Source: Rhabdochlamydiaceae bacterium
GTDB lineage: Bacteria > Chlamydiota > Chlamydiia > Chlamydiales > Rhabdochlamydiaceae
Length of the DNA stretch: 64,000 bases
NCBI GenBank assembly: GCA_047459655.1
Contig: JAJREF010000003.1
Location: 128,001 to 192,000 of the forward strand
Reading direction: 5' to 3'
In this document: piece after piece, positions 1 through 64,000 of the stretch
How positions within the stretch are numbered: position 1 is the first letter of the stretch
How the letters are laid out: each line of letters begins with the position of its first letter
Program-made: the position numbers and the translations under genes
The notes under the pieces: generated by a model
The model's input: only the letters and a program-made list of their open reading frames with translations
The model's database searches: none
Told to the model about the DNA's origin: nothing

Positions 1-234
1 ACCCATGCCAGCGCCTGCGTTAACGGCATCTGCTCCATACTGATCATAGATCTGCCGTTTTTCATCGCTGAGAACTTCATAGGCTTCAGAGATTTCTTTG
101 AATTTTTTTTCAGCAGTGGGATCGCCCGCATTTTTGTCGGGATGGTACTTGATGGCATTCTTGCGGTAAGCTTTTTTGATCTCTTCTTGAGAAGCTTCTT
201 TAGTAATGCCCAGAACTTTATAATAATCAGACAT
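1..234 (-). CDS. dnaJ: Chaperone DnaJ, N-terminal part (runs off window)
   Basis: Manual translation from ATG at 234: [35 protein letters not shown]...[14 protein letters not shown]. This is a J-domain with the HPD motif. Confidence 0.95.
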
Positions 235-267
235 GATTTTATTTAAATAATATTTACGTAAGCACTA

Positions 268-296
268 ATTCTAATGACTTGGCGTTTTTTTAGCAA
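268..296 (-). promoter_or_regulatory. Sigma66/70-type promoter for dnaJ
   Basis: Minus strand TTGCTA (296-291), 17-nt spacer, TAGAAT (273-268), ~35 nt upstream of the dnaJ ATG. Confidence 0.6.
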
Positions 297-316
297 TCAA
301 AAAAGAGGAGTGCTAA
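290..316 (-). promoter_or_regulatory. CIRCE operator (HrcA binding site)
   Basis: Minus strand TTAGCACTC-CTCTTTTTT-GATTGCTAA versus consensus TTAGCACTC-N9-GAGTGCTAA: one mismatch, exact 9-nt spacer, directly upstream of dnaJ. Confidence 0.9.
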
Positions 317-513
317 TACTGCGGTCTAGTATAATTTTTTGGTTTACGATACTTGAGAGCAGCTTTAGATTTAGCTCTACTTTTGACAGAAGGCTTATCA
401 TAGAAACGATGTGCCTTTGCTGACTTCATGATTCCTTCTTTATCAAGTTTCTTTTTGAGAGCTCGGAGGGCTTTGTCAATAGGCTCTCCCGCGCGGACCT
501 TCACACTAGACAT
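313..513 (-). CDS. rpsU: 30S ribosomal protein S21
   Basis: [19 protein letters not shown]...RFYDKPS S21 motif. Confidence 0.95.
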
Positions 514-567
514 CTACGTTTTCCCCTTTACTTTATGTAACGTGAACTCACGTTAGGTATGTTCATC

Positions 568-950
568 TTACGGTGTCGGGGAAAAATAGACAAGTTCTAT
601 TTGAGCATCAGGGGATTCTTTTTGTGATTTTTCATAGGAAGTGCATGCGATAATATCTAGGTCGGGGAGGAGGGTCGAAGAAAAGGTAAAAATGGGGATA
701 TTCCAAGCAAAGCGCAAGGTTTTAGCTACAATTGCACCAATTCTTGTACCTGTGAAGGATCCAGGTCCAATACCAAGCGCAATGTAGTCGATGGTTTCTG
801 TGCCTAAAAGCAGCTGAATTTGAGGCAGTAGGGAGCTGGAAAGTTTCTTCCCGTCTTGAATGATATGTTTTTTTGGACAACCCCGTCTTTAGAGATGGCA
901 AGGAAGGCTTGAGAGGAACTGGTGTCGATGATCAATGCTATTTTTGACAT
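568..950 (-). CDS. tsaB: tRNA threonylcarbamoyladenosine biosynthesis protein TsaB (short form; frameshift at T-run ~868-874)
   Basis: Manual translation: MSKIALIIDTSS..., then after a frameshift IDYIALGIGPGSFTGTRIG (TsaB GPGSFTG motif). Absent from the ORF track. Confidence 0.85.
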
Positions 951-1034
951 ATTTGCGTGTAATACCTATACCAGTATACCTTTGATTGCCATATTTTAAA
1001 AGAGATGTTAGATTGGGTTTCTTAAAGAATAGAG

Positions 1035-3525
1035 ATGGAGAGGGATTTTGAACTACTTAGATGATTTGATGGATGATTTTACCGATGATGAAAACATAGA
1101 AGATGCAATTATGGACTCTGTAAAGGATTCTCTTGATGAAAAAAGAAGAGAAAGATAACGCCAAGGACCCTGATCAAGTTTTTATTATTCCTCTTAATAG
1201 ACGTCCCTTTTTCCAGGCATGGCAGCACCTGTTGTGATTGAACCAGGCCCTTTTTATGAAGTGTTGAAGATCGTTGCCAAGACGGAACATAAGTGCATGG
1301 GTCTTTTTTAACAAAGCAAGAAGATGCCAATGTTTATAAAGTGGGTTTTGAAGATCTTTATGATTTCGGTGTGCTTGCGCGGATCTTACGCATTATTCCT
1401 ATGGAACAGGGTGGCGCGCAGGTCATCCTAAATATGGAAAAACGGATCTCGATTGATAAGCCCATCAAAAAAAGCAAGGATCTACGCGCTACAGTCCGTT
1501 ACTACAAAGATGAAAATAAAAAACTTTCAAAAGAACTCAAAGCCTATTCTATCAGCATCATTACGACCATTAAAGATCTGTTGAAACTAAACCCTCTTTT
1601 CAAAGAAGAGCTGCAGATTTTCCTTTCCCATTCTGATTTTACAGAGCCAGGAAAATTAGCCGATTTTGCAGTAGCGCTGACAACAGCAACAAGAGAAGAG
1701 CTCCAAGATGTCTTGCAGACAGTTGATCTACATGATCGTATTAGTAAAGCTTTGGTGCTCTTAAAAAAAGAGCTTGATTTAAGTAAGTTACAAAGCTCAA
1801 TCAATCAAAAGATGGAGCAATCGGTTTCGAAATCGCAGAGAGACTTTTTTTAAGAGAGCAGCTTAAAACAATTAAAAAAGAGTTAGGTCTTGAAAAAGAT
1901 GATAAGTCCATTGATCTGCAAAAATTTGAAGAAAGACTGAAAAAAGAGTTGTTCCTGAAAGCGTCATGACGGTGATTAAAGAAGAGATGGATAAGCTCTC
2001 TGTCTTAGAATTGCAATCAGCAGAGTACGCTGTTTGCCGTAATTATTTAGACTGGCTGACCATTATGCCTTGGGGCATTTTCAATGAAGGAACCTATGAA
2101 TTATCAAAGGCTCAAAAAATTTTAGAAGAAGATCACTATGGGTTAGAAGATATTAAAGAGCGTATTTTAGAGTTCATCAGCGTTGGAAAACTCTCAGGCG
2201 GTGTTAAGGGAAGTATTATCTGTTTTGTCGGTCCTCCTGGGGTGGGAAAGACCAGTATTGGGAAGAGCATTGCAAGAGCGCTTAATCGCCAATTTTACCG
2301 TTTTTCTGTCGGTGGCATGAGAGATGAAGCAGAAATTAAAGGTCATAGAAGAACCTATATTGGAGCGATGCCCGGTAAATTGATCCAGGCGCTAAAATTT
2401 ACGCAGGCTATGAATCCGGTTATTATGCTCGATGAAATTGATAAGTTAAGCAATAGTTACCATGGAGATCCTGCGTCTGCTTTACTAGAGGTTCTCGATC
2501 CTGAGCAAAACAAAGATTTCTTAGATCATTATCTCGATGTGCGGTGTGACCTTTCTAATGTCCTGTTCATTGTAACAGCTAACGTACTAGATACGATTCC
2601 CGAGGCCCTCAAAGACAGGATGGATATTTTACGTCTTTCAGGATACATCATGGAAGAGAAAATCAAAATTGCGCAGAAATATCTCATTCCTCGTAACCGG
2701 AAAGAGATGGGGCTAAAAGCTGAAGATGTATCATTTTCTCCGACAGCGCTGAAGCACCTTATCAATGGATATGCAAGGGAAGCGGGAGTTAGAAGTTTAG
2801 AGAATTATATCAAAAAAATATTGCGCAAAGTGGCTTTTAAAGTTGTAAAATCTAGTGAAAGTAAAAATAAGAAAAAGAAAAAGCCGCCTCTTGAATCAGA
2901 ACATATCACAGAAGAAAATCTCAGTAAGTTTATCGGTAAACCGATTTTTACAAGCGATCGTTATTATCCTAAAACACCTATTGGTGTTTGTATGGGGCTT
3001 GCCTGGACTTCTCTCGGGGGCGCAACTCTTTATGTAGAAGCCATCAAGTGTGCTGCAGAAAAGACAGAGATGAAGCTGACAGGACAGGCAGGGGATGTGA
3101 TGAAGGAGTCTTCACAAATTGCGTGGAGCTATTTGCAGAGTTCTTACCAAAAATATGCGCAAGAGAAGCCCTTCTTTGAAAAAACACAAATCCATCTCCA
3201 TATTCCCGAAGGAGCTACACCAAAAGATGGTCCTTCCGCAGGAGTCACCATGATGACCTCACTTCTTTCCCTTTTAAAAGGGCAGGCCGTGCTAGAAGAT
3301 TTGGCTATGACAGGGGAATTAACATTGACAGGGAAAGTCTTGCCTATCGGAGGCGTTAAAGAAAAACTAATTGCGGCTAAACGCTCAGGTGCAAAAGTGT
3401 TGATTTTTCCTACAGATAACAAACGCGATTATGATGAGCTGCCCAAATATATTAAAAAAGGGCTTGAGGTTCACTTTGTTGCCAATTATGAGGAGGTGTA
3501 CCGTGTCGCATTCCCCAAAAAATAA
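1035..3525 (+). CDS. lon: ATP-dependent protease La (several frameshifts in the 5' half)
   Basis: ORFs 1293-1853 and 1966-3525: GPPGVGKTS, HRRTYIGAMPG, PKDGPSAG, AMTGE...VLPIGG. Confidence 0.95.
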
Positions 3526-4021
3526 TTGCCATTATGCAGATTTTTTTGCACATAAATGGATCGATCCAAAAAATATCGCGCAAAAAAGTTTTGAGTTGAA
3601 GAATGCGGGAAAAACAGTTGCAACACTCAACGGTTCTTTTGATCTGTTGCATGCGGGGCATCTCCACATCATTTATGAAGCGTCTAAGCAAGCCGATGTC
3701 CTCATCGTTGCTTTAAATTCTGATCAATCTATCAAACAATACAAAAGTCCTTCACGGCCGATTATTCCGTTGGAGTATAGATTGCAGATGATGGCAGCTC
3801 TTGCGTTTGTAGATTATGTGACTTCTTTTGATGAGACAACGCCTGTAGACATTCTGACGAAGATAAAACCCCATGTGCATGTCAATGGGGCAGAGTATGG
3901 GGAGAACTGCATTGAAGCAGAAACCGTTAAAATGCACGGAGGGCGCATTCATATAGTAGCGCTTGTTCCCGGGCTATCAACTTCCACGATTATTAACAAG
4001 ATTAGTGACATATGCGTTTAA
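3431..4021 (+). CDS. RfaE domain II-like nucleotidyltransferase (heptose-1-phosphate adenylyltransferase family); start uncertain
   Basis: TLNGSFDLLHAGH (HxGH), VALNSDQSIK, SRPI, STSTII motifs. Confidence 0.8.
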   Translation: MMSCPNILKKGLRFTLLPIMRRCTVSHSPKNNCHYADFFAHKWIDPKNIAQKSFELKNAGKTVATLNGSFDLLHAGHLHIIYEASKQADVLIVALNSDQSIKQYKSPSRPIIPLEYRLQMMAALAFVDYVTSFDETTPVDILTKIKPHVHVNGAEYGENCIEAETVKMHGGRIHIVALVPGLSTSTIINKISDICV

Positions 4022-5148
4022 TCAGTCATTTCAAAGATGGGAAGCTAGCGTATGCACTCCACCATTTCCTGTTACAGGAGGGGATTGAGAGTTCTTGCGA
4101 TATGGAACTCGACCCCGACAAAGAAACAATTTATCGTATTTGGATCATCGATGAGGAAGCTCTTCCGGCAGCTCTAGAATGGCTGAAAATCTATGAGCAA
4201 AACCCTAACGATCCCCGTTTCCATATAGTCAAGCCCGTGACTTCTACTCATTCTCCTGAATCTACTTCGAAGCGGCACATTAAAATAGATGCAAGTAAAA
4301 AACAGCCCAAAAAAGGGATGACTCTTACCCTTTTTGTGATTTTTTTGTGTTCATTGTTATTTTTTATCAACACGCTGCAGCAATACTCCCTTGAAAAAAG
4401 CAAAGGGCCTATTGCCCTACAGATAGGAATGACTTCTCTGCAAAAAGAGATGCTTTTTGATTATCCTAAATATTTTGCAGATCTGGAAAAATTTTACGAA
4501 GAAGCCCCCATCCGATCAATAGAAGAGATCAAAGATCTCTCTCCTGAAGCTCAAGCGGAGTACCATAAAATTGTAGCAGAGCCGACGTGGAAGGGAGTAG
4601 CCGACTTAATATCTGCCAAAAGTCTAAAGGGATGGCAAGATCTTCCTCCTGACGTGCTTTTTGGCAAGATCCGTCAAGGAGAGTTCTGGAGGTTATTTAC
4701 CCCTTGCCTTATGCATAATGGGCTTTTCCACATCCTATTCAATATGTGTTGGGTCTGGGTTTTGGGCAGGCAGATAGAGGATAGGATAGGTAGGCTGAAG
4801 ATGATCGCAGTCATCCTGATTACTGGCATCCTTCCTAACATTGCCCAGTATTTGATGGGAGGGCCTAACTTTGAGGGATTTTCTGGCGTAGTAGTAGGGA
4901 TGGTAGGATTTATCTGGATGCGACAGAAAATAGCTCCTTGGGAAGGGTATCCGTTGCAGCGCTCTGTCATTCTCTTTATCACTATTTTCGTCTTTGCGAT
5001 GCTGGGATTAGAGGTATTATCTTTTATCCTGCAGTATTTAGGTGTTGTTGAGCTTGTCTTGCCGATTGCCAACACGGCTCATATTGTTGGGGGGCTTGTG
5101 GGAATTTTGTGCGCCCGCCTTCCTGTTTTTGCTAGAGGGAAGATATGA
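4012..5148 (+). CDS. Rhomboid-family intramembrane serine protease (GlpG-like)
   Basis: WRLFTP, HILFNM, GFSG (catalytic Ser), ANTAHIVG (catalytic His). Confidence 0.9.
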
Positions 5149-6052
5149 GTGCAAGAGAACTGGTTATTTTAGGGTGCTCCAGTCAGCAGCCTACCCGCAA
5201 GCGGAACCATGGGGCCTATCTTTTAAGATGGAATGAGGAGGGGTTGCTATTTGATCCCGGTGAAGGCACGCAGCGGCAATTTATTTTTGCCAACGTTGCG
5301 CCTCCCTGTGTCACGCGCATTTTTGTAAGTCACTTCCACGGAGATCACTCCTCGGGCTGGGATCGATGTTGATGCGCTTAATCTAGACAAAGCGACCCAT
5401 CCTATCCACTGCTACTACCCCGCCTCGGGGCAAGTCTACTTTGATAGATTGCGCTATGGAAGTATTTACCATGAAAATATTGAAGTGGTTTTGCATCCCA
5501 TCACTAAAGAGGGACTTATCGAAGATGATGGCAAATTTCGTATTGAGGCCTATAAGCTGGAGCACGGCGTTGACAATTTTGCCTTTCGTGTCAAAGAGGC
5601 TGATACATTTAAATTTGATCAAGAAAAACTCCGCCAGCTAAAAGTGCACGGGTAAAATGATCAGCCTTCTAGAAAAAGAAGGGAAAGTTGCGATCGATGG
5701 CTCTGTGATTACACTCGATCAAGTTAGCTCGATCAGAAAAGGAGATGTATTTGCCATTGTCATCGATACATTACCCTGTGCAGGAGCTTTACAAGCCGCC
5801 AAAGACGCAAAAATCCTGCTCTGTGAAAGCACTTATCTCGAAGAACACCGCCACCTAGCTAAGCAATATCTACATATGACGGCTATCCAGGCTGCTGAAA
5901 TTGCCAAACAAGCAGGCGCAAGAGAGCTTATCCTCACCCATTTTTCTGCACGTTACCAAGAGCTTGAACCTTTTGAAAGAGAAGCAAGAACAATTTTTCC
6001 AAACACCTTTGCCGCAGATGACTTAAAGGTTTTTCCTTTTCCTAAGAACTAA
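5145..6052 (+). CDS. rnz: Ribonuclease Z (frameshifted)
   Basis: [30 protein letters not shown] spread over three ORFs. Confidence 0.9.
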
Positions 6053-6058
6053 TAACCC

Positions 6059-6523
6059 TTATCCAATATGACGTGGTTGAACCACTTGAATATCATGGGC
6101 AATGCCATTTAGCTCTTCTACTAAATTCTGCAAGGCAAAGGGAAATGTTCCAAAGGTTGCAATTGCTCGTTGTAGATGAGTTGTCACAGAAGGCCCCTCT
6201 GCTGTATCTTCTTTTACAGCGCCCATGATAGATGCATCAGGAGTAGAAAGAACAGTATAGGTGTCTTTAATATAACCTTTTACAAGGGCAACCTCACGAG
6301 GATCTCCAACAGAGCTATTGACCTCCGTATTAGCTTGCTCGATAATGCGTACAAATTGGGCTATTTTTTGAAGAGTCTCTGAGTTTGCTGAACCAGTAGC
6401 ATCAGTAATTTTTTTGGTAAGCTGTAGGAGGGTTCCTGCTAAGTGCGCAGCGACATCTCTAATGTCATGATAAGGATTAACAAACTCAGGTCTATTAGAG
6501 CCAGAAATCGGAGGGAGTGCCAT
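6059..6523 (-). CDS. Hypothetical protein, 154 aa
   Basis: Clean ORF with ATG start and a purine-rich upstream region. No motif recognised. Confidence 0.65.
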   Translation of the reverse strand: MALPPISGSNRPEFVNPYHDIRDVAAHLAGTLLQLTKKITDATGSANSETLQKIAQFVRIIEQANTEVNSSVGDPREVALVKGYIKDTYTVLSTPDASIMGAVKEDTAEGPSVTTHLQRAIATFGTFPFALQNLVEELNGIAHDIQVVQPRHIG

Positions 6524-6656
6524 GATGATTGCCTTCTTTTAAGAGGATCTTAGTTTGCAAAAACCTATAGAGAAAAAGATCCGTTGGAGCCACTATGCAG
6601 GAATCTGTATATTTTTTAAAGTTTTTTTCACTTTAGCATGAGATAAAATATATTCA

Positions 6657-6742
6657 AGAGGTAGTTGCAAAACTCAGGTTCAGTCAAATTTCGGGTTCTT
6701 TTGAACCGATTTTCGACGAACCCTGAGTTTACAACTACCTCT
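6657..6742. repeat. Palindromic element (short member of family A)
   Basis: Imperfect inverted arms AGAGGTAGTTGCAAAACTCAGGTTC / GAACCCTGAGTTTACAACTACCTCT. It shares a 35/47 ungapped match with the 52956-53080 element. Confidence 0.8.
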
Positions 6743-6746
6743 CAAG

Positions 6747-8329
6747 TCAAAGCGTGTTAGAGAGAAGATACTCTTCTAAAGGTCCATCAAACAGCTTAGG
6801 ACCTGTATCTTTGAAGGAGATGATTTTATTTACAGAGTCATCGAGAAGGCCTCTATCATGAGAAGCGATGATCACGGTTCCTTGAAAATCTTCAAGAGCC
6901 CAAGCAAGGGCAGATACAGCTTCTAGATCAAGGTGGTTATTGGGCTCATCCATGACAAGGAAATTGTAGTTGCAGAGCATCATGCCGCCAATGATGAGGC
7001 GCGCTGTTTCTCCACCGGAAAGATTAGAAATGGGTTTAAAGGCGTCATCGCCTCCAAAGAGCATTTTTCCTAATACGCCGCGTACGTCTTGATCGTTGAC
7101 TGTTTCTTTTCTGCTTTTGAGCCAGTCAAAAGCGGTCATGGAACTTTTCTTGTCGATGACCTCAGAATGATTTTGAGGGAAGTAGCCGACTTGAACTTGG
7201 TGTCCTAGTGTGATTTTGCCTTTGTCTTGAGGTAGGGCGCCTGCAAGCATTTTAAGAAGGGTCGTTTTACCTCTGCCGTTATTGCCGATGACACCAACTT
7301 TATCCCCTTTTTCAAGTTCAAGTGAAAAAGATTTGATGACGGTATTGTCGCCATAAGCTTTCCCAATACCTTCTGCTTTTACAACGATCTGTCCGGAGGG
7401 TTTTTCGGGGGATAGAAGCGGATGTAGGGGCGTTGAATATTAGATTTTTTGAGCTCCATAGGTTGGAGTCGATTGATTTCACGGATACGGGATTGCACTT
7501 GGCTAGCGCGCGTCCCAGCACCAAACTTAGAGACAAACTCTTGGAGTTGCGAGATCTTTTTTTCTTTCGATTTATTTTCTTCTTCTGTGCGAGATCTGGC
7601 AGCTGTTTTGGCGACGAGCATGTCATCGTAGTTGCCTGAGTAAATAATGATGGTATCGTAATCGATATCAGCAATACGGGTTGTAACGCTGTTGAGGAAG
7701 TGTTTATCATGGCTGACAACAACAAGGGTTCCTTTATATCCGCAGAGAAACTTTTCCAGCCATCCGATCGATTCCATATCAAGGTGGTTTGTCGGTTCAT
7801 CTAGGAGAAGCGCTTCAGGCTCTCCAAAAAGCGCTTGGCATATCAACGTGCGAAATTGCATGTCTGTAGGAATCTCGTGCATTTTTTCTGGTGGAGAGCA
7901 GCAGGAATGCCCATTCCAATGAGTAGGTCTTCTGCCTCAGACTCAGCGCTGTAGCCATTTTCTTCGGCAATGATTTCTTCTATCTCTCCTGAAACGGATC
8001 CCAATTTGGTCGGTCATCTCTTTTTCATAAAGAGATTCTCTTTCGTCTAAAGCGCTCCAAAGACGTTTATTTCCCATGATCACCGTATCTAAGACTTTCA
8101 TATTTTTGAAGCTTTCTATATTTTGTCTTAAGAAACCGACTCTTTTGGGTAATGTGACAGTTCCAGAGGTTGCTTCTTCGACGCCCATCATGATCTTCAG
8201 AAGGGTCGATTTCCCGGCACCATTGGGGCCTGTGAGACCGTAACGGTGGCCGGGGCTAAAGGTTGTATTGACATCTTCGAAGAGGAGGCGAGCTCCGACT
8301 TTTTTTGAAATTTTATTAAGAGTAATCAT
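6747..8329 (-). CDS. ABC-F family ATPase (frameshifted)
   Basis: Two ABC domains: GPNGAGKST, LLLDEPTNHLD, LSGGE, DEPNNHLD. No transmembrane segments. Confidence 0.9.
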
Positions 8330-8360
8330 AGGGACGAAGTGTAGCAGAAAAAAGGATAGT

Positions 8361-9253
8361 ATGAAAGAGACAAAGATAAAGTTTTTAGATTATTTAAGAG
8401 TCGTTAGGAACGCCTCAGAGCACACGATCCGCAATTATAAACTTGATTTACAAGCATTTGAAACCTATTTACAAGAGGTATCTCTAGATAAAATTGATAA
8501 AAAAACAATTAAGGGTACCTCTCCCAACTCAACTTAAAGCAGATCAAAAAAAGAACCATCTTAAGACGATTATCTTCGCTGCGTTCATTTTTCAAATATC
8601 TGATGAAAGAAGAGATCCTCGTGGTGAATCCCATGGAGGAGATTGAAAGCCCTAAGCTAGAGAAGACAATCCCTCAATCCCTTTCCTACGAGCAGGTAGA
8701 AAGGCTGCTTGCGCAGCCAGATATTACTACTTATTTGGGTTTTAGAGATCGCTGTATCATGGAGCTTTTTTATAGCTCAGGGCTCAGATTGAGCGAGCTG
8801 ATCGGACTAAATAAGCCTGATTTTGATGCTAAAAATTTAACACTCAGGGTACGGGGTAAAGGGAAAAAGGAGAGGGTAATTCCTATCACAAAAAACGCAG
8901 CAGGCTGGATCACGAATTATCTGAACCACCTTGAAAGAGAGGAAGGGGATCGTCAGGCCATTTTTTTGAATAAGTGGGGAACGCGTCTTACGGTCCGCTC
9001 TGTGGATAGAGGATTTAAAAATTACCTTCTTCAGTCAGGGCTTGCGATAAAAATCACGCCCCACACCATTCGCCACACGATTGCCACCCATTGGCTTGAA
9101 AAGGGGATGGACTTAAAAACAATACAAACCCTATTGGGGCACAGTTCTCTTGTAACGACAACTATTTATACCCAGGTGTCGCCCAAGTTGAAAAAAGAGG
9201 TTTATGAAAGGACTCATCCATCAGCTGTTAATGAAAAAATGGGAAAGCGATAA
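8361..9253 (+). CDS. xerC: Tyrosine recombinase XerC (frameshift ~8515)
   Basis: SGLRLSE, GKGKKER, HTIRH, LLGH...TTIY catalytic motifs; N-terminal SEHTIRNY. Confidence 0.85.
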
Positions 9254-9574
9254 GCCGGATTTTGTCGTGAGCAACCATTCCTCTAGGAGATGCGTCGCCG
9301 CACCCCTCGAGCGATAAGTTGCATGTACGCGCGGAGAGCGATGGTGTACATGCAATCTCTTGCTTCAGATAGGGTTTATAGCACTTTGCCTCTCAGCAAA
9401 TGTGGCTCGTTTATTTAAACGAACATTTTCAGCCTTACTGTTCTTTAAAGGAACAGAGGAGTGTTTTCTGTTATACTTTCCGTAGCTTTACAGCCCCCAG
9501 TATTTCACTGGTATCTTCTCCTGTGAAGTCCGGACTTTCCTCTCTTTTTTAAAGAGCGATTGCTTGCTTTCCCA
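9240..9574 (-). ncRNA. rnpB: RNase P RNA
   Basis: Minus strand carries GAGGAAAGTCCGGAC near the 5' end and ACAAAATCCGGCTTAT near the 3' end. The ends TGGGAAAGC / GCTTTCCCA pair as helix P1. Confidence 0.95.
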
Positions 9575-9580
9575 AGTTTA

Positions 9581-10341
9581 TTAAGTTCTTCTTCTTCTGC
9601 GTTTGGTTGTTGTCTCTGTTCCTACAGGAGCAGCGACTTCTTGCCAATAGTGAATACGTGAACAATGTTCGCAGAAAACAAGATTTTCTCCCTTGCGCAC
9701 GACGTTTTCGTGTTGGGGAGTTAGAGCGATGTGGCAGCCACTGCATGTGCGATTTTGAATGGGCACGATGACGCGGTCTTTTTTATTTTTTAGTAAGCGC
9801 TCATACACATGCAAAATAGCAGGGTCTGCTTTTTTGCTAAGATCTTCTCTTTCTTTTTTCAAAGAAGAACCTTCTTCGTTGATCAGTTTAATGCTTCCTT
9901 GAATCTCTTTTCTAGATTGAGGCTGCTGGTTTCAGAGGCTTCTAAACTTTCTTTAATTTTACCAAAAATTTCTTCTTCCATGACACGTTTATCAACGAGG
10001 TCAGATACTTTTTGTTCAACTGCGATTCTCTCTCTTTCTAGAGCTGTTGATTCTTGCGTCAGAGCATTGAATTCATCTACTTTTTTAATGGAGCTTTGTT
10101 GAGATTCTAAATGTTTCATTTTAGTGGCAATTTCTTGGATCTTTTGCTCATACACTTGGATTTGTTTGCCTAAAGCTTCTATCCCAGTTTCTTTTTCAAC
10201 AAGTTGCTGGTGAAGCTCTTTTCTTAGAGCATCGATTTGACCGATTTCTTGCTGCCGCTGTTTTTTGATGCGCATTAGGCGGAGCATTTTCATATCAAGT
10301 TCTTGAATGTCTAAAATTGTTTTCATTGTTTCCTTTATCAT
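9581..10341 (-). CDS. cdsZ: Coiled-coil / C4 zinc-ribbon protein, CdsZ (CT398)-like (frameshift ~9880)
   Basis: ILDIQELDMKMLRLMR N-terminus, long coiled coil, CSGC...CEHC zinc ribbon. Confidence 0.85.
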
Positions 10342-10550
10342 TACTCTAATACCTTTTTATCTTGGGCAGGCAAAAAGAAAGTAAACCCACACCTTTAATT
10401 TAGATGGAGAGCTTATCTGGAAGAGAATTAATGCTCAAGGAAAAATTCGAGGGTAGGGAGGGGCTAACCCCAAAGGGGGTAGACGAAATTTTCCTGTTGT
10501 GTATACTGAGGGCGATTCTTGGGGTGTTCACGTTTTTGTAAGTGGGTGTC

Positions 10551-12029
10551 ATGTCATATTTAAAAAAATACTTTTATAAAGTGCCGGAAGAGAAAGAGCC
10601 TCTTCTGCGATTGCTTATCTAGCAGGCCTTGATCATATCAAGAGTGTCTATCCGGCGGTTGCTGATGCTATAGCCAAAGAGCTCAAAGATCAAAGATCGT
10701 ATCTTAAATTGATCGCTTCAGAGAATTTTTCCTCATTGGCCGTCCAGTTGGCTATGGGAAATCTTTTAACAGACAAGTATTCTGAAGGATTTCCTTTCCA
10801 CCGATTTTATGCAGGCTGTGAAAATGTCGATTTTATTGAAAATGCAGCAGTCCAAGAGTTAAAAAATATTTTTCAATGTGAGCACGCTTATGTGCAGCCC
10901 CATTCGGGAGCGGACGCAAACATGGTGGCTTTTTGGGGTATTCTTGTACACCGCGTCCAAAATAAAGAAGTAGAAAGACTCGGTAAAAAAAATATTGATG
11001 TAGATGACCCCTGCCGAATATGAGGAGGTGAGACAGCTCTTAGTCAATCAGAAGGTGATGGGTTTGTCATTGAATTCAGGAGGGCATTTGACGCATGGAT
11101 ATCGCCATAATATTTCTTCTAAAATGATGGAATCCTCTGTTTATGATGTCGATCCTGGAACAGGGCTTATCAACTATCAAAAACTGGCTGAAGCCGTAAA
11201 AAGAGAAAAGCCTGCGATTTTAATTGGAGGGTACTCTGCTTATCCACGTCTCATTGATTTTGCTAAGATGAGGGAGATTGCAGATAGTGTAGGGGCGACT
11301 TTGCTCGTTGATATGGCCCATTTTGCAGGGCTTGTTGCAGGTAAAGTGTTAAAGGGAAATTTTGACCCTATTCCTTTTGCTCATGTTGTTACATCGACTA
11401 CCCATAAAACTCTCCGAGGTCCACGAGGTGGAATTGTTCTTTGCACAAATGAGTATAAGCCTGTAATTGACAAAGGGTGTCCTCTGGTTCTAGGGGGCCC
11501 CTTGCCTCATGTGATAGCAGCCAAAGCCATCGCCTTTAAAGAAGCTAATACAACTTCTTTTCAGGCATATGCACATCAAATTGTTGCTAATGCAAAAGCC
11601 CTTGCTGAGACATTTCTTGCACAAGGCATTTTTATCACAACGAACGGAACAGACAACCACCTTCTTGTCTTAGATGTTGCAAAAAGTTTTGGGTTGAATG
11701 GAAGGCAAGCAGAGGTAGCGCTTAGATCAGCATTTTTTACGGTCAACCGCAACTCTATCCCTTTTGATACAAATGGCGCTTGGTACACATCGGGTATTCG
11801 CATTGGGCCTGCCGCACTGACGACCCTTGGGATGAAAGAACCAGAAATGAAGGCGATTGCCAATATGATCATCGAGTTACTGAAAAACACCAAGCCTGAT
11901 GAGGTAGAAGGGGTCCCCTTGAATAAAGCTCCTCCTATTGTAACTCCAAAGATTCTGAAAAAAATCCAGGAGCAAGTGGCAGATCTTTTAAAACATTTCC
12001 CTCTTTACCCAGAACTGATCATTGATTGA
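10551..12029 (+). CDS. glyA: Serine hydroxymethyltransferase (frameshifted)
   Basis: [36 protein letters not shown]. Confidence 0.95.
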
Positions 12030-12067
12030 AAATGGGCAAACAGGATAATTATAAGGAAAGAGGTAAT

Positions 12068-12676
12068 ATGTATAGATTGGAAGACGAAGAGGAAGAAGAA
12101 GCACCACGCAGACAACAAGCACTCAATACTAAAATTGATGAAGCCCTTTTACAAGCTCGTAGAATTTTCTTTTGTGATGCTGTCGATATGGACAGCGCCA
12201 AAGATGCCATCCGGAAGCTTTGGTATTTAGATATTGTCAATCCAGGCAAGCCCATTTTGCTTGTCATCAACTCCCCTGGTGGGTCTGTAGATGCAGGATT
12301 TGCGATTTGGGATCAGGTTAAAATGATCTCCTCTCCTGTTGCAACGCTTGTTACAGGGCTTGCAGCATCGATGGGGTCAGTACTTAGTCTTTGCGCTTCT
12401 CCGAAGCTCCGGTTTGCAACACCTAATGCGCGTATTATGATTCACCAGCCAAGGATTGGTGGAGTGATTCGTGGTCAGGCAACAGACCTTGCTATTCAAG
12501 CTAAAGAGATCATCAAAACACGGACAGCTCTTGTAGATTTATATACAGGTGCTACTGGCAGACCGAGAGCAGAAATTGAAAAGGCAATTGACCGAGATAC
12601 ATGGATGTCAGCAGAAGAAGCCAAGAATTTTGGTCTTTTAGACAAGGTTGTTGCGTCTTTTAAAGATATGCCGTGA
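12068..12676 (+). CDS. clpP: ATP-dependent Clp protease proteolytic subunit
   Basis: [31 protein letters not shown]. Confidence 0.95.
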
Positions 12677-13456
12677 TGCTCGATTTCTCAAAGTACGAAG
12701 CTGCAGGAAATGACTTCATCCTTATCGATGACAGAGCTCTTTTGTTTCCTGCGCAAGACTTTCAAATGATTGCTAAGCTGTGTCATCGGAGGTTTGGCAT
12801 TGGGGCTGACGGCTTGATCCTGCTCCAACCCTCTAAAAAAGGGGATTTTCTTTTTCGCATCTTTAATTCTGATGGAAAAGAGGCGGCTATGTGTGGCAAT
12901 GGGATTCGATGTCTCGTGCACTTCATATACACTTTAGGATTTAATCAACCACTTTACTCTATTGAAACGCAACACTCTCTTTTATCTTGTCAGCTCATAG
13001 ATGGCAAAGTCTCCTCTTTTTTGAGTGTTCAAAGCAGTTTGAATTGCCGATTAAAATGGGGGCGCATGAGGTGCATTTTATCAATACAGGTGTGCCTCAT
13101 GCTGTCGTCTTTGTCGATGATCTGGATCTCCCTGATTTTTATCATCAAGCAAGAGAGATCCGTTTTCACTCCTTTTTTCAACCTGAAGGGACAAATGTTA
13201 ACTTCGTTTCCCTAGAACCCGATCAATCTCTTCGTTGCAGAACTTATGAAGGGGTGTTGAAGGAGAGACTTTAGCTTGTGGGACGGGTGCTGTCGCTGTT
13301 GCTGCCATTGCAGGGCAGTTGTACCAAATCGCAAGCCCGATTAAGGTCATCCCTGCTTCTCAAGAAGTTCTAGAGGTTTCGATGGGTGTCGAAGGTATTC
13401 AGATGAAAGGCCCCGTCCATAGCGTATATAAAGGGCAGATTCCTCTGCCACTCTGA
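12673..13456 (+). CDS. dapF: Diaminopimelate epimerase (frameshifted)
   Basis: [37 protein letters not shown] (last motif read manually). Confidence 0.92.
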
Positions 13457-13470
13457 GTGGCAGATCTTTT
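13444..13470 (+). terminator. Intrinsic terminator after dapF
   Basis: TCTGCCACTC-T-GAGTGGCAGA inverted repeat followed by TCTTTT. Confidence 0.6.
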
Positions 13471-13603
13471 ATGTTGTTGAAGGCAAGCAGATTATGTCAA
13501 AGATTCTATCTTGTTTTTATGCTTAATTCAATTTTTTAATAACATCTTTTTTAATAATTGTTATGTTATAATATTGATTTATTAATATAAAAAGAGGTGT
13601 TAA

Positions 13604-13921
13604 ATGGCAGGATCAATAAATAATCCCTATGAAAGCGCAATGTCTTATGTGCAAAAGTTGCAACCCTACCTGGGTTGTGCCACGTTTCTAGGAATCTCTG
13701 GGCTTTCTGCTTACAGGGTGTTTCAAGCGAAAATACCTGTTGAAAAAGCGGTATCAATAGGGGTGTTTACGCATCAGGTTTTAAGCGGGCTGAATTGGTT
13801 GCCTGAAAGTTTGAAATTTAAAGGGTTGATTGAATCTTTACAAAAGCTAGCAGGGCAGCAAAAAAGCATTAGGTCAGTTTTTTTGGTCGTACAATCTACC
13901 CGCGAGTTATTTACTTTTTAG
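13604..13921 (+). CDS. Hypothetical membrane protein
   Basis: AGAGGTG RBS, hydrophobic segment; similar to the downstream ORF. Confidence 0.6.
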   Translation: MAGSINNPYESAMSYVQKLQPYLGCATFLGISGLSAYRVFQAKIPVEKAVSIGVFTHQVLSGLNWLPESLKFKGLIESLQKLAGQQKSIRSVFLVVQSTRELFTF

Positions 13922-14080
13922 GGGTTTTCTAAAGACCACTATGCGGTTTTTTTTTGCAAACCTTTAATAATCAAGTGCTTAAATTGTTTATAATATTGTT
14001 TATTTATGTGTTTTTAAAATATTTAATACTATATAATTGAACAAAGGTATTAATTAAACAATATACATATTAGGTATTTT

Positions 14081-14511
14081 ATGGAAATAACAGTTGTTGA
14101 GCATTCTATGCGTTCTTTGAGAGGGGCTGTAGTTGATCTTGCTGCTAAAGCGGGTCCAAAAGTTACTTTTGGCGTGTTTGCTGCAGCTCTTTCACCTTTT
14201 CTTATAACTTTGCTAGCGTATAAAACATGGAGTTGTTTCCCTGAAAAAATGCGGCCAACTGTTCTTAGTTTTGCCTCTTTTATGTGGGAAAGATGTGTGA
14301 GTGCAAAAAAACATTCAAGCATATAAAGCCATTTACAGGGGCTGCAATTTTTATATTGATGGCTGGAGTCTCTGGTCACCGTGTTTTTGGGGAAAGCTTT
14401 CGATTGAAGAAATGGTTGCAGTTGCAGGACTTATTTATGGAATTTGGAAGACGAAAGAAGCGATTGAAAAACAAAAACGGCTCCAAAAATTTTTTTAAAA
14501 AGATCTACTAA
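14081..14511 (+). CDS. Hypothetical membrane protein (frameshifted), paralog of 13604-13921
   Basis: Three overlapping ORFs. IKPFTGAAIFILMAGVSGHRVF resembles LQPYLGCATFLGISGLSAYRVF. Confidence 0.55.
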
Positions 14512-14618
14512 TATACAACTTACATCTCACTGAAGCGGTCTCTGGTGGGATTTTCTTTAGAAGGCTCTGGACAAGTCCTTTGAGATAGCCTAGATGCCCG
14601 GCTATTTCTTCGTGACCT

Positions 14619-15896
14619 CTAAGCTGCTACCAACTCTTTTTTTTTATCCGGATGGTGGAAAAAAAGGACTGTAAGAACGGCAAGCCCTGTAAATCCTGAC
14701 AAGAGAAAAAAAGCGGCTTGGTAGCTACCAGTTAGGTCGATAAGCCATCCTGTCATTACAGGAGCAATGATCCCTGCAAGAGAGAGAAAGCTGGAGGTGA
14801 TCCCTTGAGCAGAAGCAGCTCTTTCTTTTGCAACATCGATATTGATGCTGAAAAAGGCTGGTTGGGGCATAAATCCAAAGCCTAATCCTAGGCTTAAGAA
14901 TACAATACAAAGACCAAAGGATTCTGTAAATCCGAGTAAAAGAAAAAATATAGCGGCAAATAGCTGGCTTATCCAAATCACATGCGACCTCGATATGCGG
15001 CTGCTACCTGTTCTTTATGTAGCCAGTCGGATAGTATTCCTCCGGCTTTTAGAAAGAGAGTGGCAACAAGCCAAGGTATAGTTAAGTACCATCCTACGCT
15101 TTTGAGGTTTAATCCGTGTTGCGATAGGAAGTATCCTGGAAGCCACAAAGTTGCAAAAAATAACATATAGCCAAAAGAAAAATAGGCGATATTATTAGCA
15201 ATTAGTACGGGGTTTGTGAGGATAAAACGCCAGTCAACTTTCTGTTTTATTGCAGCGCCAGCTTCTGCATTACGCGATGTTTTAATGAGGTGCTTTTCTT
15301 CTGCATTCACATGACGAGAGTCGTCCGGCTGGTCTCTAAATAACCAATACCAGGCAAAAGCCCACAGAATACCAACAGCGCTAATGGCAAAGAACATTGT
15401 TCTCCATCCAAAGTCAGAGACTAAATAAGAGGTTATGGGGGCTCCTATAACGGAGGAGAGGGATGGCTACAAGGCCCAAAGAAAGGGCGCGAGCTCTTTC
15501 TGAAGAGGGGAGCCAGTTGCCGATGGAGCGAGACATAGCAGGAAAATGAGGGCCTTCGGTGACGCCCAAAAGGAATCTAAGGCCAATAAATCCCCACAAG
15601 CTGCCTGCGATACCGAGGAGTCCAACGCATAGAGACCAGCCGATGGCAGCAAGGGGCCATACGATACGTGTACCCCATACATCAACAAGCCATCCACCAA
15701 AGGCTGTAAGTAGAACATATCCTAAGCCAAAGGCTGAAAGAATCATGCTAAATTGCGTGTTTGTAAAATGGAATTCTTGTTTGAGGGGGTCGATGACAAA
15801 AGAGATAGCGGAGCGATCAATAAAGTTGATGAGGGTGATGAAAAAAATCATTCCCGTGACAATCCAGCGATATTTGGTAGGTCGGTTGTTTTGCAT
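14619..15896 (-). CDS. MFS transporter, anion:cation symporter-like (frameshifted)
   Basis: INFIDRSAIS, GGWLVDVWG, RFLLGVTEGPHFP, ERARA, GWLIDLTGSY. Confidence 0.9.
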
Positions 15897-16147
15897 TTGT
15901 ATTCTACCTATTCTATTTAAAAATTTAAAAAAGCAGTTACGGCTACCTAGCCATCATCCCAACACGGAAAAGTTATAACGGGTCTAAGGGATGAAATAAA
16001 GGATTAAAAAAAGTTGTTTGCAACCATCTCATCCAATTATTTTTTTTACTTGTTTTAATGGAACAGGGGTTGAATTCTTTCTTCCCTATAGTGCATTCTG
16101 TACCTTGGGGCTCACCTTACGCACAAAATGAGCTCGATGGATTTGGT

Positions 16148-19100
16148 ATGGGCGCTGCTATTTTTTCTGAAAAAGATCTTAAGGCGGAAGAGCTTTGCTT
16201 GAAGAAGGTAAAGTAGAAGATCTCTTGTTTTCAGAAGGTACCTATCAGGTGGATGTTAAGGATGGCAAAGAGCATTTCTGGCCTTTCTTGCAACTAGATG
16301 ATGAAGGGAAGTTAAAGGACCATTTCTGTACGTGTCCTGAAAGCAGAAAAAGAGGGAAGATGTCTCCATCAAGGGGCTGCTTGGTTAAAGATTTTTAATG
16401 GAAAAAATGTTCCACTCCACATGCGCGATTTAGATTTTCTCTATGGAATCAGTTGTGTCAGATGGCAGGTCGCAGGCATGGTTATCTCCCTTCTGTGTTG
16501 AAAAAACAGCCGGGCGGTGGTTTTGAAGCGCAGGTTAAAGGGAAAGTGTTATTTTTCGTACGTCCTTTGACGCAGAAAGGGAGACAAAAGATTAAGGAAA
16601 TTGTCATTGAAAGATCTGCTGAGACAGAAGAGACCTCTTTGAAATTTTCTAACCTTTCTCCGGAAAAGTTGAAACTTTGGAAAGAAGGCATGCCCAGTCA
16701 TCAATTGCAATATGAGCTCTCTTTTTGGTCAAGATCTAGCAAAATGGTGGATGCTCCTGCAAGAAGATAAGAAAAAGTACACCATCACATTTCCTCCAGC
16801 TAATCAAGTTTTGCCAAGAGAGAATCAAGATCAAGTTTGCAGATGTGGAGATGGGATTTTATATTGCAGATGTCAATTGGGAGCAGGTCATTCCTTCTCT
16901 TGCGACTGTTCGCTCTCCTCTACGCATATTTGAATTAACACACCAAGAGATCAATAAAATTTTCTATGATCCTTTGAAAAAATCTTTTTTGGTCGATATC
17001 AAAACAGTCAAAGAAGGGGGTGAGGAAGCCGTTACAAAAGAGGAAAAAACCTACTCTATAGGGGATTGGATATTTATTAAAGAAAGGGGGTTTTATCCTG
17101 CTAAGTTGGATGTTTTTTTAAAAAATAAAACAATTCCTCAAGATCAGATTGAGACATTCTTGCTAAAGCACGCGGAATTAGTAAAAGAGCATCTTGTGGG
17201 GTGTCAAATATCTCTAGAGCCTTTGCCAGCAAGATACCATCTTGCCTTTGATAAAAGTGCCGGACTTCACATCAACTGCTATGTCTTTCACGAGGGGATC
17301 TCCACAAAATAGGTTCTTGTTCTTTTGGCTCTTGGGTATATGTGGCAGATAAGGGATTTTATCAGCTGCACCATCTTCTTTTTAAAGAATCAGAAAAAGT
17401 GATCCCCAAAGCAGCAGTTTCTGAATTTGTGAGTAAGCACCGTCATTGGCTCCATGGTCATGATGGTTTTGAGACGCATGTATCGAGTGTAGAATCTAAT
17501 CTTATGTACATAGTCACACGTAATAAAGGTGTGAAATTTGAGGCTAGGCTGGAAGTCGCAGAAGGCAGTGAAGAGATGATTGATTTCGAAGATTGGGTGT
17601 ATGTAAAAGGTAGTGGTTTTTATTCAAAAGGACTTAAAAAATCAGGGCAAGTTGTCAAACCTGGCCTTTTTGTGCAGATGGAAGATCTGATAAAATTCAT
17701 CCATCTTCATCAAGAAGAGCTAGACAATATTCCCCATTTTTTGAGCGTGACAACTCCTTTGGAAAAATCAGGATTAAAAATTTGTCTCAATGAGCATGAG
17801 CAGATCGTGATCACCCCTGAATATGTGTTTAAAGAGGCTTACCAGAATAAAGATGTGCACGTTTACGAAGGGCTTACGTTTGTCCCAGGTGAAGGGTTTT
17901 GTGGGATTCCCTCAGAGTTTAAAATGCCTGATCCCTATTACAAACAAACGATCATCGACAGTGGATCAGAGCCTTATTTCATTTTTTATGAACTCGACAA
18001 GATCCGCCCTTTTGTTTTGTCGTGTGATCCAAGGTTAAAAAAGCCTGCCCATCTCATTGTTGACATCTCCCACATAGAAAAAGCGCAAGAGGGGCATTGG
18101 CTAGTCGATCTTACCTATGAAAGTGATATTGGGTCACTTAGAGGGCTGGAGGTTTGGGATGGGCTACAGGCAGGTAAGAATTATCTCTTTTCTGAAGCGG
18201 GGTTGATTTTACTTCAGCAGCCACGGTTTAATTGGGTAAAAGGACTTGCTAAGAAAAGATGGTTAAAAAAAGGTCAACAAATTGCCCTCACTTCTTTGGA
18301 ATGGATACGACTTTTGATTTTTGAAGAAGTCGCTCCTCCAAAAGATGAAGAAAGTCTAAAAATTTTTCAGGAGTTTAGGGATTTTCAAACGCATGAGACT
18401 TTGAGCACAGAAGGTCTCAAGAGTCAATTGCGATCATATCAGGAGACGGGATTGAAGTGGCTCTGGTTTCTTCACTGCTATGGATTGTCAGGATTGCTTT
18501 GTGATGAGATGGGACTTGGTAAAACCCACCAAACAATGGCGCTTTTACAAGCTTCAAAAATAAAAACCCTGCTGGGAAGTTTTTAGTGGTGTGTCCTACC
18601 TCTGTGATTTACCACTGGCAAGAGTTATTGAAAAATATGTGCCTGATTTCCGTGTCTGTATTTTTTATGGTATTCAGAGAACGCTTTCTAACTTTGAGGC
18701 TGATTTTGATATTCTGCTTACATCTTATGGGACGTTGAGGAGTGAAAAAAATCCTCTTTCTGAAATCTTTTTTGAAATTGCCGTTTTTGATGAAACCCAA
18801 ATTGCAAAAAATGCTCACTCACAAACGCATAAAGCTTTGAAGTTGATTCAAGCGCGAACGCGCGTAGGGCTCACAGGAACACCGATTGAAAATAGGCTCC
18901 TTGAATTGAAATCCCTTTTTGATGTAATCATTCCTGGGTATATGCCTGGAGAGGCGATCTTCAAAGAGATGTTCATTAATCCTATTGAAAAGCAACAAGA
19001 TCAAGAGAAGAAATTCCTTTTAACACGTTTTATTCATCCTTTTATTTTAAGAAGAAAAAAAACGGAAGTGCTTTTAGAGCTACCAGAAAAGACAGAAGAG

Positions 19101-19844
19101 ATTGCTTATGCCGTTCTCTCAGATGAACAAAAAGAGCTCTACCGCAAAACATACCTTTCTCTAAGAAATCCATTGCTTAAAGATCTCAGTGATGAACAAA
19201 AAGCCGTTCCTTATATGCATGTGTTTGCTCTTTTGTCGAAGCTGAAGCAAATCTGTGACCATCCCGCTCTTGTACTAGATGATATAGATAACTACAAAGC
19301 ACATGCCTCGGGAAAATGGGATCTCTTTGTAGAGCTGCTTGGAGAAGCAAGAGATAGCGGTCAAAAGCTTGTTGTGTTTTCTCAATACCTTGGCATGTTA
19401 GACATCATTCAAAAACACCTTGAAGAAGAAAATATCGGGTACGCTACGATCCGCGGGGGGACAAGAGACCGCAGAACACCGATAGAACAATTTAGGGATG
19501 ATCCAAAGTGTGAAGTATTTGTAGGATCTCTTCAAGCTGCAGGAGTTGGAATCGACCTCATTGCAGCCTCTGTTGTGATTCACTATGACAGATGGTGGAA
19601 TCCTGCTAAAGAAAATCAGGCAACTGACCGCGTGCATCGCATCGGCCAAAATAGAGGTGTCCAAGTTTTTAAAATGGTGACCAAAGGTACTATCGAAGAG
19701 CATATCCAACGTCTCATTGAAAAAAAATCGGGGCTTATGGAAGAGATCATCGGTTATGACGACCAAGATCAAATCAAAGGGCTCAACAAAGAAGAGCTTA
19801 TGCAGCTTATCCGTCTTATGGAAATCGATTTGAAGCTTTCTTAG
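16148..19844 (+). CDS. SNF2/SWI2-family ATPase with N-terminal SWIM-like zinc finger (frameshifted)
   Basis: CTC..C.H near the N-terminus; LCDEMGLGKT, DETQ, LTGTPIEN, DRWWNP...QATDRVHRIGQ. Confidence 0.9.
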
Positions 19845-20323
19845 GGCTCTGCATTGACCGAACAGTATGCGATGGAAAGAGTTACAGCCGCCCAATGTAA
19901 GGCACGGGCTACAGAAGGCTGTTTATAGAGCAGGTAGCTTGTTGCAATGACATTGATGGTTATTCCTATGATAGATAAAGCACTGACTATGAGTGATTCG
20001 CCATCTTCTTTTGATAGGCGATAGACGTAGGGTGCTAGCGCTGTAAGTGTGCTGAGCCCAAGGGAGGTGGTGCCTCCTATGAGGGAAAGCATGGGCCATC
20101 TTTTTTGAGTCGCTGTTAAAGTAGTGATAACACCTGTCCAAATGGTTGCATGAGCTCCTATATCGATAAGAAATCTACCTGCGGGAGATGGAGTGCATCC
20201 ATAAATGTGATCGAAGAACAAGAAGGTCAATACAGCTGCTGTACCGGCCAAGGTAGCTTGAGGGAAAGTAGGTAAGCGTACACTGGAAAGAAGAGGGGCT
20301 GCTGTTAAAATACCAGTTATCAT
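19841..20323 (-). CDS. Hypothetical multi-pass membrane protein
   Basis: About 5 hydrophobic segments; paralog of 20332-20751. Confidence 0.65.
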   Translation of the reverse strand: MITGILTAAPLLSSVRLPTFPQATLAGTAAVLTFLFFDHIYGCTPSPAGRFLIDIGAHATIWTGVITTLTATQKRWPMLSLIGGTTSLGLSTLTALAPYVYRLSKEDGESLIVSALSIIGITINVIATSYLLYKQPSVARALHWAAVTLSIAYCSVNAEP

Positions 20324-20331
20324 TTCTTATC

Positions 20332-20751
20332 TCAAAGCAAAAATCCTGCGGGAACTGATAATACAGCTAGGCAACCAAGAGCATTCACAGGAGAAGGCTG
20401 TTGGTAGAATAGATAGCCTCTTGCTATAAAGTTGATTGCTACTCCTGTTAGAGCAAGGCCGATAGCCGGTTCCTCATTTTTCTTGTTGAAGTGTTGATGA
20501 GCGGCCATACCACAACATAAGTTGCCGACTATAATAGAAAAAAGGCGCCATCTTTGTGGGGTAATTATTGAAACAACTAGAGTGCTTGTAAGAGGTATCA
20601 CAAACTTAAAACTCGTCATAACAACACTCCAGATTTTCTCAGAAGTGGATTCTTTCGGTGCAGCTTTCCAAGCTAATGCTGACAGACAAAGGCCTGCTGT
20701 AAAAATTGCTCCAGTGGCACTTGCTTGGTTTAGAGTGGGAAAAGTAAACAT
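20332..20751 (-). CDS. Hypothetical multi-pass membrane protein
   Basis: About 5 hydrophobic segments; GVAINFIARGYLFYQQPS matches GITINVIATSYLLYKQPS of the neighbour. Confidence 0.65.
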   Translation of the reverse strand: MFTFPTLNQASATGAIFTAGLCLSALAWKAAPKESTSEKIWSVVMTSFKFVIPLTSTLVVSIITPQRWRLFSIIVGNLCCGMAAHQHFNKKNEEPAIGLALTGVAINFIARGYLFYQQPSPVNALGCLAVLSVPAGFLL

Positions 20752-20784
20752 TTGGGACCTACTTTCTAAAAATTGCTTTGCAAG

Positions 20785-21405
20785 CTAGTTTGTGTGGGCA
20801 AGGAACTCAGCAACCATCGCAATGTTAATTGGTAGTGGAAATGGAATCTGGTCTAAATGTGGCTCAACTAAGAGTTGTCCAGAAAAGTTCCCAGCATCGA
20901 GACTTAGGTATTCAGGGACATCTCGGGAGGCATTTTCTTGGGCGCTTTTAATAATCGGGGTTGTTTGAGACTTTTGCTTCACAGAGATGATCATGCCAGG
21001 GCGCACTTCGAAAGATCTGCGGTCTACCTTTTTACCATTTACAAGGATGTGTCCGTGGGATACGAGTTGTTGAGCGGCAAAAATAGTAGGAGCAAATTTT
21101 AGTCTGTAGATAACGTTATCAAGGCGTGATTCTAGACGTTGAATAAAAATGTGGGAGGTGTTTCCTTTTTTCTTAGCAGCTGCTTTGTAATAGCGTACAA
21201 GTTGTCCTTGCGTGAGCATGCCGTAAACAGCTTTGAGTTTTTGTTGTTCTTCAAGTTGAAGCCCAAAGTCTGATTTTTTCTTCTTTTTGGCGCCATGCAT
21301 GCCGGGGGCACTAGCTTTATGGAGCAAGGGGTTTCTTGCTTTTCCAAAAATATTCACTCCAAATCTTCGTGCGATGCGGTTTTTAGGGCCAGTATAACGA
21401 ACCAT
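20785..21405 (-). CDS. rpsD: 30S ribosomal protein S4
   Basis: MVRYTGPK..., LESRLDNVIYR, QLVSHGHILVNG. Confidence 0.97.
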   Translation of the reverse strand: MVRYTGPKNRIARRFGVNIFGKARNPLLHKASAPGMHGAKKKKKSDFGLQLEEQQKLKAVYGMLTQGQLVRYYKAAAKKKGNTSHIFIQRLESRLDNVIYRLKFAPTIFAAQQLVSHGHILVNGKKVDRRSFEVRPGMIISVKQKSQTTPIIKSAQENASRDVPEYLSLDAGNFSGQLLVEPHLDQIPFPLPINIAMVAEFLAHTN

Positions 21406-21537
21406 TTTCTCTCCTCGAAAATTATATCTTAAAAGAAGAAGATCATATGTAAGGGGCAAATTTTTAACAAGCTCAAATAATTTTTAATTAAAAAATGTGC
21501 TGGACTTTTGCAAAAAGAGGCCTTTATAATGGCTCCC

Positions 21538-22486
21538 ATGAGTTACTTAGTCATTGCTTACTATTTATTTACATCGATTGAGCGCCCTGAAGAAGAAGTC
21601 TTTAAACATAAAGAATTTTTTAACAGTAAAGATATTAAAGGTAGAATCTATATATCCTCTCAAGGGATCAATGGCCAGATGAGTGCATCGGAGCCGGATG
21701 GAAAGCTCTATATGGAGTGGCTGTCTAATAATCCCCTTTTTAAAGATGTTGAATTTAAAATTCACACTTACCATGAACATGTCTTCCCGAGGGCTACTGT
21801 CAAATTAAAGGCGCAACTTGTCGCGCTTGATATGCCGGTTGATCTAAACATGACAGGGGAGTTTCTCTCACCACAAGAATGGAGAGAGATGTTGGAAAAA
21901 AGATGAAAACACCCTTTTGCTCGATGTGCGCAATGATTATGAATGGCAAATTGGACATTTTGTAGGTTCAGAGTTGCCGGTACTTGAGCAGTTTCGCCAT
22001 TTTCCTGCCTATGCTAAAGAGCTTAAGCAAAAATATGACCTTAAAAACACAAAAATCATGATGTGTTGCACAGGTGGTATTCGTTGCGAGTTATATTCTG
22101 CTCTTCTAAAGCAAGAAGGGTTTGAAAATGTTTATCAGCTACATGGTGGAATCATCAAATACGGCTTAGAAGAAGGAACAAAAGCGTGGCTGGGGAGGCT
22201 GTTTGTATTTGATGATCGCCTATCAATTCCTATCAGTGAGGAGGAATCTTCCGACATCATCAGTGAGTGTAGATACTGCGGTGTAAAATCAGATCTTTAC
22301 TATAACTGCGCTAACATGGACTGCAATGAACTTTTTATTGCTTGCCTTCCTTGTGCAGAGAAATTGCAAGGATGTTGCTGCGAGGAGTGTAAGGGAGCTC
22401 CACGTGTCCGAGCCTTTCAAAAAGAGGAGCGTCCTAAACCTTACCGTAGAAAGCATCTATCTCCTGAGATGGCGGAGAATATCTAA
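21538..22486 (+). CDS. trhO: tRNA uridine(34) hydroxylase, rhodanese domain (YceA/TrhO; frameshift ~21900)
   Basis: GRIYISSQGINGQ, LDVRNDYE..IGHF, CTGGIRCE, FVFDDR, Cys-rich C-terminus. Confidence 0.9.
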
Positions 22487-23272
22487 GATCTTTTCTTGTG
22501 TTTCTTGTCGGACAACGGTTAAGCCAGGTTTGATGCCTTGTTCAGAGAGTTCAAAGGCTTTCATGGTGTTGCATATGCGGCCATCCAAGCGGACTCCAAT
22601 CCCTTGAATATTGACCATGTTGCCCCAATCCCCAAACATCTCTAAGGTCATTTCACAGGCGGTAATCAGAAAGATCACTTTTTTATGGGGATTTGCATGG
22701 ACAATATCAAATATTTTTTCACCAATGTAGTGGATGGTAGGGATGAAAAGGGGAATCACATCGTTATCGGGAAGCGCGTGGACAGCCTTCCCTATGAAAC
22801 ACTGGCTACAGACAGGGTGATGGGGGTCATGGATGCACTCTGCTGTGAACCTTCCAGAGGGGCACTCAAAGGGTTTGTGGCAGTAGGAGAATCCAACAAC
22901 AAAAAGTGCATCGGGATGGGAAGCTAATTTTTTAAATTCCTCGACGTTTTTGAGGCCATAGAAGAAAAAATCATCTTCTCGGATGTAAGATTTTTTCTTT
23001 AGAAAAGATTTTAAAAGGTTAAACCCGTATCTTAGAGGATGTTTCCAGAAGTTTTTGGGGAGAACGCCTTCTTTGTCGTGCCGAACGAGGTAGGAGAGGC
23101 TTTTCCATTTAAGATTTTTAGCTGTTTCAGGCGTCATCCCTGGGATAGAAGGCATATGCGAGACTGTTTTAATGGGATAGGAGGCAGCGGCCTTCCTTGC
23201 TTTTTCATCCCAGGCAGATTCTGCTGCTTCCCAAGAAGAATGTTGGTTCCAAATTTTGAGTTTTTTATCCAT
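22457..23272 (-). CDS. Cys-rich hypothetical protein, possibly DUF116-like metal-binding
   Basis: YCHKPFEC...C...CSQC...TACE...GVRLDGRIC cysteine pattern. Family assignment is from memory only. Confidence 0.55.
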   Translation of the reverse strand: MDKKLKIWNQHSSWEAAESAWDEKARKAAASYPIKTVSHMPSIPGMTPETAKNLKWKSLSYLVRHDKEGVLPKNFWKHPLRYGFNLLKSFLKKKSYIREDDFFFYGLKNVEEFKKLASHPDALFVVGFSYCHKPFECPSGRFTAECIHDPHHPVCSQCFIGKAVHALPDNDVIPLFIPTIHYIGEKIFDIVHANPHKKVIFLITACEMTLEMFGDWGNMVNIQGIGVRLDGRICNTMKAFELSEQGIKPGLTVVRQETQEKILDILRHLRR

Positions 23273-25654
23273 GGCTGCTTATCATACACTAGAAGAGATT
23301 TTCAGGCGTCCTCAGAAATCAATACGAGAGGAGATTAAGCGTTGTGCTACGCAAGGGGGACTGTCTTGGAAAGGTCAAAAATTGATTGTCGACCCTTTTA
23401 CGCTTGCCGAACTTGTTTATGAAATCGATTATAGAGAGTCGGAGCTTTCAATTGTCCAAGCTAAAGTTAAAATTGGGGACAAACTGGTCGGTCTAAACCC
23501 CGCAGATGATCTTTTACCGCATTGTTTTATTCAGAATAGCTTTCTGCGGTTTTTTGCTGAGCCTTTGGAGAAGAGCTGGATAGAGAAAGTTTTTCCAAAG
23601 CCTCTTGAGCTAGATCTTCTTGCTCTTAAGCATTTTTTCGAGAAGGCAGAGAAACAAGGCCCCTCCATTATCTGGAAAAACAAACCTGCCAAATTGCGGC
23701 CTGATCCTTTTCCTGTGTTAAAACTTCAAGATCGGACCGGTGCTTTTGCTACCCTATCAATGGATTATGGCGCCTTTGGGATCTCAGATATTGATCCTTT
23801 GGAAAAAGAGATGACTATGGAAGAAAAGGGGTGGGAGAAAGATTTGCTTGAAACGGGTTTTATCAAAAAAGTGGTGGGGTTATCCCACTACTATTGTCCA
23901 ATGGATAAAGTTGTAAAGACGCTTTCTTTTTTATTAGATATTGGCTGGAAGATTTTTGACTCTCAAGGGAAGAGAGTTCTTAGGCAAGGGAGTGTTGAGT
24001 GTGAGGCTAAAGAAGAAGGCTCTCATATCTTGCTCAAGGGTAGCATTAGATATGGTGAGCATCAGGGCAATATCAAAGATGTGTTAGGAACTTTTACCCG
24101 TCGGGAGAAATTTATCGATCTTACATCTGATGTTGTAGGTCTTGTAGAAATGCCTAAAGAGTGGGAAGTGTTAGAGGGAGAAGAGGTCATCAAAGAGGAG
24201 ATTGCAATAAAGAGGCATCATCATGGGCTTTTAGAGGATTTTGTAAGACTGCCTTCGGCGTATCTTTCTGCGGAGTGGAAAAAAGAGTTGCCTGTCGAAG
24301 CTTTTCGGGGAACGCTGTATGATTATCAGCTCGAGGGGTTGTCCTGGCTCTTGTTTTTGTATAGAAGTCATTTTCATGGACTGTTAGCAGATGAGATGGG
24401 GCTTGGGAAAACGGTTCAGCTGATCGCCTTTATTGCATCACTACAAATCGTGAAACCGATTTTACTGATCATGCCTAAATCCCTTCTTTTTAATTGGAAG
24501 CAGGAATTTGCGAAGTTTTTACCTTCATGCGATGTCTACATCCATACAGGGGAAGAGCGCTTGGCTTCTGTAGAGGCGCTTAAGGGAAAACATATCATCC
24601 TAACTTCTTATACGCTCATTCGGCAGGATAGATTCCTTTTTGAATCTACTTCTTATGGGGCTGTTATTCTAGATGAAGCTCAGATGATTAAAAACCCTGA
24701 TAGCCTTGCCTCACAAATTGTCTGTCGCCTCCAAGCTGATTTTCGTTTGGCAGTCACGGGTACACCAGTTGAAAATCGGTGGGAAGATCTGTGGGCGATT
24801 TTTCGGTTTCTCATGCCAGAGCTTTTAGGAGAAAAAAAGAGAGTCCTGTTTTTGAGCAAGTTAGAAAAAAGATCCGCCCTTTTATCTTAAGGCGGCTGAA
24901 AAGCGAGGTGGCCCTACAGTTACCTCCTAAGCAAGAGCAGATCATTTGGATTGAGCAAGATGGGGGTGAAAGGGGGTTTTATGAGCAGTTTCTTATTCAG
25001 AAAAGAGCGGCACTTGTCCAGAAGGTAACGGTGGAAGGAATTCAAAAAAGTCGATTTGCGATCCTTGAGTTGATTTTAAGGCTAAGGCAGATCTGCTGCG
25101 CCCCTTCCCTTGTTTCAGGAGAGTATCAGGGGGGATCCTCTAAGTTAGAGAGGTTGCTTGCCGATGTAGAAGAGGTTATCGAAGGGGGGAGAAAAGCTCT
25201 GATCTTTAGCCAGTTCACCGATATGCTGCATCTCATCGGAAAGGAGTGTGCTAAAAGGGAATGGAAATATGCTTATCTTGATGGAGACACGAAAGATAGA
25301 GAGGGTGCCGTCAAAATGTTTCAAGAAGATCCTAAAACGCAGCTTTTCTTGATGAGCCTTAAGGCAGGTGGAGTGGGGCTTAATCTAACCTCTGCAGATT
25401 ATGTATTTCTCTATGAGCCCTGGTGGAACGATGCTGTAGAAAATCAAGCCATCGATAGGGCCCATAGAGTTGGTAGAAAAGATACCGTCATCGCAAGGCG
25501 ATACATATCCCTCGAAACAATCGAAGAAAAAATCTTGCGCCTTAAGCAGAAAAAAACATCTCTTGCAAATACGCTCCTCGGTTCTGTAGAGGATCTTGAA
25601 GGGTTAAGCTTAGAGGAGCTATACGATCTTGTTTTAAATCCCCTAACTGTTTAA
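23271..25654 (+). CDS. Second SNF2/SWI2-family ATPase (frameshift ~24835; start uncertain)
   Basis: LADEMGLGKT, LDEAQMIKN, TGTPVEN, SLKAGGVGLNLT, QAIDRAHRVG. Confidence 0.9.
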
Positions 25655-25840
25655 ATCCCCTTCATTGCGCATTTGCTTATCTTCTTCGATAAGCTCTCTT
25701 GCGGCATTTTTCAAAGTGATTAAGCCATTTTCAAAGCCAGCTTCACGGAGAAGTTGGTCGAGATAGCGAAGCTCTGCTTGGAGCTGGTCATTGATAGTTT
25801 CTAGTTCTGCTACTTTTTTGATCAAATGTTCTTGTTCCAT
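25643..25840 (-). CDS. Small conserved chlamydial protein, CT652.1-like
   Basis: LETINDQLQAEL...GFENGL.TLK pattern recalled for this family; AGGAGA RBS; sigma54-type promoter upstream. Confidence 0.7.
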   Translation of the reverse strand: MEQEHLIKKVAELETINDQLQAELRYLDQLLREAGFENGLITLKNAARELIEEDKQMRNEGDLNS

Positions 25841-25888
25841 TGTTTCTCCTTTTCCTAAATTCTAAAAAGACTATATACAGACATATAT

Positions 25889-25903
25889 GCATCTATCATG
25901 CCA
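25889..25903 (-). promoter_or_regulatory. Sigma54 (-24/-12) promoter
   Basis: Minus strand TGGCATG-ATAG-ATGC versus consensus TGGCACG-N4-TTGC, with exact GG-N10-GC spacing, ~50 nt upstream of the ATG at 25840. Confidence 0.7.
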
Positions 25904-25912
25904 GGAGGCGTT

Positions 25913-26077
25913 ATGAAAAAAAGGCACTTGTTCTTAAGCCTTTTACTAATCATGGGTTGCAGCGATAAAAAGTCTGAAGAAGAGGCTCATAGCCTTGATC
26001 GGATTGCTCAAGAATCGAAAGTTGAAGTAGGTGCGCCCGGGGCGCTAGAGATTGAAAGTGAAGTGTTTATGAGATAA
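25913..26077 (+). CDS. Small putative lipoprotein, 54 aa (below the ORF-track cut-off)
   Basis: AGGAGG RBS; MKKRHLFLSLLLIMGC lipoprotein-type signal; a hairpin follows the stop codon. Confidence 0.7.
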   Translation: MKKRHLFLSLLLIMGCSDKKSEEEAHSLDRIAQESKVEVGAPGALEIESEVFMR

Positions 26078-26110
26078 AAAAAGGAGATCCTCTAGAGAGG
26101 AGCTCCTTTA
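26078..26110. terminator. Putative bidirectional terminator
   Basis: AAAGGAGATCCTCT...GAGGAGCTCCTTT hairpin between convergent genes. Confidence 0.55.
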
Positions 26111-26168
26111 AGAAAAAATTGCCTAGCCAAAGTTGCCTAAGAGATCTTTTTATGGGCGCAGGCGAGGG

Positions 26169-27139
26169 TCAATTTCGAGCAACTAGCTCGTCTACATGGT
26201 TCAACTCTTTCCATTTTGAAGGAGAGACAGGGTTGCCATCGTAGTAATACTCTACGCGTACAATCTCATCGACAAAATATTTAGAAGGTCCATGCATTTG
26301 ACCATTTTCCCAGTGTAAAATTTTAGAGACTGCTACACCGTCGAGATAATGTGTTTCATCGCCACTCTTTATTCCATCGACGTAGTTGACGTCTATGCTC
26401 TTCACGCCGTTTTTAAAGAAGGAAGAGATTCCATTGAGTTGATTGTGCGCGTAAGAGCGGACAGATACAGGTTCTCCTGATTCTGTGAAAGTTCTCTCTC
26501 TCCATGGAGTTCGTTGTGTTTGTAATGTGCAATGCTTTCAGGAGATCCATTCGAATGGAACGTCTCTTTTTGTACGATAGAGCCTTTTTCAATCTGCTCT
26601 TTGCTAATGAGAAGACCCTCATCATTCCGTTGAATTCTAGTGCCTTCTCCTTTGACCACTTGGTTTTCAAGGTCGTTATTCACGGTAAAGTATTGTCCTT
26701 CTAAAAGTTCAGCTCCTGCATACTCTTCAATTGATCGGGGTGTTCCCTCTTTATACCAATTGGTAATAGAGTAACGTGTAGGAGAGATCTGCACTTCTTC
26801 TCTTAAAGGCATCCCTGTTAAAGCATAGGTGATTTGTTTAACAAGAGACCCTTGATTGTAAAAATAATAGGACTCTGTGACTTGGCTATTAGGAAATGTA
26901 TGGGTACAAGCACCATGCAACACACCATCTTCATAGTTAGCAGTGATGGTGACTCCATTTTTCAATAGAGTAATAACTTGGCCTGGATAGGCACGGCTTT
27001 CAAACTCACCCTTAGAGACAGCATAACCATACTTGTGGATGTATTTTTGAGACACGACACTATTGTCATGGTTGCTTTTTTCACAACCCATGAATAAAAG
27101 GCTGCAAGAACTAACAAGGAGACATAGACAAACTCTCAT
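26169..27139 (-). CDS. MORN-variant repeat (YwqK-like) lipoprotein (frameshift ~26480)
   Basis: LLFMGC lipobox; repeats such as YEDGVLHG, YKHNELHG, WENGQMHG. Confidence 0.75.
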
Positions 27140-27242
27140 AGGAAAACCTCGCTTTGAATTCTATACTATACCGGTTTTCTCCAAATTTGCAACTTTAAAA
27201 AAAACTCGTTATAAATCCAAAGTTTTTAGGAAGTTCAGGCTA

Positions 27243-28330
27243 TTAACAACAGATATTCCTTCTTCTATGTATTTCACGTTTCAATTCCTTGACAACTTGA
27301 ACAGCAGGGAAGTTATATTTTTCATGAAAATAGCGGAGATTAGCAGCTACCTTAGAGTCGGCATATTTAGCTTCGATGATCTTTTCAATAGTATGGTCGC
27401 GTACAAGGGCAAAATCGACTTCTTTTTCGTTCTTTGGTTTGAAGGTAATGTAGCGCATAATTTTCTGCTTTATAATCTATCTTGGCACACACATGCTTAA
27501 ATAAGCAGGTTGCCACAAAATTTTCAAATAAGGCCCCGTGGTCGCCTTTAACAAGGCCATTATCAAAAAAGTAGATCTTAGGTTCCTTGAGCAAACTACG
27601 CCCAATATTACGAGAGTAGGGAGTAACCCTAAATACAATGTAGAGTGCTTCTAAAATCTGAATGTATTTTTTTACCGTGTTGGGAGAAATAGCAACATCT
27701 TGTGCAAGTGAGGTGTAAGATGTAGGAGAACCTATACGTTCTCTTAAAAGTTCAAAGACTAATTTAATAGCATTGAGATTTTGAATGTTTTCAAAATCGA
27801 GCACATTTGTTCTTAGCAAACTATCGACATACTGGGGTCTCCATCTGTTGGCATCGATGTTGGTTGTGGCAAGGAAAGGTTCTGGGAACCCACTCCTTTC
27901 AAGGAAGTGATCCAATGTATAAGGGACTCTAACTGCATCGCATTCGGCTGGAGAAAGTGGCAGCAGGCGGTGCAAAAAATCTACCTGCAAGAGAATCTCC
28001 AACACGATTAAAAATCTCAAGGCGCGCACTGCCTGTGACAAGTATTTTTTGATGAGGCAGTTTAGTGTCATAGACCCCTTTCAAGTAATTTTTCCATTTC
28101 GGCATCTTATGGATTTCGTCTAGAATGATAAGCTCTACAGAAGGGAGCCATGCTTCTTTGAGAATAATTTTTCGGTCTTCTGCGCTATCGTATGTGAGAT
28201 AGGTAGAGGACTTGAAATCTTTAGCAATTGCTTTAGCTAAAGTGGTCTTGCCTCCTTCACGAGGACCTGCTAAAAGGACCATTTTTTTTTGTAAATCAGT
28301 TAAAATGGCCTGTTTTTGATGTCTTTCCAT
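27243..28330 (-). CDS. AAA+ ATPase (AAA_14 type) with DUF4143-like C-terminus (frameshifted)
   Basis: GPREGGKTT, ILDEIH, VTGS...DSLAGR, SGFP, KIYFFDNG, FENFV, EVDF. Confidence 0.85.
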
Positions 28331-28370
28331 ATGTCTGACTTTTTAGCACGTCATTGCGGAAAAGTCGTGT

Positions 28371-30774
28371 TTAGTCGATTGTCCAGTCAGCGAGTTTGGA
28401 TGTGACAGCCGCTAAAAGCTTCTGGTGCTCAGCATCGACTGTTTGAAGAGAAATAGTTCTTTCTTGGTCACGGTAGATGAAGCGGAGGGTGGCATTTTTC
28501 CGGTCACGCCCTAGCTTCTCAGCGGTAAATAAGTCGATAAGAGCATAGTGTTCAAGGAAGGGGATTTAGATTTTTCAATTGCCTCGAAGACCTTTGCCAT
28601 GGGCGCGTCATGTTTTAAGGTGAGCGTCCAGTCACGTTCAGAGCCAGGAAAGGAGGGAAGCTTGTGATATTTTTTATCTTTATGTCTGCTTGCCATTAAA
28701 TCTTGCAGGTTGAGCTCGCCAAATACGACTCTGCTATCAAGTCCAAAGTTCTCTAGAATGGAGGGGTGGACTTCTCCAATCACTCCAATCGTTTGTTTCC
28801 CTATTTTAAGATGAGCTTGCCGTCCGGGGTGAAGGGTATGGAAATGCGAGGGTTCAAATGTGGGCTCAGTTAGGTTAAGGCCCTTTAGCATGTTTTGGAC
28901 AATCCCTTTTAAGTCAAAAAAGTCGACATTTTTGGATTTTTCATCCCAATGAAGCGGCCCCTTTTTGCCTGTGAGAATAAGGCCTGCACACGATTGCTCT
29001 CTGAATTGATCTCCTTCTTTAAAATGGATTTTGCCGATCTCAAAAGCAGAAATATCACTGACTTGGTGGTTTGCGTTGTGCTTGATAACTTGGAGTAGTC
29101 CTGGAAGAAGTGATGTTCTTAAAACGGACTGATCGAAAGATCTGGGGTGCAATACGGCAATCGTAGCGTTTTCTGTCAGCCCTTTTTCCATCGTTAGTTT
29201 TGAAAGTGTCGGGCTAATGAGGTCACAGGTGATGCATTCTTGAAGGCTTTCTTGCAAGAGAAGTTTATGTACCTCTTTTTCAAAGGAATAAAGCGGTGTG
29301 TCTAAAAGGGAAGAACTACTATGAAGAGGGGGTTTTTTAGGAAGGTTGTTATACCCAAAGACTTTTGCAACTTCTTCTACAAGATCTACTTCCCTTTGGA
29401 TATCGGTACGGTAGGTTGGAACAGAGACGAGCAGTTCTTCCTCAGAACGCACTTTGATGTGCATCTCTAGGCGCTCTAATAGGGAAGTAATTTCATTGAG
29501 ACTTAAGTGGGTTCCTAAAAGAGCATTGACTCGCGCCACACGACAAGAGACTTCCTTTGGAGGAAACTCTTGCTCTTTTTCATCGATTACACCTTGCACG
29601 ATTTCTCCACCAGCAAGCTCTTGTATAAGAAAGCAGGCTCTATCAAGAGCAAGCAATAATCCATTGGGATCAATCCCTCTTTCAAATCGATAGGAGGAGT
29701 CGCTTTTTAAATCAAGCGCGCGCGCTGTTTTGCGGATAGAGGAAGGGTTAAAGAGCGCCGCTTCAATGACCACATCCGTTGTAGATGTTGTCACAGCCGA
29801 AGATAATCCTCCCATAATGCCTGCGAAGGCAAGTGGTTTTTCTTTGTCGGAAATCATGAGAGCGTAGGGGGGAATAGCACGTTCTTTTTCATCGAGAGTA
29901 GCCATGGAAACGTGCGTGCTTTTAGCGGAAACAATGAGTGTTTTTCCTGCAATTTTAGCTGCATCAAAAATATGGAGAGGTTGTCCTAGCTCCAACATGA
30001 CGAGATTGCTAACATCCACGACATTGTTGATGCTGCGTATCCCGCAGGCTTCTAATTTTCTTACAACCCAGTCAGGAGAAGGTTTTATCTTAATATTTTG
30101 CACAAAACGGAGAGCGTATCTGGGACACATCTCAGGGCTTTCTATAGAAACAGAGATCCTCTTGTTAATCGCGGGGCCTTCTGTTTTTTGGATGCAAAAA
30201 TCAGGGCGCTTAGCTTTTAAATGGAGTGTTGACCCGAGTTCTCTAGCAATGCCCAGAATGCTTAAGCAATGACCTAGGTTGGGAGTCAAGGAGATGTCAA
30301 AAATAGGATCGGAATAAAAAGATGTAAGATCTGATCCAAGCTGCCAATCGGTGGAAAGTTCCATGATTCCATCGTGGTCTTTTGAAAATCCTAACTCAGC
30401 TCCTGAACATAACATTCCTTCAGATTCAACATCGCGGATTTTACTTTTTTTATTTTCCAGGTTTTTTGCTCTTCGTCAGTTAGAGTAGCCCCTACTTTAG
30501 CAAATGCAGTAATGAGGCCTGCTCTGCAGTTAGGAGCTCCGCAGACAACTTGGTATTCTTGTGTTCCATCGGTTACTTGTGCAACTTGTAGTTTGTCGGC
30601 ATTAGGATGGCGGGTGGTGGATAAAACTTGTCCTACAACAACACCCTGGAAAGAAAAAACTTTTTGTTCAATATTTTCAACTTCAATGCCAAGGAGTGTG
30701 AGCGTTTCTGCAATCGCTTGCGGAGAGAGTGTAGTTGGAAGAAATTCTTTCAGCCAAGAGAGGGGGACTTTCAT
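28371..30774 (-). CDS. pheT: Phenylalanine--tRNA ligase beta subunit (frameshifts ~30440, ~28530)
   Basis: MKVPLSWLKEF, HPNADKL, CGAPN, RFERGID, DLVEEVA, LRTSLLPGLL. Confidence 0.95.
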
Positions 30775-30825
30775 TTAAGTAGCTCACAGTGATATATTCG
30801 AGCTAATATATCAAAAATTCAAAAG

Positions 30826-32044
30826 ATGAGCAATAATATTGCATCTCCATGGGAGAGGAAAGTTCGATTTTTAACGCAAACGCTTATTTTTAGCGTAGCT
30901 TTAAATATTGGTTTTGTCGCAACTTTTTTTACTTTGTCCTTCAAAAAAAGAAACAACCGTTGTCTTTCAACTTTCCCCTGCAGAGCAAGAGCAAGAATTG
31001 TTGAGTGGGAACCTTTCCAACGATGAGGTTCTCAGTGCTTACTCAACGCTGACTTTCCAAGAGCTGGCTTGTCTTTTGGAAGATACGGCAGTTGTAGAAG
31101 ATGGATATAGGAAAAGAGATTTAGCTCTTGCTTCCCTTGCTGCTTTCCATTTTTTTAATATTGAAAAGGCTTTGAGCGCATTTCCTCTTCAGAAGCGCCA
31201 ACTCTCTTTTATCCACCAAGAAGGGCAAGAAGAGGTAGATGTGACTGTTTTTCCGGGAATGACAGATGAGCAGTTTCAGGCGCTGGTGCAGTATATAAAA
31301 ACAGAGAAGTGGCCTTTAACAGCGCAGGGTATTTTTTTTGAACTTAAAGATGAAGCAAATAGGCAAGATGTAACTCTTCTAGAAACCTTTTATCTAACCT
31401 CTGAATTTCGTTTTGTAGAGGCTCTCTTTACGCGATCTGGGCTTCTATTTCCAAAAGAGTTTTTAGTGTGGATCCTTACGCAAGGGGACTGGAAAATGAT
31501 TGCAGATTTTGCTGAAGAGCAAAAAATTGCACAAGATTTATCTCCTCTCAAGCTCAAAAATTTTCTACTTGGCTATGTCAAGAAAAGATCTCTTCCTGCT
31601 GCTAAAATTCTGCTTGAGTGGGACCGTGAATTTGTAGCCAAAAGATTGGAGGATTTTGATCTCTTACTATTTCTTGATCTTTTTCCTGAATCAAATCCCT
31701 CTTTTTCTCTTTTGTTGCAAGAGTTGCTCTGTAGCGCTAGATCAGATGCTATTTGGAGAAAGTGTGCCGAAAAGCTCTATACGTTCCATCGCTTGCCTAT
31801 TCCAGAGGCATATGACTATGCTCTTGTTTTTCAGACATTTTTTCCTCATGTCTCGCGCGCAAAACCCGATGTTATAAAAGTTGTAGAGCCTACAACTGAA
31901 AGGAAGCGGACCTATACGATTCAGCCTGGGGATAATCTTTGGAAGATTGCAAAAAAACATAAGGTTTCTATTGAAGCTTTAAGAAAACACAACAAGCTTA
32001 CCTCAGACAAACTAAGGCCTGGGAAAGAACTAGAGATTCCTTAA
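30826..32044 (+). CDS. Membrane-anchored LysM-domain protein (frameshift ~30945)
   Basis: N-terminal transmembrane segment; C-terminal YTIQPGDNLWKIAKKHKVS...N.L...LRPG LysM motif. Confidence 0.85.
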
Positions 32045-32054
32045 GGAATCTCTA
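32031..32054. terminator. Perfect 24-bp palindrome spanning the stop codons of two convergent genes
   Basis: TAGAGATTCCTTAAGGAATCTCTA is its own reverse complement. Confidence 0.5.
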
Positions 32055-32996
32055 AATGGTATTCCAAGAAAAAGGCAGCACTTCTTCCAAGTGTGTTTTT
32101 TCATGACGTAGCAGCATAAGTCGATCAAATCCAACGGCAACCCCACAACAATCAGGAAGGCCTATTTCTAGGGCTTGTAAGAAGTTTTCATCAAGAGGCA
32201 GCAAGCTTTTGCCCATTTCCTGTCTTGCTCCGTTTTGCTCATGTAACCGTTTACGTTGTTCGATAGAGTCCGTCAGTTCATGAAAGCCATTAGCCAGTTC
32301 AATTCCTTTGCAATACACTTCAAAACGTTCTGCTATAGGCTCACCATCTCGGATAGCTGTCTTTGCAAGTGCAGATTGTGTTGCAGGAAAATACTGGATC
32401 ACCGTCAAGTTGTCTAGCTTAGGCTCTACAATAAATCCCATGATGAATTGCAAGAGTGTATCTTTACTCCACTCATCTACATCGGGTGGTAGATTCATAG
32501 CGTGCTCTTTACAACATGCTATGAGATCAGTTGTGCTTGCCGATAGATAATCGATGCCCGCAAATTTTTGCAGGGCTTCTCGATAAGAAAAATAGGAGAC
32601 AGGGAGATTTTCTAAAAAAAGATGGATAAATTTTAGGGTTTCCTGGATGAGAGTTTCAAACGAAATGCCAAGGCGGTACCACTCAACCATGGTAAATTCA
32701 GGGTTGTGGAGATGGCCAAGCTCTCCATCTCTAAAGACATGGCTCATTTGGTAGATGTCAGGGGAGCCAAAAGCAAGTAAACGTTTCATCGCATATTCAG
32801 GTGATGTATGGAGAAACCCTTTTTCTCCACCTTGCAGAGGGATGGACATCACATCGATGTGGACATCAATGGGAGCTGCTTTTCCCAACATAGGAACATC
32901 GACTTCCATCACATTATTTTCTGCAAAAAAATGGCGCACCTTTTGAAACATGCGCGCTCTATCTTGTAATATATCGATCTTAGACGCGAGAGACAT
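32052..32996 (-). CDS. epmA: EF-P beta-lysyl ligase EpmA (GenX/PoxA)
   Basis: LHTSPEYAMKRLL, HNPEFTMVEWY, ERFE...ELANGFHEL, GVAVGFDRL. Lacks an anticodon-binding domain and overlaps efp. Confidence 0.93.
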   Translation of the reverse strand: MSLASKIDILQDRARMFQKVRHFFAENNVMEVDVPMLGKAAPIDVHIDVMSIPLQGGEKGFLHTSPEYAMKRLLAFGSPDIYQMSHVFRDGELGHLHNPEFTMVEWYRLGISFETLIQETLKFIHLFLENLPVSYFSYREALQKFAGIDYLSASTTDLIACCKEHAMNLPPDVDEWSKDTLLQFIMGFIVEPKLDNLTVIQYFPATQSALAKTAIRDGEPIAERFEVYCKGIELANGFHELTDSIEQRKRLHEQNGARQEMGKSLLPLDENFLQALEIGLPDCCGVAVGFDRLMLLRHEKTHLEEVLPFSWNTI

Positions 32997-33546
32997 ACTC
33001 GCCTGTACGGGTATCGATCTTGACCTTATCCCCTTCTTCGACAAAAATAGGGACTTGGATTTTCGATCCACTTTCCGTAATCGCTGGTTTTAGTACTCTG
33101 CCGGAGGCTGTATCGCCTCTTACACCTGGGGCTGTTTCAACCACCTTCATCTCCATGAATGTTGGGGGAACGACCTCGATGGGGTTTCCTTTGTAGAAAA
33201 TAACACTATATAGAATCTCTTCCATCAGCCATTGTTCTTTGTCACCGACAACAGAGAGGGGGATATGGATTTGTTCGTAAGACTGATCATCCATAAAGAC
33301 AACGCCGCCTTGCTCTTTATAAACCATGCGCATTTTATTTTCTTCGATATCAGCAATATCTAATTTATCGCCTGACTTGTACGTTCTTTCGATCACGCGA
33401 GCGCTAAGAAGATTTTTGAGTTTTACTCGATTAAATGGCTGCCCCTTGCCTGGTTTCACAAATTCATTGGAGACAATTTCATAAGGCTCACCGTCAATTT
33501 CTACTTTTACGCCGCCTTTAAATTCATTTGTGCTGATTTGAGCCAT
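32980..33546 (-). CDS. efp: Elongation factor P
   Basis: VKPGKG, PGVRGDTA, VPIFVEEGD...DTRTGEY. Confidence 0.97.
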   Translation of the reverse strand: MAQISTNEFKGGVKVEIDGEPYEIVSNEFVKPGKGQPFNRVKLKNLLSARVIERTYKSGDKLDIADIEENKMRMVYKEQGGVVFMDDQSYEQIHIPLSVVGDKEQWLMEEILYSVIFYKGNPIEVVPPTFMEMKVVETAPGVRGDTASGRVLKPAITESGSKIQVPIFVEEGDKVKIDTRTGEYVSRV

Positions 33547-33657
33547 AGTGATTTTCCTGTTAAAATAAGAGTCCCTATCGTCTCATATTATAGAAGCTCT
33601 TGTCAATAGACATCTTGTGAACCTCTTGGTTGGAAAGGTCTCACATAAGGAATAAAA

Positions 33658-35103
33658 TTAATGCGTTCTTTGTAGCTTTTCAGGAGGCTCTCCAGATGTA
33701 TTATTTTTAGTGGTATATACATGTATAACACTTTCATGATCGACCAAATGAAGAGTATCTCCTTCAGTTGGCCTGGGGATTTCTATTTCTGTTTGTGTAC
33801 CATTCGTCGATTTGACCCTTAACCAGTAACGGTCTCTAGTAGGGAAGTAAAGGCGAGAGCGAAAAAATCGATCTGTTATTCTTACAACAGATGTTAAGCT
33901 CCTTTCTGTATGTTGAGCGTTACTTGTGTAAAATTGAAACGTGTTTTCATGTTTACCAAAATGTGGGGAGAGATTAACAAAAACAATACCTTGAAATATC
34001 GGATTATTTAAGAGTTCAGAGGCAGATAGACGAGATTCGGGGTATTTTAGCATTTCCAAAAGAAATTTTGCTATTTGGGAAAGCCTTTCCTCAGAAAATT
34101 CAAGGTTGTTTGCTCCTGCTAGCAGCCGTTCGTGTAAATTACCTTCTTCCAAATATACAGATGCCATAGCTTTGTAAGCAGTTTCTATAGCACTTTCGAT
34201 GGCTGGGTCTTGTTTAGCTTCCTTCTTCCAACTTTCCCATGTCTCAAGATTGCCAAAATATTTGTTATATTCATCTTCAATTCTTTCCCATTCTTCTACA
34301 TCAACGGCTCTAAGGGGGGGTTTAAAGCTCACTTCCCCATTCTCAATTTTGAACAGTTCCTTTGCTGGTCCTTGACAAGTTTTTAAAAATATCTCAGAAG
34401 GCATCCCAATAAGCTTGCAAATCTGATGGAGGCGTTGTGCATCTCGGATTAGAGCATGTTCCATTAACCGAGGAGAGCAAGCAGGAAACAGGGGTTCTTT
34501 TAATATAACTTCAAATAAAAGAGCCGCACTACTCCATATGTCTGATTTTGTGCCAACAGGGCTTTTTAGAATAACTTCTGGGGCTCTATATTCTGGAGCT
34601 TGACACATGTTGTAGGGTTCTCCAACTTTGCCTACACTATTAAAATCTATGACTGTTAAATCATCCGATCCTTCTGGCGCTGGCCGAAAGATCAGGTTAT
34701 CTAGCTTTAGATCTCCATGAAAATAATCTCTTTTGTGTAGTGCTTCCAAACAATCTAAAAGCTGACGTGCAATTAATGCCCAATGGTATGAAGAGAGAGT
34801 GTAAGAGGGGTTGTTCAGTAATGTTACAAGGTCTCCACCGGGGATTCTGTCTGTTACAAATCCTCTTTCAAATTCTTTTCTAAACCGAGGGATGTTTGGA
34901 ACTCCAAATGTATTAAATAAATCTAAAAGACGGGCTTCTGTAGAGATAGTGTTGAGGTGTCGAGTGTGGGCTCTTTTAATGGCAACAGGTGATCCTGTTG
35001 TTAAATCTATGGCTCCAAAGACTTCTCCATAGGCTCCCCTTCCAAGCGTGTCAGTTATTTGGTAAGTTGTTCAGATGTCCCTATTTGGCGATGATGGTTC
35101 CAT
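33658..35103 (-). CDS. Eukaryote-like protein kinase (CMGC/DYRK-like); in-frame TGA at codon 11
   Basis: Manual extension gives LGRGAYGEV and VAIK, in frame with HGDLKLDN, IDFN, QAPEYRAPEV, DIWS. AGAGGA RBS precedes the ATG at 35103. Confidence 0.85.
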
Positions 35104-35241
35104 GTTATAACGATCCTCTTTTTAATTAATCGATTTAACATGTCACATTTCATTTTTTATAAAAACTAAATAAATAAAAATTAATAAACATTTTAATTTA
35201 TATGCATTAAATAATTTCAGATATTGTAAATCTATTTCTAA

Positions 35242-35404
35242 TAGACCTCTTCGAAATTCTAATGCTCTTGGATTTGAGTTCTTTTTTCGCTAGTTGGAAG
35301 ATCGATTTGTGGGTCATATTGGGTTAATATGACCCACAAATCGATCTTCCAACTAGCGGAAAATAATCTCAAATACAGGCCATTAGAATTTCGAAAGAGG
35401 TCTA
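35242..35404. repeat. Long palindromic element (family A), 163 bp
   Basis: Termini TAGACCTCTT...AAGAGGTCTA. Perfect 33-bp central stem (35288-35320 / 35326-35358) with a 5-nt loop. Confidence 0.92.
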
Positions 35405-35490
35405 ATAGTCCTCAGGACAAGTCATTTGCCGATAGTGCGTGAAAGCTAATTGGGAAAGCACCTATTGAGAGGTCTCTTGATAGGCAAAAA

Positions 35491-36855
35491 CTATTTTACT
35501 GTTACAGGAATTAAAGAAGCAATCGCTTGAGATTGTAAAAAGCGCATGCGGAGCCAGTAAAGGACAAGGCTGCTAAAATGCATGATACTAAGAACTGTCC
35601 AGAAGAGGTCAGCTTGTATAGCGACTTTATTCATCATAAAATACATGAACAAAAAGCCGTTGATCCAGCCTATAAAGCCCATGAAAAGTGAAAATTTAGT
35701 GTCTTTAAAGGCTAGTATGTAGCTGATCGGGAGGTAACCAAAAGTAAAGAATGTAAAAGAGAGCCAAATCCCGGTAAATATTTTTTGAATATTCATGCTG
35801 CCAACGTCGATAGTAGGAAACAACCAATTGAAGGTTACATGAGGAAAGCAAAGCAAGGGAATCCCTACAATAACGATCATGATAGAGGCAAGCAAGGCTC
35901 CTGAGCGTAAAGCTTTACTTAAATAAGAAAACTTTTGAGCGCCAAGGATTTGAGACACGACAGTTGTCTGTGCTTGACAAAGCGAATCTCCTAAAAAGGA
36001 AGAAAAAGAAATAGAGTACCACCGATAGAAAGGCTTAAAAGATAATCGCTGGATTTTCCTGAAGCAAGCCTTGCAATGAATACCCAGCAGATAAAGTTTA
36101 AAATCCGATTCGCAGCTCTTAAAAGGCCTGGCTGAATGCAGTGCCAAAATAACTTGAGCTGAAGCAACCAGCGATGAGAGTCAAATAAGTTGCGATTTTT
36201 TTTGGAAAGAAATGTAATGAGCAAAAAAAGACAGAAGCCCCCTTGTGCAATAAGAGTGCTAAGAACACCACCTGTTAAACCTAGACTAGGGATCCATCCC
36301 CCCATCCAAATATAAGCAAATAAGCAAATAACAGCTTAACAAGTTGTGAAGATATAGTTGCGATTACAATAAGTAGTGTTTTCCCTTGCCCTAAGTAAAA
36401 GCATGATAAGGCTGCACCTAAAGGATATAGAAAATTAATAGCCATTAGAAAACGAGCGTAAGGAACACCCACTCCGCTAAGAGCTGTATCGCGAAAATAC
36501 AAATCACTACAGATCCACCCTATAGGAAAGACGATACACATCGATAGAATAGAAAACCAAATGAACTGCCAAATACCGGGCCCAACAGACTTGTAGTTCT
36601 GTGCTCCAATCCATCTCCCCACGTATACCTGCGCCATCATAGCAAGGGCCACGCAAGGAGCTTGGAATATTTGAGCAACATACGCTGCATTGACGGCAAC
36701 TTCCATTACTTCCTTAGATATCCGAGCAAGAAAAAGCTTTTCGATCAGCAAAAGAAGATAAGTAGAAAAACTCATAAGCAAGACAGAGAAAAAAGAGCCA
36801 ACAACTCCCCCAGCCTCCCTGTCCGACCCATGATTTGTGGCTGCGCTACATCCAT
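35491..36855 (-). CDS. MATE-family efflux transporter/flippase (frameshifted)
   Basis: About 12 hydrophobic segments. VYVGRWIGA, YLGQGKT, LLIFG.GGWIPSLGLTGG...TLIAQ and VSQILGA match MATE repeats. Confidence 0.85.
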
Positions 36856-36857
36856 TC

Positions 36858-37223
36858 TTAGTTTTGGAAAACTTTCGGATGATTAGCGCCTTTAGCACAG
36901 TGCATGATCAAATGCAATACATCATCGATAGATGCACGCGCAAAAGGTCCGCCAGTATTTCCATTTTCATAGTGCCAGCCTTCTGGGCTCAGAGTGATGA
37001 CAAAAGGTCTATGTTCTATGGTTAGATCTGGGCGAAGAAATGTAACGTAGTAGCTCATTACACTTTCTCCAGCTCTTAGCAGATAGAGATACGGGGTTTT
37101 TCTTCCTCTTAATAACTTTTCTGCGGCTAATCCAGATAGGCTTTCATGCCATGCTGGATGATCGGCTATCTCTTGCTCTATAGAGCTCAAGTAGTGGGTC
37201 TGTTCTTTCAATAAAGTAGACAT
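36858..37223 (-). CDS. Stand-alone SH2-domain-like protein, 121 aa
   Basis: AWHESLSGLAAEKLL / YLYLLRAGES / YYVTF / IEHRPF / F...SIDDVL align in order with the SH2 consensus W.HG.ISR..AE.LL / FLVRES / YSLSV / VKH..I / F.SL.EL. AGGAG RBS. Confidence 0.75.
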   Translation of the reverse strand: MSTLLKEQTHYLSSIEQEIADHPAWHESLSGLAAEKLLRGRKTPYLYLLRAGESVMSYYVTFLRPDLTIEHRPFVITLSPEGWHYENGNTGGPFARASIDDVLHLIMHCAKGANHPKVFQN

Positions 37224-37225
37224 AT

Positions 37226-40200
37226 CTAATACTCCTGTTTTTTTTTGTAACAACTTCTTGCTACGCTAAATAGCCCACAAAAAGATCTGTGAAATATATT
37301 CAAATCTTTTCTTACCAGCGCTTGGGAGGGTTGGTAAAAAATGGGGACAACTGGCATCTCTTGAGATAAGATTCCTTCCGCCTGTAATAGGTAGGAAGAT
37401 CGTTGGAAGGGGTTGACTGCATGATCACTTAAATCGAGGAGATGATGAAAAGACGGGTGTTCCCATTTCGCAAAATTAATTTTTTCACTTGCATATTTAA
37501 AAGCATTGAGCGTGTAGATAGGGTCATCAATCCAAGAGCTCCAGTGTACAAGTGCCATCTGAAAATCTCCATCAGAAAGTTTACTAAAAAGTTCTCCCCA
37601 TATTAGAGACTTAAGGTTACACTCAATGCCGAAGTAGTCCTTGAATTGTTGCTTTAAGTTAAGAGCTGTATATTCTCCAATACCCTTTTGGTAGAAAAGC
37701 AAGTTAATCGGTGGAAAAGTTTGCAGAGATAACCCCAATTCCTCTAGCGCCTCATTAAAAAGTAAGCGGGCTTTTTGTACATCATGAGCTGGAAAAAGAA
37801 CGTGGTTATCAATCGAGTGAGCGTGGTTATCAATCGAGTGAGCAGAAAGAAGAGGGGAATAAGCGGGTATCAAAGGGAGAAAAGAATTAGCAATGATCTC
37901 GGCACGGTTAATGGCAAACGCGAAAGCCTGGCGTAACTTTTTATGGGAAAATAAATGGTGCGTCGTATTAAAAACACACCAGTAGACCAAACTATTGGGA
38001 AAAGAAAGAAGAGTGTCGTCTTTTTCTGCAATATACGATGGATGCCAAGATCCAAAAGGGTTGCCAATCCAATCAATCTCTTTTTCTGAAAAGCTTGTAT
38101 GGCTTGTAGAGGAGTTACACAAGTTATAATAATTTGATCCCATGATGTATAGCGAGGATCCCAGTAAAAAGGATTACGTATTAAGTGATATCCTTGACTA
38201 GGATGATTAATTTTTAATTGGAAAGGACCGTTACATGGGTAGTTTTTTTGTGATTGAAAAGGCCACTGGGGGTGTTCTTGATCTATTAGTCTATGTACAG
38301 GAGAGTAAACAGGGTGTGCTATGAGCTGCAGAAAGTGAAGAGTGGGCCGTGCAAGAACAACTTGTAGTGTCCGATCATCAATAACGCGGATTCCTACTTG
38401 ATCCAAAGGGACCCTTCCTTCTTTTGCTTCTTTCGCATTATGAATAGGGTAAAACCAGTAAGCAAAAGAAGTTTTAAAATCAGGCGAAAGGATTTTTTTC
38501 CATGCATATTCAAAATCGTATGCAGAGATAAGCGATCCATCATTCCACTGGGAATGGCGGAGTTTAAATGTGTATTCCAGCAGATTAGGAGAGATGGTAA
38601 TAACTTCTGCAATAGCATTTTCAACGCTACCGTGCTGGTCAAGCCGTGTAAGACCTTCAAAAAGAAGCCTTAATATGTTTCCCGATCCATCATCTCCCCC
38701 GATGCGGGGATCTAGAAATAGCATCAAATGCTCCAGCCCAATCCTTAGAATTTGCTGACCTTTCATTTTTTGATGCCATTTATGGAGCGCTTCTTGCAAT
38801 GCCTGGATGAAAGCGGCCGTTTCTGTCGTTTGAGAGGATAAAAGAGCGCAGTTAAAGAAGAATCTCTCTTCTATATCGATAGTATTGTATACGATTTCCG
38901 GCAAGCGGAAGATCCCATCTCGAAGCACAGCTGAAATGACATCTCTAATAGAAGGATCTTCTCCATAAACACATAAAAAAATCCCTGCATCTTGTCGGTG
39001 AATTTTAAGAGAGTAGGGGCAATCAGAGGAGATCTGTTCAAAGCGGTTTTCAAGAAAATGAGCAAAAAGGGAAAAAAGCACGTGCTCCGGCATGAAAGCC
39101 TGTTTTTCTAAAGGAACTAATCCGTAAAAAAAAGTTTCCATTAGTTCAGGATCACAGTTTGCCAGGTCTGAGAAATTGTCTTTAAAGTGCTGAAAGAGTT
39201 CTTGTTGCTTGAGGAGAATTCCTCCATTATAATCGCGGAATTCACCAATAGCTGTGACTAGTAAGGAGACAACTTTTTTTCTTGCAGCATAGAAATCCAA
39301 AGAACCGTCTGATCTTAGTAAATTATCTGTACGTAGAAGATGGAGACGGAAAACCTGTCCTTCTACAGGGCGATTTTCAAGGTGCTTAACAGTCATTATA
39401 CGTTCAGAGACAAAAGAACAGTCGAAAAAACGCTCTTTGAGTAAAAAGCGATGGAAGGGTGTTACATATACAAGTGCAATGCGAAAAATAATTTCTTCAC
39501 CCGTCTGCTGATCGAGGGTAATGTAAGCTTGGGGAAGGTCTTGAACGGATTGAATTTCTTGGTTAAGCACGAGAATATTCTTATAAATTTCTTCCTCGTT
39601 GAGACCTCTAAAAACACCAGGGGTCAGAGACTCGATACTCTTTTTGATCTTCTTGCCCAAACTAATTTTGAGTAAATTTTGTTCTTGGAAAGAAAAAACA
39701 GAACCATCTTTTTTCTCAATCTCAAGGTAGAAGAGTTTTAGATTTTTATGTTGACCTGTATGGCAATAAGAGCTCTCTTTAACTACTCTGAACTCAGGGA
39801 GATGCTTTTGCAATGAAAGTTTGATGTTTTCTTCATCGAATAATTCATACCTGCCCATCATATTGCATCCAATGAGGCAGCCCCAAACAGGTTTCGAGAA
39901 AAGGGAAATGACAAATGCGTAGGTATCCATCTGATCTCAATGCGGCGAACGTGAGGAGCGAATGTCACTGTACGAAGTAGTTTCTTTCGTAGGAGGTGGA
40001 CCGATATAACAAGGCGAACAAGGTGGGAAACGTTACGATGATCGAGGAACTCTTTTGTTCCAAGTAAATAGAGAAGGAAGAGATCGTTTAAAATGGTGTT
40101 ATCTACAATAGCTGGAAAACGGTCCAACCATTTTTGTATTTTTTTGTAAACAAGACGAAAGCAAGGATGGAAATCGAGCAAGCATGTGTTGCCTGACATC

Positions 40201-40238
40201 TCCTGGAGAAACCCTTCATCTTGTTGTAGTACGATCAT
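37226..40238 (-). CDS. ~1000-aa fusion: unknown N-terminal region plus family-5 solute-binding (OppA-like) domain, no signal peptide (frameshifts ~39900, ~38090)
   Basis: C-half: LDPR...LFEGLTRL...YTFKLR.SQWNDG...AYDFEYAW, NGPF.L, NPFYW, KLRQAFAFAINR, AE.IL..EMPVVP. The N-half is soluble and unrecognised. Confidence 0.8.
37801..37842. repeat. Perfect 21-bp tandem duplication (AHSIDNH x2)
   Basis: CGTGGTTATCAATCGAGTGAG occurs twice in tandem. Confidence 0.9.
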
Positions 40239-40397
40239 ACAGTTACCGGTCTATGGACTCTTTATTGCCTTCACATATTACCAACATGATAAAAATAAAA
40301 TCTATAAAAAAGTTTAGCAGAGTAGGAAAAACTTACAGCATACATGTTGATTTTTCCATGCAAAACGGCGTGGATTTTTTTGTAAAAATAAATGCTC

Positions 40398-40426
40398 TTG
40401 GGGCTGTTTTTTGCTAACAGCCCCAA
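40398..40426. terminator. Hairpin terminator
   Basis: TTGGGGCTGTT...AACAGCCCCAA just after the stop of 40433-41312. Confidence 0.6.
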
Positions 40427-40432
40427 TTTAGA

Positions 40433-41312
40433 CTAGCTTTGTACTAGGATGTCTTGAGGAGGATTTGGTGTGGTCGGAATATTATCTGAAGATGTTGTTG
40501 CGGCTGTGGCGTCACTTGAAGGTTTAGCTAGAGCTAATGTTAGTCTCTCACGGATTCCTGGTTCTTGAGCAAGGCTGGACAGCATTTGCACTATTTGAGT
40601 TAAAGATTGAGTGTTTTCACCTGAGGCAGTCACTTGATCTCCCAATCTCCGCGTTTCTTGAGCTATAAGAGCTCTTAATTCTTCGAGTTGTTTGGTTGTT
40701 TCTTCGAGTTGTTTGGTTGTTTCTTTATGCTTTTTCAGAGTTGCTTTGACATCTTCCCAAAGCTCTCTACTCCCATTGACTGCCGCTACAAATGCTTCCA
40801 CTTGGGGGACAAGCGAGCCTAGCTTTTCTGCAGTAGCTTGGGTGTTGTCTGCCGTTCCAGATATCTGCGTTAGTAAAGGTGTGAGTTTTGAAACTAATTC
40901 ATTAAGATCAGCGTTCGTTTTTTCCAAAGCACGATTGGTTTCTTCAAGCGTTTTAAGTTTGATGTTTTCTTGTGCGAGATAGCGAGCATACAAGAGGATA
41001 GTCAATACAAACATCCTAGCAGTTGCTAAAATAATGATTCCGAAAACAAGGCTGTAGACAACGCATGTCACTTGGTAGGCAATCGCTACCCAAAGAGTGG
41101 GGTTTCTGCGCATATCTGCTAAAATACGTGCCCTTAGGGGGAGAGTCTTCATTAGATGGAGCTGCACTTTTAAATTCGAGCACAGGTTGTGCGGCTTGAA
41201 AGACAAGGTTTGTTTTTGTGCGGGTGAGTAATAGCGCGTTATTTAATAAACCCCTTATTAGGGCAGAAGCTTGGCTTGGTGACACAGATCTTAAGTATCC
41301 TAAAGTATCCAT
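40433..41312 (-). CDS. Inc-like protein: long hydrophobic hairpin plus coiled coil (frameshift near N-terminus)
   Basis: ~38-aa hydrophobic stretch followed by heptad repeats; AGGAG RBS before the ATG at 41312; 21-bp tandem repeat at 40679-40720 (TKQLEE x2). Confidence 0.65.
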
Positions 41313-41464
41313 AAAAAACTCCTTTGTCCGAATGATTGTAAACAGAAATATTTTTTTAAGCTACTTTAATTTTTACTACTGCTTTATTTGAGAGATCTAT
41401 TGATTTCTCCTGGCAACTCAGTTATACATAGGAGGATATTAGAAAATTTTTGCGTAAGGTTTGT

Positions 41465-42262
41465 ATGGAAGAAATAAAGGAAGATCAGTTTGCAAGAGAT
41501 ACGTTAGAGAGATATGCAGGCTGTGATGTAAAAGATTTCCAGTCTAATCTGCTTCTGACAAATTTCCCTAAGTACGTCGATTATTTTGCAGAAACAAGAA
41601 ATGTACCGATCATTGAAGGATCTATGTTTAAAGTGGCACATTCTCCTAAGGAAGATGTGAGTATCTTAGACTTTAAAATAGGGTCTCCTGCCGCTGCTCT
41701 TGTGGTGAATTTGTGCTCTTTTTTGCCTATCAAAGCAAGCATTCTTCTGGGGATGTGTGGAGGCCTTCGTAGGCGTTATCAAGTAGGAGATTATGTTGTT
41801 CCTGTTGCAAGTATTCGAGGAGAGGGGACGTCTGATTTTTATTTCCCTCCAGAGGTTCCAGCGCTTGCAAATTTTTTAATGCAAAAAGCTGTTACAGAGG
41901 TTTTAGAAAGGGAAAAGAAGACCTACCATGTTGGCATCACGTTCACTACGAACATGCGTTTCTGGGAGTTCAACGAGGAATTTAAAAACAGATTAAAAGC
42001 CTCGAAAGCGCAAGCGATTGAAATGGAGTGCGCAACTCTTTTTATTGCTAGTTACAAGCTGAAATTTACGTTGGGCGCTCTTCTTCTTGTTTCTGATCTT
42101 CCGTTAAATCCTCGTGGGATTAAAACAAAAGCAAGTTCTGAAAGTGTTTTCAAGCTGCATACAGCCTCTCACGTAGAAACTGGCGTTAATGCTCTAAAGT
42201 TAGCACGAGAGCTGCAGGCTCATCATGTTAAGGGAGCTTATCACCGTAATAAAGGTATGTGA
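41465..42262 (+). CDS. amn: AMP nucleosidase
   Basis: LLTNF, FKIGSP.AA, LGMCGGL, IRGEGTS, RFWE, IEMECATLF, LLVSDLP. Confidence 0.9.
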   Translation: MEEIKEDQFARDTLERYAGCDVKDFQSNLLLTNFPKYVDYFAETRNVPIIEGSMFKVAHSPKEDVSILDFKIGSPAAALVVNLCSFLPIKASILLGMCGGLRRRYQVGDYVVPVASIRGEGTSDFYFPPEVPALANFLMQKAVTEVLEREKKTYHVGITFTTNMRFWEFNEEFKNRLKASKAQAIEMECATLFIASYKLKFTLGALLLVSDLPLNPRGIKTKASSESVFKLHTASHVETGVNALKLARELQAHHVKGAYHRNKGM

Positions 42263-42304
42263 GACCTCTAGGGAATTCTAGAGGCCTTTGATGTTTCTGA
42301 TCGA

Positions 42305-42937
42305 TTATTTGGTGATTGTCCAATGAGCAAGGGCTTTTGCAGCAGCAGGTGTGCTAAATAGCGCAAAGCATACCGCAGCAAATCCTGCGCATACAAGAGC
42401 CGTGCAAGCGTATTGTTTTTTCGTGTCTTTATTACTCCAATAAGCTTTGCCTAATAATCCAAGTCCAAGCGCGGCAATACCTGCTACGCCGACAGGCAGA
42501 GAATACTGGGTGCTGAATGCTAATGCTTTGGCTGGTAGAGAGTTTAATTGATTTTGAAGGGAATCCACTTGTGCATTTGATGCGGTGAGTTGTTCTTGGA
42601 GTTTTGTAATTTTGTCGCCTGTTCGTTTCTCTACATCTTCCTTAACGCTGTCATATAAGTCTTGGGCCTTTGTAGTAATCTCATTTAGTACTGTATGTAT
42701 GTTTCTACGCATTTCATCGCATTCAGCTGTTTTTCCTGCTAATGCAGTCGTGAGTTCATCAACACGTCCTGTCAATTGCCTCCATAGGTCTGAGATTTGT
42801 GCAATAAATGCTCCGACTAACTCATTTACTTTCTCTCTAGAAACGAGTTGAGTAGAGGCATCGGGATTTTCTGAGAGTGAAACTTGGTGTGGGAGTCCCT
42901 TGATACCATCTTGAAAATCGGCAATTAATGTATCCAT
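42305..42937 (-). CDS. Coiled-coil protein with two C-terminal hydrophobic segments (Inc-like)
   Basis: AGGAGA RBS; heptad-rich N-terminal region; two transmembrane segments at the C-terminus. Confidence 0.65.
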   Translation of the reverse strand: MDTLIADFQDGIKGLPHQVSLSENPDASTQLVSREKVNELVGAFIAQISDLWRQLTGRVDELTTALAGKTAECDEMRRNIHTVLNEITTKAQDLYDSVKEDVEKRTGDKITKLQEQLTASNAQVDSLQNQLNSLPAKALAFSTQYSLPVGVAGIAALGLGLLGKAYWSNKDTKKQYACTALVCAGFAAVCFALFSTPAAAKALAHWTITK

Positions 42938-43029
42938 AAAATCTCCTTGGTTAATTGAATCTGGTTAAAACGATACAAAGGTTATGACATATAAATTATT
43001 AAAAAACAAGGAGTGTGAATTATTAAAAT

Positions 43030-46000
43030 TTATTTCAATACGCTGCAGGTGATTTTTTCGAGTTCTTGGGGTGTAGTAATTTTTTTAAGAGAATGGGTTT
43101 CTTTGAGAAGCTCTTTGCCCTGGTGCTTTTCTGTAGAAAGGGTGTAAGTGCCGAACTTGAGGAGGGTGTATCGCTTTTGTGAGGCTAAGAGGCGGATGCG
43201 GGCGAGGTGGTAGAGCCAAAGGACAGGGGGAGGGGGCGTCCCGAATCGGTCTTTGAGTTCATCTAAGATGTCATCAATTTCTTGGAGGGTTGAGACTTCT
43301 CCGAGGCGGTGGTAGATTTCAAGGCGGAGGGAGGTTTCCGGAAGGTAGGTGTCAGGGAGGCGGGCGTCATAGGGGAATTCCATTTTAGTCTCATGGAAGG
43401 AGGGGTCTTTGTGGTGCTGAAGAGCTGCCACGGTGCGTTTTAACAGTTTGCAGTAGAGATGGAATCCGATGGAGGCGATGTGGCCTGACTGTTGGATGCC
43501 GAGGATGTCGCCAGCTCCGCGCATTTCTAGATCGCGCAGAGCAATCTTCATGCCACCGCCGTAACCTTGTGACTCTACGAGCGCGTGGAGACGTTTTAAG
43601 GAGTGCTCTGTGAGGGTTTTTCCCTTGGGGGTAAGGAAGTATGTATAGGCAGGTCGATTCCATCTGCCGACTCTGCCACGGAGTTGGTAGAGGTCTGCGA
43701 TGCCAAATTGGTCGGCTCTATCGATGAGGATCGTATTGGCATTCGGGATGTCGATCCCATTTTCAATGATCGTTGTAGAGAGAAGGATATCTGCTTCTCC
43801 TGATTTAAAAGCATGGAATACGGTATCTAGTTCGTCTGCTGACATCTGTCCATGACCTATGACAATTTTGGCTTCCGGCAAGAGTTTTTTCAGATCTTCT
43901 CCTATTTGGTGGATCGATTCGACTCTGTTGTGAATAAAAAACGCTTGTCCATCACGAGATAGTTCTCTGACAAGGGCATTTTGAATGACGCCGGGGTCTC
44001 GTTCTGCAATGATGCTTTTGATGGGAAGGCGATCTTGTGGTGGAGTGCTGATGATGGAGATTTCACGGGCCCCCACAAGAGAGAGGTAAAGCGTACGGGG
44101 TATGGGTGTTGCTGTGAGTGTGATGCAGTCAACACCCGTCTTAAGGGTTTTGAGGTGTTCTTTTGCTCTGACGCCAAAGCGTTGCTCTTCATCAATGATG
44201 ATAAGGCCTAGATTTTGGAAGGAGACATCTTTGCTGATGATTCGATGAGTGCCAACAAGGATATCGACTTTGCCCTCTGCTGTCATCTTAATGGTGTCTT
44301 TGATTTCCTTAGGTGTTTGAAAGCGAGAAAGGACGCGGATAATGAGAGGGTAATTGGTTAGTCTTTCACAAAAAGTTTCAAAGTGTTGGAGGGCAAGTAC
44401 AGTTGTTGGAACAAGGACTGCAACTTGTTTTTTTCCTTCATAGGCAGCTTTAAAGGCTGCTCTTATGGCTACTTCTGTTTTCCCATAGCCAACATCTCCA
44501 CAGATGAGGCGGTCCATTGCCTTAGAAGATTCCATATCTTTTTTAATGGCAGATATGGCTTGGAGTTGATCTTCTGTTTCGACATAGGGGAAATCTGCTT
44601 CGAACTGCTCCATGTCAATGGTGTCGGGGGGGTAAGAAAATCCTCCATGGAGGGTTCTTTCGGCGCTAAGGCGGAGGAGATCTTGAGCATAACCGATGAT
44701 AGCGGTGTGGGCTTTTGCTTTTGTGTTTTGCCAATTTTTTGTTCCCAGCGTATGGAGTGAAGGGATCTCTTCATGCGCTCCAATGTACCTGCTGACAAGG
44801 TAAGATTGCGCAATTGGTACAAAGAGTTTGCTTTTCTCTGCATACTCAAGCACTAGGAATTCTGTTTCGCTACCTGTGTGGTTTTTTTGCTTTTCGATGC
44901 CAAGATATTTCCCAATACCATGTTGAAAATGGACAATCAGATCTCCGGGAATAAGTTCATGGAAGTCAGAGGCTGGCGTGTGGTGGGTAGAGCGCCATTT
45001 TTCCCTCCTCACTTTATAGCGGTGAGTGAACTCAGTCATCGGGATTATCAAGGTGTTGCTGTCTGCAAGCGCAAAGCCAGAGGAGAGGTACCCTCTTTCA
45101 AATAGCGCTCCTTTTGGAAGGGCGATTTTTTCTTGGAGAGATTTTTCTTCCGATTCGGTTGCACAAACAAAGTGTATATCAAGGTTAAGTGTTCGGTTTA
45201 GTGCTCTGTCAGCCTTTAAATGAGGAATTGGATCGCGCGAAAGCTCCCGGGATTGAGTTGTCGAAGAGGGTGGGTGTATTCCGTCAATACTACCTCCCTC
45301 TTCGACAATCTCAATCTCGGGGCTTTGGCGCAGATTCAATCCCTCATTTAAAGGCTGACAGAGCACTAGATTAGGCAGGTAGCCCTGGACGGGAAGGAAG
45401 GGATGTTTCCACCTTTTGGAGGTGATGGTTCTCTTGAAGATCTCAAAGGTAAGGGGTTGGAGAGGGTTTTTACCGGAATAAAAGTCTCTCCCGACTTTTT
45501 CAGAGATTTGGATGTCGGTAAGATCGCTTAAAGGTTCTTTTGTCCAATAGAGGCACTGCTTTTTTTCAGCCATTTTTAAGAGATCCTCAAAGAGGAGAAA
45601 AAACTTGGAGGAGGAGAGTTTTTGTAGGGCAATCGATCTATCTTCAAGCGCGAGTAAGTCATCGAATATGAGTAGGGTATCTTCTGGCATGAATGAAAGG
45701 AGTGTGGAGAGATGGGGCTCTTTTTTTAGAAGTTCTAGTTCTCCTGCAGGTGATAAAAAAGGGAAGAGACTTTGCCTGTCGATTTTTGTCCAATCGGATC
45801 AAAAGTGCGGATCGACTCGAGGGTGTCTCCAAAGAAATCGAGTCTATAAGGATCGGTAGAGGCAAGAGGAAATACGTCGATAATACCGCCGCGCACAGCA
45901 AATTCCCCTTTATCTGCGACAACGGGGCTTCGTTTATACCCGAGGGTGGATAAGAGATCAGGAAGGGAAGAGAAGGGGAGAGTATCTCCTATTTTCCAAG

Positions 46001-46400
46001 TGTGTAAGAGAGGCTTTAGGGTGTTAGGAGAGAGGGTTTTTTGGAGTATGGCTTGTAGCGAGGTGAGCAAAATTGTAGGGGAGTTTGTCGAGAGAAGATG
46101 GTGGAGAATCTGAAACCGTTTTCCTACGATATCGGGGCTGGGGACGATCTCTTCCCCAGGGAGCGTTTCCCACGAGGGAAAATCAGAAACATCTGTGAGC
46201 TCAAAATAAGGGCAGTCGTCTAGAATCTTACTCTCTCGAGATTCTGCCGTGATCAAGAGAACACTTTTTTTGTAGCGCTTGCAATCAACTGGAGAAGGGC
46301 TGCTTTGGGAGCATCCCATAGGCCTTCAATCACAAGAGAGTGTTCTTGTGGGATCAGGGTGCTGAGTTTTTCAAGAGAAGGGCTATTAAATAGCTTGCAC
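43030..46400 (-). CDS. mfd: Transcription-repair coupling factor (5' frameshifts, start approximate; carries an in-frame 56-aa palindromic insertion)
   Basis: [62 protein letters not shown]. Confidence 0.95.
45199..45368. mobile_element. Palindromic MITE/RPE-like element inserted in frame in mfd (family B)
   Basis: 27-bp perfect terminal inverted repeat TAGTGCTCTGTCAGCCTTTAAATGAGG. The whole element folds back on itself, and the flanking TA(G) copies are 168 bp apart. Confidence 0.9.
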
Positions 46401-48971
46401 GAGTTGTTTTGCTTTTTCAAAGGCTTGTTCTATCCCTTCAGGCTGTTTTCCTCCGGCTTGTGCAGAGTCGGCTTTCCCTCCACCTGAGCCTCCGATGAGA
46501 GGAGCTATTTGTTTAATGATTTTTACGGCCTCGATTCCTTTTTTGACAAGATCGGGACTGACTTTTACAAGCAATTGGCAGCGGTCTTGAGCTTTAATCG
46601 CAAGTAAGAGAACAGAGCTCTCTTTTTTATACATGAGATCCTCAGATAGAAGAGGGAGCTCATCTGCATTGGCAGTCACAATGGTGGCAAGAAATGAGAT
46701 AGAGCCTACAGAAACGGTTTTTTGCAAGAGGGTATGAGACATCTCTTTGAGAGCAAGGCGTCTTGCTGCTTTAAACTGTTGGAGGAGCTCTTTGTGTTTT
46801 TCTTGTTCTTCGAGGATTTTTTTCTCTAACTCTTGTTCTTTATGACGGACGAGATCTTCAGCACCTTTGCCTGTGACGGCTTCAATTCTACGAACACCAG
46901 CTGCAATGCTAGATTCTTTGGCAATCCGAAAATAGCCAATAGTGCCTGTTCTTGAGGTGTGCGTACCCCACAGAGTTCTTTGCAAAAGAGATATCGATCA
47001 CGCGGACGGAGGAGCCATACTTGTCTCCGAAAAATTGCTTGATGTCAGGGCGTTTTTGTGCATCTTCATAGGAGAGTTCATAAGTATCGACAGCCACATC
47101 TTCTCTGATTTTTGCATTGACAAGATCTTCAATGTGCTCAATCTCTGCGTGAGAAAGGGGCTTGTGGTGATTAAAGTCAAAACGTAGGCGTCCCCTTTCT
47201 ACAAGCGAGCCTGCTTGTTGGATATGGGAGCCTAAAACAGTGTGGAGTGCCCAATGAAGAAGGTGTGTAGCGGTGTGGTTATTTTGGATTTCTTTCCGTC
47301 TAACGCCTTCTACTTGTGCATGCACGGCAAGTGAAAGTGAAAAGGAGCCTTTGAGGCATTTCCCTTGGTGCAATATGAGGCCTGGGTAGGGCGATGTACA
47401 ATCTAAGACAGCAAAAAGATGGTCTTTAGAGGAAATAGTCCCTGCATCCCCCACTTGTCCCCCTTTTTCTGGATAGAAAGGAGTTTTCTTCAAGATAAGG
47501 GCACCTTCTTCCCCTTCTTTGATGGTATTTACAAAAGATCCACCAACTAGAATTCCTAAAATGGGGGAATCGGCGGCAAGTTCATGGTAGCCTACAAATT
47601 CTGAGAGACCGTGCTGGCTTGCAAACTCTTTGTAGACGTTATCTTTGACTTCTTGGGTGTGCGCAACATGCGCTGCTTTCGAGGTCTGTTTCGCTTTTTC
47701 TTCGAGATGTCGGTAGGATTCTAAATCAACGCGGAGCCCTGTATCTTTTGCAATGAGAACAATTTCTTCTAGAGGAAAGCCATAGGTGTCTTTTAATTTA
47801 AAGGCCTCATCTCCTGAAATCTCTTTTAAAGGGCTTGCATTTGCTTTTTCGATGACATGGCTTAAGATATTGCCCCCACGCTTGAGAGTGCGTAGGAAAG
47901 ATTCTTCTTCGAGGGTAAGGATTTCAGCGATTCTATTTTGAGATGTGCGTAGCTCAGGGTAATCCTCTCCCATCGTTTCTACAAGGCGGGGGAGTACCTC
48001 TGCCATGAAGGGATCTTGGAGGCCGAGCATTTTTCCATAGCGCACAGCTCTACGTAGAAGTTTTCTAAGGACATATCCTCTTTCGATATTGCTTGGTTGC
48101 GCGCCATCTCCAATTGCAAAAGCAAGAGATCTAATATGATCTGCAATCACATGGAAAGCGGGAGACAAAACAGAGTCATTGAGGTTGTAGGTTTTTTCAC
48201 TGACCTCTTCGATCTTTTGAATGAGACTTTTTAAAATATCGGTTTCAAAGACTGAGTTCACGCCCATCTTTAAAGAGACCACGCGCTCAAGGCCTGCGCC
48301 GGTATCGATCGATTGTTTAGGAAGGGGTGTCATTGTTCCTGCGCTATCGCGATTGAACTGCATGAACACGAGATTCCAAAATTCAAAGAAGCGCTCGCCG
48401 GTGGCATCTTCTTTAGGAGAGAGCGCTTTGCCAAAAGCCGCACCTCTATCATAGAGAAGCTCGGAGCAAGGTCCGCAAGGGCCTGTTTCTCCCATGGCCC
48501 AGAAGTTATCTTTTTCTCCTAAGCGCACAATTCTAGCTTCCGGAACAATTCCTTTCCAAATCTCAAAGGCTTCATCATCGGTTTCAAAATCGTGGGCCAA
48601 ATTTTGCCAGGATCAAGTCCAAACACTTCTGTTGCAACTTCCCATGCGTAGGGGATTGCTTCTTTTTTAAAGTAGTCTCCAAAAGAAAAATTGCCGAGCA
48701 TTTCAAAAAAAGTCAGGTGGCGGCTTGTGTGTCCTACGTTATCGAGGTCGTTGTGCTTGCCCCCTACGCGGATGCACTTTTGCGAGGTTGTAGCTTTTTT
48801 ATAATCCCGCTCGCTGCTCCCAAGAAAGACATCCTTGAATTGGTTCATCCCTGCATTGGTAAAGAGTAGAGTGGGGTCGTCATGAGGAACAACCGAAGAT
48901 GAGGGGATAACGGCGTGTCCCTTATCCTTGAAGAACTTTAAAAATTTCCGGCGTATTTCTTGTGAGAGCAT
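46386..48971 (-). CDS. alaS: Alanine--tRNA ligase (frameshifts ~48590, ~46975)
   Basis: [65 protein letters not shown]. Confidence 0.96.
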
Positions 48972-49101
48972 TGGAGGTCCTTTTTAAGGAGCTTTGAGGT
49001 CTAAATCCAAATAAATGGCATTCATATAATCCCCCAAAGAACGATCAAAGTATTTTACTACAACTTATCTTAAAGAACTAGAAGAAATAGTATAAGGTTG
49101 T

Positions 49102-49863
49102 TTATTTATCCGATCTGTCAGGGGAAGGCGTTATAAATATACGCCCAACGACATATAGAGAACATCCCAGTCCTATAAAGGTGGCAGTGAGGTTGGTACC
49201 TGATTTAGGGAGCCAAGATAATTTTGTAAAAGCTAAGCCTATAAGGGCCATAAGTATAGGAGAGATTCCAAACTGGAGGACATATTCATATGGCCTGTTT
49301 GTAAGGTCGTTTAAAATTAAGGCTTTTATAATAGCGATAGGTGCCTTACTTAATTGAAAGGCTCCAAAAAAGATGAGCGCAGCCGTTGCTGTTTTCTTCC
49401 AGGTGCCAATATTGTTGAAGGCAAATGTACCTATAGATGCAAAAGCGATGGCAGATAAAAAATGTCCAAACTTTTCTACTTTATCTTCGCTTGATTGTGG
49501 TAACGTTCCTTGGATATACCTTTTGATTTGTAGGATGGCTACAAGCGCTGTCATGGTGGCAAGAACATGGGATGGTGATAAGGGCAGTCTTCCTATTTGT
49601 TTAAAAAATGGAAGTGCAAGAGCTGTTGTTTTTAGTCTTGTGGGTAGAGAGATAGGCTCTATTAAAAACGCAGCAACGGTTGCTACTTTTCCAAGGAGGT
49701 TACCGGTAAAAACGCAATAGTGATGTGTTTTTGTAGGTGCCCTATTGCCTGCTGCCCAGGGGATGGTTGCGAGGAAAGCCCAAGATACGAGTAAATGTGA
49801 AACAGGCGCCTCCGCTAGAAAGTGCGCATATTGCATGAAGGGCTGTACAGATACTCCGTTCAT
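49102..49863 (-). CDS. Hypothetical polytopic membrane protein
   Basis: 253-aa ORF with about 7 hydrophobic segments; no motif recognised. Confidence 0.6.
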   Translation of the reverse strand: MNGVSVQPFMQYAHFLAEAPVSHLLVSWAFLATIPWAAGNRAPTKTHHYCVFTGNLLGKVATVAAFLIEPISLPTRLKTTALALPFFKQIGRLPLSPSHVLATMTALVAILQIKRYIQGTLPQSSEDKVEKFGHFLSAIAFASIGTFAFNNIGTWKKTATAALIFFGAFQLSKAPIAIIKALILNDLTNRPYEYVLQFGISPILMALIGLAFTKLSWLPKSGTNLTATFIGLGCSLYVVGRIFITPSPDRSDK

Positions 49864-50012
49864 ATAAAGCTTATAATATTAGTAATTCCACAGAAGATTT
49901 TACGCGCGACTAGACTTAAAATGCTAGAAAAAATCTAGGAGATCTTATTTTCCTTGCTGAATTATCTGATGTAGAGTCAAAATCGATACAATCATAAATT
50001 TTAGGAGTAAAA

Positions 50013-52013
50013 ATGGATGCCACATTAAAAAAAGAGTTAGGAGAAATTGCCAATACTATTCGTGAACTATCAATAGAAGCTGTGCAAAAAGCTAATTCTG
50101 GGCATCCCGGCCTCCCTATGGGGTGTGCCGAATTTGGAGCCTATCTATATGGGTGTCTTCTAAAATTTAACCCTAAAAATCCTAAATGGTTGAATAGAGA
50201 TAGATTTGTATTGTCAGCAGGGCATGGATCGATGTTTCTTTATTCCTGCTTGCATCTTGCAGGGTATGCGCTTTCAATGGACGATATTAAGCGATTTCGT
50301 CAGCTTCATTCCAAAACACCGGGGCATCCAGAGTTCGGTTTGACAGAAGGTGTGGAGGCCACGACAGGTCCCCTGGGTCAAGGTGTTGGCAATGCTGTCG
50401 GGCAAGCACTCGGACTTAAGATTTTAGCTAAAAAATTCAATACGAGGGAATTCGAGCTTTTAAATAGCAAGGTGTATTGCCTTGCAGGAGATGGATGCAT
50501 CATGGAAGGAGTTTCTGCAGAAGCCTCTTCTTTGGCGGGTCATCTCCAGCTAGATAATCTTGTTCTTATCTATGATTCCAATAAAATTACCTTGGACGGA
50601 CATTTGAATGAATCCTGTTCAGAAGACACGAAGATGCGTTATAAGGCATATGGGTGGGATGTCTACGAAGTTGATGGATATGATTTTGATAAGATGGATG
50701 AGGTGTTTAAGGTTATCCAAAATACGCAAAAAAAACCTTGTCTTGTGATTTTACATACGATCATTGGAAAGGGATCGCCCAATAAAGCAGGAACTTCTAA
50801 AGTTCATGGATCTCCCCTTGGAATGGAAGAGGTCTTAGCAACTAAAAAGGCGCTAGGTCTTCCTGAGGAACCATTTTATGTGCCTCAGCCAGTCCGAGCT
50901 TTTTTCAATCAACAGGGCGCTAAAAATCTTGCCAAAGAAGCGGCATGGAATGAGTTGTTCAGGGTGTGGGCAAAAACCAATCCTGCACTCGAAAAAGATT
51001 TTAATCAAATGGTGAAAAAAGAGCTCCCTGCCGATTTGGAAAGCAAGTTACAAGCTATTGCGATGAAGACGCCTTTAGCGGGAAGGAGCGCTTCTCAAAC
51101 AGTTGTTGAATTTTTAGGATTAGAACTACCCCAAATTTACGGAGGTTCTGCTGATCTTTCTTGCTCTGATTTAACAATGATGAAAAAATTTGATATCATT
51201 GGACCTGGAGAGTTTAAAGGACGTAATATTAAATACGGTGTGAGAGAGTTTGCTATGGGTGCAATTGCAACAGGGCTCTATGATACCCAGATGATTACAC
51301 CTTTTGTGGGGACCTTTTTCACATTTTCTGACTACATGCGTAATGCTATTCGGCTGGCAGCTCTTTCTAAAGCTCAAGTGATTTATCAGTTTACACATGA
51401 CTCTGTTTTTCTAGGAGAAGATGGCCCTACGCATCAACCGATTGAACAATTAGCAGGGTTAAGGGCGATGCCAAGACTCCAGGTCATTAGGCCAGCAGAT
51501 AACAATGAAGTCAAAATGGCGTGGCTTGCGGCTCTCAAATACAAGGGCCCTACAGCGATTGTGCTATCTAGGCAAGCATTACCAGAGCTTCCTGAAACAG
51601 CCGTTCCTTATATTGAGGGAATGGGAAGGGGTGCTTATATCGTCAAAAAAGAAACCACATCTCCCCGTTTTATAATTTTTGCTACAGGATCTGAAGTCTC
51701 TTTAGCAATCGAAGTCGCCTCTGCCCTTCATAAGAGGGGGCAAGCTGCGCGCGTGGTTTCTATGCCTTGCTGGAAGCTTTTCGAAGAGCAAGATCAAGCC
51801 TATAAAGATTCTGTGTTAGGTCCGAAAGAAAGCATCAAGGTTAGCATAGAAGCTGCAGCCACCTTTGGTTGGCAAAAATGGGTAGGGCTTGAAGGGCTTG
51901 CAATTGGTATCGATATGTTTGGAGAATCAGCTCCTCAGAGCGATTTGGAATCAGAATTTGGTTTTACGGTAGACGCGATTTTAGATCGTTTACATATGTT
52001 TTCGAGAGGCTAA
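50013..52013 (+). CDS. tkt: Transketolase
   Basis: SGHPGLPMG, TTGPLGQG, GDGCIMEG, GVREFAM, THDS..LGEDGPTHQP. Confidence 0.97.
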   Translation: MDATLKKELGEIANTIRELSIEAVQKANSGHPGLPMGCAEFGAYLYGCLLKFNPKNPKWLNRDRFVLSAGHGSMFLYSCLHLAGYALSMDDIKRFRQLHSKTPGHPEFGLTEGVEATTGPLGQGVGNAVGQALGLKILAKKFNTREFELLNSKVYCLAGDGCIMEGVSAEASSLAGHLQLDNLVLIYDSNKITLDGHLNESCSEDTKMRYKAYGWDVYEVDGYDFDKMDEVFKVIQNTQKKPCLVILHTIIGKGSPNKAGTSKVHGSPLGMEEVLATKKALGLPEEPFYVPQPVRAFFNQQGAKNLAKEAAWNELFRVWAKTNPALEKDFNQMVKKELPADLESKLQAIAMKTPLAGRSASQTVVEFLGLELPQIYGGSADLSCSDLTMMKKFDIIGPGEFKGRNIKYGVREFAMGAIATGLYDTQMITPFVGTFFTFSDYMRNAIRLAALSKAQVIYQFTHDSVFLGEDGPTHQPIEQLAGLRAMPRLQVIRPADNNEVKMAWLAALKYKGPTAIVLSRQALPELPETAVPYIEGMGRGAYIVKKETTSPRFIIFATGSEVSLAIEVASALHKRGQAARVVSMPCWKLFEEQDQAYKDSVLGPKESIKVSIEAAATFGWQKWVGLEGLAIGIDMFGESAPQSDLESEFGFTVDAILDRLHMFSRG

Positions 52014-52971
52014 TGGAGGATTTATTTTTAAGCGCGCTTAGATGTGAAAATACCCATCGACCACCTGTTTGGTTCATGCGGCAAGCAGGGCGTTTTCTCC
52101 CAGAGTATAGGAAAATGCGGCAGTTGCATTCCCTGAGCGATCTTTTTCATACACCTCACCTTGCTGCGCAAGTTACACGACTTCCCATAGATATTCTTCA
52201 TGTCGATGCAGCTATTTTATTTTCTGATATTTTAGTCATAACAGAAGTGTTTGGATACGAAGTTGTTTTTCCTTTAAAGGGAGGGGTCGAGATGCGTCCT
52301 CCTGCAAGTAAAACACGTTTAAATACACGAGAAACACTGCACTATGTAGACTCCACCATTCGGCTTTTGAAGCCAACTTTAAAAGTTCCTTTGATCGGAT
52401 TTTGCGGAGGCCCTTATACCGTTGCAAAATATATGGGACAAATCAACCACCCGATGTTAGAGCAAATCACTGAAGCAACGATTGAATATTTATTCATGCA
52501 GATTAAAGCGGGTGTGGATGCCCTTCAGATTTTTGACTCTTGGGCAGGGCTATTAGAGCCTGAGTCTTTTACTTCTTTAGCAATGCCTTATTTGCAAAAA
52601 ATTGTAGAGGCTGTGCGCCCTACAGGTATTCCAGTGATTCTTTTTCTAGAGGGTCGTGCAAGTTTAAAAAAGAACTGATCTCTCTCAACCCGCAGGCAAT
52701 TAGTTTTGATTGGGAGGAGGAGATTTCCTCCCTGCGGAAGCAAACACCTTCCCACATTGCTATCCAGGGGAACCTTAACCCCGATATTTTTAAAGGATCT
52801 CCGGTGCAATTAGAAAGTAAGGTTCTAGAAATTTTAGAATCGATGGAAGGGGAAAAAGGTTTTATTTTTAACTTAGGCCACGGAGTTCTTCCAGAGACAC
52901 CCGTGGAAAATGCTCTTTTGACCGTAAATACAGTATTAAAATTTAAGAAATACGGTAGACCTCTTGCATAA
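52013..52971 (+). CDS. hemE: Uroporphyrinogen decarboxylase (frameshift ~52650)
   Basis: PVWFMRQAGR, AAILFSDIL, IGFCGGP.T, QIFDSW, IQGNL, FIFNLGHG. Confidence 0.93.
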
Positions 52972-53080
52972 TTAAGATTCTATCGATTTTATTGTTCTTT
53001 TGAGCCGATTTCTCATTGGAATGGGAAATCGACCAAAATAATCAATAAAATCGACGAATCCTTAATGCGCAAGAGGTCTA
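52956..53080. repeat. Palindromic element (family A), 125 bp, overlapping the 3' end of hemE
   Basis: Termini TAGACCTCTTGC...GCAAGAGGTCTA; internal arms TCGATTTTATTG / CAATAAAATCGA and CGATTTCTCATT / AATGGGAAATCG. Confidence 0.9.
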
Positions 53081-53164
53081 GTGATAAGATTCAAGAGGAA
53101 AGATATAGACGTTGGGCACTAAAGCGCCCCGCGTCTATATCTTTTTCTTATCTTATAAATTAAA

Positions 53165-53199
53165 TAAAAAAGGCCCTTTTCCCTAAGGGAAAGAGCCTT
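53165..53199 (-). terminator. Intrinsic terminator of the nucleotide translocase gene
   Basis: Minus strand AAGGCTCTTTCCC-TTA-GGGAAAAGGGCC followed by a T-run. Confidence 0.65.
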
Positions 53200-53228
53200 C
53201 GTGTTCAATGAACTAACTCTATGTGAGA

Positions 53229-54818
53229 TTAGCTTTGTTGAACGGTTTCTTTGGACACGACAACGGGCTCTTCTGCTTTTGCAAGAGCTGCTGCTTTTGC
53301 CTGCTCATCTTTCTCAGCGTTCAGCTTTGTGAACTGTTTACTGAGAGATTTCGCGGCTGCAAGCCAAGCGAAAATGATGAAGAAGGAAATAGCTGCTACG
53401 TAAGGTGTGATCGCTGCTAGAGAGCCAAAGCCTATGATAAGCCCTTGGTTGATGAAGGCGCCGCCTGATTTACCAAGGCGAGCTCCTACAACGTCAATTG
53501 CCGCTTTACCTTTCACTTTAGCTTCTTGATCGAGAGGGATGTAGGCCATCTCTTTGGTTGGGTCAAATAAAGAATATTTAGTTGACTTGCTCATGATGTT
53601 TTGGATCATCCCGAAGACTACAGCTAGCATGAGGGGTGTTGTTCCTAGCATGCTGATCATTCCTGCGAGGTTATCTCTGAAGATTACGAACGCAAAGAAT
53701 CCCACACCTGTAATGAGAAGAACAAGCGGCGTGATTGAGGCTGCTGTTCCCCATCCAAATCGTCGGATGATTGGACCGCTAAGAAGGAGTAGAATCAGAG
53801 TGATAGCTCCTGTGAATGTGGAGAGGTATCCCATGAAACCCATGTAATCACTTGAATCAGGGTACTGAAGCTTCAGCTGTCCTTTCCAGGTTACTTCTAC
53901 GAGGTTAATCGCAATTCCGTATGCAAGAACGAGTGTTGCAATGCATAGAACATATTTTGATTTAGCAAGGTAACCAAAGCTTTCTTTGAGAGATAAAGAA
54001 GGCTTTTCTTTCTTTGATTTCTTCACTTCTGAAGGATCAAAGAAGCGCGGATCTGTAAGCACGTTTTTGTTCATCCAGCGGTAAATAGCCATCACGAGGA
54101 GCCCTGATGTTACAACGGCAATGAGCAAATAGTTAAGAGAAACAGCCCAATGATCGACTCCAGGAGCTACGCGGTCTTTCATGCCGCAAAGGTAAATAAT
54201 CGCAGGACCTGAGGCTAACATCGCGATGTTTGCGCCAATTCCAAATAAAGAGTAGAAACGCTTAGATTCAGATACTTTTGTGATGTCGTTTGCAAATCCC
54301 CAGAAAAGGAGAGAGGTGGCAACGCTACCCCAAAGCTCTGACATAATGTAAAATAGTGCGAATGTCCAGTTTCTGAAGATAGAAATCAACCCACTAAACC
54401 CTTGTGGTAGGAAAGCCTGTAGTTTGTCTGCAGCGCTATCTGGATGAAGAGCATCGTGAAAAGGATATAGGATCAAACCAAATACGGCAAAAAATGCAAG
54501 AAATGTACTGATCATGACATAGAATAAGCGAGGCTTGCTGAGAAAGTTGCTTAGCTTAGAGTATACAAGCATGAAGACAACAGCCATTGGCAATACGCCC
54601 CAAACTTTTAGAAAAGGAATGGCTTCAGCGCCGGCAGACCCTGAGGCAGTAGCAACGATCAAGGTGTCTTTCATATCTCTTAAAATGGTGTAGTTAAAAT
54701 TGATAAAAAAGAACATGAGAAGCATGGGAATCAATTTTTTTAATTCGAAAGCATGGACTGGCCAAAAGAAAGACCGCCATTTGCCAAACTCAGATTTCGG
54801 GGCCGTTGAAATAGACAT
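53229..54818 (-). CDS. npt1: ATP/ADP translocase (Npt1/TLC family)
   Basis: NYTILRDMKD, ELWGS...FWGFANDIT, INLVEVTWK, KYSLFDPTKEMAYIPLD, KGKAAIDVVGARLGKSGG. Confidence 0.93.
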   Translation of the reverse strand: MSISTAPKSEFGKWRSFFWPVHAFELKKLIPMLLMFFFINFNYTILRDMKDTLIVATASGSAGAEAIPFLKVWGVLPMAVVFMLVYSKLSNFLSKPRLFYVMISTFLAFFAVFGLILYPFHDALHPDSAADKLQAFLPQGFSGLISIFRNWTFALFYIMSELWGSVATSLLFWGFANDITKVSESKRFYSLFGIGANIAMLASGPAIIYLCGMKDRVAPGVDHWAVSLNYLLIAVVTSGLLVMAIYRWMNKNVLTDPRFFDPSEVKKSKKEKPSLSLKESFGYLAKSKYVLCIATLVLAYGIAINLVEVTWKGQLKLQYPDSSDYMGFMGYLSTFTGAITLILLLLSGPIIRRFGWGTAASITPLVLLITGVGFFAFVIFRDNLAGMISMLGTTPLMLAVVFGMIQNIMSKSTKYSLFDPTKEMAYIPLDQEAKVKGKAAIDVVGARLGKSGGAFINQGLIIGFGSLAAITPYVAAISFFIIFAWLAAAKSLSKQFTKLNAEKDEQAKAAALAKAEEPVVVSKETVQQS

Positions 54819-55171
54819 TATATGTTATCCTTTAGACATTAAATTGGTTAATCTTCCTTGGCACAACAGGCCAAGATTTTTTTCTTAAACATTTACCTGA
54901 GGCATGTCCATCATTCCCTATCAAGGGGTTAAAAAACAAAAGCCTGAGATAGAGTTCTCTTTTAGAGAATGCTATTACACATCTCCATTAGAGGAAGTGA
55001 TTTTATCAGATTCATAAGATAAAATTCAATAAGAACCTGTCCGAATGATAAGGTTTTATCGATTTTTTGATTACTCACCTTATGCAAAAAAATCTATGGT
55101 ATTATTACTGCGATAGGTCGAAGAAATTGAAAAAAACCGCTTTTAGATAAAATTTTAAAAGCGGTAAGAAT

Positions 55172-55702
55172 TTATTTAGGTTGAATGTTCATTGTTTCAG
55201 CAAATGAACTCATTGCTTGTTGGGTATTAATAGCTTCAACATAGGCATTCCAGAGTTCTACTTCGACTGTACCGTGACGTATAGAAGAAATGAGCTCTCT
55301 TTTGCAGGTAGCTAAAGAACGTTTTGGGCTCAAAATAGCAATCATTTCTTTTTCGCCAGTTAATTTAGCAAGATTCAACATTTTTTCTAATTGGCTGCGT
55401 GTAAAAGTAATTTGATCGCGGCGCTTTCTGGAACCTCTGGCGGCTCTTGATTTGGGAGTTACTGTGCCAGGCTTCTCAATATTAATAATAAATTTTTCAA
55501 TCATTGATCCGAGTTCTTGAGGTTGCCTTGTTTTCATCTTCTTTAAAGTGAAATGGTGCATATAACCGCCACTTGTCATGGGGATATAACGGCATAAATC
55601 ATTTTCTTTTCTGCCGCCTACTTTTTTAATTGCTTTTGATATTATCTCTTCAATTTCATTTAAATTCTTTAATTTACTAGAATCTGTAACACTCTGACTC
55701 AT
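55172..55702 (-). CDS. Conserved chlamydial hypothetical protein (CT066-like)
   Basis: KENDLCRYIP..GGYMHHFTLKKMK motif; lies between npt1 and ytgA as recalled for C. trachomatis. Confidence 0.7.
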   Translation of the reverse strand: MSQSVTDSSKLKNLNEIEEIISKAIKKVGGRKENDLCRYIPMTSGGYMHHFTLKKMKTRQPQELGSMIEKFIINIEKPGTVTPKSRAARGSRKRRDQITFTRSQLEKMLNLAKLTGEKEMIAILSPKRSLATCKRELISSIRHGTVEVELWNAYVEAINTQQAMSSFAETMNIQPK

Positions 55703-55974
55703 CGATTACTCTCCCTGATTTATAGTTTTAAGAGGTTGTTAGTTCTTTTTCAGCAGTTTATAAAATTCGAACTATTTTTTGCAAGAATTTCAAAAATAAA
55801 TTCTATTTTTAAACTAGCTTCAATAGACAGATTAAAATTTTTTATAAACATTGTTTGAATGTGAAAATGGTTGTTTTGATCTAATGCTATTTATAAAAAA
55901 CAACTTCATATTACAGATTTTTCTAAGCATTTTGCTAAAAAGTATTTGTGGAATTTGTTATACTTTGCGGCGTG

Positions 55975-56984
55975 ATGAAAAACATTAAAAAAATTATTGG
56001 TATAGCAGCGGGGAAGGGAGGTGTCGGGAAATCTACGGTTACCGTTAACCTAGCTCTTGCCTTAAAGGAATGTGGCTTTTCTGTTGGCATTTTAGATGCC
56101 GATATTTATGGCCCTTCCTTGTTGAAGATGTTAGAAATAGACGCTCCACCTACTGAAGGGGATGGGGGGATCATTCCAGGAAAATCTCATGGTATTGCCT
56201 GTATGTCAATGGCTTTTTTTAATGTGGGAGCTACGATTGTAAGAGCTCCAATTGCAAACCAAGTGATGCATCAATTTGTTCATGGGGTAATGTGGGGGAA
56301 TTAGATTTTTTAGTGGTAGATTTTCCGCCAGGGACTGGTGATATTCAGTTGACTCTTTTACAAGAGGTGAGTTTCTGTGGGATGGTCATTGTCACAACTC
56401 CCCAGGAACTTTCTCTCATTGACGTGCAAAAAACGGTTGAAATGATTCAAAAATCAACTATTCCTATTTGTGGCGTTCTTGAGAATATGAGTTATTTTGA
56501 GCAAGGGGATAGGCGCCATTTTCTATTTGGTCAGGGAGGAGGAAAAAGGCTTGCAGAGGCACTTTTCCTGCCTTTATTGGGAGAGATGCCGATAGATCCT
56601 CTTTTGGGGGCTTGCGGAGATGCAGGTAGATCGCTGTTCCAAGAAGCTCCTCAATCTCTTAGCGCTCAGATGTTTTTGCAGCTGGCTAAGGAGGTTGCTA
56701 AGGTGGCGGATCTACCTACAATGGAATATTCTCTTGTAGATGGTGGTGAGAGAATTAAGATTGAATGGAAAGACGGTCTGGTGCGTGAGTATGAAGGGAA
56801 GGCGATCCAGAGATGTTGTCCCTGCGTTATTTGCAGAGATATAAAAGATCGGGGTTTAGAAGGTGGGGTTGAAATAAAACATGTAACGGCTATAGGGAAA
56901 TATGGGTTGAAAATAGAATTTTCTCATGGTTGCTCAAGTGGCATCTACCCTTTTACAATGTTGAGGAAAATATGTTCCAGTTAA
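55975..56984 (+). CDS. Mrp/ApbC/NBP35 Fe-S carrier ATPase fused to a C-terminal DUF971 (GBBH-N-like) domain (frameshift ~56295)
   Basis: GKGGVGKST, DADIYGPS, DFPPGTGD, VTTPQ, ENMS; C-terminal I.W.DG...CPCVIC...G.YG..I.FS.G.SSGIY.F. Confidence 0.85.
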
Positions 56985-57928
56985 GGCTTTTAATATGTGT
57001 TTTACTATGTCTTTTAGGAATGGGATGTTCCAAGGGGGACGCATCGATTGAAGACTGGATGAACCCAGATGGTAAATTAAAAGTGCTTTCTACAACAGCC
57101 ATTATCGATGATGTGGTAGGAAGGATTGGGAAAGATCGCATGTCCATCTATCTTTGATAACAGGGGAGATGGATCCTCACAGTTATGAGCTTGTTAAAGG
57201 AGATGATGAAAAAATAGTAGAGCATCGCTCGTCTTTTGCCATGGGCTTGGCCTTGAGCACGGCGCTTCTTTACGTTTAAAATTGCAGCACAAAGAAGGCG
57301 TTACATATTTAGGAGACTGTATCAAAAAGAAGCAGCCTGAGGCTATTTTAATGCGCAAAGGGCAAGAAGATCCCCATATTTGGATGGACGTGCTTTTATG
57401 GAAAGAGGTGATTGATCCTATTGTGCAAGAGCTTTCAAAAGTAGATCCTGAAGGGGCCTTGTTTTACCAGCAAAATGGAGAGATTCTAAAAAAGAGATGC
57501 TCCAAGTACACGAAAAAATTTTGTCGCAGATGCTCCGCATTCCACCAGAGAAGAGATTTCTTGTTACAAGCCATGATGCCTTTAATTACTTTACCAAGAG
57601 GTACTTGGCAGACGGCGAGGAGAATTGGGGCCTGCGCTTTCAAGCGCCAGAAGGTCTTGCACCTGATGGGCAACTTTCATGCTTTGACATTCAACAAATC
57701 ATCGATCATTTGTATGCACACAAAATTCATGTCGTATTTCCCGAGTCTAACGTGAGCAAGGATTCTCTGAGGAAGATTGTTTCAGCTTCATCAGAAAAGG
57801 GTTTTTCGATAAAACTGTCGCAAGGGCATTTGTATGCAGATAGTTTAGGCTCTCCTGGCTCTGATGCCGATACGTACCTTAAAATGATGGAACACAATGT
57901 GAGTCTGCTAATCCATGAATGGGAATAA
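56972..57928 (+). CDS. ytgA: Metal ABC transporter substrate-binding lipoprotein (TroA-like; frameshifted)
   Basis: LGMGC lipobox, DPHSY, GLGLEH, DPHIW, SHDAFNYF. Confidence 0.88.
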
Positions 57929-58696
57929 AAAACAGCTGCTTTAGAGGTTCAAGAGCTTACCGTTAACTATGACAAGATGGCGGTGCTATGGGATATTAAT
58001 TTCTCCGTTCCTTGTGGAACATGTGTGGGCGTGATTGGGCCTAATGGGGCAGGGAAAAGTACACTTCTTAAATCTACAATGGGTTTTATCAGAGGAGTGA
58101 GTGGGAAGGTGCTGTTTTTTGGTCACCCTTTTTCGCACATCAGAAAGCGGGTTGCCTATATTCCTCAGCGTCTATCTGTTGATTGGGATTTTCCTATGAC
58201 TGCCATCGATCTTGTGCTCATGGGATGTTATGCAAAATTAGGTTTTTTTAAATGGATCTCCAAAAAAGATAAGCTAGCGGCAAAAAAGGCTCTCTCTATG
58301 GTTGGCATGGAAGATTTTGCAGACCGGCAGATCGGTGAACTGTCGGGAGGGCAGCAGCAAAGACTTTTTATTGCGCGCGCTTTTTTGCAAGATGCTGATG
58401 TTTATTTGATGGATGAGCCTTTTGCAGGCGTTGACATGGGAACAGAAAAAGCTTTGGTTGCTCTTTTTGAAAAATTAAAAGAGCAAGGTAAAACTTTGAT
58501 CGTTGTTCACCATGATCTAGCAACAGTAGAAACCTACTTTGATTGGGTAATCATGCTCAATACCTGTTTGATTGCAGCAGGTCCTGTCAAAGAAGTTTAT
58601 AATGAAGCCACCATCCTTCGTACGTATGGGCGCAGTAGCCATTTGATAGATGAAGCTGCTAAAATGGCGCAAGAAAAAGTGAAAGGTCTGAAATGA
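57915..58696 (+). CDS. ytgB: Metal ABC transporter ATP-binding subunit
   Basis: GPNGAGKST, YIPQR..VDWDFP, LSGGQQQR, DEPFAGVD. Confidence 0.9.
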
Positions 58697-59953
58697 AACC
58701 CTGGTTCTCTTTTTTACAGATCCCGTACTCCGAGCTCCTACTTTGGGATGTATGTTCATGTGCTTAGCCTCCTCTTTAATTGGGGTGATCATCTTTTTAA
58801 GAAAACGCTCTCTTGTTGGAGAAACCCTTTCACATGCTGCCTATCCAGGGGTTGTCGCAAGCATTTTTTTCTGCGCTGTTTTTCCCGTTTTCCGAAGAGA
58901 TCGCTAGTATAGCAGTCCTCATAGGAGCGTTTATTACGGCTTTTTTAGGTCTCCAATGTGTGAACTTTTTGGAAAATAAACTCAAGGTGAAAAACGATTC
59001 AGCCTTTTCTTTTATTCTCTCTCTTTTTTTGGAGTGGGCGTGCTTTTTGCGAGCCGGCTCCAGATTACGCATGCTTTATGGTATAAACAAGCGCAGCTAT
59101 TCCTGTATGGTCAAGCAGCAACAATGACGGATATTCATATTTTTATTTATGGAACGCTGGCTCTTCTCATCGCTATTTTTATCATTGTGATGTACCGCCA
59201 TCTGAAAGCCGTAAATTTTGATGGATCATTTTCTTCTTCTATTGGCCTTGCTTCTTCACGTATCGATTGGATGACGATGTGCTTTCTCGTGCTTGCAATC
59301 GTAATAGGTATACGGAGTGTCGGTGTTGTCCTCATGGCAGGGATGCTCATTGCACCTGCTGCTGCTGCTAGACCTTTTACTAAGAGGCTCTCTTCCCATT
59401 TTTGCCTAGCAGGATTTTTTGGGCTTCTTAGTGGATTTTTGGGGAATTATCTTTCTATTACCATACCGCAGGGGCGTTATCCTTTGCCAACAGGTCCCAT
59501 GATTTTGCTCTCTGCTGCAGCGATTTGTTTATTTGGGATATTTTTTGCCTCTAGGGGAGGTCTTTTGGTTCGCTTTTCAAGAGCTTTTATGTTCCGCAGG
59601 CGGTGCAAGATAGAAAATAGTTTAAAAGCTTTATGGAAGAAAAAAATAGTCCCCTATCATTGTGGGTGATATGCCATCTGAGATTTAGGGGATGGATTGA
59701 GCGAAGAGAGCAGGGGTATGAACTAACAGAGATAGGAAGAAAAAAAGCTGAAAGAGTCATCAGGCTTCACCGGTTATGGGAAGTGTATTTGGTTGACTAC
59801 ATGGGGCAGTCGGTCGAAAAAGTTCACCGTAACGCAGAAGAGCTCGAGCACCTTTTTACTCCTGAATTTGAAAGGGAGCTAACTGCTCTTTTAAAAGATC
59901 CTAAAAAAGATCCCCATCATCAACCCATTCCTGCAGGGGAAGGGCTTTTATGA
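58693..59953 (+). CDS. ytgC: Metal ABC permease fused to a DtxR-like repressor domain (YtgC-YtgR; frameshifted)
   Basis: LSHAAYPG, VGVVLMAGMLIAP, LPTGP permease motifs; C-terminal LT..G...A....RLHRLWE.YL...H..AE..EH...DPH..PIP. Confidence 0.88.
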
Positions 59954-60892
59954 TCAATCCTTATTGGGGTAAAGATTTTCTTGGATTTTTTACCACTCTT
60001 TTCAAGAGATTCACAGGTTCTTTGTCACTTGAGAGACTTCCTTCCGATGAAGTCCAGCTGCTTGCCTTATTAGGCATATCTTTTGCCTGCGCCCTCATTG
60101 GCGTTTTCTTGAATTTGAAGAAGATGACAATGCTTGCCAACTCTATTTCTCACACCGTTTTATTAGGGATTGTACTTGCCTATATCATCACATTTTCACT
60201 TTCTTCAGAATTCAATATTGATATCCAAACGCTTCTTTTAGCTTCCCTATTAACTGCTTTTCTAACCACATTCTTAACTCAACTATTTACACAGGTTGTG
60301 AAGTTACAAGAGGATGCGAGTATTGGACTTGTGTTTACAACACTTTTTGCAATAGGAGTTGTGCTTGTAACTGTTTTCACTAGAAATCTGCACATTGGTA
60401 TAGAAGCTGTAACAGGTAACATCGATGCCCTGGACCTTCAGGATCTCAGGTTAGTTGCCATCGTGGGAGCTTTTGATTTGATCATTGTTGCGCTTTGTTT
60501 TAAAGAATTTAAAATCACAGCGTTCGATCCTGCCTTAGCCAGTTCTCTTGGAGTGTCCCCACTATTTTGGGCATCTGCTCATGTTCCTCACAGCTACCAC
60601 TTGTATTGGAGCTTTTAGAGCTGTAGGAGTTCTTCTTGTGTTGGCATTTCTTGTAGGCCCTGTCTTGATGGCTCGACTATTCACCAATCACCTCAAAACA
60701 CTCCTATGGCTTGCCTGTCTTTTTGGCATGGTCTGCTCAATTTTAGGTGTTGCTCTTTCAAGACACTTTTTGTCATTCTACCACATCCCTCTTTCAACAG
60801 GAGGGCTTGTTGTTACCCTGATGGGCTTTGCCTATTTTGTCATGCTTGCGTGTTTCCACTTTAAACGCGTATGGTATTTATCTCATCGGTAG
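59950..60892 (+). CDS. ytgD: Metal ABC transporter permease (frameshift ~60567)
   Basis: ANSISHTVLLG, EDASIGLVFT, AFDP.LA, FRAVGVLLV. Confidence 0.88.
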
Positions 60893-60978
60893 AAAATGAT
60901 GGGTTTTGAAGACGTTTAATTTGCAGCCATCTCTGTATGTTTTTTTCTAAATGAAGCTTGCTTCATTCAGAACTCATC

Positions 60979-61494
60979 CTATGTGGTAGGGCATTCGACC
61001 TTTTGTATTAAATCAAAGAGAGTTTCTCTGATCTTTGATCGTAATGTTGAACCAAAACGCTCGTCTTTAGGGGTTTTACGTACGTCTTCCATAAAACAAT
61101 CAAATGCATTTTCCAGGGGCTTCACAAGTGGATGTTTGGATTTAAAAAATGGAGTTATCTCTGTTTCGAGGTAATCGAGCAGGGTTTCGTCTAGTAATCT
61201 ATTCTCGAAGGATTGGTCCAAGAGATCTCTCAATATGTCAGGAAAAGCTTTAGCTGTTTTTATTACTTGGTCTTTTTTGTTTTCAATATGCCGATTGTAT
61301 AAAGCTCGTAAAGCAAGTGCTCCAATTGCTCCAACAACTATCAGCGCGACAATTCGTCGAGATGTTATTTGGCGTATTGGAAAAGAAAGGAAAGAGACAC
61401 AGCGTTGAAAAAAACCAGCTCCTGTTGATTTGAATAGAACTGGAGCAGCAAAACTGGGAAAATTATAGCTTGATTTTGATGAAACAGAATCCAT
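60979..61494 (-). CDS. Hypothetical protein with one hydrophobic segment
   Basis: AGAGGG RBS; Ser-rich N-terminus; IVALIVVGAIGALAL segment. Confidence 0.6.
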   Translation of the reverse strand: MDSVSSKSSYNFPSFAAPVLFKSTGAGFFQRCVSFLSFPIRQITSRRIVALIVVGAIGALALRALYNRHIENKKDQVIKTAKAFPDILRDLLDQSFENRLLDETLLDYLETEITPFFKSKHPLVKPLENAFDCFMEDVRKTPKDERFGSTLRSKIRETLFDLIQKVECPTT

Positions 61495-61861
61495 TTTATA
61501 CCCTCTGTAAAAAAATTAAAGACACGTCGATTCTAAAATAAAACTGAAAATATTTCCATTAAAATTGTGCTTGAATCTATCTTGATTTAAATATTTTTTA
61601 TCTTCATCGCATGTTGTTGATTTTTAACCAGATAGTTTTAGTTGTGGAACATGTTGAGCCCGTTGGATAAGTATCATGTTTGTAAAAATGCACATTTTGC
61701 GATCTTTCGATTTTTGCTCGCCCCCTATGGGGCGTCCTACATATGCGGGCTCGCTCAATTAATGGCTGAAAAGTGTTGCCATGGAGGTCTTTCCTATTTA
61801 GAGAAAAACAGTAACTATCCTTGACTTTTAGCTTCTCTATCGGTTTTAATCGGTGGCAGTC

Positions 61862-62994
61862 ATGAATAAAAAAATTTCTATTCTTGGAAGTACAGGGTCG
61901 ATTGGAAAAAAACACCCTAAACATCGCACGGGCACTATCTTCAGAAATTCAAGTTAAGGCTTTAGCTGCTAAGTCAAATATTGCTGCTTTAGAGCCTCAG
62001 ATTAGGGAGTTTCATCCCGAGATCGTAGCTGTGTATGAAGAAGAAAAGGCTCTGGAATTAAAAATATTTCCCGTTTGAAAATTGTTTCAGGCATGGAAGG
62101 TCTTTTAGAGGTGGCGTCACACCCTAGTGTGAATTATGTTGTTTCTGCAATGACAGGGGCAATTGGTATATTGCCGACGGCACAAGCAATCAAAGAGGGG
62201 AAAACCATCGGTCTTGCTAACAAGGAAGTGTTGGTTTCTGCTGGCGCGTATATCATGCAGCTAGCCAAGGAAAACAATGTTTCCATCATCCCTATCGACA
62301 GCGAGCACAGCGCTATTTTTCAGTGCTTGCAAGGTAATTCTTTCAAAGATGTGCGCAGATTGATTTTGACAGCTTCTGGTGGACCATTTTTGCATACGCC
62401 CCAAGAGGATCTTGCTTCGATCACGGTTGAAAAGGCACTTGCTCATCCGACATGGCAGATGGGGCCTAAGGTCACAGTCGATTCTTCAACTCTGATGAAT
62501 AAAGGTTTTGAAGTGATCGAGGCTCATTTCTTATTTGATATTCCTATAGATAAAATTGAAGTTGTCATTCATCCTCAAAGTATTATTCATAGTTTTGTTG
62601 AGTATATTGATGGGTCGATCTTGGCGCAAATGTCAGAACCTAATATGATGATGCCGATTCAGTATGCGTTGACGTATCCGGAGAGAAGGGAATCGCCACT
62701 AGAGCCTTTTGCTTTTGCAAAGCATGGTTCTCTGCAGTTTTTCCCTCCTGATATACAAAAGTTTCAGTGCCTTGATCTGGCGTTTAAAGCGCTTGCCCAA
62801 GGAGGAAGTGCGCCTTGTTATTTGAATGCAGCCAATGAGGTTTTAGTAGGCAGATTTTGTCGAAAAGAGATTGGGTGGCATGAGATTGGTATTAAATTAG
62901 AGTCTCTTTAAAGAGACACACCCTACAGCCATCTGACTTGGATTCTCTTTTGAAAGTAGACGCTGCAGCGCGCGAGGAGGCGCAAGTGGAATAA
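61862..62994 (+). CDS. dxr: 1-deoxy-D-xylulose 5-phosphate reductoisomerase (frameshifted)
   Basis: ILGSTGSIG, LANKE, PIDSEHSA, LTASGGPF, HPTWQMG.K, NKGFEVIEA, NAANE. Confidence 0.95.
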
Positions 62995-64000
62995 TGGAAA
63001 ATATACTTTATTTGTTTCTTGCAATTTTAGGTCTTGGTTTTTTAGTTTTTATCCATGAGCTTGGCCATTACGTGATGGCTAGAAGAGTGGGGATGACGGC
63101 TCGAGGCTTTTTCGATTGGTTTTGGAAAAGCGATCTATAGTTGGGAATCAAAAGGTGTCAAATGGCAAATCTGTTGGCTTCCGTTTGGCGGGTATGTGCG
63201 CATTGCTGGTATGGAAAAAAAAGGTGGGATGGAGCCTCATGACATCCCCGATGGCTTCTATGGAAAGAAACCACTTCAACGGATTAAAGTTGCTCTTGCA
63301 GGACCTGTAACAAATGTTCTTTTTGCACTTTTTGTCTTTGTTCTTATTTGGATAACGGGAGGGCAAGAAAAACCTTTCCGAGAACATACCAATGTCATTG
63401 GAAATATTGAGACGCAATCGAATCTCTACACCTTTGGTGTCCGCCCTGGGGATCAGTTTAAAGCCGTCGATAATAAGCCTGTACAAGGATTTTCCAATAT
63501 ATTTTTAGAGATGATGATGAACAAAAATGCTCGTCATCTTTCAGGTAAAGAGATCAATTATTTCACGAAGCAAGAAAACTCTTTTTCTTATCCTCTCGAT
63601 CCCCATATGCATGGGATGGAGGCAGTTGCTGCTTTAGGGATGATCCCTGCTGAATACCTGGTGTTTGATAAGATCACAGCACCTGGGTCTCCTATGGAAA
63701 AGAGCGGGATCCAAAAGGGGATCGCATTCTATGGGCCGATGGAGAGTTGATTTTTTCAAGAAGTTACTTAACGCAGGTCCTGAACGAACCAATTGCATTT
63801 TTAACAGTTAAGAGAGGCTCCACAACTTTTTTTACACGTGTCCCTCGTTTGAAAATCTCTGATTTGCAAATTGATGCTAATCAAAAAGCAGAGCTTAGCG
63901 ATTGGCAGCATGAAGCGGGACTTATGGCAAAAGTTCTCAGCTATATTTTATTCCTTATAATTTGAACAACCGTTGTATTGTAGAAAACCCTTTATCGTAC
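62994..64000 (+). CDS. rseP: RIP metalloprotease RseP (partial, frameshifted)
   Basis: FIHELGH, FSIGFG, LPFGGYV, AGPVTN; directly follows dxr. Confidence 0.9.

Follow-up and report, generated by a model that had tools for sequence, protein, structure and literature searches.

A fusion protein with an OppA-type binding domain, a small protein with a predicted SH2 fold and a MATE-family transporter are encoded by a gene cassette that is conserved across ten chlamydial families, and the SH2 family in this transporter cassette has lost its phosphotyrosine pocket. The SH2 domain is known mainly from eukaryotic signalling. In these environmental chlamydiae, a metabolite inside the cell likely controls an exporter through an SH2-type domain. 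Our tentative reading of the parts is that a cytoplasmic ligand-sensing fusion is linked to the MATE pump by an SH2 adaptor that works independently of phosphorylation. The combination of sensor fusion, SH2 protein and MATE transporter was not found in the literature searched.

The locus lies in a 64,000-nucleotide stretch of a Rhabdochlamydiaceae genome (contig JAJREF010000003.1; hereafter the window). Three minus-strand genes are arranged in the order fusion, SH2, MATE, each 2 nt from the next: the fusion stop codon (TAG, 37228-37226) is followed after 2 nt by the SH2 gene ATG (37223), and the SH2 stop codon (TAA, 36860-36858) after a further 2 nt by the MATE ATG (36855). These stop and start positions agree exactly with a preliminary description of this DNA, which had reported the 2-nt spacing. 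The fusion gene (37226..40238) would encode about 1000 residues if whole, with a predicted ACT-like N-terminal half (38761..40238), a family-5 solute-binding, OppA-type domain (37226..38750) and no signal peptide. In the current assembly it is split into three minus-strand ORF pieces (39858-40238, 37870-39930 and 37226-38143). The SH2-fold protein (36858..37223) is an intact ORF of 121 aa, and the MATE-family transporter (35491..36855), also in three pieces, would have about 457 aa if whole. Two of the ORF pieces hit the Pfam family SBP_bac_5, and two hit MatE.

The five breaks are single-base gaps in homopolymer runs. Two interrupt the fusion, at 39895..39900 (near 39898) and 38078..38084 (near 38082), and three the MATE gene, at 36786..36792 (near 36790), 36295..36301 (near 36299) and 35990..35997 (near 35993). 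The breaks near 38082, 36790 and 36299 are closed in X1 contigs, that near 39898 is bridged by no X1 contig among those listed, and that near 35993 persists; the X1 run is possibly the source sample itself, so these contigs are no independent check. The assembly is error-rich, with the essential gene pheT broken at two points, and because X1 also keeps one of these, its retention of the break at 35993 says little. The preliminary description had called for repair of the frameshifts; in relatives from the same genus all three genes are intact, with fusions of 992-1014 aa (whole in G001 and G002) and MATEs of 457-463 aa. Of the 65 loci that have a MATE gene, 64 carry it as a single ORF.

No permease or ATPase gene was found near the window locus, as the preliminary description had observed, though Opp-type permeases are present elsewhere in the genome. 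We rejected this absence as proof that the fusion is cytoplasmic, because the free oppA genes of the same genome are also unlinked to permease genes. An adjacent kinase gene (33658-34749) was rejected as part of the cassette, being unmatched in the 14 loci compared. A scan of the locus for promoters and terminators gave nothing usable. The window locus has candidate effector genes on its flanks.

The linkage of the three genes was scored at 75 loci of the SH2 family, after 15 of 93 SH2 matches had been left out as not of the cassette type (E above 1e-9 or over 200 aa); a tandem 225-aa protein (L110), three remnants (L047, L119, L144) and the unscored genome G045 stand outside these 75. Both partners lie within 6 kb at 58 of the 75 (49 genomes, 10 families). 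The fusion is nearby at 69 and the MATE gene at 61, and both are missing nearby at only three, one of them at a contig end. Linkage exceeds chance by far, and the co-location in other genomes on which the preliminary description had staked its proposal is conserved. The 58 complete loci show three arrangements, 28 of them the window's order. Tight spacing recurs in co-oriented loci, with gaps of at most 30 nt between fusion and SH2 genes in 25 of 28 and between SH2 and MATE genes in 19 of 22 scorable cases. One gene is on the opposite strand in 30 of the 58 complete loci, so a single transcript is not required; at rearranged loci the SH2 gene is co-oriented with the fusion in some and with the MATE gene in others. 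No fourth conserved gene was found, the recurring neighbours reflecting lineage synteny.

Identities between families co-vary across the three genes (r 0.80-0.94), most tightly for fusion and MATE (0.94-0.96), and in family f1 (62 genomes) 33 genomes carry the fusion, 23 of these with SH2 and MATE (counting genomes with the MATE gene elsewhere) and 8 with neither, and none of the 29 genomes lacking the fusion has this MATE; the genomes behind these figures are related, and the underlying events may be few (10 changes). As a set, the three genes have their nearest relatives in other families, and the cassette is apparently mobile, swapped between chlamydial families. Its composition varies. Fusion-MATE loci without a detected SH2 gene include L044, L045, L051, L115, L117, L118, L121, L126 and L140, neither partner lies within 3.5 kb of 38 of the 119 fusions on the tree, and the earliest-branching fusions adjoin free oppA genes and have no MATE gene. 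Some loci do without the SH2 gene, and many fusions occur on their own. The three-gene module proposed in the preliminary description holds as a conserved linkage; this variation speaks against a strictly three-part machine. Linkage alone cannot separate physical coupling from shared regulation.

The binding domain of the fusion derives from chlamydial OppA. It is a full-length SBP_bac_5 domain that matches B. subtilis OppA (8are) at E 1e-71. In a screen by our own rule of hydropathy and motif rather than SignalP, a hydrophobic N-terminus was found in 0 of 78 fusions and a leader with lipobox in 34 of 38 free OppAs; judged by this screen, the fusion has no export signal, as the preliminary description had proposed. 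The Arg/Asp pair of OppA, which we take to be the clamp for peptide termini, is replaced in the fusion (RMGWLGDF of B. subtilis aligns to LLHWHSWV), as it is in most of the neighbouring free OppAs of chlamydiae. Trp stands at the clamp's Asp position in 54 of the 79 fused domains and in 23 of the 39 free chlamydial ones. Because the domain lacks this classical clamp, it is uncertain whether its ligand is a peptide.

The N-terminal half of the fusion is predicted to consist of tandem ACT-like folds resembling those of large glutamate dehydrogenase. The first reading of this DNA had left it unassigned, and it has no match in Pfam or NCBIfam. A model of its stand-alone homolog (pLDDT 91.6) contains four units, and its secondary structure fits the ACT and ACT*-like topology given in the available text of PMC8175468; the window fusion spans units 2-4, the first having been lost from window-type fusions. 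Foldseek gave E 2e-6 with a low global TMq (0.12), VIA gave Z of 6.6-7.2, a level that the tool rates common, with rmsd 2.1-3.6 over 73-104 residues, and Atlas scores were 0.76-0.86, at lead level. Profile comparison found no sequence likeness among the four units. Matches of the N-terminal family profile in the PDB were to designed repeat proteins only and were dismissed as chance. The most conserved unit, with 25 positions at 85% or more, is common to fused and stand-alone forms. At 26 of the 27 loci of the stand-alone gene, and in the window's genome too, an aspartokinase gene without ACT domains lies ahead of it, and the stand-alone gene is found in most chlamydial families sampled; the N-terminal half of the fusion descends from this widespread aspartokinase-linked gene. 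Aspartokinase is absent from the recurring neighbours of fusion loci. Whole fusions have no Pfam or NCBIfam match to a helix-turn-helix DNA-binding domain, and the model shows ACT-like units in its place, so control by the fusion would be post-translational.

The preliminary description had proposed an SH2 fold for the small protein, and family profile, AlphaFold2 and Foldseek bear out this prediction. The 121-aa ORF itself matches Pfam SH2 below threshold (E 0.093), and 9 of 17 family members match PF00017 at E up to 1 (best 9e-6). All 60 PDB matches listed for the family profile are SH2-containing proteins (best E 4e-5). The AlphaFold2 model (pLDDT 83.5) has an alphaA, three-stranded sheet, alphaB fold, and every Foldseek match among those listed contains SH2 (TMq up to 0.62). 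The gene is under purifying selection (pN 0.15-0.18 versus pS 0.52-0.56) and is locally duplicated at L019, L031, L059 and L096. Residues Trp25, His71, Asn87 and Cys109 are conserved in the family.

The phosphotyrosine pocket of this family is degraded. The window protein keeps betaB5 Arg50 and has Gly31 at alphaA2, Gly52 at betaB7 and Pro73 at betaD6. Among 66 members, betaB5 is Arg in 44 (25 of 28 in window-order loci) and Ser in 17, betaD4 is His in 58 and betaB7 is Gly in 53; alphaA2 and betaD6 are basic in one member each. Phosphotyrosine binding requires betaB5 plus alphaA2 or betaD6, according to the available text of PMC6208348. A betaB5 Arg together with a second basic residue is kept in only 2 of 66 members, which makes classical phosphotyrosine reading unlikely and speaks against the role of phosphotyrosine reader considered in the preliminary description. 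The window's genome, which is 82% complete, yielded no bacterial tyrosine kinase above cut-off, and the fusion and MATE proteins have few conserved tyrosines as candidate sites, none of which was singled out. Chlamydiae also have SH2 proteins in which the alphaA2 Arg is retained, and these are encoded away from the cassette. No longer protein containing this SH2 was scored, which is weak evidence.

In the window MATE protein both PF01554 repeats score above cut-off, and the profile search matched MATE structures only. The cassette MATEs form a separate chlamydial subfamily, two of three tested members falling below the TIGR00797 cut-off. Genomes with related MATEs (178 of 300) are far more numerous than carriers of the fusion.

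We suggest the following sequence of events. The ACT-like/OppA fusion, which has no export signal, is likely a cytoplasmic sensor of a peptide- or amino-acid-type ligand, the first candidate being a peptide imported by an unlinked Opp permease. Ligand binding would close the OppA domain, and the ACT* units may relay this change. The SH2-fold protein, which could bind its partner through the EF/BG specificity face, where its most conserved residues map, likely passes the state of the fusion to the MATE pump independently of phosphorylation, and the pump would then export a compound.

Among other explanations, an unlikely one, though the least so, has the fusion working as a binding protein turned inside out, which captures a cytoplasmic compound and hands it to the MATE pump, the SH2 protein being an optional stabilising subunit. 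Delivering cargo to a transporter is the usual task of family-5 domains, several loci have the MATE gene directly after the fusion without SH2, and the tightest co-variation is that of fusion and MATE; the earliest-branching fusions, however, sit beside free oppA genes without MATE, and ACT-like units suggest allostery. It is somewhat less probable that the fusion keeps its ancestral job, with the OppA ligand controlling how the ACT-like units regulate, in trans, an ACT-less aspartokinase or other enzyme, and SH2 and MATE serving the same metabolic state without contact. The aspartokinase linkage of the stand-alone homolog, the sharing of the most conserved unit by both forms and the many fusions without SH2 or MATE are consistent with this, but recurring fusion-locus neighbours include no aspartokinase, the first unit is lost from the window-type fusion, and the almost constant abutment of SH2 on the fusion is left unexplained.

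The SH2 protein might instead be an effector that leaves the bacterium by type III secretion and works in the host cell, its gene being expressed together with that of a pump through which a small molecule reaches the host. In Legionella most SH2 proteins are translocated, among them some that do not bind phosphotyrosine (PMC6208348, available text), the SH2 duplications resemble effector expansion, and candidate effector genes flank the window locus. We consider this improbable, given the gene context, in which just three of 75 SH2 loci lack both partners, the near-zero spacing to the gene of an inner-membrane pump, the location outside the cassette of chlamydial SH2 proteins retaining the alphaA2 Arg and, as weaker evidence, the lack of longer SH2-fused forms. 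There is still less reason to expect the SH2 domain to bind phosphotyrosine on the fusion or MATE protein inside the bacterium: the frequent betaB5 Arg and betaD4 His would fit, but the near-complete lack of basic residues at alphaA2 and betaD6, one of which betaB5 needs beside it, the prevalent betaB7 Gly and the lack of a tyrosine kinase above cut-off in the 82%-complete genome weigh against it. Most improbable of all is that there is no functional unit, the genes merely hitch-hiking or the locus decaying in the window strain. Five frame breaks, one retained in X1, could be taken that way, but linkage persists through three arrangements and 10 families, the breaks lie in homopolymer runs, essential genes are broken alike and relatives are intact.

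If the adaptor reading is right, the cassette might represent a new form of bacterial signalling, in which an inward-turned import-type binding protein with ACT-like folds switches an exporter post-translationally through an intracellular SH2 domain without tyrosine phosphorylation, and which passes from one chlamydial family to another and may govern the release of a small molecule active in the host; we put this broader view forward with some reserve. ACT-like units joined to a cytoplasmic OppA domain constitute a new domain architecture. An SH2 family without a phosphotyrosine pocket offers a test of SH2 function without phosphotyrosine and of its internal use in bacteria, and expression and assay in a laboratory host are feasible for the pump and the three soluble parts. 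Such a system could reveal how symbionts living inside cells perceive peptides from the host and regulate their exports.

The closest parallels come from the cytoplasmic regulators SgrR of E. coli and DsvR of V. cholerae, which, in the available text of bioRxiv 10.64898/2026.04.01.715812, carry a C-terminal SBP_bac_5 domain, SgrR controlling the efflux pump SetA. Like the fusion, they place an unexported family-5 domain behind an N-terminal output part and are associated with an efflux pump, and SgrR with SetA is a precedent that supports a cytoplasmic family-5 domain tied to efflux. The output part of SgrR is a helix-turn-helix and that of the chlamydial protein is predicted ACT-like units; the cassette also differs in its MATE pump and its SH2-fold gene, and the binding domain comes from chlamydial OppA. 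In large NAD-glutamate dehydrogenase the N-terminal segment comprises ACT*1-3 with helical motifs (PDB 7jsr, 7a1d; PMC8175468, available text). The chlamydial ACT-like half, at 6-13% identity, differs in having no catalytic domain and no PAS unit that we could see, and is joined to OppA or stands free beside an ACT-less aspartokinase. Compared with OppA of OppABCDF, the fusion shares the full-length family-5 domain and lacks signal peptide and lipobox, linked permease and Arg/Asp pair; in C. trachomatis, Opp imports peptidoglycan peptides (PMC9928106, available text). Bacterial SH2 domains are described as borrowed and mostly as secreted Legionella effectors (PMC6208348, PMC7530234), and confident examples lie almost exclusively in Legionellales (PMC6208348), as far as the available texts of these sources go. 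The cassette family shares the fold of Legionella LeSH, RavO and DoSH and of eukaryotic SH2 domains (PF00017), with the betaB5 Arg in two thirds of members, yet the second basic pocket residue is missing in 64 of 66; it has its own conserved Asn and Met-His-Cys motif, and its gene belongs to a transporter cassette. The pump, finally, resembles MATE transporters (TIGR00797; Aquifex Aq128, B. halodurans BH2163, NorM) in its full-length profile match and differs from them in forming a separate chlamydial subfamily with dedicated soluble partner genes.

The minus-strand cassette at 35491..40238, comprising genes for a fusion protein (an N-terminal half joined to a C-terminal OppA-type, or SBP_bac_5, domain), a small SH2-fold protein and a MATE pump, is real and conserved, and it is apparently undescribed. 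The preliminary description recognized the combination from no described pathway, and a literature search of listings and abstract starts, covering few subscription papers, likewise gave no account of the cassette, the fusion or the aspartokinase pair discussed below. By word search, a study of the whole phylum (PMC9816063) has neither 'SH2' nor 'MATE' in its main text, and its supplements may carry these genes under unnamed families. Co-location of the three genes in other genomes, on which the proposal depended, was assessed in the regions around 75 loci whose SH2 match is short and strong: fusion and MATE both lie within 6 kb in 58 (49 genomes, 10 families), the fusion alone in 11, the MATE alone in 3 and neither in 3, several of the incomplete loci being cut off by a contig edge. 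The gene order of the window recurs in 28 of the 58 complete loci (24 genomes, 8 families). There, fusion and SH2 stand at most 30 nt apart in 25 of the 28, and SH2 and MATE likewise at 19 of 22 scorable junctions. In the window itself both spacings, fusion stop to SH2 start and SH2 stop to MATE start, are 2 nt, as first claimed. Among the rearranged complete loci the MATE is on the opposite strand in 21 and the fusion in 9.

Of 300 genomes scored across the phylum, 265 have the N-terminal family, with 0 of 29 in family f20. At least 102 carry the full fusion (a floor, two candidates being scored per genome), 71 a member of the SH2 family and 178 a related MATE at E 1e-40. Loci of family f1 supplied the seed of the SH2 profile, and independent evidence comes from its matches in other families. 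Within f1, SH2 and MATE both accompany the fusion in 23 of 33 fusion-bearing genomes, even with the MATE elsewhere, neither is present in 8, and this MATE is absent from all 29 genomes without the fusion; these counts span related genomes and are not a statistical test. The three proteins vary together in pairwise identity (r 0.83-0.95; 0.80-0.94 between families). All three genes of the same-genus cassette have their nearest relatives in families f15, f22 and f5, which points to transfer of the cassette as a unit. One genome, G023, carries four complete cassettes (L025, L028, L029, L030), with Ser replacing the betaB5 Arg in three of its four SH2 copies.

In the window, Pfam reports SBP_bac_5 and MatE in two pieces each, and an SH2 match at E 0.093 only. 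Homologues carry the labels Chlamydiales, Parachlamydiaceae and Rhabdochlamydiaceae in their sources. The source genome (82%-complete, 5 contigs) abounds in frameshifts, which split pheT and mfd in the window and, in the same assembly, an oppA and a stand-alone paralog of the N-terminal family. Alignment to a same-genus locus placed five single-base gaps near 39898, 38082, 36790, 36299 and 35993, all in homopolymer runs. Contigs of X1, a sequencing run possibly from the source sample, close three of the five; none among those listed bridges the break near 39898, and the break near 35993, in the MATE gene, is the same in X1. Of the two pheT breaks, taken as a control, X1 closes one and retains the second, so it has some errors in common with the assembly. 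Same-genus genomes hold all three genes whole and in the window's order, and the MATE is one ORF in 64 of 65 MATE-bearing loci; we take most or all of the breaks to be assembly errors. Within the OppA domain, 21 nt are duplicated in tandem and in frame (about 37801-37842); the same-genus protein of L019 lacks this duplication, and X1 does not contradict it. Immediately downstream of the MATE gene lies a MITE-like palindrome of about 170 nt (35238-35408), which has relatives at about a dozen sites in the genome. Flanking the cassette are a coiled-coil, Inc-like gene (40433-41206) and an apparently split Ser/Thr kinase gene (33658-35030); 14 related loci offered no match to the kinase.

The fusion family is large (288 clusters at 90% identity; 874 representatives at E 0.001). 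By our own hydropathy and motif rule a hydrophobic N-terminus occurs in 0 of 78 fusions, and a leader with lipobox in 34 of 38 neighbouring free OppAs. The fusion's OppA domain is complete in length but is without the Arg/Asp pair with which classical OppA clamps the ends of peptides, and most of the free chlamydial OppAs nearby are without it too; this makes a peptide ligand uncertain.

The N-terminal half has no match in Pfam or NCBIfam, and its units are predicted to be ACT-like: the best Foldseek match of the model is large NAD-glutamate dehydrogenase (E 2e-6, with low global TM), in VIA, ACT domains match unit 1 and this dehydrogenase matches unit 3, at modest Z (6.6-7.2), and ESM Atlas lists GDH-ACT and GlnD clusters. 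A 576-aa ESM Atlas cluster near the stand-alone protein, mostly labelled candidate division WOR-3, is a possible non-chlamydial relative or a mislabelling. The window fusion holds units 2-4; the stand-alone protein, of 640-670 aa, has four, and its gene is directly preceded by an aspartokinase without ACT domains (254-287 aa) in 26 of 27 loci (L032-L038, L152-L171) and in the source genome (G000:C1:536746-539263). The pair may be one enzyme divided in two, its regulatory portion acting in trans. In a FastTree tree the passage from stand-alone to fused needs one change. The earliest-branching fusions adjoin free oppA genes, some having two OppA domains, and the SH2/MATE linkage emerges in a clade that branches later, requiring about 10 changes; the deep branches are weak. 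Tandem two-OppA-domain fusions of about 1700 aa (L039:5534-10609, L147:5980-11190) stand beside further free oppA genes.

The predicted SH2 fold was supported: the family profile matches only SH2 proteins in the PDB, and the model (pLDDT 83.5) shows SH2 elements and retrieves SH2 structures in Foldseek. Its proposed reading of phosphotyrosine was not, since the pocket is lost: of 66 members, 44 have Arg and 17 have Ser at betaB5, a basic residue occurs in one of 66 at alphaA2 and one of 66 at betaD6, and the two-residue rule of PMC6208348 is satisfied by 2 of 66. No bacterial-type tyrosine kinase scored over cut-off in the 82%-complete source genome. Classical phosphotyrosine reading, to which the frequent betaB5 Arg might still speak, is thus very unlikely. 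The gene is under purifying selection, and the most conserved residues (Trp, betaD4 His, Asn after betaE and a Met-His-Cys motif after alphaB) would include the EF/BG specificity side, judged by position in the canonical fold. SH2 domains working without phosphotyrosine are known (PMC7530234). Other chlamydial SH2 proteins, unlinked to the cassette (L107:5487-6317, L109:1-794, L111:5608-6477, L108:4847-6076; 264-409 aa), keep the alphaA2 Arg in those of 260-290 aa, and L107, L109 and L111 have both alphaA2 and betaB5 Arg. Two or three copies of the cassette SH2 gene stand in loci L019, L031, L059 and L096, and L110 encodes a tandem 225-aa protein; L047, L119 and L144 hold short degenerate remnants at the same position.

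The window MATE has both MatE repeats, and its profile matches MATE structures only. In SH2-less fusion-MATE loci of three f22 genomes a lantibiotic-dehydratase-like gene faces the MATE (L051:9788-12820, L117:8970-12020, L118:1485-4547; by Pfam for L051 and L117), which may hint at a modified-peptide substrate or may reflect local synteny.

Our tentative preference, plausible though short of an even chance, is a cytoplasmic sensor, adaptor and pump. A ligand would close the OppA domain, the ACT-like units would pass on the change, and the SH2 protein would couple the state of the fusion to the MATE independently of phosphorylation. Linkage, architecture and loss of the pocket are direct observations and the folds are predictions; the ligand, the binding and the direction of control are inferred. 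Against this reading, some fusion-MATE loci have no SH2 gene, and both partners are lacking near 38 of 119 fusions. The rival readings are all less probable: substrate delivery by the fusion is unlikely, control of the ACT-less aspartokinase and a secreted SH2 effector are each somewhat less likely again, classical phosphotyrosine reading is very unlikely, and the absence of any functional unit is the least probable of all.

The cassette departs from OppA and from phosphotyrosine-reading SH2 proteins in defining features. In its proposed working it most resembles SgrR with SetA, where a cytoplasmic family-5 domain is linked to an efflux pump (bioRxiv 10.64898/2026.04.01.715812); the cassette fusion differs in having no helix-turn-helix.

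Follow-up and report, generated by a model that had tools for sequence, protein, structure and literature searches.

An SH2-domain protein encoded between an ACT-like/OppA-like fusion and a MATE transporter in environmental chlamydiae: a probable cytoplasmic adaptor

The window analysed here is a stretch of 64,000 nucleotides from a Rhabdochlamydiaceae bacterium, and its features of interest are collected in Table 1. The plus strand of the segment occupied by the SH2-domain gene contains many stops. Comparison with an independent contig set, X1, shows the SH2 gene to be identical in both. In the window sequence the stop codon of the upstream fusion gene and the ATG of the SH2 gene are 2 nt apart, as are the SH2 stop codon and the ATG of the MATE gene.

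Table 1. Genes, sequence elements and pocket residues at the SH2 locus (nucleotide positions are those of the window).
Feature	Position	Strand	Remarks
SH2-domain gene	36858..37223	minus	121 aa, intact; from ORF calling, Pfam and PDB profiles and predicted fold
AGGAG ribosome-binding-like site	37232..37236	minus	within the final codons of the upstream gene, 8 nt 5' of the SH2 ATG
Fusion gene, ~1000 aa: N-terminal ACT-like array, C-terminal OppA-like SBP_bac_5	37226..40238	minus	no signal peptide
MATE-family transporter gene	35491..36855	minus	downstream of SH2; breaks near 36788, 36297 and 36000
Protein kinase gene	33658..35103	minus	directly after the MATE gene
Probable dispersed repeat	~35250..35410		between the MATE and kinase genes
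Direct duplication, 21 nt	~37800..37842		adds 7 residues to the OppA-like domain of the fusion relative to locus L002
Coiled-coil protein gene	40433..41206	minus	upstream of the cassette; hydrophobic stretches, Inc-like in appearance
Coiled-coil protein gene	42305..42937	minus	upstream of the cassette; hydrophobic stretches, Inc-like in appearance
Pocket residues of the SH2 protein	G31, R50, G52, E53, H71, P73		alphaA2, betaB5, betaB7, BC1, betaD4 and betaD6, respectively

The two neighbours of the SH2 gene are interrupted in the window. The fusion, which is intact at ~1000 aa in relatives, is read in three pieces (39858-40238, 37870-39930 and 37226-38143), with breaks near 39885 and 38080. 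Three of the five breaks (38080, 36788 and 36297) fall in single-letter runs and are absent from X1; since nearby housekeeping genes such as pheT are split as well, the three are apparently errors of assembly. X1 does not extend to the fusion's other break, near 39885, and the MATE break near 36000 is present in X1 too, so that this MATE copy may be damaged or the error may be shared. Around the three genes, the kinase gene differs from X1 by one base near 34284, which makes the frame of its rear part uncertain; it is not conserved beside the cassette elsewhere and, with no match in 24 loci, was discarded as a cassette partner. The probable repeat was recognized from the several contigs with loose ends that it draws and from its higher depth. 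The two coiled-coil genes match no Pfam family above the cut-off.

The SH2 domain is a hallmark of eukaryotic tyrosine-kinase signalling. The original prediction, made from the letters of the window, had named a series of SH2 elements at this position, and all of them are found in the minus-strand reading frame: W25, LSGLAAEKLL (residues 29-38), YLLR with R50 followed by AGES, YYVTF, IEH with H71, and SIDDVL. By itself the window protein is a weak match to the Pfam SH2 family (E = 0.093; 13.3 bits, with a cut-off of 21) and to PDB sequences, among which SHP-1 comes first (E = 0.15). The Pfam search suggested with the prediction thus falls under the cut-off for the single protein but succeeds for its family: 42 relatives were retrieved, 92-139 aa long and 45-83% identical to it, and with the protein itself included 39 of 43 sequences reach E ≤ 0.1 against PF00017, the best at 1.4e-6. 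Family profiles match SHP-1 and p85 in PDB searches, and a profile of 136 sequences matches 97 PDB sequences at E ≤ 0.01 (best E = 3.2e-7), of which the best 60 all contain an SH2 domain. The AlphaFold2 model (pLDDT 86.6, pTM 0.79) consists of a single domain with a long N-terminal helix, in which the succession of alphaA, a central antiparallel betaB-betaC-betaD sheet and alphaB can be recognized. Foldseek, the other search that had been suggested, returned 130 matches at E ≤ 0.001 (probability 1.00), and those listed are all SH2 proteins; in a second fold search the top match was SOCS1 (Z 10.9, rmsd 3.2, 107 aligned), and all 50 listed matches contain SH2 domains. Atlas placement puts Chlamydiota clusters first and eukaryotic SH2s next. 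Both the predicted fold and the sequence profiles place the window protein in the SH2 superfamily, and on these two grounds we regard its SH2 identity, as originally claimed, as secure.

Relatives of the protein in named records belong to Chlamydiae, Chlamydiales or Parachlamydiales, apart from some labelled just 'bacterium' and one labelled Verrucomicrobia. Profile searches covered 400 genomes of the chlamydial phylum, which are kin to one another, with a profile built chiefly from members of the cassette described below: in its narrow form it matches 76 of the 400 genomes and none of the 29 in family f4, made up of genomes of 1.0-1.2 Mb that we take to be Chlamydiaceae, while a broad profile finds matches in 117 of 400, among them members of other SH2 families and a single weak match in f4. 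Close matches (short proteins, E ≤ 1e-14) number 99, in 73 of the 400 scored genomes. Record titles, the 42 relatives and the Atlas placement point to a probable restriction of the family to chlamydiae. Relatives were found neither in plasmids nor in viral contigs, and a weak check of 7998 longer candidates revealed no fused form of the cassette SH2. Long proteins retrieved in the representative search matched in weak, scattered stretches at profile positions ~45-95 only; they were taken, uninspected, as repeat noise. We found no paper on a chlamydial SH2 protein or on the cassette in the open-access literature.

In the window the SH2 gene occupies the centre of a three-gene cassette conserved among environmental chlamydiae, between the fusion and the MATE transporter. 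This order was seen on genome contigs in 21 of 24 loci; the other three show, respectively, SH2 and MATE only, fusion and SH2 at a contig end, and a weak partial match elsewhere. The distance from the fusion stop to the SH2 start is between −4 and +9 nt in 16 of 20 loci. The description of the domain as stand-alone therefore suits the protein, which has no other domain, but not the gene. Among the 99 close matches, 84 are no more than 4.5 kb away from a listed fusion, and inspection added 5 more (89 of 99); 6 adjoin a MATE gene without a fusion (4 of these at contig ends), and 4 have neither neighbour in view, one being at a contig start and two being located elsewhere, adjacent to genes for opp permeases. 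Pairs of SH2 and fusion genes are codirectional in 63 cases, divergent in 6 and convergent in 3: the linkage outlasts inversion.

The SH2 gene is dispensable to the cassette. Of 86 fetched fusions, a selected sample partly picked for absence of an SH2 match, 55 are accompanied by both SH2 and MATE, 12 by SH2 only, 9 by MATE only and 10 by neither. In a FastTree phylogeny of the fusion N-terminal half, read without weighing support values, SH2-bearing loci occur on all branches but the basal one, and SH2-less loci are scattered in several places, which suggests that SH2 was lost repeatedly. These losses, together with an SH2 tree longer than those of its neighbours (39.4 versus 26-34), would be expected of a passenger, functionally untied to the adjoining genes and carried in a copied and rearranged block. 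We consider this very improbable, because the gene stays beside the fusion through inversions and at ~25% identity, with key residues kept in at least 90% of sequences, and because few close homologues occur away from both neighbours. Distance correlations over 55 triplets are nearly equal for the N-terminal half (0.848), the SBP domain (0.845) and MATE (0.844), so that this measure singles out no partner.

Several variants of the cassette were encountered. Two or three tandem SH2 genes are present in L002, L019, L078 and L110, and a tandem two-SH2 protein of 209 aa is encoded downstream of one fusion (L103:3834-4463). In the SH2-less cassettes L098, L101 and L102 a gene of ~1010 aa is convergent with MATE; Pfam identifies that of L098 as a lantibiotic dehydratase, and those of L101 and L102 resemble it at the N-terminus. 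In L056-L080 the cassette often has as neighbours ordinary oppA genes that encode a signal, with no permease genes in view, suggesting that the SBP half of the fusion derives from a local oppA.

The C-terminal SBP_bac_5 domain of the fusion is nearest to B. subtilis OppA and DppE. The signal peptide and lipobox of canonical OppA are not features of the fusion: a lipobox is recognized in 2 of 86 fusions versus 25 of 55 neighbouring OppAs, and a hydrophobic N-terminus in 2 of 86 versus 30 of 55; the median of the strongest 19-residue hydropathy in the fusions is 1.43. With export signals lacking, the fusion is likely, on its sequence, to be located in the cytoplasm. SgrR-type cytoplasmic sensors offer a parallel, as they likewise carry an SBP_bac_5 domain without a signal peptide; they differ from the fusion, in which no DNA-binding domain was found and an ACT-like array takes its place, and which has SH2 and MATE as neighbours. 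A special change in the peptide-binding motif of the OppA domain was considered and rejected, since neighbouring chlamydial OppAs diverge in the same way from B. subtilis OppA.

The fusion's N-terminal half matched no Pfam family. In its model (pLDDT 83.1, pTM 0.46) the best match with Foldseek (E = 2.6e-6, TM 0.18) and with VIA-align (Z 8.0, rmsd 3.3, 107 aligned, residues 218-332) is the same N-terminal segment of the 180-kDa glutamate dehydrogenase (GDH), and Atlas leads are also GDH N-terminal domains (0.75-0.86). No GDH family appears among the 25 Pfam families listed for the N-terminal half, and hhalign comparison with the GDH sequence of the same genome gave a probability of 0.44, inside the range of 20 controls. 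With the sequence tests giving no support, the modelled likeness to the GDH ACT* domains is a matter of fold only and sits at the edge of tool noise. In the available text of PMC8175468, the corresponding segment of large GDHs comprises ACT-like and PAS domains proposed to be sensors of metabolites, and GarA acts as an inhibitor of the enzyme.

Of 401 genomes of the phylum, 361 encode the family of this N-terminal half, as do none of 30 in f4; the cassette ties the SH2 protein to this undescribed family of putative sensors. A stand-alone paralog of ~655 aa adjoins, in 17 of 19 loci, an aspartokinase gene of ~257 aa without ACT domains; these neighbours were called by their N-terminal motif, and three were confirmed by family scans. 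In those 17 the paralog gene directly follows the catalytic-only aspartokinase gene; the paralog loci include G000:C1:536746-539264 (L134) and L115-L133, and a branched-chain amino-acid transporter gene, one of which was confirmed, is often near. An SH2 gene is beside the paralog in none of the 19 loci. The paralog is possibly the regulatory subunit of a split aspartokinase, and its neighbourhood with aspartokinase and amino-acid transporter genes would point to amino-acid sensing in the cell.

The phosphate pocket of the SH2 protein is incomplete by comparison with characterised SH2s, which, in the available text of PMC7530234 and PMC6208348, complement the basic residue of betaB5 with one more at alphaA2 or betaD6. 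The window protein has the betaB5 Arg and lacks a second basic residue in either the Src-like (alphaA2) or the SAP-like (betaD6) position. The glycine that had been noticed in place of the alphaA2 Arg is indeed there: in HMM alignments G31 falls at alphaA2. At betaD6 and betaB7 the residues are Pro73 and Gly52, neither basic nor hydroxyl-bearing; the register for betaD6 and alphaA2 derives from HMM alignments to SHP-1 and RasGAP rather than from model coordinates, and the alignment to p85 opens a 2-residue gap close to betaD6, where the residue that could take its place, V75, is likewise non-basic. In a set of 178 SH2 sequences with some near-duplicates, 176 retain H71, 175 W25, 163 R50, 157 G52 and 137 E53; a K or R is found once at alphaA2 and 8 times at betaD6, and an S or T 7 times at betaB7. 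The Arg described as invariant is thus present in the window but not throughout the family: it was lost in at least two separate clades in which the SH2 gene persists. Next to fusions shorter than 1060 aa, the subfamily of the window, Arg50 is found in 35 of 37 SH2s and alphaA2 Gly in 33 of 37; next to longer fusions the Arg is found in 16 of 35, a few of these 35 sequences being perhaps misaligned. E53 occurs in 135 of 163 Arg-positive versus 2 of 15 Arg-negative sequences, a pattern that would fit an Arg50-Glu53 pair, with few independent events underneath it. At ~25% identity, H71, W25, H22, L38, R50 and N87 are kept in at least 90% of sequences. Conservation is also seen near the two termini, at H22 (160 of 178), H108 (142), C109 (153) and position 114, a Cys in 105 and an Asn in the window protein; a metal site or disulfide is possible at these His and Cys residues.

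The position of the SH2 gene, between a signal-less sensor-like gene and a transporter gene, makes it likely that the protein works inside the bacterium rather than being injected. Our preferred reading, to which we assign a probability of about 0.6, is that it serves a sensor-transporter module as an adaptor in the cytoplasm and is not an effector that reads host phosphotyrosine. The fusion would sense amino acids or peptides through its ACT-like array and OppA-like domain, and the SH2 protein, as an optional adaptor, would link the signal-less fusion to MATE by docking on one of them or on both. Arg50, in the subfamily of the window, would hold a single anionic group of the partner, which could be the side chain of an acidic residue or a phosphorylation made by the bacterium, and would not bind a host pTyr peptide with high affinity; docking would then tune transport.

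The retention of Arg50 beside the ~1000-aa fusions counts against this reading, as it fits a real phosphate ligand. The original prediction had taken the protein for a reader of phosphotyrosine or another phospho-ligand, which the Arg at betaB5 allows, and which the absence of a basic betaD6 residue and of the betaB7 hydroxyl, and the loss of the Arg in some clades, make doubtful. A true phospho-reader could operate in the same place as the adaptor and differ from it in its ligand, with Arg50 binding either a phosphorylated residue in one of the two neighbour proteins or a phosphorylated small metabolite, in a kinase-gated switch. R50, G52, E53 and H71 are invariant among the 43 close relatives, SHP-1 likewise has Gly at alphaA2, and the genome, which also has a type III export-gate gene, encodes 8 protein kinases above the cut-off, so that phosphorylation and secretion are both possible. 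Tyr666 of the fusion is present in 0.96 of Arg-positive versus 0.30 of Arg-negative loci, but the change is mostly Tyr to Phe and is confounded by kinship, and no column of the fusion cleanly provides a Tyr that tracks the Arg. Since in addition no kinase accompanies the cassette in the inspected loci, and no BY-kinase was found above the cut-off in this genome (82% complete), we judge a kinase-gated switch unlikely.

Secretion through a type III system, for reading or masking host pTyr as Legionella SH2s do, would reduce the operon to mere co-regulation. The obligate intracellular lineage, the export-gate gene, a variable N-terminal extension of ~20 residues and the local expansion of SH2 copy number in four cassettes are in line with it, and the available text of PMC6208348 describes known bacterial SH2s as mostly effectors. 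That the gene is fixed beside those of a transporter and a sensor of housekeeping type, that the pocket is stripped, and that the N-terminus is helical in the model and ordinary in composition all speak against it; in a crude, unvalidated test, the S/T/P/N content of the N-terminus exceeded the 90th percentile of the genome in 2 of 39 proteins. A further argument comes from a chlamydial SH2 family of 250-290 aa outside the cassette, related to the cassette SH2 at a profile probability of 97, in which the Src-type alphaA2 Arg is kept in 5 of 5 inspected loci. An injected cassette SH2 thus appears improbable, and the effector role implied by the original comparison with Legionella finds no support in a gene fixed in an operon-like cassette. 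With the longer family as reference, the cassette SH2 has probably drifted, as judged from these sequences, from a complete pocket.

Members of this second chlamydial SH2 family, 240-290 aa long with an N-terminal extension and an intact alphaA2 Arg, include G000:C1:157067-157798 (L155) and those of L081-L085; the L082 copy is divergent from a GadC-type antiporter gene, and the L155 copy, that of the window's own genome, is near opp permease genes. Elsewhere, a 732-aa protein (L152:232-2430) has three SH2 matches behind a P/N/Q-rich, effector-like N-terminus, and a 401-aa protein (L153:4371-5576) has a C-terminal SH2 match.

With eukaryotic SH2s (PF00017; SHP-1/SHP-2, p85alpha, p120RasGAP, ZAP-70/Syk, PLC-gamma, SOCS) the window protein shares fold and element order, the betaA Trp, alphaA Glu, betaB5 Arg and betaD4 His, and, with the p85 C-SH2, an equally long BC loop. 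It differs from them in being bacterial and single-domain, in lacking basic residues at alphaA2 and betaD6, in the Gly at betaB7, in the long N-terminal helix and in the location of its gene in an operon-like transporter cassette. The Legionella SH2 effectors (LeSH, RavO, DoSH, LUSH; Kaneko et al. 2018, PMC6208348) are also bacterial and from an intracellular lineage, and in the available text of that paper they include single-domain proteins and proteins without pTyr binding; they are, however, translocated, and many are superbinders, whereas the window SH2 is tied to a sensor-transporter cassette. LeSH uses a betaD6 Arg and has an EF insert, both absent from the window protein. RavO ranks 37th against the window model (Z 8.5, rmsd 3.2, 95 aligned), no closer than animal SH2s, and no Legionella chain is among the matches listed in the PDB profile searches (best 60 of 97 for the 136-sequence profile); the fold and profile matches listed thus suggest no special closeness of the cassette SH2 to those of Legionella.

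According to the available text of PMC6208348, the 2018 survey of all bacteria found confident SH2s only in Legionellales, plus two unassigned proteins (K2BDF1 and K2EE31) that bind no pTyr peptide. The string 'chlamyd' is absent from its two text supplements, although its figures or bioRxiv supplements might list such proteins, and neither accession occurs in the 10 clusters that were looked up. With the cassette SH2s, bacteria would have a second SH2 family, phylum-wide in its distribution, and its genomic neighbours speak for a function within the bacterial cell. The nearest functional parallel, offered as analogy only, is GarA, which in the available text of PMC8175468 is a small protein with a phospho-reader fold (FHA) that acts on the large GDH of mycobacteria and so regulates an ACT*-bearing enzyme; the reader fold is different here, the interaction is a proposed one, and the fusion has no enzyme domain.

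Tentatively, and with rather less confidence than in the adaptor role itself, we propose that environmental chlamydiae may have built an SH2 domain into a purely bacterial cytoplasmic circuit, in which an ACT/OppA sensor would control MATE through an SH2 adaptor reading an acidic or phosphorylated site on its partner. If true, this would be the first SH2 domain working within a prokaryotic cell, and the SH2 counterpart of the FHA regulator GarA. For the binding proposed here the cassette names two candidate partners, the fusion and MATE. The cassette SH2s also range naturally from a pocket with one conserved Arg to a pocket without it, a series in which the role of an SH2 domain may be tested without a tyrosine-kinase system.

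Follow-up and report, generated by a model that had tools for sequence, protein, structure and literature searches.

A gene on the minus strand of the analyzed DNA (64,000 nucleotides of a Rhabdochlamydiaceae bacterium, herein referred to as the window) joins an OppA-type solute-binding domain to a long N-terminal region. The question raised by this locus is what such a binding domain does in a protein without an export signal. The whole fusion gene (37226..40238, minus strand) encodes approximately 997-1004 aa when intact. In the order of translation, it contains three ACT*-like domains with helical motifs followed by the OppA-type domain; these assignments are based on tblastn alignments to the homologs P0002 and P0003, on Pfam, and on an AlphaFold2 model of the N-terminal region of a homolog. 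As assembled, the gene lies in three frames and appears in the ORF list as three overlapping minus-strand ORFs. PF00496 (SBP_bac_5) was found in the second and third of these ORFs, and no Pfam match was found for the N-terminal part. Inside the ORF 39930-37870, the upstream soluble region continues in the same frame into the PF00496 domain, and the junction contains no stop codon, as the original prediction had stated. That prediction had also held the fusion not to be a frameshift artefact. The in-frame junction and the intact homologs agree with this, but two other breaks in the gene had been missed, and the two ACT-like motifs pointed out in it lie in different frames of the assembly, not in one. 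Two further features had been missed: a paralog located behind the gene for an aspartokinase without ACT domains, and the conservation of SH2-like and MATE genes next to the fusion gene.

According to tblastn, the frames of the fusion gene are 40238-~39900, ~39900-38085, and ~38085-37226, and both breaks fall in homopolymers. Run X1, possibly the source sample, provided a short-read contig with one extra T after position 38080, which restores the frame, and with extra bases at both breaks of the MATE gene. The 5' break (near 39890-39900) falls between two contigs and is bridged by none. Frameshifts were found in 14 of the 35 conserved genes tested in this assembly, including genes that, from reading the query ORFs, we take to be rpsA-, accC-, and dnaA-like. 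Because of the homopolymer sites, the repair by the X1 contig, and the splitting of other conserved genes, the breaks in the fusion gene are likely assembly errors. A pseudogene in decay or an assembly artefact as the source of the fusion would agree with the two frameshifts in this gene, the two in the MATE gene, and the unbridged 5' break. Such an origin is, however, extremely improbable: more than 100 homologs carry the intact fusion, the short-read contig fills three of the four breaks, and essential genes are broken likewise. An in-frame duplication of 21 bp near 37800-37842, inside the OppA domain, is probably real, since the X1 contig is gapless there. Elsewhere in the window, pheT-, mfd-, and alaS-like genes (28511-30774, 43030-46319, and 46386-48600, respectively) are each split into two ORFs, which fits an indel-rich assembly.

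In total, 278 proteins were matched in a sequence search with residues 20-400 of the middle ORF. Among the 120 matches listed, most have approximately 990-1040 aa, PF00496, and the same layout. The named ones belong to Chlamydiales, Parachlamydiaceae, Waddliaceae, and Rhabdochlamydiaceae, with a few labelled Verrucomicrobia, and their annotation is peptide-binding protein only. The intact homolog P0002 (997 aa) is 88% identical to the middle piece of the window gene and spans this gene end to end in three frames (tblastn). In a conservation profile of 110 homologs, the first 20 aa are variable, and mean column conservation is 0.68-0.79 for most parts of the N-terminal module and 0.69 for the OppA domain; the OppA domain is about as conserved as the module, and both halves of the fusion are under constraint. 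The fusion is thus real and conserved across many environmental chlamydiae. In a quick tree (68 rows, unrooted), a branch with support 96 separates the 24 unfused proteins from the rest, and the SH2-linked fusions fall inside a group of 34 rows with support 100. The subgroup containing the window's fusion includes five families with short branches, and this may reflect lateral spread.

Several variants and surroundings of the gene were observed as well. Forms of approximately 1,700 aa, with the module followed by two OppA domains, are located beside a free oppA (L023:2537-7594 and L024:3483-8582), and one genome contains three fusion genes within 12 kb (G209, L143). In the Atlas, a 631-aa cluster with a score of 0.90, for which Ca. 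Fermentibacterota is the commonest labelled phylum, may represent relatives outside Chlamydiota. A promoter scan of the locus gave fewer sites than were found in shuffles. Upstream of the fusion gene, on either side of a nucleosidase-like gene, the window encodes two coiled-coil proteins with hydrophobic hairpins (40433-41206 and 42305-42937), which by eye look like proteins of the inclusion-membrane type.

The fold of the N-terminal region was predicted with AlphaFold2 for residues 21-495 of a same-genus homolog (146 rows; pLDDT 89). In this model, the region of approximately 495 aa forms three ββαββα domains with a helical motif before each. Transferred to the minus strand of the window, helical motif 1 (39954..40178; approximately residues 21-95, with model helices 7-73) holds the sequence EFLDHRN. 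Next comes ACT*-like domain a (39625..39953), with a range taken from the model and VIA-align; the 5' frameshift near 39890-39900 falls inside it. Conservation within the module is highest at 39229..39624, which comprises helical motif 2 and ACT*-like domain b; the first strand of domain b starts with LPQAYITLDQQ. The segment 38755..39228 contains helical motif 3 and domain c, the least conserved, whose last helix continues into the OppA domain.

Two Foldseek matches with E below 0.001 were found, both to chains of 7JSR, the large mycobacterial glutamate dehydrogenase (GDH; E 2.6e-5). In VIA-align, the first match was to residues 500-615 of GDH (rmsd 2.8 over 103 residues), with a middling Z of 7.8, and aspartokinase regulatory domains scored lower (3MAH, Z 5.9). 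The Atlas, used as a lead only, gave the clusters GDH_ACT and GDH_HM after three unnamed clusters. The ββαββα arrangement is the ACT* topology of large GDH, for which metabolic sensing has been proposed (available text of PMC8175468). At the level of sequence, the module and large GDH are 8-12% identical. In PDB, the N-terminal region had no sequence match up to an E of 10. Neither Pfam nor NCBIfam assigned the module to a family, and the module profile did not match the N-terminus of the large GDH from this genome (probability 0.5%). Profile comparison also detected no similarity among the four ACT* domains known from the longest form of the module (best probability 3%), so the repeat is visible in models only. 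The large GDH itself (approximately 1,020 aa; G000:C3:204055-207120, L166) is present in all five chlamydial genomes tested. The N-terminal region is thus predicted to consist of three ACT-like domains with helical spacers. An ACT-like character had been proposed from the sequence, and structure prediction with Foldseek bears it out. The proposed link to GlnD was not supported: GlnD is absent among the listed fold matches, the best of which is 7JSR, and both Foldseek and VIA-align, together with the Atlas, favor large NAD-glutamate dehydrogenases, whose segment of ACT* domains and helical motifs would be a closer model for the module.

The OppA-type family-5 solute-binding domain (37226..38754, minus strand) is full length, with a frameshift near 38080-38085. 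It is closest to OppA of B. subtilis (8ARE, E 1e-71) and falls below all NCBIfam cut-offs. According to the available text of a simulation study, Arg413 and Asp419 hold the peptide termini in OppA (PMC6305025), and their equivalents were mapped through the 8ARE alignment and the residue spacing given there. Both are replaced in the window. The motif could be located in 105 of 119 homologs; none of these 105 has Arg at the first position or Asp at the second, the residues being mostly Leu, Ile, or Phe at the former and Trp at the latter. Because these anchors are replaced, the ligand is likely not an ordinary free peptide. As for location, 100 homologs of 985-1010 aa were scanned: their 19-residue Kyte-Doolittle means reach at most 1.73, and none of them has a lipobox in the first 40 aa, by a rough lipobox-type pattern that flagged only some of the free OppA proteins. 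The lack of a hydrophobic stretch and, by this soft test, of a lipobox suggests that the fusion is likely cytoplasmic, in agreement with the earlier claim of a protein without a signal peptide or transmembrane helix.

Many fusions flank a free oppA gene, and unfused modules are located directly behind oppA in G017 and G019. This suggests that the module moved beside oppA and was then fused to it with loss of the signal. The same neighborhoods could mean that the fusion still serves the Opp importer, either by unusual export or as an inner-face receiver or trans-inhibitor of imported peptides. Opp-type permease pairs were found in five of five genomes, and Trp at the Asp419 position is shared with three of the four free chlamydial OppAs with a readable motif (seven examined). 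A role with the importer is nevertheless very unlikely, since the fusion has no export signal and its neighbors in the window clade are SH2-like and MATE genes, not permease genes.

The first of these neighbors encodes an SH2-like protein of 121 aa (36858..37223, minus strand), and its start codon lies 2 nt past the stop of the fusion gene. A profile of the SH2-like proteins matches the p85 SH2 domain (E 6e-6), and nearly all of its 55 matches are SH2 proteins; Pfam SH2 is above the cut-off in one homolog, and the Atlas also gives SH2. At the position that we take to be the FLVR-type Arg, Arg was found in 20 of 28 SH2-like proteins, including that of the window, Ser in seven, and Cys in one. 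The second neighbor is a MATE-family exporter gene (35491..36850, minus strand; start approximate), which lies in three frames as assembled and was assigned to MatE by Pfam and, through its homologs, by NCBIfam. MurJ was rejected as its identity, with MATE models only being given by NCBIfam.

Across the phylum, 63 of 300 genomes contain the SH2-like gene; all 20 matches in a set of 41 genomes lie beside a fusion gene. In the best-scoring 30 of 84 SH2 loci, which come from related genomes, a MATE gene is present within 1.5 kb in 29, a part of the fusion in 29, and both in 28, and this linkage persists through changes of order and strand. In P0032, the fusion and an SH2-like domain form one protein. 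Two or three tandem copies of the SH2-like gene beside one fusion gene were observed in L142, L168, L026, and L137, and one genome has four fusion-SH2-MATE loci (G023, L029-L032). Downstream of the MATE gene, the window also contains an ORF resembling Ser/Thr protein kinases (33658-34749); it is likely unrelated to these three genes, because it is missing there in both same-genus loci.

The RD(Y/F)NGG motif (39220..39237, minus strand) is located at the junction of ACT*-like domain b and helical motif 3. The Tyr of GEFRDYNGG had been suggested as an SH2 docking site, and its conservation was to be checked. In alignment A3, the R, D, N, G, and G are invariant and the aromatic residue is variable: Phe takes the place of Tyr in 22 of the 67 stand-alone paralogs and 11 of the 119 fusion homologs, with single instances of Cys, Ala, or Leu. 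Moreover, the surrounding motif is invariant in paralogs without an SH2 neighbor. Because of the frequent Phe and the conservation in these paralogs, a docking site was rejected, and the Tyr, being often replaced by Phe, is likely structural.

Chlamydiae are intracellular bacteria, and the SH2-like protein, perhaps together with the fusion, could accordingly be a type III secreted effector, with the SH2 domain binding host phosphotyrosine as in Legionella. A missing Sec signal agrees with type III secretion. Variability of the first 20 aa and retention of the SH2 Arg in most of the proteins also count in favor; in the available text on Legionella, eight of ten tested SH2 proteins translocate (PMC6208348). 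This explanation is quite unlikely, however. The exporter and fusion genes remain beside the SH2-like gene through rearrangements, which would not be expected of a free effector; the paralog of the module is a near-core gene in a housekeeping operon, and a 997-aa protein with a stable OppA clamshell would be a poor candidate for a secretion substrate.

Thus, the fusion may be the cytoplasmic sensor of a sensor-adaptor-exporter unit with the SH2-like protein and the MATE exporter, a reading to which we assign a probability of about 0.4. Its firm parts are the existence of the fusion, how well it is conserved, the linkage of the genes, and the changed residues of the pocket. The fold is predicted, and location, ligand binding, contacts, and target are inferred. 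The OppA clamshell would close on an internal peptide-like or other metabolite, and the ACT* array would relay the ligand state by protein contact, the most likely target being the co-encoded MATE exporter with the SH2-like protein as adaptor. Against such a unit count the many fusions that adjoin free oppA genes instead of SH2-like and MATE genes, the loss of the canonical peptide anchors, the absence of the SH2 Arg in 8 of 28 proteins, and the restriction of SH2-like genes to part of the phylum.

A second possible target emerges from the occurrence of the module itself. Of the 300 genomes scored across the phylum (one further genome was unscored), 265 contain it; it was found in none of the 29 genomes of family f20, a family that appears Chlamydiaceae-like, in part from a PRK05925 match. 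The commonest form of the module is an unfused protein of approximately 650 aa, modeled with a fourth ββαββα domain in front; the top Foldseek match of this four-domain paralog is again 7JSR (E 7e-8). In 71 of the 80 best loci, the unfused paralog follows an aspartokinase gene (lysC) for 243-296 aa. The paralog-linked lysC covers the catalytic domain only, with the invariant motifs kept; all 36 such kinases found in 41 genomes have at most 310 aa, and the best NCBIfam score of the chlamydial kinase is to the first 244 positions of the 587-aa PRK07431 model. The f20 lysC genes encode 446-465 aa with a C-terminal region of their own (three of three genomes). Natural fusions of aspartokinase and module were found in two lineages, a clade of four (P0166, P0271, P0272, and P0273) and P0361, whose kinase is joined to exactly the three-domain core of the window's fusion, the first ACT* domain being missing. 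From the position behind lysC and from these fusions, the module is probably a detached regulatory subunit of an ACT-less aspartokinase, and the ACT* array of the OppA fusion was likely duplicated from this subunit. The genetic tie between ACT-fold domains and the kinase holds for the paralog, not for the locus in the window. A further unfused class of approximately 700 aa with an internal insertion (L164:3027-5213, L165:4331-6415; P0165, P0190, P0230, and P0252) is located behind oppA, not lysC, in both loci seen (L164 and L165).

In the main rival to the sensor-exporter unit, the OppA fusion would act on the ACT-less LysC as an alternative subunit that senses a ligand and regulates the kinase, tuning diaminopimelate (DAP) synthesis to recycled cell-wall peptides, with the SH2-like and MATE proteins forming a linked separate step. 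Besides the split kinase, its presence in loci with the paralog, the kinase-module fusions, and the longer lysC of the module-free f20, several observations are in line with this. In six genomes (G015, G143, G200, G201, G292, and G305), lysC has lost the neighbor, and a long ORF alone matches the module; it was confirmed as a fusion in the first two and inferred from its length to be one in the other four. The gene dapA was found in four of five genomes tested and homoserine dehydrogenase in none of the five, so the kinase likely feeds DAP. Import of mDAP peptides by Opp has been proposed for Chlamydia (available text of PMC9928106). We nevertheless consider such a subunit somewhat unlikely. 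In the genome of the window, the unfused four-domain paralog is still located directly behind a kinase-only lysC (G000:C1:536749-539272 in three frames; L002, L003, and L124), in the order rpsA, lysC, paralog, rpe, cofD-like, HAD, efp, and accB. The fusion of the window type also lacks the first ACT* domain. Among draft genomes, the kinase occurs without a module match in G035, the paralog without a lysC match in G003 and G014, and fusions without a lysC match in G026. By hand count, rpe follows the paralog in approximately 52 of the 80 loci, so the adjacency to lysC is partly plain synteny. Finally, control of LysC leaves the tight SH2/MATE linkage unexplained.

Since the unfused paralog is kept behind lysC in this genome, the copy in the window is free for another target, in favor of the sensor-exporter unit. 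Both functions are mutually compatible. In the broadest combination, unlikely as a whole, a bare kinase with a GDH-type four-ACT subunit would constitute a split aspartokinase, and copies of the subunit fused to OppA would be intracellular receptors of cell-wall peptides or metabolites, signaling through a resident SH2 protein to MATE and LysC. If true, this would be an SH2-based signaling circuit inside the bacterium, not the host.

Searches of the main texts of open papers gave no description of the fusion, the paralog, or the chlamydial SH2-like genes; the architecture is real, conserved, and apparently undescribed. The present analysis gives a fold and a testable role to an unannotated gene that is near-core in environmental chlamydiae and was not found in the 29 genomes of the small-genome f20, and it points to an aspartokinase with regulation outsourced to a separate gene.

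The fusion is not a member of the SgrR family, a GlnD, a GDH, or a transport OppA. It shares with the large NAD-glutamate dehydrogenases (mL-GDH180, 7JSR/7A1D) the repeated helical motif and ββαββα ACT* domains, but has no GDH catalytic domain (Pfam), and no PAS domain was seen. GlnD uridylyltransferase carries nucleotidyltransferase and HD domains; on an intact homolog of the fusion, neither was matched by Pfam or NCBIfam. The full-length PF00496 domain is common to OppA and MppA, whereas the fusion has no signal or lipobox, its Arg413 and Asp419 equivalents are replaced, and it remains below the NCBIfam cut-offs. Among aspartokinases, the kinase is regulated by a separate ACT subunit in class II (the β subunit) and by four ACT domains in the cyanobacterial class III (available text of PMC4142519). 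The chlamydial kinase, in contrast, has no ACT domain at all; GDH-type ACT* domains are encoded by a separate partner gene, and copies of this subunit are fused to OppA. With the Legionella effectors, the SH2-like proteins share a bacterial SH2-fold domain in an intracellular bacterium, but they are fixed partners of a sensor gene and an exporter, and their Arg is variable; "chlamyd" does not occur in the main text of PMC6208348. This fixed partnership raises the question of whether a bacterial SH2 domain acts inside the bacterium.

The closest parallel is with SgrR and DsvR, cytoplasmic SBP_bac_5 regulators, of which SgrR controls the efflux pump SetA (available text of 10.64898/2026.04.01.715812). 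An intracellular family-5 binding domain behind an N-terminal output region and a link to an efflux pump are common to these regulators and the fusion. The suggested SgrR-like architecture with a different output domain was supported: the C-terminal SBP_bac_5 domain without an export signal is present, and the N-terminal HTH is absent (PF00496 as the only Pfam match; model). As the fusion has no DNA-binding domain, its mechanism is not that of SgrR. Its output region is a three- or four-fold ACT* array, and its binding domain is closest to true OppA. The fusion would thus represent a second route, besides SgrR, from a periplasmic binding protein to an inner sensor.

Follow-up and report, generated by a model that had tools for sequence, protein, structure and literature searches.

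A palindromic element with IS630-type ends inserted in frame in the mfd gene of a Rhabdochlamydiaceae bacterium

The mfd gene of a Rhabdochlamydiaceae bacterium harbors a short fold-back element that, judging from its sequence, would be an IS630-related MITE: it has terminal repeats with IS630-type ends, is flanked by a duplicated TA, and has dispersed copies. An IS630 transposase, supplied in trans, likely placed this gene-less element at a TA of mfd. Our comparisons also support the existence of a mobile palindromic repeat superfamily in this lineage. Throughout, coordinates are counted from the first letter of the window, the whole 64,000-nt stretch of DNA that was analysed, and "mfd element" refers to positions 45199..45368. 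The present genome, which is 82% complete, is designated G000; other G-numbers denote other genomes, and L-numbers denote loci.

Anatomy and setting of the mfd element

As originally predicted, the mfd element is a 170-bp fold-back with 27-bp perfect terminal inverted repeats. Both TA copies included, it spans 170 nt, of which 166 bp lie between these two copies of the target duplication (45199..45200 and 45367..45368). Its arms of about 80 bp are alike at only 86% and form a single long hairpin (-78.1 kcal/mol, z = -17.3), the stability of which was equaled by none of 200 shuffled sequences. The left IS630-type terminal repeat (45199..45230, + strand) agrees at 24 of 32 bases with the left end of an IS630 element at locus L098, and the right one (45337..45368, - strand) agrees with the same end at 25 of 32. 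Between them lies a hairpin core of about 105 bp (45231..45336), common to differently ended subfamilies, with conserved asymmetric CAAAG and GAAAGCT boxes and a GTATT-n5-AATAC apex. The element holds no transposase gene; neither it nor its peptide matched Pfam or NCBIfam, and a search of Rfam returned nothing at gathering score, with one chance match at E 0.69.

The host gene is encoded on the - strand. Its main ORF (43030..45690, 886 aa) was named Mfd by NCBIfam TIGR00580 (892 bits, cut-off 800), and a frame break at about 45755-45760, within a run of T, separates it from an N-terminal ORF of 194 aa (45735..46319, - strand). Together, the 166 bp and one TA make 168 bp, which amounts to the 56 stop-free, in-frame codons that had been claimed (45202..45369, - strand; residues 109-164 of the 886-aa ORF). 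When we aligned Mfd orthologues, the anticipated 56-aa gap fell at a co-linear empty site in the two closest sequences, those of G001 (same genus) and G011 (same family). Where the window reads GYLP-NL-[56]-NR-TL-NLDI, G001 reads GLLP-TI-DR-SP-NLI and G011 reads GYLP-TL-DR-SP-HLDI. No insert of comparable size was found in the Mfd segments of 27 other relatives that were aligned. At the nucleotide level, the empty site of G011 reads TTAG, and the window's own target is TTAG on the + strand and CTAA on the coding strand; the duplication is therefore TA within a YTAR site. The opposite strand is also open, as predicted (ORF 45189-45374, + strand), but the mirror peptide that it would encode is a mere by-product of the inverted repeat.

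Within the protein, solved Mfd structures can be aligned from E. coli residue 429 onwards, and the insertion point precedes that aligned part by about 90 residues, in a region that we take to be the poorly conserved domain 3. Relatives' Mfd sequences differ by indels around this site. In an AlphaFold model of Mfd built from a 27-row alignment, the flanks were confident and the insert was an unstructured, low-confidence excursion; this low confidence arises because there are no aligned rows there, and so it does not in itself prove disorder. A single-sequence AlphaFold run was useless (pLDDT 33.7).

The assembly gives some reason for caution, because it contains many homopolymer frame breaks and because none of the listed contigs spans the whole mfd element. 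In addition to the break in mfd, there are breaks in alaS at about 48590 and about 46965, all of them in homopolymer runs, and the assembly probably carries many long-read indel errors. The break in mfd lies upstream of the insert, the same split product occurs on two contigs, and no contig among those compared covers it. It is probably a homopolymer error, and because its homopolymer context is common to the two alaS breaks, we infer that mfd is intact in the organism. Contigs from run X1, which may be the source sample of the assembly, cover the left junction (44600-45235) with zero differences and the apex plus right junction (45280-45488) with one 1-base gap outside the element, leaving 45236-45279 uncovered; contigs from runs X2-X4 (shares under 0.2) cover short pieces only. 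An assembly or long-read fold-back artefact, the error that could have undone the original prediction, is contradicted by the imperfect arms, the homologues in independent genomes, the exact empty site, and the presence of both junctions in X1. We regard it as extremely improbable.

IS630 ends, related hairpins, and the assortment of ends and core

The candidate mobilizer of the mfd element was found at L098:1404-2638 in G005, a genome of the same family. This locus, 1 among 19 IS630 loci of relatives that were inspected for their ends, spans 1,235 bp and encodes an IS630 transposase interrupted by a frameshift (NF033545, 134.9 and 61.3 bits; DDE_3 and HTH_32 domains). It begins TAGTGCTCTGTCA, as does the mfd element, and the first 13 bases of the two are identical. 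That 13-mer end was present in 49 of the 401 genomes of the class with up to 56 copies per genome, compared with at most one per genome for a reversed control, and some of the single matches are chance occurrences within genes. It was absent from all 30 genomes of family f16. In G005 and G137, the 13-mer delimits simple deletion derivatives of 79-100 bp; it also marks the start of an IS630 in G137 and delimits hairpins of 164-168 bp in G008, G085, G093, G104, G178, G218, G342, and G361. Full copies with mfd-type ends number at least four in G008, and there are more in seven further genomes. The transposase with the same termini that the original prediction called for therefore exists in a relative but was not found in G000, where tblastn detected no L098-type IS630 (in a genome 82% complete) and the five NF033545 matches correspond to the HTH of another IS. 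Likewise, there was no IS630 match in the element-rich genomes G001, G011, G018, and G026. The IS630 transposase of G000 was presumably lost, left unassembled, or a visitor.

Three other insertion sequences have recently been amplified in G000 (C1:58307-59773, C1:300810-302297, and C1:101538-103347, with 10, 7, and 2 near-identical copies), and the first of these has unusually long direct repeats. We rejected them as mobilizers, given that their ends (TGT, CC, and CAG) differ from those of the mfd element.

Under the reading that we favor, the terminal repeats of about 30 bp would be bound by an IS630 transposase, which, acting in trans, likely placed the element in what would be a variable loop of Mfd. 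Together with the duplicated TA, the element happens to be stop-free over 168 bp. Such a length, combined with such a loop, suggests that the insertion was tolerated rather than selected. The insert would then be translated and would be neutral for the host.

The mfd element has many relatives within G000. The exact element is single-copy there (one full match and three weak partial matches), a correction to the original prediction, but the same genome holds 229 related intervals. These were recovered from a local inverted-repeat scan that yielded 83 hairpins, of which those of up to 210 nt served as seeds after two unrelated ones were removed. The family covers 30,837 bp (1.9% of the genome) in about 24 subfamilies, defined as clusters, and 112 of its intervals are at least 150 bp long; a few of the 229 are counted twice, since contig C4:3262-14749 largely duplicates C1:652364-663858 (99.6%). 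Full-length copies measure 160-170 bp, with a short apical stem capped by a 5-nt loop. Most are intergenic, many adjoin gene ends, and both orientations occur. The window itself contains an intergenic sister element of subfamily F8 (35242..35404) with IS5/RPE1-type ends TAGACCTCTT(T)CGAAA, an internally deleted intergenic sister of subfamily F10 (52956..53080) with ends TAGACCTCTTGC, and a short intergenic element of subfamily F5 (6657..6742). The target duplication is TA in the mfd type, F8, and F10, 3 bp in F2, F4, F9, and F12, 4 bp in F3, and 4-6 bp in F1 and F6. In F3, the largest subfamily in G000, copies occur in head-to-tail tandems, and the 18 terminal bases are those of a 1,182-bp element (L546:145-1326, or G000:C3:6644-7825) that was assigned to the IS5 family by eye from its ORF. 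A deleted copy of this IS5-type element at G000:C3:54545 likewise has ends in common with F3.

Other repeats and mobile elements were encountered along the way. Two identical ORF-less group II introns, L543 (G000:C3:40896-41593) and L544 (G000:C5:319175-319872), were identified by Rfam (RF02001, RF01998). Each interrupts a hairpin element in one of its arms. L545 (G000:C1:699634-701565) is a third copy and has a reverse-transcriptase-like ORF. Presumably, these introns are of group II class C, and they may use the hairpins as targets. Hairpin repeats unrelated to the family were seen at L002:1373-1474 (CACAGAG-rich), L004:685-786 (GGGCAC-rich), and L070:842-1102 (a 261-bp type in G026).

Outside G000, cores that are 82-83% identical and show the same asymmetries occur in other genomes, and the asymmetric boxes and apex mismatch are kept across genera. 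A covariance model, R1, matched 17 of 31 genomes with at most 92 candidates scored per genome: G000, 12 of 18 from the same family, and 4 of 12 from other families. In four Rickettsiales genomes that hold RPE1-type ends, R1 had no match, while it found one site in a chlamydial genome searched alongside. A full-length set of 99 distinct copies was assembled from 60 stretches out of the best 150 R1 matches together with earlier loci, leaving out four loci with unclear ends. When 23 elements from six genomes were aligned, the invariant columns were interior (CAAA, ATA, TTT) and the outer 30 bp were variable. Two-sided change was seen in 64 of 73 pairs, a value reached by none of 500 shuffles and by no slid control, though the figure is inflated by relatedness and by the alignment-derived structure.

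Covariation of this strength, in copies that are mostly intergenic and often at gene ends, might be taken to mean that the element acts mainly as RNA, with a structure conserved for service as an mRNA stabilizer, RNase III site, or terminator. Effects of this kind are described for NEMIS and ERIC in PMC2229807. Yet G-T and A-C mismatches occur in similar numbers (156 vs 143) without strand bias, and therefore the symmetry appears to be maintained at the DNA level. Along with the lack of an Rfam match and the occurrence of both orientations, this renders a primary role as RNA highly improbable. An RNA effect may be a by-product.

The ends and the core of these elements behave as separate modules, a feature that the original prediction missed, as it did the IS630 nature of the ends. 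Relative to the mfd element, the G085 element has similar ends (0.75) and a dissimilar core (0.46), while G018_a has dissimilar ends (0.44-0.50) and a similar core (0.78); by this comparison of sequences, ends and core assort independently. The corresponding values for G093 are 0.78-0.81 for the ends and 0.82 for the core. This element, L370, comes from another family, and the close likeness of both its parts (0.78-0.82) suggests transfer between families. Element length stays at 160-170 bp irrespective of the ends, whereas duplication length tracks the end type (2, 3, 4, or 5-6 bp), as DDE transposases predict. The simplest reading is that each subfamily would have been moved by a transposase matching its ends. 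A plain MITE is expected to retain its ends and lose its interior. The conservation across families of core motifs and arm mismatches goes beyond what terminal recognition explains and counts against a plain MITE. It could reflect avoidance of perfect palindromes, arm-to-arm repair, or a binding protein.

A different way to account for such a core is to regard it as the selfish unit, copied as single-stranded DNA by a structure-specific enzyme (HUH/Y1, REPIN-like) or by host repair, with the IS ends as later additions or preferred insertion partners. It is the core that holds the invariant positions and whose boxes and apex mismatch persist from genus to genus, and it is enclosed in a constant length whatever the ends; some RPE1-type-ended elements in other phyla also enclose apparent REP-like dimers. 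However, the Y1 transposase (PF01797) is absent from four of the five element-rich genomes, G000 included, and the Y1 genes of the fifth look like IS200/IS605 or RAYT types that are not bounded by the element. Since duplication length follows end type in the manner of DDE transposases, we consider a selfish core unlikely and IS630-mediated insertion the better account of the mfd copy.

In-frame copies and Rickettsia palindromic elements

Rickettsia palindromic elements (RPEs) were reportedly described by Ogata in 2000 and 2002. The original prediction held that an equivalent, protein-invading repeat family exists in this chlamydial lineage. The part of this claim that survives is a mobile palindromic superfamily with repeated in-frame landings in real genes. 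As with RPEs, these are stable hairpins repeated in the genome, and three proteins that have empty orthologues carry copies in frame: Mfd, one AsmA-like protein, and one GT4 glycosyltransferase. The equivalence itself did not hold up, for reasons that have to do with frequency, peptide, and core.

In-frame copies are rare. Among the 229 intervals in G000, only the mfd copy is both mid-gene and open. Four others (C1:92530, C5:54555, C1:568906, and C2:109378) appear to be mid-gene and frame-breaking, calls that were made by eye from flanking translations only. Among the 99 full-length copies, at most four are in frame mid-gene: two verified, one likely, and one possible. Both verified copies are in G001, in the AsmA-like protein of 1,409 aa and the GT4 glycosyltransferase, the orthologues of which are empty in G000 and G002. 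The likely copy is in G008, where it was judged against a neighboring paralogue, and the possible one is in G004. Three further candidates (L259, L249, and L278) were set aside because the overlap appears to fall in ORF extensions that precede the true start. The verified copies in Mfd, AsmA-like, and GT4 proteins are read in three different frames, and the frame in which Mfd reads its copy is open in just 8 of 95 copies.

Protein searches with the peptide returned 4, 19, and 36 matches among metagenome proteins, where several long repetitive matches in the set of 36 are possibly false. Among the matches inspected, the peptide lay inside domains of RecD-, PcrA-, RecB-, OppA-, and glutamine-amidotransferase-like proteins. 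Four hosts of in-frame copies are helicases: the RecD-, PcrA-, and RecB-like proteins (P0005, P0011, and P0045) and the Mfd of the window. A comparable trend towards helicases is noted for intragenic REPs in PMC3733652. In-frame landings of these elements are recurrent but rare, and are probably tolerated accidents rather than a coding program.

The comparison with RPEs points the same way. Based on PMC10969869, PMC3733652, PMC1779305, and PMC2229807, the mfd element resembles RPEs in its long hairpin, terminal inverted repeats, and TA ends, and in having entered a conserved protein in frame in an intracellular bacterium. In those sources, RPEs measure 105-146 bp, compared with 166 bp and IS630-type ends for the mfd element, and nearly half of the copies of coding RPE families are placed in coding regions (PMC10969869). 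Here, the coding share is a few percent, several frames are used, and neither peptide nor core matches. Specifically, the peptide matched no NCBIfam family, RPE domains included, on either strand at E up to 1, under conditions where a control, L188, matched TIGR01045. For a family shaped for translation and kept for a conserved added peptide, one can cite the multiple-of-three length of 168 bp, the verified insertions, and the similar peptides in other proteins. With so few copies in frame or open in the Mfd frame, three frames in use, no RPE or Pfam model match, and R1 without a match in the four Rickettsiales genomes, we find this quite improbable. By peptide, core, or coding share, the mfd element is not an RPE.

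Our results do reveal a link between RPE1 and some of the sister elements. The end pattern of F8 and F10 was found in at least 121 stretches (L101-L221); their interiors are unrelated, and the records that they come from include chlamydiae, Rickettsiales, and cyanobacteria, among others. One of these stretches, L188, proved to be a true RPE1, located in a histidine kinase (TIGR01045, 69.8 bits), and the terminal 13-16 bases of F8 and F10 are common to it. The same RPE1-type ends flank a 924-bp element of the IS5 family (NF033581) at L402:1293-2216. A scan of viral contigs for RPE1-type left ends gave 120 loci, with the full 924-bp insertion sequence on one contig. Homologues of this IS5 element were present in three of five genomes examined directly and in 11 of 61 relatives, and their readable ends are of TAGAC/G-C/T-TCTT-T/G-C types. 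Both ends could be read in L496 (Rickettsia), L497 (Wolbachia), L498 (Rickettsiales), and seven chlamydial loci (L508, L509, L510, L519, L520, L526, and L532). The IS5-family (NF033581) transposase was not found in G000 or in G409, the genome of L188. Although transposase-based mobility of RPEs is described as lacking experimental support in PMC2229807, the matching ends make this IS5-family element a candidate transposase source for RPE1, F8, and F10. The mfd element is part of the IS630-ended branch and not of this RPE1-IS5 branch.

The RPE1-type-ended elements (L101-L221) cluster at lengths of about 113, 125, 136, 146, 156, and 166 bp, which is near helical spacing. Over these 121 elements, the best period was 10.4 bp (R 0.45), with none of 2000 uniform draws as high; after collapse to 52 clusters, it was 10.7 bp (R 0.31, p 0.12), so that helical phasing of lengths is suggestive only. 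Several RPE1-type-ended elements enclose short tandem repeats or what we take to be REP-like dimers.

A more general account, for which the case is tentative and somewhat short of even, is that these elements are modular parasites of parasites. Here, a core of fixed length would repeatedly acquire the ends of active insertion sequences (IS630, two kinds of IS5, and others), and fold-back repair would then transfer the new end to the opposite arm. RPE1 would be a member of this class through its IS5-family (NF033581) ends, and lengths might be set by helical phasing. If true, the missing transposase of RPEs would be named, and RPE1, the chlamydial hairpins, and the same-ended cyanobacterial elements would come under one testable mechanism.

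Other repeat systems and significance

Several known systems share features with the mfd element. RUP of Streptococcus pneumoniae is likewise non-autonomous, with a TA duplication and ends matching those of IS630-Spn1, and its mobilization is inferred from that end match (PMC2229807). Yet, according to the same source, RUP measures 107 bp, occurs between genes, and has no open frame, whereas the mfd element is a near-perfect hairpin with 80-bp arms and a core common to IS5-ended subfamilies. ERIC/IRU (127 bp) and Correia/NEMIS (107 and 155 bp), compared by description, are TA-flanked stem-loop MITEs that are mostly intergenic and sometimes fused in frame (PMC2229807). YPAL/RU-2 of Yersinia, at about 168 bp, is palindromic with a 56-codon frame able to fuse, but by its description there it is without TA ends and makes duplications of 3-26 bp, compared with TA ends and a 2-bp duplication for the mfd element (PMC2229807). 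REPINs, or REP dimers, with their RAYT have a long conserved hairpin and fixed mismatches (PMC3733652); mfd-type elements differ in having target duplications and IS-type ends and in flanking no tyrosine transposase.

Within the freely available full-text literature, we found no report of such a family in Chlamydiota or of the link between RPE ends and IS5. The string "chlamyd" is absent from PMC10969869, PMC11602168, and PMC3184786, and "MITE" and "palindrom" are absent from PMC9723776. The supplement of PMC11602168, which covers MITEs of 183,232 genomes, may already list these elements.

On its own, the insertion in mfd is a modest example of something already known; the exchangeable ends and the candidate transposase for RPE1 are what allow an open question to be tested. 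In three cases, namely the mfd element, the largest subfamily in G000, and a genuine RPE1, there is a specific insertion sequence whose ends correspond, and the question of RPE-type mobility is therefore open to a plate assay. A common core with exchangeable ends departs from the concept of a MITE as the deleted copy of one transposon. Furthermore, the low in-frame rate documented here offers a natural reference against which the high rate of Rickettsia can be set. Insertions of this kind lengthen predicted chlamydial proteins, and they do so unflagged by annotation.
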